From contig JBDRJK010000009.1 of assembly GCA_043814985.1 (NCBI GenBank), positions 1 through 15,598 on the forward strand: a stretch of 15,598 nt of DNA, in the 5' to 3' direction. The position numbers were made by a program, and so were the translations under genes. Under the pieces are notes generated by a model. That model saw only the letters and a program-made list of their open reading frames with translations. It searched no databases and was not told where the DNA came from. Below, one piece after another: positions 1 to 15,598 of this stretch; position 1 is the stretch's first letter; each line of letters starts with the position of its first letter. The stretch is from Candidatus Aenigmatarchaeota archaeon (lineage in GTDB: Archaea; Aenigmatarchaeota; Aenigmatarchaeia; Aenigmatarchaeales; Aenigmatarchaeaceae).

Positions 1-110
1 ATAGTGAAGTCTGAGTATGATGGTTCTTCCTTGTTAGTTTCATACCAATTTTCCCAGTCTTGTTCAGACCAGTCCTTGATAGACTCTTTTGTTAAATCTT
101 CTAGTTTCAT
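1..110 (-). CDS. Partial hypothetical protein (N-terminus only, runs off the left edge)
   Basis: Not in the ORF track. ATG at 110 on the minus strand opens MKLEDLTKESIKDWSEQDWENWYETNKEEPSYSDFT... with no stop before the edge. It lies ~23 nt downstream of a BRE-TATA motif. Confidence 0.6.
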   Translation of the reverse strand, partial: MKLEDLTKESIKDWSEQDWENWYETNKEEPSYSDFT

Positions 111-132
111 GGTTATTTTGAGAATACCTCTC

Positions 133-147
133 CTTATAAATGTTTCG
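133..147 (-). promoter_or_regulatory. Archaeal BRE-TATA promoter (CGAAACA-TTTATAAG) for a probably leaderless leftward gene
   Basis: The minus strand reads CGAAACATTTATAAG. Spacing to the ATG at 110 fits a leaderless archaeal transcript. The architecture matches the promoter at 12401-12415. Confidence 0.65.
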
Positions 148-347
148 TTACTAAGCAGTAGCAATAACGCTTTTTCTGAAATCCGTTATTCAGTCACTCG
201 ACAGTGTAAAACCTGAAAACCTCGAATTTGAGGGCTTTAGGCTCTGTACTGCCAGAACTGCCAAGAGGCCAGAAAGACCGACTTTGCATTGGAGGTTTGC
301 CTGCCAAGGGGCGGAATGAGACCGAAAAAAACAAGGAGGTAAGAACC

Positions 348-617
348 ATGAAAGACATGGAAACGGTCGAAAAGTACCGCCAAGGCGAAGCTGATAAGTG
401 GGCAAAGAAAGACCAGGACATACGCCTTCAGGTCTGTTTTAAGAAGGCAATAGATGTCGAGATACACCTCATAAAAGGTGCACAGGCACTATCTGAAGCC
501 GAGATAACGGCAAGAATTCTGCAACGAACTGAGAGCTATTTCCGAGGCTACAGCCAGCTAAGGAACAGGCTCGTGGAAGGCATTTCTGATGAGGATGACG
601 ATGACTCAGCAGAATGA
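348..617 (+). CDS. Hypothetical protein (89 aa, acidic C-terminus)
   Basis: In frame with ORF 228..617. Start moved to ATG 348 because GGAGGT lies at 335-340. Ends in SDEDDDDSAE. Confidence 0.65.
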   Translation: MKDMETVEKYRQGEADKWAKKDQDIRLQVCFKKAIDVEIHLIKGAQALSEAEITARILQRTESYFRGYSQLRNRLVEGISDEDDDDSAE

Positions 618-771
618 CATCCGCAAAGAACTGCAGAAGAAAAACCAGCAGACCCGACAAAAAATCCAGAAACAGAAAGACAACCAGGAAGTCGACGACT
701 TCATGGAAGACATAGGCATCGACAGAGTCGATAAGCCACAAAAAAAGGATGAAAGGAGGTCAAGAAAATGA
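601..771 (+). CDS. Small charged hypothetical protein
   Basis: In frame with ORF 589..771, with GAGG at 591-594 before ATG 601. The stop overlaps the next start (ATGA at 768-771). Confidence 0.55.
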   Translation: MTQQNDIRKELQKKNQQTRQKIQKQKDNQEVDDFMEDIGIDRVDKPQKKDERRSRK

Positions 772-1247
772 AACTTGAAGCATCAGACAAGGTTGCCGTA
801 CCTCAAAAACGGCCATTTATCAAAAAAGGATTCTATCATGCACGACTGGTAGAAATCAAGCCAAAGAAGAACGAGAGCAAATTCGGCAAGAAGATTGTCC
901 TTATCTTTGACATTCTTGATCCGAAATACCAGCAGAACGGAAAGTTTCTGCAGCTCGCAACAGAAGTGTATTCTGAATACAAGCAGGACGATGGAAGCTA
1001 CAGGACAGCAATAACCCCGAACAGCAACATCACCAAAACGTTCCAGGCACTGGGATGGAAATTCTCCAATCAGGGCCTTGACACAAACGATTTCATCGGA
1101 GCAGAAGCAGAAGTTCTGGTTGAAGACTACGAATACGACTGGACAGACCCAGCAACGACCAAGACAGAGAAAACCAGAGCCAGCACCATCAATGACGTCA
1201 ACCCATGGAAAGATGAGGCGGAGGTAACCGAAGAAACCATCCAATAA
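768..1247 (+). CDS. Putative single-stranded DNA-binding protein (DUF669-like phage OB-fold)
   Basis: GGAGGT at 755-760. Pattern 'KGFYHARLVEI...KFGKKIVLIFDI...DTNDFIGAEAEVLV...INDV' plus an acidic tail is typical of phage SSB-like proteins. Located in the replication module. Confidence 0.55.
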   Translation: MKLEASDKVAVPQKRPFIKKGFYHARLVEIKPKKNESKFGKKIVLIFDILDPKYQQNGKFLQLATEVYSEYKQDDGSYRTAITPNSNITKTFQALGWKFSNQGLDTNDFIGAEAEVLVEDYEYDWTDPATTKTEKTRASTINDVNPWKDEAEVTEETIQ

Positions 1248-1264
1248 ACGTCACCACTGTTCAG

Positions 1265-1355
1265 TACGATTATGTCAAAATCGCAACATTACACTGACAG
1301 ACCCCCTATTTTCGGGTTTGAAAAAAGTAACTGATAGGGTTTTGACATAATCGTA
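1265..1355. repeat. Perfect 16-bp inverted repeat (TACGATTATGTCAAAA / TTTTGACATAATCGTA) with 59-nt spacer
   Basis: Arms at 1265-1280 and 1340-1355 are exact reverse complements. An inner CCCTAT (1304-1309) / ATAGGG (1334-1339) pair is also present. Confidence 0.9.
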
Positions 1356-1446
1356 TCGGATAGTAGTAACAAAAAGACGACTGGAAAACAAGCGAGACTG
1401 CTCGAAGTAGCTGCAGCTATCAAAAAAACAAAGGAGGTACAGAAGA

Positions 1447-3504
1447 ATGAACAAAGAAATATTCATGAGTTTCATGAAGTTTGGCACTCTTGGCCTGCCA
1501 AAAGAAATACTCACAGAACTCAATGGAAAATACTTCACTGCAGCAGACTCACTGATCCAGTCAACAAAACCAGAAGATATTCAGAAGAACATAGCAGTAC
1601 TCTCAGAATTAGAGAAGTATCTGAGAAAGATTTCTGAAGAGCATGATGTTGATTTTCCAGATGTTTTTTTCTTTTTGAGCGGATACTACAATTCAGACAT
1701 CGTTTGTGAGAACCTCAAGGAAGACGATAGAGTTCCTGATGCATTCATCAAATCTCTTGAGAGCAAACATACTGAAAACAGCATCATCAAAATATCTCAG
1801 CCATACAATTACGAGCAGATAAAATATATTACCCGTCAGATATTCAATAACCAGAAAGAAAGACACCCTCTTATTTTTCCAATACCTCCTCATGAAAAGA
1901 TTTTGGGAAAAGTAGTTGGAGAGATAGAGCAAAGAAAAATAAAAATTCCACTTGCTTGGTCAAATGAAATCCAGGTCAAAGACGTAAAGAATTATGCAGC
2001 ATATGTTTTTGGCGAGACACTTCCAAAAAGGCCAAAGATAGTCGATGAAGTAAACGGAGAATTCTTCCTCTACAGATTTCTCTCAAAAAGCGGAAAAGAA
2101 TACGCACTGGCAAGCATAGACAAGCTTAATCTCGATGACTACACACTTGACGGGATAAGCATTGAAGTTGAGGACGTAAAGATACTTGGCGATGCATACA
2201 GACTGCTCAATAAATTCACGCTCTTCTTTGTCCATACTGCAGAAAACCACGTCTGCCAATTAAAGAACCATCAGCAATTATTCCAGAAAGCTGATGCTGT
2301 AAAACTCACAGGAATAAAACTTTATGACTATCTTTGCAGCTATAAAAAAGATGGAATAATCCAGATTCTCGAGCATCCAAAATGGTTTCTCAGGCTCGTA
2401 TCAGCATTTCTGTTTCACAAAAAGAAGGGAGACACTGCAGAATACCCTATGCACCTTCTTTGGATTTCCGAGAGAGGGGCTGGCAAAACCAGCTTCATGG
2501 AAGGAGTCCAGCAAAAGAGCGGAGAGACGCAGGGCATCATAGCTGGAAGCAATTCCACTATCAAATATCTCATTCCAAGTTTTAAAGAAACACGAAGACC
2601 AGAGATGGGAGCTCTGGCCAAAGCATCACGTCTCTGCGTCATTGACGAATTCTTCAGAGTCATCAGGATAAATCACTTAGACCATGACGATGAATGCGGG
2701 AAGATGAACGATCTTCTCGAGCATAAGGACAGGCAGGCTGGAAGCGGACATGGCATGATAAGAACCAGCATGACTGCACGAGTAATTGCTGGCACGAACC
2801 CGATTGCAGGAACAAAAGACATCATTAATCTTCTTGAAAGGTTTGACGATTCTTTCCTGAGCAGATTCCTCATTTACTATCAGACTGACGAGCACTTAAA
2901 ACTCATTCAGCAGATGAAGAAAACAGCACAGAAAAGGTACACAAAAGATTGGATTGATGTCAACGACTTTCTCAGCATCCAGGATTATCTTCAGGGATTT
3001 GATGCAAAATATGACCGACAAAGACTCATCGACATCTTTGACAGATTCCTGCTGTTCTTCAATGAGCAGGTAAAAGGATTGTACGAGGCAAGATATCTGC
3101 ATCACCTCGAATGCCTCACTGACGGAATCGTAAAAACGAGATGCCTCATAACAAGAGATGCAGCATTCACGGCAACAGAAGAAGATTATCAGGAAGTAGA
3201 ACAGATATGGGGCACAATACTCAAAGGATGGTTCAAGCAAAGCATCGATGAACTCGTCTGTGATTTGAATGTACCAATAGAAACCCGTCTGAAATTTCTT
3301 CCTGAAGATGCAATGTTCATTCTGCACAAGCTTGCTTCAATCGGATACAAGGCAAGGATAACAGAACTCAAAGACAAATGCAGAATTGAAATGTCTGCTC
3401 CAAAAATAGCATTCCAGATGTCCCTTCTTCATAGAGGGGGATTCATCAAAGACAACAACGGAGAAGCAATCCATTACGCATGGGATGTAGAGGAGAGAAA
3501 ATGA
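1447..3504 (+). CDS. mcm: Divergent MCM-family AAA+ replicative helicase
   Basis: Walker A HLLWISERGAGKTS, GALAKA, Walker B LCVIDEF, sensor-1 IAGTNP and arginine finger FLSRF occur in MCM order. Probable C-terminal winged helix. GGAGGT at 1433-1438. Confidence 0.85.
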   Translation: MNKEIFMSFMKFGTLGLPKEILTELNGKYFTAADSLIQSTKPEDIQKNIAVLSELEKYLRKISEEHDVDFPDVFFFLSGYYNSDIVCENLKEDDRVPDAFIKSLESKHTENSIIKISQPYNYEQIKYITRQIFNNQKERHPLIFPIPPHEKILGKVVGEIEQRKIKIPLAWSNEIQVKDVKNYAAYVFGETLPKRPKIVDEVNGEFFLYRFLSKSGKEYALASIDKLNLDDYTLDGISIEVEDVKILGDAYRLLNKFTLFFVHTAENHVCQLKNHQQLFQKADAVKLTGIKLYDYLCSYKKDGIIQILEHPKWFLRLVSAFLFHKKKGDTAEYPMHLLWISERGAGKTSFMEGVQQKSGETQGIIAGSNSTIKYLIPSFKETRRPEMGALAKASRLCVIDEFFRVIRINHLDHDDECGKMNDLLEHKDRQAGSGHGMIRTSMTARVIAGTNPIAGTKDIINLLERFDDSFLSRFLIYYQTDEHLKLIQQMKKTAQKRYTKDWIDVNDFLSIQDYLQGFDAKYDRQRLIDIFDRFLLFFNEQVKGLYEARYLHHLECLTDGIVKTRCLITRDAAFTATEEDYQEVEQIWGTILKGWFKQSIDELVCDLNVPIETRLKFLPEDAMFILHKLASIGYKARITELKDKCRIEMSAPKIAFQMSLLHRGGFIKDNNGEAIHYAWDVEERK

Positions 3505-4613
3505 GACTCTACTGCACCCAAGAGGAAGAAGACTATTGGATGGGTGAGCCTATCTATGAAGAAAACAAATCCGTCGGATTTCACAGAATGTGGTTTCTTG
3601 ATGTACTCTCAAGAAAGACTGATTTTGATATCAGCCTGCAAAGTCAGGAGGGATATTTCACGAAAAGAATGTCCTGGTCTGATTTGCATCCTGACAATAA
3701 GCTTCGGGCATACATCATTCATAGAACACTGCTATGCAATGAGATAGTGTTTGATCTTGATGCAAAAGATTACGAGCAGAATGTTGAGAATTTCAAGAGC
3801 ATATATCCACGACTCAAGGAACTCGGTTATTTTCCTTATGTGTATTATTCAGGAAATAAAGGCCTGCACATCCACCTATTCCTTTCATTCAAAAGCCTCG
3901 TCAACGATTTGGATATGAAGATACAGAAAAGAATTGTCAAGCATTATGCGAGAGCAGAAACCTTTGAAAAACAATTCACAAAATTCATAACCAACAAAAT
4001 ACAATGGGCTCACCGATACTTCTCCGTTGACAAAGCCATTAATCAGACCAATCATCTTATACGTGCAGAGGGAAGCCTCAACAAAATAGGATTCAAGACA
4101 TTCTTAGGACATACTCCAGAAGAAATTCCTTCAATAGCTCCAGTCTTCAATCTTGAAAACAAGGAATATCCAAAATTTCCATTTCATGAGATTACAGATT
4201 CACTTGAAACCATAAAGTACTCTCACCCAACAAACCTCGTGCCTCTGTGCGAAGAATTTGTGAAAGCAAAGAAGATAGGAATACAGGAGCCAACATACAA
4301 ACCATTAACGGAGTTCTTTGATATAAAGCCAAAAGACAAGTCATGCATAAAGTTTCTTGAGACGGCAGATTTTGCTAATTTACAAGAAGGAAGGAAAAGA
4401 GCACTCTTCATTCTCGCATCGCATTACAAGGATGATCCTCAGCAGATAGTTATCCTGCAGGAATGGAACAACAAAATCCTCGACAATCACCTGACTGATT
4501 TTGAAATACAGAGTTCTGCAAAGAGCACAACAGGAAAAGTGAGCTGCAAGTACACTCACGAGTTTCTCGAATCAATAGGGTGCAGTCAAGTCTGCAAGGG
4601 GTGTTCGCAATGA
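3501..4613 (+). CDS. Archaeo-eukaryotic primase (AEP) with PriL/PriX-like Cys-containing C-terminal domain
   Basis: AEP motifs EIVFDLD, YSGNKGLHIH and LIRAEGS. The C-terminal part reads SCIKFL..EGRKRALFILASH..VSCK..GCSQVCKGC. Start set at ATG 3501 (ATGA overlap with the MCM stop). Confidence 0.85.
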   Translation: MRLYCTQEEEDYWMGEPIYEENKSVGFHRMWFLDVLSRKTDFDISLQSQEGYFTKRMSWSDLHPDNKLRAYIIHRTLLCNEIVFDLDAKDYEQNVENFKSIYPRLKELGYFPYVYYSGNKGLHIHLFLSFKSLVNDLDMKIQKRIVKHYARAETFEKQFTKFITNKIQWAHRYFSVDKAINQTNHLIRAEGSLNKIGFKTFLGHTPEEIPSIAPVFNLENKEYPKFPFHEITDSLETIKYSHPTNLVPLCEEFVKAKKIGIQEPTYKPLTEFFDIKPKDKSCIKFLETADFANLQEGRKRALFILASHYKDDPQQIVILQEWNNKILDNHLTDFEIQSSAKSTTGKVSCKYTHEFLESIGCSQVCKGCSQ

Positions 4614-4807
4614 TTCAGGTGCAGGGCATTACAGATCCGAAGAAGCAGATGAAAACCATTCAGTTCCTAAAAAGTGTCCCGGAGTTCTCTGATATTGACG
4701 GGAGGAAAAGGGGGCCGTTCAAACCAGGAGACGCTCTGAGGATACATATCGACATTGCTAATCTGCTCATACTCAAAGGCAAGGCCAAAGAGTTTGATAT
4801 CGACTGA
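4610..4807 (+). CDS. Stand-alone GINS B-domain-like protein (65 aa)
   Basis: IQFLKSVPEFSDIDGRKRGPFKPGDALRIHIDIANLLILKGKAKE matches the pattern of the archaeal Gins51 C-terminal B-domain / PriS C-terminal domain. ATGA overlap with the primase stop. Confidence 0.75.
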   Translation: MIQVQGITDPKKQMKTIQFLKSVPEFSDIDGRKRGPFKPGDALRIHIDIANLLILKGKAKEFDID

Positions 4808-4816
4808 GGTGAAACC

Positions 4817-4984
4817 ATGAACGAGGCAATACAATTGAGAAACAAACTGATGGGAGAAATCCAGGCATTGAGGCAGGATAATTCATCATGGAAAAGAAAG
4901 ATAGTGGAGAATGAAAAAAGAATTGCAGAGCTTGAACAGATTACAAAATCATTCGAGCATCTGACAAAGGAGGCAGTACAATGA
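4817..4984 (+). CDS. Small coiled-coil hypothetical protein (55 aa)
   Basis: Below the ORF-track cutoff. GAGGTG precedes ATG 4817. Sequence MNEAIQLRNKLMGEIQALRQDNSSWKRKIVENEKRIAELEQITKSFEHLTKEAVQ shows a heptad pattern. Confidence 0.65.
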   Translation: MNEAIQLRNKLMGEIQALRQDNSSWKRKIVENEKRIAELEQITKSFEHLTKEAVQ

Positions 4985-5151
4985 TGCAAAAACTAAAGCG
5001 AAGATACGTCTATGCAGAAACATTTGACGAAATAATGGCTTGGGCAAAAGAGAAAGGAATCAGAGCTCCGAACAGGAAAGATAATTTTCCATTCTTCCTG
5101 CATGAATATCTGAAAGAAAAAGGAGGCTGTCAAGATGTGGAAAGGATATGA
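4981..5151 (+). CDS. Small hypothetical protein (56 aa)
   Basis: Below the ORF-track cutoff. GGAGG upstream and ATGA overlap with the previous stop. Sequence MMQKLKRRYVYAETFDEIMAWAKEKGIRAPNRKDNFPFFLHEYLKEKGGCQDVERI. Fills the gap before the MTase. Confidence 0.6.
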   Translation: MMQKLKRRYVYAETFDEIMAWAKEKGIRAPNRKDNFPFFLHEYLKEKGGCQDVERI

Positions 5152-6082
5152 TTCACTCCCCAGTTATTTTGGCGGAAAGAGAAAGCTTGCACGAAGAATC
5201 CTAAGCCACACAGAAGGAGAAGTATTCATTGATGCGTTTCTTGGAGGAGGAAGCGTCTCTCTATTAGCGAAAGCAAGAGGATACAAAGTAATCTGCAACG
5301 ACATTTCAGAAAGGTCAAAGATAGTAGGCAAAGCAATCATCGAGAACAAAAACTCCAAGCTGACAGATTATGATGTTTATGCATTGTTCAAGGAAACTGA
5401 CAACCATTTCATCAGAGACACTTATCCGAATCTCCTGCTGGAAAAAGATGTGCAGTTCATAGACAACGCTTTTGCCAATGCGAAGACAGACCTGCAGAAA
5501 CTTCTCTTAATCAAGTTCCTCGCTAAATACAAGCCATTTGGCATGCTGTCCAACAAAATACCTAAAGACCTGGAGACATGCAATATCAAAGTCATAAAAC
5601 CGCACATCAAGTACATGTACAAGCCAGTCAAGGCACTGCAGCAAATCAAGGAACACATCAACTATGGAATCTTTGACAACGGAAAAGAAAACGAACACCA
5701 TCAAAAGGATGTCTTTGAATTCTTAGAGAACGTGCAGGGCGACACTGTTTACTTTGACCCTCCTTATGCTGGAAGCCAGAGCTATGAAGAATTTTACAAC
5801 ATCCTGGACAGCATCCTTTTTCAGAAGAAGATTTCGGTTGAGAAAAGCAAGTTCAACACTGGAGATGCTGAGAAATTCATTCATCAGCTTCTTGAGAAAT
5901 CAATGCACATAAAGAAAGTCATCTTCAGTTTTGGAGGTCCTCAGATTGACGGGCAAAGACTTCTCAAGATAGTGCAGGAGCACAGGCCTGCTGAACTCTA
6001 TGAGATACAGCACAAGTGGGCTATCACGGCAAGTGATGAGCAGATGCAGACTGCAACTGAAATATTGGTGGTGACAAAATGA
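5135..6082 (+). CDS. DNA N6-adenine methyltransferase (Dam/D12-like, alpha group)
   Basis: SYFGGKRKL, SAM-binding FIDAFLGGGSV and NDI at the N-terminus; catalytic VYFDPPY near the C-terminus. GGAGG at 5122-5126. Confidence 0.9.
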   Translation: MWKGYDSLPSYFGGKRKLARRILSHTEGEVFIDAFLGGGSVSLLAKARGYKVICNDISERSKIVGKAIIENKNSKLTDYDVYALFKETDNHFIRDTYPNLLLEKDVQFIDNAFANAKTDLQKLLLIKFLAKYKPFGMLSNKIPKDLETCNIKVIKPHIKYMYKPVKALQQIKEHINYGIFDNGKENEHHQKDVFEFLENVQGDTVYFDPPYAGSQSYEEFYNILDSILFQKKISVEKSKFNTGDAEKFIHQLLEKSMHIKKVIFSFGGPQIDGQRLLKIVQEHRPAELYEIQHKWAITASDEQMQTATEILVVTK

Positions 6083-6702
6083 AAACTGAAAGAATATCTG
6101 TAAATCTGATAGATGAAAACGAGTACAACCCAAATGAGATGGATGAGAACCATTACAAAAAGCTTGTCCAGAACATCAAAAGAAAAGGCTTCAGAAAACC
6201 AATCGAAGTCAGAAAGAATGGAGAGCGCTACACGATAGTTGACGGAGCACATAGGTTCAGAGCGTGCAAAGAACTGGGCTACACTGAAGTAGACTGCATA
6301 GTGGATGAGATTGACGTAACAGAAGCGATGGTTGATACCTTAAACGCCAATATTCATGGCAGTCACAATCCCTACAAGGAAGCCATGATGTTCAAGCAGA
6401 TACACGACAGGTACACTCTCCAGGACATTGAGAAACTGACAGCATATGGCCAGACTGAAATCAAAGACAGAATGGACTTGCTTGGCCTTCCCGCCAATGT
6501 CCAGAAGATGATTGAAGAGCTGCAGGAAAAAGAGCGAAAAGAAGCGCCAGTGGTTCTTACGTTCATTGTAAAGGAGACTGAGAGGCAGCTCGTTATGGAT
6601 GCTTTGGGCTTATTTGAAGATGCTTCTGACAAGAATAAGGCACTATTGGCGCTGTGCAAAAGTGCTCTGGAAAAACAGGTGATTTCTGATGGAGCAAAAT
6701 GA
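6079..6702 (+). CDS. ParB/Sulfiredoxin-like N-terminal domain protein
   Basis: NEYNPNEM...LVQNIKRKGFRKPIEVR...YTIVDGAHRFRA, followed by a helix-turn-helix-like segment. ATGA overlap with the MTase. Confidence 0.88.
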   Translation: MKTERISVNLIDENEYNPNEMDENHYKKLVQNIKRKGFRKPIEVRKNGERYTIVDGAHRFRACKELGYTEVDCIVDEIDVTEAMVDTLNANIHGSHNPYKEAMMFKQIHDRYTLQDIEKLTAYGQTEIKDRMDLLGLPANVQKMIEELQEKERKEAPVVLTFIVKETERQLVMDALGLFEDASDKNKALLALCKSALEKQVISDGAK

Positions 6703-7285
6703 AACGCGGTCTCAAACGCCGTCTCAGGATTCAAGACTGGACAGATTCGGAGATAAGATACATGTCTTCACAGATGAAGAACGATTAAAGGGCAATAAAT
6801 ATATCTCTCAAAAGAGAAAAGTAGCTAATTCCCTGAACTCCTTCAAGCACGGGTATTATTCAAACAGGGTTCCTCACTGCCACACCTGTATCTTTAAAAG
6901 CAAATGCACGGCTTATGATCCTAAGGACCCGAAAGCTGCATGCAAAGTAATTGATATCCCTAACTACCTGCATCTGATGTCGGCTCTCACTTTTACTTCT
7001 GAGCAAGAGTTTGATGACTTCATTAACAAACAAATGCAGAGAGCATTCATGAAGAATCTGACGGCAAATGACCAGAAACAGATTCTTGATTTTGTGACAA
7101 TCATTCTCAAAGTAAAGGACACAAAATTCAGAACTCCGCAGGAGCAGACAATCAATCTGCAGATAAATAATTTCACATCTGAGTTTCAAGTCTTGAAGGA
7201 TGTGACAATCAAAGTTCTGAATAAGCATCCTGAAGTAATGCAGGAATGGAGGGCCGCAATTGAATCTGCCAAACAGCCCAATTGA
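6689..7285 (+). CDS. Putative terminase small subunit
   Basis: Directly upstream of and overlapping TerL. Contains an NSFKHGYYS motif resembling the 'NAxKHG' of TerS-like proteins, a CxxC-x5-C-x10-C cluster, and a helical C-terminus with 'TINLQINN'. Confidence 0.55.
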   Translation: MEQNETRSQTPSQDSRLDRFGDKIHVFTDEERLKGNKYISQKRKVANSLNSFKHGYYSNRVPHCHTCIFKSKCTAYDPKDPKAACKVIDIPNYLHLMSALTFTSEQEFDDFINKQMQRAFMKNLTANDQKQILDFVTIILKVKDTKFRTPQEQTINLQINNFTSEFQVLKDVTIKVLNKHPEVMQEWRAAIESAKQPN

Positions 7286-8732
7286 GAAAGCGCTCTTTGA
7301 CAGCTTCAAAGAGCCGAATTATTCCAACTTCATAGGATTCGTAAAGAGATATCTCGCTCCCTTTATGGAACAGTCCTTTGTAGAGGAAGATTACTACAAG
7401 GAATGGTTTGACCTCGAGCAACTTAATCAGTACAATGCCATTGAAGCTCCAAGAGGACACAGTAAAAGCGAGATGTTCACCGTATGGATTACAATCTACT
7501 ATGCAATCTACAACATCCATCACGAGCAAATAATATCCAGCGTCAGCGGAGACCAGACCAATGAATTATTTGACAGAGTAAAATTCTTCTTCTATGTAAG
7601 CAATTATCTCAATGAACAATATAAGCCAGAAGGAGCAGACAAAAACGTCAGCCTGAGTTCATGGAACTCAAAGAAAATAGTTCTCAAGAATGATACAATT
7701 ATTCATGCACGAAGCATTGCAGGAAAGTGGAGAGGGCTCCACGTTGACAGAATTGTCTGCGATGATATCATCACAGAAGACAGCACTTTAAGCGACAGGC
7801 AGACAATCAACAAATTTTATTCCGCAGTGTTCAACTGCTCAACAGCGAAGAAAGGAAAGATTACAGTCATAGGAACTCCCCTAAGATTTTCTGATATACT
7901 TTTTGATTTGAAATCAAATAAGCAGTTTAATTTCAAAGCGTATCCTGCAATTCTTGATTATGAAAAGAAGATTGTTCTCTCACCTAAAAGAAGATCATTC
8001 GAAGAATTGCTGAGGATAAAAGATACTATCGGCTCATTAAGATTTCAGTGCGAGTACATGCTCAACCCCATCGATGACCAGAGTTCAATCTTCAAAAGAG
8101 AATGGCTGAACAGGGCAAGAAATGAAAGCATTGACCTAATCAGGAACAGACAGGACTTGCAGAAATACGGATTCAATCCGACGCTACTCACCTGCGGAGC
8201 TGACTTCGCATTCTCAGAGAGAAAGAATGCCAATTATTCAGTATTTCTCACACTTGCACGATTAAATGACGGAAGGCTTCTGCTCTGCAATTACTTCAGA
8301 GCTCAGGGACTTACAGGCCAGCAGCAGGTAGACAAACTCAGGGAACTGCATGCCATTTACGATTATGATGTCATGGCTTTGGAAGAAAACAGCATCATGG
8401 CAATAAGCAAAGACCTGCACGGGCTTGGCCTGCCAATAAAGCTTCTCAGGACAGGCTCACGAGATACTGAAAACACCATCTCCAAGACAAACGCTATTCT
8501 GAGAATGACGACATGGTTTGAGAACAACCAGGTCATAATTCCTTACGGGAGCGATGAAGCAAAGGAAAGATACGAAATTCTTGAGCAGGAATTCAGAAGC
8601 TTCGCACTTGAAGACGGGAAAATAATCGAGATTGGAGTCCACCCGGACATACCTATTGCTTTCGTGTATGCAGGAGAATCTGCAAAGAAAGCAACTCAGG
8701 CATCAGGATTCGTGACAAGCATAGTACGATAA
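7260..8732 (+). CDS. terL: Terminase large subunit
   Basis: Walker A APRGHSKS, Walker B IVCDD and coupling motif IGTP. RNase H-like nuclease motifs GADFA, LEEN and HPD. TTG start with GGAGG at 7248-7252; the exact start is uncertain. Confidence 0.92.
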   Translation: MNLPNSPIEKALFDSFKEPNYSNFIGFVKRYLAPFMEQSFVEEDYYKEWFDLEQLNQYNAIEAPRGHSKSEMFTVWITIYYAIYNIHHEQIISSVSGDQTNELFDRVKFFFYVSNYLNEQYKPEGADKNVSLSSWNSKKIVLKNDTIIHARSIAGKWRGLHVDRIVCDDIITEDSTLSDRQTINKFYSAVFNCSTAKKGKITVIGTPLRFSDILFDLKSNKQFNFKAYPAILDYEKKIVLSPKRRSFEELLRIKDTIGSLRFQCEYMLNPIDDQSSIFKREWLNRARNESIDLIRNRQDLQKYGFNPTLLTCGADFAFSERKNANYSVFLTLARLNDGRLLLCNYFRAQGLTGQQQVDKLRELHAIYDYDVMALEENSIMAISKDLHGLGLPIKLLRTGSRDTENTISKTNAILRMTTWFENNQVIIPYGSDEAKERYEILEQEFRSFALEDGKIIEIGVHPDIPIAFVYAGESAKKATQASGFVTSIVR

Positions 8733-8753
8733 AAAAAGGAGGTTCAAATAAAA

Positions 8754-9113
8754 ATGTTCAATCCAGAAAACCTTAGCAGAAGAGACAAAAAAATAATGAA
8801 TGCACTGCTCTACTTTTATCCAAGAAAGAGAAGTGCATTCCACATATACGAGTACATCTCAAAGTTCAACCAGAAAAGCGGAGTCAAGAATCCAAAAGCA
8901 CTCGGCCACATACTCACAAGGTTCCCAGTCAAAAGCTCGCTCACAGTATTCCAGTCATACGTTGATAAAAGCATTTCAGGAAGCAGATTCATACGATTAT
9001 ACGTTCTTGATGATGGCTTTGTAAAAAAATATTATAAAGAAAAAAACGGACTTCTGATATTGGACAGAAATAAGTCTAAGGAATCTGGTAAACATGGGGC
9101 AGGAAGAAAATAA
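8754..9113 (+). CDS. Basic hypothetical protein, possibly winged-helix DNA-binding
   Basis: GGAGGT at 8738-8743. The three-helix plus beta-hairpin pattern is a by-eye impression only. Confidence 0.55.
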   Translation: MFNPENLSRRDKKIMNALLYFYPRKRSAFHIYEYISKFNQKSGVKNPKALGHILTRFPVKSSLTVFQSYVDKSISGSRFIRLYVLDDGFVKKYYKEKNGLLILDRNKSKESGKHGAGRK

Positions 9114-11127
9114 GGCATTAATGGTGCTCTCACAAGTAAATGAGGGCATAAGGCAGACAGCCACGACAGTAGATTACTCTACTGTAAACTATACAAAACT
9201 TGAAAGCATCTACAAAACAGACCAGCTCATCTTCCAGGCAGTAAACATCATCAGCACATTCGCCATAAGCAAGGGATACCAATACGTCGTCTCAGAGAAC
9301 ACTGAAGAAGAAATGGCTATGAGAGATAAAATAGCTTCACTTGATACTATCGTCGGGCTTCCAAAGCTATTGACTGATATTGTACGGCATCTGCACATTT
9401 ACGGGAATGCATATCTTGAAATCGTTTACTCCAGAACTGACAATAAGAAAGTTGTCGGTCTCGCACTGATTGATCCTAAGACCATCACATTCAAAAAGAA
9501 AGGGACTGGAGAAATAGACCTTGATGAAAGCGGAAACATAAAAGGGTACATCCAGACTGTAAACGCCAAAAAGATAGAACTTAATCCGAATCAGATAATT
9601 CATTTCAGAATCAACACCATTGCAGACTCTCTTACAGGAACAGGAATCATCGAGCCACTGGTCAAGATTATAGAAGCCAAAAGAAACATTGAGGTAGGTC
9701 TTGCAGAAGCAGTGTATCGTCATGGATTTCCGCAATTCCATGTGAAGCTTGGTGACAAAGAGCATCAGCCTACAGGAGAGCAGGTAACAGAAGAATCTGA
9801 AAAGTACAAAAGAATCAATTCAAAATCAGAATTCGTCACCCCCTATTATTACGAGATTAAGGTTCTTGAAGCTCCTGCATTAAAGGGCGGAGAAAGTTAC
9901 CTCAAGTATTTCATTGACCAGATTGTAGCAGGAACGGGAGTTCCTCAGACCATTCTTCTTGGAAGCGGAGAATTCAGCAACAGGTCATCATCAATGTCAC
10001 AGCAGGAAAACTTCTTTTTATACATCGCAGGAATACAAAGCCTTGTCGCAGAAACACTGCAAAAGGAACTATTCACAAAGATTGTCCTCCTCGATGAATG
10101 TCCTGTATATATGTTTTTCAATTCATTGCAGACAAAATCAGACCTGGAACTCGCCCAGGAAAGAGAGATTTATCTGCGTTATAATGTTTTAACTCCTGAT
10201 GAGGTCAGGCAAGAAATGGGCTTGGAACCTCTTTCTACACCCCCAACGGATGAGCAATCCCAATCTGATGCATCAGGAGATTTTTCTTTCCTCAACGATA
10301 AGGAACTCATGCTCGAGCCAGATTCAGGATTTCAGTACATCCACGAAGAGCTTGATTTCGGAGGAGTGCTCCAGCAATTATCTGAACCTATCCGCTCACG
10401 ATTCATCAAAGACCAGCAGATACTCACTTACAGAATCAACAGGATAATGGACAAAGCAAGGGCAAAAATACTCAACGAAATAGACATAAACACAAAAGAC
10501 GAAACCCCGATTCTTGCACGAGAAAACATTCTCATTGATTCTGAAATGCTTGCCCCTGAGCGAGACGCTCTTGTCGCAGCAATCTTTCTCGATTCAAAAA
10601 AGAAATTCAAGCAGGGAATAAAACTTGGAGAGAACTTCATCAAAAAGAATTATCCCCAGGTTGCAGGAATAAAAGTCAAGAGCACAATCAATGAACAGGC
10701 CATCAGAGCTCTTGACCTGAGAGCATCGCAATTGGCCAATACTGTAAGCGAAGACCTTCTTGCAGCAACCCAGATTTCCATACGTGACGGAATAATGGCT
10801 CGCAAAGGAGCAAAGCAGCTTAAAGAGGACATCGAAGCAATCTTTGAGAAATATGGAGGCTCTTCTGGAAGATTCAATAAAGTCGGTACAAGAGCAGAAC
10901 TCATAGCAAGAACAGAACTGCAGAGGGCATTTATCGAGGGAAATATTCAAAGCTTCAAAGAACTTGGAGTGATGAAAGTCCAGATGTCAATCAATCCTGA
11001 TGCATGCGAGCAATGCATAGAAACATCATCCCAAAACCAGGATGTGTCCATACATCTTGCAGAGGGAATAATCCCAGTTCATCCACGATGCAGATGCGGA
11101 TGGGTTGTATCATTAATTGAGAAATAA
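9094..11127 (+). CDS. Portal protein fused to a MuF (SPP1 gp7-like) head morphogenesis domain
   Basis: The N-terminal ~380 aa carry portal motifs IYGNAYLEI, IIHFR..GTGIIEPL, GVPQTILLG and LTPDEVRQEMGLEPL. The C-terminus carries MuF motifs RAELIARTE, DACEQC and PVHPRCRC. Single uninterrupted ORF. Confidence 0.88.
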   Translation: MGQEENKALMVLSQVNEGIRQTATTVDYSTVNYTKLESIYKTDQLIFQAVNIISTFAISKGYQYVVSENTEEEMAMRDKIASLDTIVGLPKLLTDIVRHLHIYGNAYLEIVYSRTDNKKVVGLALIDPKTITFKKKGTGEIDLDESGNIKGYIQTVNAKKIELNPNQIIHFRINTIADSLTGTGIIEPLVKIIEAKRNIEVGLAEAVYRHGFPQFHVKLGDKEHQPTGEQVTEESEKYKRINSKSEFVTPYYYEIKVLEAPALKGGESYLKYFIDQIVAGTGVPQTILLGSGEFSNRSSSMSQQENFFLYIAGIQSLVAETLQKELFTKIVLLDECPVYMFFNSLQTKSDLELAQEREIYLRYNVLTPDEVRQEMGLEPLSTPPTDEQSQSDASGDFSFLNDKELMLEPDSGFQYIHEELDFGGVLQQLSEPIRSRFIKDQQILTYRINRIMDKARAKILNEIDINTKDETPILARENILIDSEMLAPERDALVAAIFLDSKKKFKQGIKLGENFIKKNYPQVAGIKVKSTINEQAIRALDLRASQLANTVSEDLLAATQISIRDGIMARKGAKQLKEDIEAIFEKYGGSSGRFNKVGTRAELIARTELQRAFIEGNIQSFKELGVMKVQMSINPDACEQCIETSSQNQDVSIHLAEGIIPVHPRCRCGWVVSLIEK

Positions 11128-11136
11128 AAAGAAAAA
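11121..11136 (-). terminator. Oligo-T archaeal terminator candidate for the TR RNA
   Basis: The minus strand reads TTTTTCTTTTTATTTC immediately 3' of the closing stem of the predicted TR RNA. Confidence 0.45.
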
Positions 11137-11137
11137 G

Positions 11138-11395
11138 TGTCCCAGCCATAAGCTTGACTATTCCGACGAAACGCCCATTATTGTTGATGTTGTTGTTGCC
11201 ATCGAGGCCATTATTATTGTTGTTGAGATACGCCAGGCGCCCCTAGAGTAGCCATTTCACTTTCCTGAAAGCCACCACCACTTCAGACATTAGCTGTCGT
11301 GGTTGTATTTTATAGCAGCAAGCTGCCGTAGTGAAATGACGTGTAGTTCCAAGCTACTCCATAACCTCATGGAAGTCCATGAAGCAACTGGGACA
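11138..11395 (-). ncRNA. Predicted structured DGR template RNA containing TR
   Basis: No ORF. Complementary pairs: 11138-11145/11388-11395 (8 bp), 11246-11252/11353-11359 (7 bp), 11253-11261/11330-11338 (9 bp). Local hairpins at 11277-11303, 11315-11326 and 11367-11382. G-U extensions form only on the minus strand. Confidence 0.7.
11158..11244 (-). repeat. DGR template repeat (TR)
   Basis: The minus strand conceptually reads GRLAYLNNNNNGLDGNNNINNNGRFVGI (11 AAY codons). Ungapped 87-bp match to 11584-11670. Confidence 0.96.
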
Positions 11396-11415
11396 GAAAG
11401 CAAAATAAAAGAAGG

Positions 11416-11433
11416 AATATAAAAAAATATCGG
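11416..11433 (-). promoter_or_regulatory. Candidate BRE-TATA promoter for the TR RNA (may also terminate the target gene)
   Basis: The minus strand reads CCGATATTTTTTTATATT, with the TATA-like part ~25 nt upstream of the predicted RNA 5' stem at 11395. Confidence 0.45.
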
Positions 11434-11437
11434 TAAT

Positions 11438-12346
11438 TTATCGCTTGTACAGCTGAGATACGGCTTTTAGCATGCCTTCTCTGTTCAGGTCTGGGTTATT
11501 GATAACTGCCAGTGTCTGCTCGAGAGTTGGCTGCACAATGCTTTGAGGAGCTGATTTTTCGCGCGCAACTGCGCCTCCGGCGCCTACCCCGACGAAACGC
11601 CCAACATCGTAGATGCTGTTGTAGCCACCGAGGCCATAATCATTGTAGTCGAGATACGCCAGGCGCCCCTTAGCTTGAGCGTCAAAACCAACATCATTGA
11701 TTCTGTGATAGCTGCCGTTATTACTCCAGCCTTCTCCGCCCTCCTCCTTTTTGCCAAAGAGCATTTTAGCTAATGCTTCTCTGTTTTCAGGAGAGCCAGT
11801 AATCATCAAGACCCTGTCGTCCTGCATAAAAGTATCGTAATCCAGCTGGCCACTGCCGTTAATCTTTGGGCTGTCCTTGTCTAATCGAGCAAAGATAGTG
11901 TAGGGAGTTCCTGGTGCAGGCACATTGCCTTTCCTTGCATCTTCAAGATGTACTCTGGCAACAGTCTGGCCATTATAGCTGCCTTTTCCAACAGCAACCC
12001 ATTCATCATCAGAAATGGGCATGAACGCATAATTTCCAGCCTGCTTGAATAGCTTTTCCAAGCCTTTTGCAGTAGCCAAAGAGCCTGCTGAATGCCATGC
12101 CTCGTAAGAACGATCTCCGTCTCTCTGTCCATGATATTCACCAGTGATTGTGTCAATCCAAGTAGGTCTGATTGCTTCACGAACTTCAGGATGAGTTGTC
12201 ATGGACTGAATGACCATAGGCATGTCTGCTACGGTTAATCCATGTTCTTGAGAAAGTTTTTCAGCTTGATTTCTTGCCTTAACGTATCCAGTCTGGTCAG
12301 TAACTGCTGCCAGTACAGGTGATTTTATTTGCACGATTTGTGACAT
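11438..12346 (-). CDS. DGR variable (target) protein, probable C-type-lectin fold
   Basis: Contains the VR in frame (GRLAYLDYNDYGLGGYNSIYDVGRFVGV). Has its own SD (GGAGGT, 12356-12361) and promoter. The GRFVG ending resembles CLec-fold DGR targets; the fold itself is inferred. Confidence 0.9.
   Translation of the reverse strand: MSQIVQIKSPVLAAVTDQTGYVKARNQAEKLSQEHGLTVADMPMVIQSMTTHPEVREAIRPTWIDTITGEYHGQRDGDRSYEAWHSAGSLATAKGLEKLFKQAGNYAFMPISDDEWVAVGKGSYNGQTVARVHLEDARKGNVPAPGTPYTIFARLDKDSPKINGSGQLDYDTFMQDDRVLMITGSPENREALAKMLFGKKEEGGEGWSNNGSYHRINDVGFDAQAKGRLAYLDYNDYGLGGYNSIYDVGRFVGVGAGGAVAREKSAPQSIVQPTLEQTLAVINNPDLNREGMLKAVSQLYKR
11571..11583 (-). other. GC-rich hairpin GCGCC-GGA-GGCGC directly 3' of VR (homing/IMH-associated stem-loop)
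   Basis: 5-bp stem with a GGA (GRA-type) loop that begins where TR/VR similarity ends. Absent after TR. Confidence 0.75.
11584..11670 (-). repeat. DGR variable repeat (VR)
   Basis: 13 of 87 positions differ from TR, all at TR adenines (8 A>G, 5 A>T). None of the 58 non-adenine positions differs. Confidence 0.96.
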
Positions 12347-12400
12347 TTTGAGCGAACCTCCATTAAATTGACTATCTTTTTATAGGATAAAATCAGGTAG

Positions 12401-12415
12401 TATTTAAAGGTTTCG
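12401..12415 (-). promoter_or_regulatory. Archaeal BRE-TATA promoter of the DGR target gene (CGAAACC-TTTAAATA)
   Basis: Consensus-like BRE and TATA box ~55 nt upstream of ATG 12346, with SD GGAGGT in the leader. Confidence 0.75.
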
Positions 12416-12465
12416 ATTTTGTAATCACTACGAAGTAGTGTTGCTTATAAAAACAGCAGATGCCG

Positions 12466-12663
12466 TCAATCTTCCTTTAGGGGGAACTTCTCAATGAGTA
12501 TGTACTCTTTTTTATTCATACGCACTGCACTGACCTGTACCTTGCTCCCGCTCTTCAAGCCGATTGCCTTGGCCTCTCTGGTAACCAAAACCCCTATCCC
12601 ATTCCCATATGTATTCAGCTGCTTAACAGACCGTTCAATGATTTCCTTTTTTGAATCATTCAT
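12466..12663 (-). CDS. AbrB/SpoVT/MazE-type swapped-hairpin DNA-binding protein
   Basis: 65 aa with 'YGNGIGVLVTREAKAIGLKSGSKVQV...ILIEK', the usual AbrB-fold pattern. Confidence 0.7.
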   Translation of the reverse strand: MNDSKKEIIERSVKQLNTYGNGIGVLVTREAKAIGLKSGSKVQVSAVRMNKKEYILIEKFPLKED

Positions 12664-12673
12664 TCATGTATCT

Positions 12674-12766
12674 TACAGTATATAACTAATAAACACCGTA
12701 TTATACAGTATATTACGTGACCAGAATCAATGTTAATAAATCGGATGTAATATACCTTATATTACG
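12674..12766. promoter_or_regulatory. Divergent promoter region with operator-like repeats
   Basis: TACAGTATAT at 12674-12683 and 12704-12713. TATATTACG at 12709-12717 and 12758-12766. Inverted repeat GTAATATA-cct-TATATTAC at 12747-12765. TATA-like TTAATAAA at 12733-12740, 27 nt before the RT ATG. Confidence 0.55.
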
Positions 12767-14485
12767 ATGCAGGATACAGGCATAATTGAGAATGTTTACG
12801 AAGAACTCTGTTCATACGAAAATCTTGAAACCGCTTTCAACAGGGCAAGAAGAGGCAAAACACTCAAGGACTATGTGATTGAATTTGAAGCAAAACTAAA
12901 AGAGAATTTGCTACAGCTGAGGACAGAACTTCTCCTGCAAACATACCAGCCACAACCCCTCAAAACATTCATTCTTCGAGATCCAAAAACAAGGAAGATA
13001 AGCAAGTCAGCATTCAGAGACAGAGTTGTGCATCATGCAATATGCAATATCATTGAGCCTGTTTTTGACAAGAGGTTCATTTACGACTCCTTCGCCAACA
13101 GACTAAGAAAAGGAACCCTAAACGCAGTCAAAAGGTTTGACGAATTCAAAAGAAAAGTGTCGCAGAACAACACTATCAGATGCTATGTTCTCAAAGCAGA
13201 TATCAAAAGTTATTTTGACTCAGTAAACCATCAAATCCTCTTACAAATACTCGGCAAAAGAATCAAGGACGAAAGATTACTGTGGCTCATAAAGACAATT
13301 CTCGACAACCATAAAGGAGAAGACAGCAACAAAGGCATGCCCTTGGGAAATCTCACATCGCAATTCTTTGCCAATGTCTATCTCAATGAATTTGATCAGT
13401 TTGTCAAGCACAAGCTGAGAATCAAATATTACATACGATATGTTGATGATTTTGCAATTCTGCATCAATCTCGCAAAGTACTTGAAGACTACAAAGAAAA
13501 AATTAATACGTTTCTCAAAGACAAGCTGGATCTCAAACTTCATCCAGACAAATCCCAAGTTCTCAAATTGGAGAAAGGCATCGGCTTTCTCGGATTTCGA
13601 GTATTCTACCATCATAAAATCCTAGTAAAAAAGAACATGAGAAAGTTTGAGAAAAAGATGGAACAGATGAAGCATGAGTATGGGGACAAGAAGCTTGAAA
13701 GAGAAAAGGTCATCGAGAAATTCGAAGGCTGGCTTGCATACGCATCTCACGCAAATACTTACAAATACCGAAAAAGAATGACGAGCAAATTCAACCATTC
13801 ATTTCCAACTCAGACAGATACCACAATTACCTCGGTTAAAAAACATGAAAACTTCAATCATAAAGTTGACGAAAGCAAGACGGCATTCAGCCAGCAAAAG
13901 ACACTTCAGCTCGTCAGAAGAGGCATGTCTGTCAAACAAATTGCGGAAGCAAGAGGTATCAAAGAAGGAACCGTCTGGGATCATGTGGCCTCTTCAATTG
14001 AGCATTATCAATTACAGCTGAAGTCAATTCTCCCAAATTATAAAATACGGAAAATTCTTTCCAATATTAAATCACCTGATGATAAAATCAAGGACATAAA
14101 AGAAAGAGTCAATGATATCTCAATATCCTACAACGAGATCAACTGCGTTCTTGCCAACGTCAAAGGAAAACACAAAAAGAAAAGCATGATGTATTTTATC
14201 GACTGGTACAAACGAACAAACTGTTTCAGAAAGTGCTATTTTAATAAAAATCAAAGGCAAGAATGCAGAGTCAAATTTCAGCAGCTCGCTGCCAAGGGTG
14301 CAGAAATGAATTTTACAAAGAAAGAATTTCTCGATTTCTTCAACAATCATGTCAGCATATGCGTTCTTCCAGACAAGGATAAGAGAAAATTTGTTTCATG
14401 GAAAGAGTTCAAACAGAGTCTCCGCAAAAAGAAACCCAATCCAGACAATAAACCATCCGACAATAAGAAACCTACATCTCCCTAA
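12767..14485 (+). CDS. DGR reverse transcriptase with C-terminal HTH extension
   Basis: Motifs FRDRVVHHA, YVLKADIKSYFDSVNH, the DGR-type GMPLGNLTSQ (13334-13363), YIRYVDDF (YVDD 13439-13450) and FLGF. Followed by ~220 extra aa including TLQLVRRGMSVKQIAEARGIKEGTVWDHV. Confidence 0.95.
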   Translation: MQDTGIIENVYEELCSYENLETAFNRARRGKTLKDYVIEFEAKLKENLLQLRTELLLQTYQPQPLKTFILRDPKTRKISKSAFRDRVVHHAICNIIEPVFDKRFIYDSFANRLRKGTLNAVKRFDEFKRKVSQNNTIRCYVLKADIKSYFDSVNHQILLQILGKRIKDERLLWLIKTILDNHKGEDSNKGMPLGNLTSQFFANVYLNEFDQFVKHKLRIKYYIRYVDDFAILHQSRKVLEDYKEKINTFLKDKLDLKLHPDKSQVLKLEKGIGFLGFRVFYHHKILVKKNMRKFEKKMEQMKHEYGDKKLEREKVIEKFEGWLAYASHANTYKYRKRMTSKFNHSFPTQTDTTITSVKKHENFNHKVDESKTAFSQQKTLQLVRRGMSVKQIAEARGIKEGTVWDHVASSIEHYQLQLKSILPNYKIRKILSNIKSPDDKIKDIKERVNDISISYNEINCVLANVKGKHKKKSMMYFIDWYKRTNCFRKCYFNKNQRQECRVKFQQLAAKGAEMNFTKKEFLDFFNNHVSICVLPDKDKRKFVSWKEFKQSLRKKKPNPDNKPSDNKKPTSP

Positions 14486-14519
14486 AATAATATTAAGAAA
14501 AAAACAGATTTCTCATGTT

Positions 14520-15119
14520 ATGTCTGAACTACTGCTAAAAGAGATACACGGATTCGTCAGCACTGCTAAATCCAAGAAGGAAGAATCATCTAAGGAAATG
14601 ATAGACGCATTTCTTTCCAACAACGCAGTAGCAGTCCAGATTAATTCCTTATCACGCTCACTTGAATATGTTCAGCTCCATGGCGTAAAAATCCAGCAGG
14701 TTCTAAGGGAAGGCACTTCCCTGAGAATTACAGGAGTGGCCATAAGCGAGGGCATGTGGAATGGCATATTCTATCCTGCAGAAGAGCTGGAGAAAGCATA
14801 CAAAGGACTCGAGGGAAAACCTCTGAGGATTGACCATTCTTCAAGTATAAGGGATATTGTCGGGAAAGTCATCAGGTCAATATGGAATGCTGCTCAGAAA
14901 AGAGTAGAATTTGAAGCAATAGTCAATGATGATGAAATTGCCCAGAAGCTCCTGGACAAGCTGATTGATTCTGTGAGTGTTGGTGTGTTAATAGACAATG
15001 TTGAAGAAAACGGCGAGCATGTAGCCCGCAATATCGAATTCAAGGAATTGAGCCTTGTTGATGATCCTGCATGCAAAGATGCGAAAATCAATCCAATAGG
15101 AAACGGAGGCACTGATTAA
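14520..15119 (+). CDS. Prohead (capsid maturation) protease, HK97/herpes-like fold
   Basis: ITGVAISEG.WNGIFYPAEEL...GKPLRIDH (His), IVGKV, VSVG (Ser) and ELSLVDDPACKDAKI. Start set at ATG 14520 to avoid overlap with the RT. Confidence 0.85.
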   Translation: MSELLLKEIHGFVSTAKSKKEESSKEMIDAFLSNNAVAVQINSLSRSLEYVQLHGVKIQQVLREGTSLRITGVAISEGMWNGIFYPAEELEKAYKGLEGKPLRIDHSSSIRDIVGKVIRSIWNAAQKRVEFEAIVNDDEIAQKLLDKLIDSVSVGVLIDNVEENGEHVARNIEFKELSLVDDPACKDAKINPIGNGGTD

Positions 15120-15120
15120 A

Positions 15121-15477
15121 ATGACTGAAATAAAAGAAATTGAGCAAGCCAAAGCCCTCCTGAAAAAGGCATCAGAAGAGATTACTGCCAAAACTCAGGA
15201 GATAGAAAAGCTTGCACAGGAAATGTCCGCAAAGGATAAGCTAATCTCTGACTTGACTGCAAAACATGAGAAACTGCTCAAAGACTTTGAAGCAGTATCA
15301 AAAGAACTCAAGCATATCAAGCAGGAAGCAAGAGATGTCGTTCTCAAGGAAGCTATTGATGCTGAAGAAAAGTTTGGCATTCTTGAATCCTCCAAAGAAC
15401 AGAGGCTTGCCGAGCTAAGACAGCTTGACGAGACAGGCGGATTTGACCTGTACGCAAAGCAGACCAAGAAAACCTGA
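15121..15477 (+). CDS. Coiled-coil protein, probable capsid scaffolding protein (3' end uncertain)
   Basis: K/E/L-rich heptad pattern and position directly after the prohead protease. The -1 frame remains open past the stop to the window end. Confidence 0.6.
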   Translation: MTEIKEIEQAKALLKKASEEITAKTQEIEKLAQEMSAKDKLISDLTAKHEKLLKDFEAVSKELKHIKQEARDVVLKEAIDAEEKFGILESSKEQRLAELRQLDETGGFDLYAKQTKKT

Positions 15478-15598
15478 CAGGATACAGGAAAAACCTACCA
15501 AAACTAAAAACTGACTACGAATACAACGACTTATCTACAGTCACTAAAGGGATAGAATGGATAATAATAGCAGGAGAACTTGCAGCAGCATTCTTTGG

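Follow-up and report, generated by a model that had tools for sequence, protein, structure and literature searches.

The window analysed here, a stretch of 15,598 nt, very probably carries an intact diversity-generating retroelement (DGR) of the DUSEL4/AvpA type which is conserved, between the portal and protease genes, in a lineage of tailed viruses or proviruses whose hosts are DPANN archaea of the Woesearchaeota type; we give this reading a probability of about 0.85. The DGR itself is real and apparently working: the signature that had been claimed from the sequence alone, the reverse transcriptase (RT) type, the target and the cis elements were all positive. We compared the window (Table 1) with G724:C1, a 27.6-kb contig of a Woesearchaeota-named lineage, in which the gene order is that of the whole window.

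Table 1. Position of the DGR parts and of the neighbouring genes in the window
Feature	Coordinates	Strand	Remarks
Terminase large subunit (TerL)	7260..8732	+	
Portal-MuF fusion protein	9094..11127	+	Upstream neighbour of the cassette
Predicted enclosing duplex, 3′ strand	11138..11145	-	CUGGGACA; 12 nt past the TR end
Template repeat (TR)	11158..11244	-	87 nt, 29 adenines, 11 AAY codons
Rfam RT-16 (RF03019)	11243..11393	-	Putative structured domain at the 5′ end of the template RNA; ends where TR starts
Predicted enclosing duplex, 5′ strand	11388..11395	-	UGUCCCAG
T-rich TATA-like block	11416..11432	-	CGATATTTTTTTATATT; just past the target stop codon
Target gene	11438..12346	-	302 aa, AvpA-family C-type-lectin fold
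Hairpin GCGCC-GGA-GGCGC	11571..11583	-	Immediately 3′ of VR, within the target ORF
Variable repeat (VR)	11584..11670	-	Codons 227-254 of the 302-aa target
Small basic ORF	12466..12663	-	65 aa, 7.3 kDa, pI 9.7; between RT and target
Divergent intergenic region	12664..12766	.	20-nt AT-rich repeat, three copies, and one 23-nt inverted repeat
RT	12767..14485	+	572 aa; RT domain aa 74-279, HTH_40 aa 375-462, C-terminal region
Putative prohead protease	14517..15119	+	Matches weak throughout; neighbours the cassette on its downstream side
Scaffold-like coiled-coil gene	15121-15477		After the protease

Repeat pair, reverse transcriptase and target gene

The repeat finder reported TR and VR as one ungapped pair of 87 nt (85% identity). 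The original prediction of a gapless alignment with 13 of 29 adenines differing was reproduced by script: all 13 mismatches fell on minus-strand adenines of TR (plus-strand T), the other 58 positions being identical, with a probability of 6.6e-8 that 13 mismatches would all hit 29 of 87 positions by chance. As the adenines sit on the minus strand, TR, VR and the target gene are minus-strand features, and the RT, on the plus strand, is transcribed divergently. Read in the frame of ORF 11438-12346, 9 of the 11 AAY codons were altered in VR, with changes at first (9), second (3) and third (1) codon positions; the 11 AAY codons of TR agree with the predicted repertoire of ~10^13 variants. The 3′ ends are IMH-like in VR (...GTCGGGGTAG) and IMH*-like in TR (...GTCGGAATAG), differing as GGGGT and GGAAT.

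The RT ORF carries the motifs GMPLGNLTSQ and YVDD and starts 1097 nt from the VR end, in line with the ~1.1 kb given before. It matched phrog_1423 with an E-value of 3.5e-116. Among solved structures, the top match was 8ub7 (E 7.7e-43), a 328-aa protein labelled "Reverse transcriptase" which we take to be the Bordetella phage RT, while the best group II intron RT structure reached an E-value of 9.1e-28. The LGNLTSQ stretch agrees with [I/V/L]GxxxSQ, described as the DGR RT signature (PMC7826257). In the C-terminal region, the cysteines at positions 486, 490 and 500 are conserved, and for the model of this region the fold comparison yielded nothing stronger than a weak match (3iuo, E 0.22). Phylogenetic placement of the RT, proposed earlier as a check, put it in the DGR clade: in a tree of 40 RTs, retron RTs not included, it fell with 31 RTs from DPANN archaea and 4 DGR RTs, known or annotated as such, and 3 group II RTs separated with 100/100 support.

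The possibility that this RT is of the group II intron or retron type, with the repeats being a coincidence or an assembly artefact, was tested and rejected, and we consider its probability negligible. Although a group II family (TIGR04416) ranked first by score in NCBIfam, this rank says little because no DGR-specific model was returned, and its 172.8 bits fall below the cut-off of 300, as do the 58.2 bits of the retron family NF038233 below 235. The group II branch is split off in the tree, the mismatch pattern is very improbable by chance, and the repeat pair recurs in G724.

The target protein is soluble, with no hydrophobic segment, and its structure was modelled with a pLDDT of 94.5. Foldseek returned AvpA (5ioo_A) as the sole match at E <= 0.001, with an E-value of 2.3e-10 and a TM score of 0.77 over the target chain, and the same structure was retrieved by the target-family profile (E 1.6e-13). 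The target is an AvpA homologue in the C-type lectin fold, and VR encodes its binding face. Residues 258-267, encoded by the hairpin region, are predicted to be disordered.

Between the RT and the target, the small basic ORF showed no match in the family search and is kept with the cassette, having homologues beside the targets in G724 and in three further loci (L007, L036 and L046); it is possibly an accessory factor or a regulator. The divergent intergenic region is presumed to serve as a promoter/operator region. No Avd (PF05635) was found among the window ORFs, nor in six-frame translation of the whole bin at E <= 1. Accessory genes were absent from 29% of surveyed DGRs (PMC5758913), and Avd, found in most but not all, is not a defining DGR feature. 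That the RT C-terminal region or the small ORF replaces Avd is our conjecture.

Cis elements and the putative template RNA gene

The hairpin that follows VR has a GRA trinucleotide loop (GGA) and a DNA folding energy of -5.9 kcal/mol, and no such hairpin follows TR. In G724, it showed a compensatory pair change. A GRA-loop hairpin within the target ORF is a feature of DUSEL4 DGRs (PMC4372165).

TR is preceded by an RT-16 structure which matched the covariance model over its full length (model positions 1-158 of 158) with 80.1 bits against a gathering score of 50. RT-16 was located 5′ of TR in 9/9 TR-bearing relatives. A duplex predicted to join both RNA ends would enclose RT-16 and TR; its partner strand covaries among relatives, and the duplex was significant in 7 of 8 loci, with four different sequence pairs. 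After CUGGGACA, a U-run (11122-11136) overlaps the portal gene end on the opposite strand. The enclosing duplex and the first helix of RT-16 are mutually exclusive, as both use the same 5′ strand, and one of the two may be wrong.

The TATA-like block was invariant in 5/5 aligned relatives. We read it as a possible promoter for the template RNA, a possible terminator for the target gene, or an element with both functions. The arrangement suggests that the template lies in a small separate RNA gene, in which TR comes after RT-16 and which is encoded on the other strand from the RT; its ends are predicted from the sequence.

Activity, viral context and host

In G724, 15 of 28 TR adenines were changed in VR and none of the other 59 positions. 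The two lineages are diverged, with 81% identity in the RT domain (tree alignment) and 67–69% in the portal; at the 12 non-adenine sites differing between the two TRs, each VR matches its own TR (12/12). Two RT-less copies which retained TR had decayed, with non-adenine mismatches at 17/59 (L044) and 28/61 (L034) positions. Among the variants listed from contigs of four groundwater runs, which are assembled contigs of mixed related strains with 256 further variants beyond those listed, 7/7 VR variants fell on TR-adenine sites and none lay inside TR. The recent activity proposed earlier is supported by this comparison, through TR/VR co-evolution in two lineages, rather than by reads.

A DGR that is intact in sequence but recently frozen, with too little time for drift in its clean TR/VR pair, would fit with the RT-less fossils that make up most relatives of the target and with polymorphism evidence that comes from assembled contigs and not from the read level. 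We find it unlikely: non-adenine mismatches are absent from two diverged virus lineages, whose VRs have followed all lineage-specific TR changes, whereas drift is visible in copies lacking the RT. Every ORF is open, with no damage to RT-16, the hairpin or the IMH.

In the window, TerL and portal are recognised clearly, the protease by a weak match. Homologues of all 18 tested window proteins, at 55–91% identity, follow one another in unchanged order in G724:C1, where the same DGR cassette lies between portal and protease. It is followed there by a capsid gene of the HK97 type (PF05065, E 1.5e-16) and by one well-supported head-tail connector gene, for neck or tail completion (phrog_5, E 1.4e-13); further tail matches were weak. 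Since the window stops short of capsid or tail genes, the description as "tailed" rests on this relative. The earlier assignment to an archaeal tailed virus probably holds, with TerL, portal-MuF, the weak protease match and the scaffold-like gene in the window and with capsid and neck genes in the syntenic contig. In a third locus, known from genome record L006 and metagenome record L035, a portal fragment with 90% identity to the window portal adjoins the target.

The cassette might alternatively be cellular, either joined to viral genes in an assembly chimera or being a DGR beside a chromosomal provirus. Near homologues of both the target and the RT-HTH_40 fusion do sit on long cellular contigs, and orphan targets were found amid housekeeping genes. 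Against this, the position in the head module recurs in two diverged, independently assembled contigs, the portal fragment lies next to the target in the third locus, the tetranucleotide correlation of the window is the lowest in its bin (0.88), and it has no recognisable cellular gene; we consider a cellular cassette very improbable.

The closest relatives of the DGR parts were found on Woesearchaeota- or Nanoarchaeota-named contigs, amid archaeal housekeeping genes. Of the 14 genome loci with the target, 13 were named Woesearchaeota, Nanoarchaeia or Nanoarchaeota and one Acidobacteriota. RT-less target copies are scattered across Woesearchaeota chromosomes, and fragments of RT and portal genes still adjoin some of the chromosomal copies. 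A full RT beside the target was found in 0/34 related target loci, G724 not being among them, and therefore most copies in nature are not intact.

The window is probably mis-binned, the bin organism not being the host, because the target family was found in none of the other 370 genomes of the bin's class. A host in the DPANN lineage of the bin, instead of a Woesearchaeota-type archaeon, is quite improbable in our judgement, even though the contig was binned with that genome, its G+C content of 41% is near the 36–41% of the bin, and DGR-type RTs occur in 57 of the 371 genomes of the class, the bin itself counted. Apart from the missing target family, neither the RT nor the portal was found in the 3 other genomes of the genus, and the portals of the class are at most 33% identical, against the 67–69% of the syntenic Woesearchaeota-named relative.

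Proposed mechanism and comparison with known systems

In the mechanism that we propose, a minus-strand RNA of ~270 nt would start near the TATA-like block and end at the U-run, and would be made up of RT-16 and TR with a short tail on the 3′ side, both ends being paired together. The RT, encoded on the other strand, would bind this RNA through its RT domain and the fused HTH_40/Cys-containing C-terminal region, and the latter, perhaps with the small basic ORF, would substitute for Avd. The RT would then make cDNA of TR, misincorporating opposite adenines, and the cDNA would replace VR, with the IMH and the hairpin setting the 3′ boundary. In this way, the ligand-binding face could be rewritten at up to 15 codons, of which the 11 AAY codons alone would give the ~10^13 variants.

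More speculatively, the RT-HTH_40 enzyme and the separate RT-16-TR RNA gene might form a self-contained viral kit that acts on the AvpA-like gene of the virus and also in trans on the RT-less AvpA-like genes of Woesearchaeota chromosomes, with an RNA that represents a second DGR RNA architecture. We consider this doubtful. If true, infection or lysogeny would rewrite the binding site of a host protein, and the chromosomal AvpA-like copies would be leftovers of earlier visits by the virus family, as the fragments of RT and portal genes still adjoining some of them suggest. The DGR RNA would then work without Avd, its protein-binding domain lying 5′ of TR and a terminal duplex surrounding both.

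With database copies being mostly fragments, the window offers a clean, intact reference for the DPANN-type DGR in a viral setting, in which every part (RT-HTH_40, small basic ORF, AvpA-like target, hairpin and putative RT-16-TR RNA gene) is placed. It suggests that AvpA-type DGRs are carried by tailed viruses; the unusual composition of the RT genes had led Paul et al. (2015) to suspect that they were acquired horizontally (PMC4372165). The compact Avd-free system could also serve as an in vitro model for RT priming and stopping with a structured RNA upstream of the template.

With the DGR of Bordetella phage BPP-1 (mtd-avd-TR-brt), the window shares the adenine-specific transfer from TR to VR, the RT motif and, past the IMH, a GC hairpin (10.1101/2023.10.23.563531). 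In BPP-1, the interval between TR and the RT gene, 3′ of TR, holds the structured RNA, which is Avd-dependent (10.1101/2023.10.23.563531), whereas in the window the structured RT-16 lies 5′ of TR, the 3′ tail spans ~20 nt before the U-run, the RT is encoded on the other strand from TR and 1.5 kb away, and no Avd was found. RT-16 is one of the motifs RT-1 to RT-19 of Weinberg et al. (2017), of which RT-10 alone was assigned to a DGR; a role in further DGRs was speculated for other RT motifs (PMC5737381). Our literature search on RT-16/RF03019 returned nothing beyond listings of the Rfam type and cases in which the term meant something else. In the window, RT-16 accompanies TR, not the RT gene.

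ANMV-1 (KP703175), a putative virus of ANME archaea, is also an archaeal tailed-virus genome in which the DGR is complete. The RTs of ANMV-1 and the window share 35.8% identity and fall in the same large clade, and the TerL proteins share only 21.8% identity. The ANMV-1 target is Mtd-like, adjoins tail-fibre genes and comes with Avd (PMC4372165); in contrast, the window target is AvpA-like, on the opposite strand in the portal-protease interval, with no Avd found. The original prediction had also stressed that DGRs are much less documented in archaeal viruses than in bacteriophages. This argument stands only in weakened form, because DGRs of DPANN archaea, of exactly this type, and of one archaeal virus were already published in 2015 (PMC4372165).

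The closest likeness is to the DUSEL4 DGRs, whose target has, as in the window, the AvpA fold and sequence, including the RFxGV strand encoded by the IMH (5IOO). They share the GGGGT/GGAAT core of IMH and IMH*, preceded by C in the window and by T in DUSEL4 (TGGGGT/TGGAAT; PMC4372165). Also shared are the hairpin in the target ORF, encoding a disordered stretch, the small basic ORF between RT and target, the chromosomal target-only "partial DGRs", and a repertoire of ~10^13 through 10–11 AAY codons (PMC4372165, PMC5006420). The RT-HTH_40 fusion and RT-16 before TR go unmentioned in the text of these two papers, figures and supplements aside. The site of the cassette is the head module of a probable tailed virus in the window and a cellular contig in DUSEL4 (PMC4372165). 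The element is a DGR of the nanoarchaeal (DUSEL4/AvpA) type, and a well-preserved new example of this known system.

Repeats and template RNA

The repeat finder returned one long pair of repeats in the region, aligned over 87 nt without gaps at 85% identity. All 13 mismatches fall at plus-strand T residues of the first copy, which are minus-strand adenines. This copy has 29 such adenines, and no mismatch (0/58) was found at its other positions; by chance, 13 mismatches would all land on 29 of the 87 positions with a probability of 6.6e-8. When the first copy is read in the frame of the ORF that carries the second one, it shows 11 AAY codons, 9 of which are altered, with the changes mostly at codon positions 1 and 2. 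Since the mismatches are restricted to adenines and the second copy lies in an ORF with an AAY-codon frame, we identified the first as the template repeat (TR) and the second as the variable repeat (VR) of a diversity-generating retroelement (DGR), in agreement with the original prediction.

Features of the DGR and neighbouring genes
Feature	Position	Strand	Description
685-aa ORF	1447-3504		
Portal	9094-11127		MuF-like head-morphogenesis domain fused at aa ~460-675
U-run	11122-11136		after the RNA
3′ pairing segment	11138-11145		predicted to pair with 11388-11395
TR	11158-11244	minus	29 adenines
RT-16 (RF03019, Rfam)	11393-11243	minus	full length; 80.1 bits, gathering score 50
5′ pairing segment	11388-11395		predicted to pair with 11138-11145 or inside first RT-16 helix
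T-rich, TATA-like block	11416-11432		before the RNA
Target ORF	11438-12346	minus	302 codons
VR	11584-11670	minus	codons 227-254 of target
Small ORF	between RT and target		65 aa, 7.3 kDa, pI 9.7
Divergent region, small ORF/RT	12664-12766		holds a 23-nt inverted repeat
20-nt AT-rich repeat, three copies	12668-12687, 12698-12717, 12747-12766		
Reverse transcriptase (RT) ORF	12767-14485	plus	572 aa
RVT_1 (Pfam)	RT aa 74-279		
HTH_40 (Pfam)	RT aa 375-462		

VR ends in ...GTCGGGGTAG and TR in ...GTCGGAATAG. A hairpin, GCGCC-GGA-GGCGC, follows VR within the target ORF, and none follows TR. The 193 nt from the target stop codon to TR exceed the target gene in conservation. The Rfam RNA RT-16 was detected on the minus strand, its match stopping where TR starts. 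Among 10 related loci, it immediately precedes TR on the 5′ side in each of the 9 with a TR or a TR remnant; in the tenth, L012, which has no TR, RT-16 is absent.

The first nucleotides of RT-16 are predicted to pair with a segment 5-15 nt past the TR end. This terminal duplex outdoes 98% or more of the shuffled tails in 7 of the 8 loci, and it occurs as four different sequence pairs (GUCCCAG/CUGGGAC, GUCUUGGCA/UGCCAAGAC, UCUCGGUC/GACCGAGA and GUCCCUG/CAGGGA). Because the first helix of the Rfam RT-16 model draws on these 5′ nucleotides too, the two pairings compete; being mutually exclusive, they could amount to a conformational switch. A comparison of close relatives gave a double change at 1 of the 55 pairs predicted in the RT-16 region, the 5 sequences being too alike to reveal covariation. 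The invariant TATA-like block and the U-run would be the putative promoter and terminator, respectively, of the template RNA.

Reverse transcriptase, target protein and small ORF

The RT matched phrog_1423 of PHROGs ('Reverse transcriptase', E 3.5e-116). Its closest solved structure was 8ub7, a reverse transcriptase of 328 aa (E 7.7e-43); the best structure match to a group II intron RT had an E value of 9.1e-28, and the NCBIfam models for group II, retron, Drt and Abi each stayed below the cut-off. The motif LGNLTSQ agrees with the DGR signature [I/V/L]GxxxSQ, which, according to PMC7826257, stands where group II and retroviral RTs have QGxxxSP. In the alignment from the structure-match search, an Arg is present at the position of bRT Arg 74.

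We placed the RT in a tree of 40 sequences, comprising the RTs of the window and of the genome G724, from a Woesearchaeota-named lineage, 31 DPANN RTs, 4 known or annotated DGR RTs and 3 plasmid group II RTs. The group II RTs, the sole outgroup of this tree, branched apart with 100/100 support. The window RT was sister to that of G724 (100/100), next to the DPANN RTs of L030 and L032, two loci with verified TR/VR pairs.

The fusion of the RT to HTH_40 defines a family of 58 clusters, each with both domains or with the HTH_40 part, whose named members are Woesearchaeota, Nanoarchaeota or 'archaeon' records. Cys 486, 490 and 500 are invariant across 53 sequences. Residues 350-572 were modelled as all-helical (pLDDT 85), and no fold matched this model at E <= 0.001, the best and weak match being the RecQ helicase C-terminal domain 3iuo (E 0.22). 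In the literature searched, we found no paper tying HTH_40 to DGRs.

The target protein (pI 5.9, no hydrophobic segments) had no matches in Pfam, PHROGs or NCBIfam. Its homologues numbered 97 in a 90%-clustered protein collection, where all the named ones were Woesearchaeota, Nanoarchaeota, Nanoarchaeia or 'archaeon'; clustering at 50% identity gave 132 clusters. Across 47 aligned proteins, a hypervariable VR stretch stands out from a conserved scaffold. The model built from 116 sequences reached a mean pLDDT of 94.5, with a single disordered stretch at residues 258-267. Its sole PDB match by Foldseek at E <= 0.001 was 5ioo_A (E 2.3e-10, TM 0.77 over the target chain), titled 'Accommodation of massive sequence variation in Nanoarchaeota by the C-type lectin fold'. 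This chain, the variable protein AvpA of the DUSEL4 Nanoarchaeota DGRs, was also found by the sequence profile of the target family (E 1.6e-13), the strand GRFVGV included.

Homologues of the small ORF adjoin targets in L007, L036, L046 and G724. A first impression from its sequence that it is AbrB-like was dropped, as Pfam gave no match. The usual accessory protein Avd had no family match anywhere in the bin; according to Wu et al. (PMC5758913), accessory genes are missing from 29% of DGRs. The divergent stretch that separates the small ORF from the RT, with its repeats, resembles a shared promoter/operator region.

Viral context, activity and host

The window encodes a primase-polymerase-like protein, a DNA methyltransferase, ParB, TerL, a portal-MuF fusion and a coiled-coil scaffold-like protein, together with a weak protease match, and stops short of any capsid gene. 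Portal homologues of 62-98% identity retain the MuF fusion, and the occurrence of some (62-84% identical) on long contigs, the longest measuring 665 kb, suggests integrated proviruses. Of 401 genomes sampled from the class of a Woesearchaeota-named genome, G724 alone had a portal with 69% identity. Its 27.6 kb contig G724:C1 carries homologues of 18 of the 18 window proteins tested, in identical order and at 55-91% identity, with the cassette placed as in the window (portal, TR, target, small ORF, RT-HTH_40, protease). Farther downstream are genes for a cement-like protein, an HK97 capsid protein (PF05065, E 1.5e-16) and a neck/tail-completion protein (phrog_5, E 1.4e-13), along with weak tail matches. 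Between RT and protease, G724:C1 has a stretch of about 1 kb with three small, unassigned ORFs (16260-17204, L109), which is missing from the window. The 685-aa ORF ahead of the primase-polymerase-like gene, with no family match, is 56% identical in G724:C1, and a weak relative lies close to an orphan target in L050. No relative of the target turned up in IMG/VR, where the one portal was distant (24% identical), and no close TerL was found in the phage collection (maximum 27.7% identity). No report of a DGR in a Woesearchaeota virus was found among the titles and abstract openings searched.

In G724, VR departs from TR at 15 of 28 adenines and at 0 of the 59 remaining positions. Non-adenine differences between the TRs of the window and G724 number 12, and at 12/12 of these sites each VR carries the base of its own TR. 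As each VR follows its own TR, the sequences of the two lineages indicate that TR-to-VR transfer continued in both after their divergence. The G724 hairpin stem has one compensated pair change relative to the window, with the GGA loop retained. Two RT-less chromosomal copies with a TR (no RT within 6 kb) have non-adenine mismatches at 17/59 (L044) and 28/61 (L034) positions. We also examined Logan assembled contigs of 4 groundwater runs, out of 20 runs found; in these mixtures of related strains, where depth and lack of cover are uninformative, 7 of the 7 variants listed inside VR were at TR-adenine sites and none of the listed variants was in TR, the listing leaving out 256 more variants.

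The bin is archaeal (808 kb, with ribosomal protein L31e and an archaeal SSU rRNA), and the window is a complete contig of it, C9, with the lowest tetranucleotide correlation to the rest, 0.88. The target family is absent from the 370 other genomes of the bin's class, RT and portal from the 3 other genomes of its genus, and portals in the class are at most 33% identical to that of the window. Close relatives of the target are found in Woesearchaeota-named genomes, and 13 of the 14 genome loci bearing a target are named Woesearchaeota, Nanoarchaeia or Nanoarchaeota. Given this correlation, these distributions and the locus names, the contig was probably mis-binned, its host being a Woesearchaeota-type DPANN archaeon. 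Elsewhere in the bin, ARAGORN called a tRNA, labelled Pyl, whose anticodon is CTA (contig C1, 15164-15250), and two odd tRNAs with irregular anticodon loops (C15 and C21).

RT-less AvpA-like targets lie at different spots in Woesearchaeota chromosomes (L005-L018, L034-L053). The 34 related loci comprise 14 genome and 20 metagenome loci, partly overlapping sets, and none has a full RT beside the target. RT fragments are kept in L008/L037, L013/L041, L014/L042 and L046, a TR in two (L034, L044), and a portal fragment 90% identical to that of the window in one locus, seen as both L006 and L035. The neighbours in four loci examined are archaeal housekeeping genes that differ per locus (SRP54, ribosomal proteins, proteasome, Cdc6, DnaK and others). 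Such 'partial DGRs' were already described by Paul et al. (2015, PMC4372165), who leave undecided whether they are fossils or remote targets. The locus that hints most strongly at remote action, though not decisively, is L012, whose VR is identical to the window TR at 58 of 58 non-adenine sites, with the 210 nt upstream 81% identical, and in whose genome no RT or TR was seen. We do not count trans-homing into L012 as shown, because the 116 nt past its VR are also ~95% identical to the window and recombination of the 3′ part of the gene explains the match too.

Comparison with described DGRs

Both the original observation and its interpretation hold up, and the element is a new, intact DGR of an already described type. 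The window adds a complete, clean, virus-borne copy of this type, evidence from two lineages for continued TR-to-VR transfer, covariation behind the duplex around RT-16 and TR, and the probable mis-binning. TR and RT may occupy different strands in DGRs, as stated by Wu et al. (PMC5758913); two relatives with RTs 50-53% identical have the usual order of VR, TR and RT on a single strand. For AvpA-type proteins, Handa et al. (2016, PMC5006420) describe disordered residues coded by the hairpin and RFxGV coded by the VR 3′-end motif (IMH). According to Paul et al. (2015, PMC4372165), the DUSEL4 DGRs show TGGGGT versus TGGAAT, a hairpin within the target gene, GRA trinucleotide loops, and small basic ORFs that separate RT from target; the repeat ends, the loop, the in-gene hairpin and the 65-aa ORF of the window fit this picture.

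Follow-up and report, generated by a model that had tools for sequence, protein, structure and literature searches.

Avd is essential alongside the reverse transcriptase (RT) bRT in the DGR of the Bordetella phage. In the BPP-1 system (PDB 8ub7 series), bRT has 328 aa and needs Avd as a pentamer of four-helix bundles, and the template RNA, which carries the RT-10 motif, is structured in the flanks of its template repeat (TR). The avd gene is absent from 26% of DGRs, for which an Avd-independent mechanism has been inferred (Wu et al., 2018, PMC5758913), and DGRs of Treponema denticola and Legionella have HRDC accessory genes, the helper being encoded by a separate gene of ~160 aa between TR and RT (PMC4891356, PMC5758913).

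The AvpA-type DGRs of DPANN archaea/Nanoarchaeota (Paul et al., 2015, PMC4372165; Handa et al., 2016, PMC5006420) belong to the same RT clade as the locus described here, with which they share adenine-specific differences between TR and variable repeat (VR), a GC hairpin, looped by three bases, that follows the VR, an AvpA-like target and the lack of a clear Avd. The passages of these two papers that were searched report only small basic ORFs that resemble Avd in size and pI, and leave a C-terminal RT domain unmentioned. The fusion of an RT to the HTH_40 domain has been recorded once, since Table S1 of Wu et al. (2018, PMC5758913) lists HTH_40 in the RT AQSE01000038.1_5458_6870 of Nanoarchaeota archaeon SCGC AAA011-K22, a gene of 1413 nt (471 aa) in a cassette ordered TG-TR-RT on one strand. 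The main text of that paper describes extensions of up to ~150 aa with no motif but MutS_I and does not discuss the HTH_40 fusion; a literature search for HTH_40 or PF14493 in connection with DGRs found no DGR paper.

The present study concerns a DGR in a 15,598-nt stretch of archaeal DNA, hereafter the window. Compared with the AvpA-type DGRs as those published passages present them, it differs in an RT extended by HTH_40 and a four-cysteine (four-Cys) domain, together referred to as the tail, and in a template RNA gene that lies 1.5 kb away from the RT on the other strand. Wu et al. (2018, PMC5758913) describe neither the four-Cys domain nor the clade of tail-bearing RTs nor the detached template.

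Organisation of the DGR cassette

The window is part of the head module of a tailed virus or provirus of a DPANN archaeon, in which the DGR is placed between the portal and protease genes. The template RNA gene lies on the minus strand and comprises the structured 5' leader RT-16 (Rfam RF03019; 11243-11393), an 87-nt TR (11158-11244) and a 3' flank (11118-11157) with a short hairpin, a CUGGGAC segment complementary to the 5' end of the RNA and the oligo-T run in which the gene ends. Transcription is predicted to begin near 11393 and to stop in this T-run near 11125. The Rfam match spans the full model (1-158) at 80.1 bits against a gathering score of 50 (E 2.1e-12), with compensatory changes in 18 of the 32 consensus pairs. 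Of 15 related template loci, 14 also have RT-16, as do all 12 tail-less loci searched. RT-16 and the RT-10 of BPP-1 are both 'RT' motifs of Weinberg 2017 and both template RNAs have structured flanks, although the structured RNA stands 5' of the TR in the window and 3' of it in BPP-1. The segment UUGGAACUACACG, considered as an RNA motif specific to tail-bearing loci, was discarded as merely the lineage version of a shared RT-16 segment.

The target (variable protein) gene, an ORF of 302 aa on the same strand as the template (11438-12346, minus), holds the VR (11584-11670, minus) in its C-terminal part, and a GC hairpin with a GGA triloop, GCGCC-GGA-GGCGC, can be read directly 3' of the VR (11571-11583, minus). 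Its product is weakly AvpA-like, with aa 155-300 matching AvpA (5ioo_A; phmmer E 0.0015). All 13 mismatches of the 87-nt TR/VR pair fall at TR adenines. The same specificity was observed in metagenome contigs of four groundwater runs, fragmented assemblies in which related strains are mixed, where nine of the nine listed VR differences are at template-adenine sites, 405 further differences lying outside the listing. The DGR is genuine and probably active.

The reverse transcriptase and its C-terminal module

The RT is encoded on the plus strand by a 572-aa ORF (12767-14485), matched by phrog_1423 (E 3.5e-116) and, at aa 74-279, by the Pfam family RVT_1 (E 1.9e-26). Since the alignment of the RT family profile to the homologous core of the Bordetella DGR RT (chain 8ub7_A, 328 aa) spans positions 7-332 (E 1.3e-53), the core of fingers, palm and thumb ends at about aa 335-345 (aa 1-345, 12767-13801). 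This confirms the original prediction, made from the sequence alone, that the core stops near aa 335 while the ORF runs on to aa 572. In contrast to bRT with its separate Avd, the RT of the window has a C-terminal module of 227 aa and no Avd. The module opens with a linker (aa 346-374, 13802-13888, plus) in which KKHENF is near-invariant (alignment A2) and which forms a conserved helix, helix 18-30 of the extension model.

The linker is followed by HTH_40 (PF14493) at aa 375-462 (13889-14152, plus), detected over the full length of the profile (1-89) with E 1.7e-18 and 67.1 bits against a cut-off of 27. The structure model of this region (pLDDT 87.2) has one standout fold match, the C-terminal domain of Porphyromonas gingivalis RecQ (PDB 3iuo), to whose chain 3iuo_B aa 373-470 align with Z 9.7 and rmsd 3.1 over 97 of 111 residues (Foldseek probability 0.99); the runner-up is a generic HTH at Z 5.5. 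The two domains are 13% identical in sequence, and that of 3iuo belongs to a helicase, not to an RT. The resemblance to the RecQ-type HTH_40 that had been proposed for the extension is thus upheld by both the Pfam and the fold match.

Among the matches, HTH_40 is partnered in RecQ with HRDC and a second HTH_40 copy (P0101), in PIF1 (P0110) and in DEAD helicases, as well as in HRDC-HTH_40 proteins (P0135, P0158) and an RNase H-HTH_40 protein (P0153); apart from one fusion to sigma-70 region 4 (P0175), it is attached to enzymes. In helicase-type and RNase H proteins it frequently comes directly after HRDC. The HRDC accessory genes of other DGRs supply a nucleic-acid-binding domain of the RecQ-C-terminal type as helper, and HRDC and HTH_40 adjoin in RecQ-like proteins (P0101, P0135, P0158), yet the HRDC helper has another fold and a gene of its own, whereas HTH_40 is here fused to the RT and succeeded by the Cys domain. 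A search of the genome contigs with P0096, directed at the context of free-standing HTH_40 and Cys proteins, returned only helicase-type HTH_40 of Bacteroidota. Two Big_2 repeat proteins (P0150 and P0172) and L174 were discarded as spurious matches.

The helical four-Cys domain occupies aa 471-559 (14177-14443, plus). Its NCFRKCYF..QEC..SIC cysteines are C486, C490, C500 and C532 of the RT, kept in 52, 52, 52 and 51 of 52 aligned homologues, respectively. The domain was modelled with a pLDDT of 85.3; its fold matched no solved structure (best VIA Z 5.0 at rmsd 4.8), Foldseek returned nothing below E 1, and neither a Pfam family nor a usable protein-atlas match was obtained. Free-standing homologues exist, some of them with His at the third site. 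The domain probably binds a metal, since conserved cysteines and a His exchange at the third site are expected of metal ligands. It constitutes a family of small domains in DPANN archaea that lacks annotation and is not described in Wu et al. (2018). One of the free-standing genes adjoins a topoisomerase gene in one genome, and a second copy has unrelated neighbours.

The RT ends in a basic stretch (aa 560-572, 14444-14482, plus), which is not conserved among the aligned homologues and is modelled as disordered (pLDDT < 50). Both the Cys segment and this basic end had been pointed out in the original prediction, and both are present, but conservation is confined to the cysteines.

Distribution and phylogeny of the tail

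RVT_1 and HTH_40 are fused in 58 of 59 homologue clusters (Nanoarchaeota/Woesearchaeota), with 49-95% identity in the extension, which excludes a read-through artefact and identifies the extension as a conserved folded module. All 18 tail-bearing RTs placed in a quick tree form one clade (SH-aLRT 92), and a full-length copy was present in ~25 of 401 sampled genomes of the Nanoarchaeota-type phylum. A pattern scan of genome contigs yielded 98 stretches, mostly bacterial chance matches, of which 17 passed a three-motif filter. Shorter RTs of ~470 aa have HTH_40 and lack the Cys domain; the 471-aa RT listed by Wu et al. (2018) corresponds to these forms, and it shares with three of the four that have a TR the adjacent arrangement of template and RT. 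Sequence comparison places the RT of the window in one archaeal lineage that has acquired a two-part C-terminal module.

Template placement and the proposed role of the module

Detached template RNAs (RT-16 and TR) were seen only with tail-bearing RTs, at 19 opposite-strand and 7 same-strand loci among the 26 distinct loci with strand information. They occurred at none of the 38 loci without a detected tail, defined as loci with a TR in which the RT match falls short of the extension; in 5 of these 38 the contig ends inside the RT and the C-terminus is unseen. At tail-less loci the TR is always on the RT strand (38/38) and in 36 cases lies 41-125 nt upstream, and at most of the 14 such loci inspected the 3' hairpin of the TR runs nearly straight into the RT start codon.

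The association is looser than a rule. The first sample of tail-bearing loci comprised 13 with the TR on the opposite strand versus 1 on the same strand, but species-representative genomes, sampled independently, gave 6 versus 7, and the equation of tail with detached template was rejected on this second sample. A T-run terminator was also rejected as a trait common to tail-bearing loci, as only ~3-4 of the 7 same-strand loci have a T-run between TR and RT. A quick tree needs only ~2 changes of arrangement, and therefore few independent events, and the argument from geometry for a link between tail and detached template is weaker than it first looked. The HTH_40-only RTs of ~470 aa, most of which adjoin their template, also count against the reading favoured below.

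On balance, we favour a reading that we regard as plausible, though short of probable, namely that the module is an accessory nucleic-acid-binding factor built into the RT, allowing the template RNA to be used in trans. The C-terminal module acquired by this archaeal RT lineage combines the small helical four-Cys domain with an HTH_40 like those that terminate RecQ, PIF1 and DEAD helicases and RNase H. The fused module would play the part that separate HRDC or Avd proteins have in other DGRs and keep the RT bound to its partner, be it the template RNA (RT-16 and TR), the RNA-cDNA product or the target DNA. The RT could then use a template RNA other than the one it is translated from. The data show the domains and their conservation, an apparently active DGR without Avd, and detached or opposite-strand template genes only with tail-bearing RTs; that the module binds nucleic acid, which partner it binds and that it loosens the cis coupling between RT and template is inferred. 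For the targeted-mutagenesis tools now being derived from DGRs, an Avd-free RT that acts in trans as a single polypeptide would be attractive.

A more specific form of this proposal is possible but rather doubtful. HTH_40 and the four-Cys domain may represent a new, metal-centred class of built-in accessory, with a nucleic-acid-binding Cys fold, that recognises the RT-16/TR RNA or its RNA-cDNA hybrid and converts an RT coupled in cis, through translation from its own template RNA, into one that acts in trans. Such a conversion would explain why templates are scattered in this lineage only, over both strands, at distances of up to 6 kb and with several targets. The four-Cys domain would, if this is true, be an unrecognised nucleic-acid-binding fold that also exists free-standing in DPANN archaea.

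The module could instead serve homing, by recognising DNA, be it the VR end with its GC hairpin or RecQ-like replication and repair intermediates, and guiding cDNA integration; guidance of this kind would be useful when the targets are several and kilobases away. HTH_40 typically occurs where DNA helicases have their C-termini. The VR-flanking GC hairpin is conserved in related loci, strongly so in the tail-bearing lineage, but tail-less relatives share GC-rich VR ends; at several tail-bearing loci the VRs number two or three and extend over 3-6 kb, but two VR/TR pairs also occur in some tail-less relatives; and the topoisomerase gene beside a free-standing Cys-domain gene is a single case, set against the unrelated surroundings of the second copy. 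A homing role is accordingly conceivable, if rather unlikely.

Avd and the tail

It had been claimed that the cassette contains no avd gene, and this was borne out at the level of both the window and the genome bin: neither Avd nor HRDC (PF00570) had a Pfam match among the 16 scanned ORFs of the window, and a six-frame search of the 808-kb, 91.2%-complete genome with PF05635 and PF22296 (bAvd) was without match. A basic 119-aa ORF (8754-9113) showed no profile similarity to the Avd alignment (hhalign probability 0.06%). Among related genomes, bAvd matches were found in 0 of 7 tail-bearing genomes, that of the window (G000) included, in 2 of 19 genomes with tail-less archaeal sister RTs, in neither case near the RT, and in 7 of 7 bacterial CPR relatives.

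The survey of homologous RTs that the original prediction had proposed therefore reveals no anticorrelation between extension and Avd, because Avd is equally missing beside the tail-less archaeal sisters and present in the bacterial relatives; it follows that the loss of Avd predates the tail and is independent of it. Moreover, in the tail-less sister DGRs, where Avd and tail are both missing, TR and VR still differ in an adenine-specific manner, so the core reaction in this clade does not need the module.

On these grounds it is improbable that the fused module stands in for the absent Avd pentamer as activator of the RT and binder of the RNA. The dependence of the Bordetella phage bRT on Avd, the lack of Avd from cassette and genome, and the basic and helical character of the module speak for such a substitution, but the order of events speaks against it, as do the profiles of the tail family and of Avd, which show no similarity (hhalign probability 0.09%), and a modelled fold that is predicted to be HTH rather than a four-helix bundle. 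Given that the tail-less archaeal relatives are also without Avd, the tail would add a nucleic-acid-binding module rather than simply replace that protein. The observation behind the original prediction is hence confirmed and its interpretation partly supported: replacement of Avd by the tail is not, and the description of a compact, self-contained DGR better fits the tail-less relatives, in which target, RT-16, TR and RT lie within ~2 kb.

This archaeal clade bears on how DGRs function without Avd. On one homologous RT core and RT-16 it provides a natural series, from bacterial relatives with Avd, through archaeal RTs with neither Avd nor tail that are apparently translated from their own template RNA, to archaeal RTs with the fused HTH_40 and Cys module and freely placed templates; the requirements for a helper and for cis coupling are therefore testable by part swaps.

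Sequences upstream of the RT

Autoregulation, in which the HTH would control the RT or template promoter through an operator, the alternative offered in the original prediction, is very improbable: there is a low-score likeness to LuxR/GerE and winged-helix regulators (GerE on the extension at E 0.0024, under the Pfam cut-off; Z ~5) and in the window 19-bp palindromes directly adjoin the start codon of the RT, but the palindromes are confined to the two loci that have a 65-aa ORF, the window and L001, and absent upstream of the RT in L003, L004, L005 and L007, leaving no conserved operator, while HTH_40 elsewhere sits on enzymes and not on regulators, except in the sigma-70 region 4 fusion P0175, and the promoter-like TATTTAAA..TTTCG is generic in the examined genomes. 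The palindromes, GTAATATACC(G/T)TATATTAC, were accordingly rejected as a general HTH_40 site, and TATTTAAA..TTTCG with a hairpin, upstream of the RT, was rejected as a cassette element, being found at many loci and on both strands. The 65-aa ORF (12466-12663, minus), which lies between RT and target, has no significant Pfam match and does not figure in the original prediction, encodes a basic product (pI 9.7) and is conserved, with 78% identity to an ORF of L001.

RT architecture and the C-terminal tail

The C-terminal tail of the RT is a real, conserved feature. The original prediction had the reading frame continuing past the RT core to 572 aa, and this is borne out by the ORF at 12767-14485, which encodes 572 aa; Pfam places RVT_1 at aa 74-279, and the alignment of the Bordetella bRT (8ub7_A, 328 aa) by family profile covers positions 7-332 (E 1.3e-53), ending there. 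The domain beyond the core had been likened by eye to the HTH_40-type domain of RecQ-like helicases, a call that proved right given the Pfam assignment (aa 375-462, E 1.7e-18, 67.1 bits vs a cut-off of 27), the structural superposition and the Foldseek ranking. GerE and HTH_23 gave weaker Pfam matches, under their own cut-offs. With 52 homologues as input, AlphaFold2 gives an all-helical model for aa 340-572 (mean pLDDT 87.2). Residues 34-131 of this model align structurally with the RecQ C-terminal domain of Porphyromonas gingivalis (3iuo_B, Z 9.7, rmsd 3.1, 97/111 residues), the next structural matches being generic HTH regulators at Z 5.5; Foldseek also ranks 3iuo_B first (probability 0.99, E 0.2). 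A family profile search against PDB sequences returned no match to the extension at E below 0.01.

The second half of the extension is a separate domain. Of the cysteine stretch and basic tail initially described, the former is conserved (C486, C490, C500 and C532 in 52, 52, 52 and 51 of 52 sequences, respectively), but the latter, comprising the last ~13 residues, is present with neither conservation nor order. Modelled alone, aa 471-559 reach a pLDDT of 85.3; this model has no convincing solved fold (best VIA Z 5.0, rmsd 4.8), Foldseek gave nothing below E 1, and the domain belongs to no Pfam family. The extension, used as query in an exhaustive HMMER search, collected 183 proteins (E up to 0.001), including fused RTs, proteins of ~200 aa with HTH_40 and the Cys domain without an RT (P0094, P0096), and the Cys domain alone (87-132 aa), whose named sources are Nanoarchaeota and Aenigmarchaeota MAGs. 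In several free-standing copies the third Cys position is occupied by His, a substitution that would fit metal ligands rather than disulfide partners. Free-standing four-Cys genes were also seen in the window's own phylum, at L207 (G286:C68; 3745-4047, (-)) and L208 (6971-7276, (-)), both having His as the third ligand and an additional C-terminal CxxC; one is flanked by Zn-ribbon-like and topoisomerase genes, while the other neighbours a SWIM-finger gene and a VapC/AbrB pair.

Distribution and origin of the fusion

Sequence comparison points to an old, conserved RT-tail fusion that arose once. When the extension was used as query, both PF00078 and PF14493 were present in 58/59 90%-identity clusters, which speaks against a read-through artefact, for which homologues lacking the extension or encoding it separately were to be sought. 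The fused clusters are mostly 540-610 aa long, carry extensions 49-95% identical to that of the window, and bear the names Nanoarchaeota, Woesearchaeota or 'archaeon'. The length of sequence following the RT core is bimodal (6-53 aa vs 215-236 aa), with the truncated L002 (142 aa) as an exception.

In a quick tree of 47 RT cores built by maximum likelihood (L006 left out as truncated), 18 tail-bearing RTs formed one group (SH-aLRT 92), nested in an archaeal clade (96) that includes tail-less RTs, with bacterial CPR and Omnitrophota RTs outside it; a second quick tree left the grouping of tailed RTs unresolved, not contradicted. Among 401 genomes sampled from the phylum of the related locus L005, a DGR RT of the family was detected in 120 (E up to 1e-20), and full-length tailed forms in about 25. 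Many related RT genes of Micrarchaeota, Woesearchaeota and Nanoarchaeota consist of two reading frames or contain one in-frame stop (L037-L057, L210-L213 and many of the RT matches from the 401-genome sample), often broken at a similar place (about aa 150-260, with four HTH_40-only forms broken around aa 180-190). These breaks could represent recurrent decay, programmed frameshifting or recoding.

Avd in tailed and tail-less lineages

The usual DGR helper, Avd, had been noted as missing from the cassette, and the window's genome gave no match to PF05635 or to the DGR-specific PF22296 (bAvd). A survey for anticorrelation between tail and avd, as originally proposed, was performed by searching PF22296 in the genomes behind 32 related loci, and revealed none: the family was present in 7/7 bacterial genomes, in 0/6 archaeal genomes with a tailed RT and in 2/19 archaeal genomes with a tail-less RT. 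The match in the genome of L017 has a coordinate exceeding the length of the RT contig and must therefore lie on another contig, while the L008 genome has its match either on a different contig or at a distance of about 26 kb or more from the RT. When all small ORFs within 3 kb of the RT were clustered by BLAST, an Avd-like family emerged in eight bacterial loci only, one member scoring 84.4 bits on bAvd. Tail-less archaeal cassettes consist of target, RT-16 (the Rfam RNA directly 5' of the template repeat, TR), TR and RT, with no space for an Avd gene. Profile comparison between the tailed-RT family and the Avd alignment gave a probability of 0.09%. The survey thus indicates that Avd disappeared at the base of the archaeal clade, or changed there too far to be recognised, and that the tail came later, in one sub-lineage.

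Template RNA and its placement

The 150 nt 5' of the TR correspond to RT-16 (RF03019; 80.1 bits vs a gathering score of 50). In the accessible part of Weinberg et al. (2017), RT-1 to RT-19 are motifs found near RT genes, of which only RT-10 is tied to a DGR, with the speculation that other RT motifs might also belong to DGRs. Within the tailed lineage, 14/15 related template loci have RT-16 ahead of the TR, as do 12/12 tail-less loci, and a 15-sequence alignment supports 32 consensus pairs, 18 with compensatory changes. The first 7 nt of the RNA (e.g. UCCCAGU) can pair with a heptamer that comes right after the TR 3' hairpin (e.g. GCUGGGA), perfectly so in 17/24 sequences representing 12 different heptamers (window 11118-11393, (-), and the loci of alignments A4 and A7); the RT-16 and TR unit may consequently be closed by a long-range helix. 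The 5' strand of this helix is also able to form the first local RT-16 stem, making two alternative structures possible.

The TR lies on the RT strand in 38/38 archaeal-type loci, defined by an RT match short of the extension and a detected TR; five of the 38 end at a contig edge within the RT, leaving their C-termini unseen. The TR is 41-125 nt upstream of the RT match in 36/38, the exceptions being L009 (216 nt) and L010 (1153 nt, with an inserted ORF). In most of the 14 tail-less loci inspected, roughly 5-30 nt separate the TR 3' hairpin from the RT start codon (L009, with its 216-nt spacer, again excepted), and given this closeness the template RNA apparently serves as the mRNA of the tail-less RT.

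The window's template gene runs on the strand opposite the RT, at a distance of 1.5 kb, with an oligo-T run at its end. A first set of tailed loci had the TR and variable repeat (VR) on the opposite strand in 13 cases and on the same strand in one; a second set, drawn independently from species-representative genomes, had six opposite and seven same (one of these seven, L219, being identical to L092), plus two loci with no TR in reach. Together, 19 opposite and 7 same make 26 distinct loci, and only about two changes of arrangement are needed on the quick tree. A T-run separates TR and RT in 3-4 of the 7 same-strand tailed loci. Shorter forms of ~470 aa, with HTH_40 and without the Cys domain, also exist: three of the four with a TR keep it next to the RT, and the remaining one, L209, resembles a decayed paralogue of a full-length copy that its genome also carries. 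Detached templates were observed with HTH_40-bearing RTs only; the tail does not require a detached template, and the independent events are few. Tailed loci often serve two or three paralogous targets over 3-6 kb (L001, L003, L013/L124, L098, L215, L227), with all targets opposite the RT strand and one TR at the far end.

Predicted function of the tail

HTH_40 partners among the 183 matches include RecQ (following RQC and HRDC, in some cases in two copies), PIF1 and DEAD-box helicases, HRDC-only proteins and RNase H1. These enzymes act on DNA or RNA-DNA hybrids. In the available text of the respective papers, HRDC, the neighbouring RecQ domain, is a free-standing accessory gene in 14/372 DGRs (Wu et al., 2018; PMC5758913), and the Treponema denticola DGR has an HRDC accessory gene of ~160 aa (Nimkulrat et al., 2016; PMC4891356). 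On the basis of these partners and of HRDC use by DGRs, the tail is read as a built-in nucleic-acid-binding accessory module, predicted to act within the RT like the HRDC and Avd helpers while being unrelated to Avd. P0153 (471 aa) combines RNase H1 with two HTH_40 stretches, another HTH_40 on an enzyme for RNA-DNA hybrids.

The tail might help the RT to find or hold a template RNA, or cDNA hybrid, from which it was not translated, a reading we favour tentatively. Homing, in which the tail would recognise target DNA, is nearly as likely, and itself doubtful. The proposal that the tail replaces Avd is unsupported in its simple form, as tail-less archaeal relatives also lack Avd; a plain Avd substitute fits the comparative data less well and is improbable. 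A role as transcription regulator also fits these data less well, and is very unlikely.

No DGR paper pairing DGRs with HTH_40 or PF14493 was found in the literature search. In the accessible main text of Wu et al. (2018; PMC5758913), extensions are given for about 20% of DGR RTs; they reach up to ~150 aa and carry no motif other than MutS_I, present in three. In Supplementary Table S1 of that paper, one nanoarchaeal single-cell genome (471-aa RT, TG-TR-RT, AVD range none) is entered with 'HTH_40' as an additional motif of its RT, so the bare HTH_40-RT fusion had already been tabulated once. The available portions of the literature, including Paul et al. (2015; PMC4372165) and Roux et al. (2021), yielded no description of the four-Cys domain, of the size and apparent single origin of the tailed clade, of the tail's independence from Avd loss, or of the template-placement contrast. 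NCBI names some fusion members 'helix-turn-helix domain-containing protein'.

DGR cassette and genomic setting

The DGR in the window is genuine. Its 87-nt repeat pair, TR (11158-11244, (-)) and VR (11584-11670, (-)), shows 13 mismatches, 13/13 at TR adenines. The VR is contained in a 302-aa target ORF (11438-12346, (-)), bearing a weak resemblance to AvpA, an archaeal variable protein (5ioo_A, E 0.0015), and is followed by a GC hairpin with a three-base loop (11571-11583), of the same kind as drawn for nanoarchaeal DGRs in the accessible part of Paul et al. (2015; PMC4372165). Compared with contigs from four groundwater metagenome runs of two studies, the VR differences listed fell on template-adenine positions in 9/9 cases, in a partial list (405 more differences over 3.4 kb) from contigs that mix related strains; with such sites at 29/87 VR positions, the naive chance of 9/9 is 5e-5. 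These differences are suggestive of recent DGR activity.

The window spans its entire contig, which is one of 21 in a bin of 808 kb (91.2% complete), and its genes form a tailed-virus head and replication module (Pfam, PHROGs), with primase-polymerase-like (3480-4613), Dam-type methyltransferase (5135-6082), ParB-like (6079-6702) and large terminase (7260-8732) genes and a portal fused to a Mu-F-like domain (9094-11127, (+)). The latter is a single 677-aa ORF, with the portal at aa ~30-390 and the Mu-F-like/minor-head-protein domain at aa ~550-670. The DGR cassette is placed between the portal and protease genes, being followed by the protease-like gene and then a coiled-coil scaffold-like gene. 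Comparison with L001 sets the true start of the protease-like gene at M58 (14520), which thus does not overlap the RT gene. The Cys domain of the window's RT occurs in 0/14 same-family genomes and in 4/301 genomes of the phylum, this one included, and owing to this rarity the contig behaves as a mobile or viral element.

A very basic 119-aa ORF (8754-9113, (+); pI 10.2), located between the large terminase and portal genes, has no family match in Pfam or PHROGs and is not Avd-like (profile comparison with the Avd alignment, probability 0.06%). Another basic ORF, of 65 aa (12466-12663, (-)), is found between RT and target and is conserved (78% identical in L001); a 19-bp palindrome, GTAATATACC(G/T)TATATTAC, and a variant occupy 12698-12716 and 12747-12765, one abutting the RT start codon. 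As this ORF and the palindromes co-occur in the window and L001 only, the ORF may encode a small regulator and the palindromes may be its operators. These DPANN genomes contain many copies of a promoter-like motif, TATTTAAA-NN-TTTCG-(A/T-rich), on either strand, frequently with a short hairpin after it; the window copy (12395-12440, (+)) is directed at the RT, but its position is upstream of the 65-aa ORF, which is antisense.
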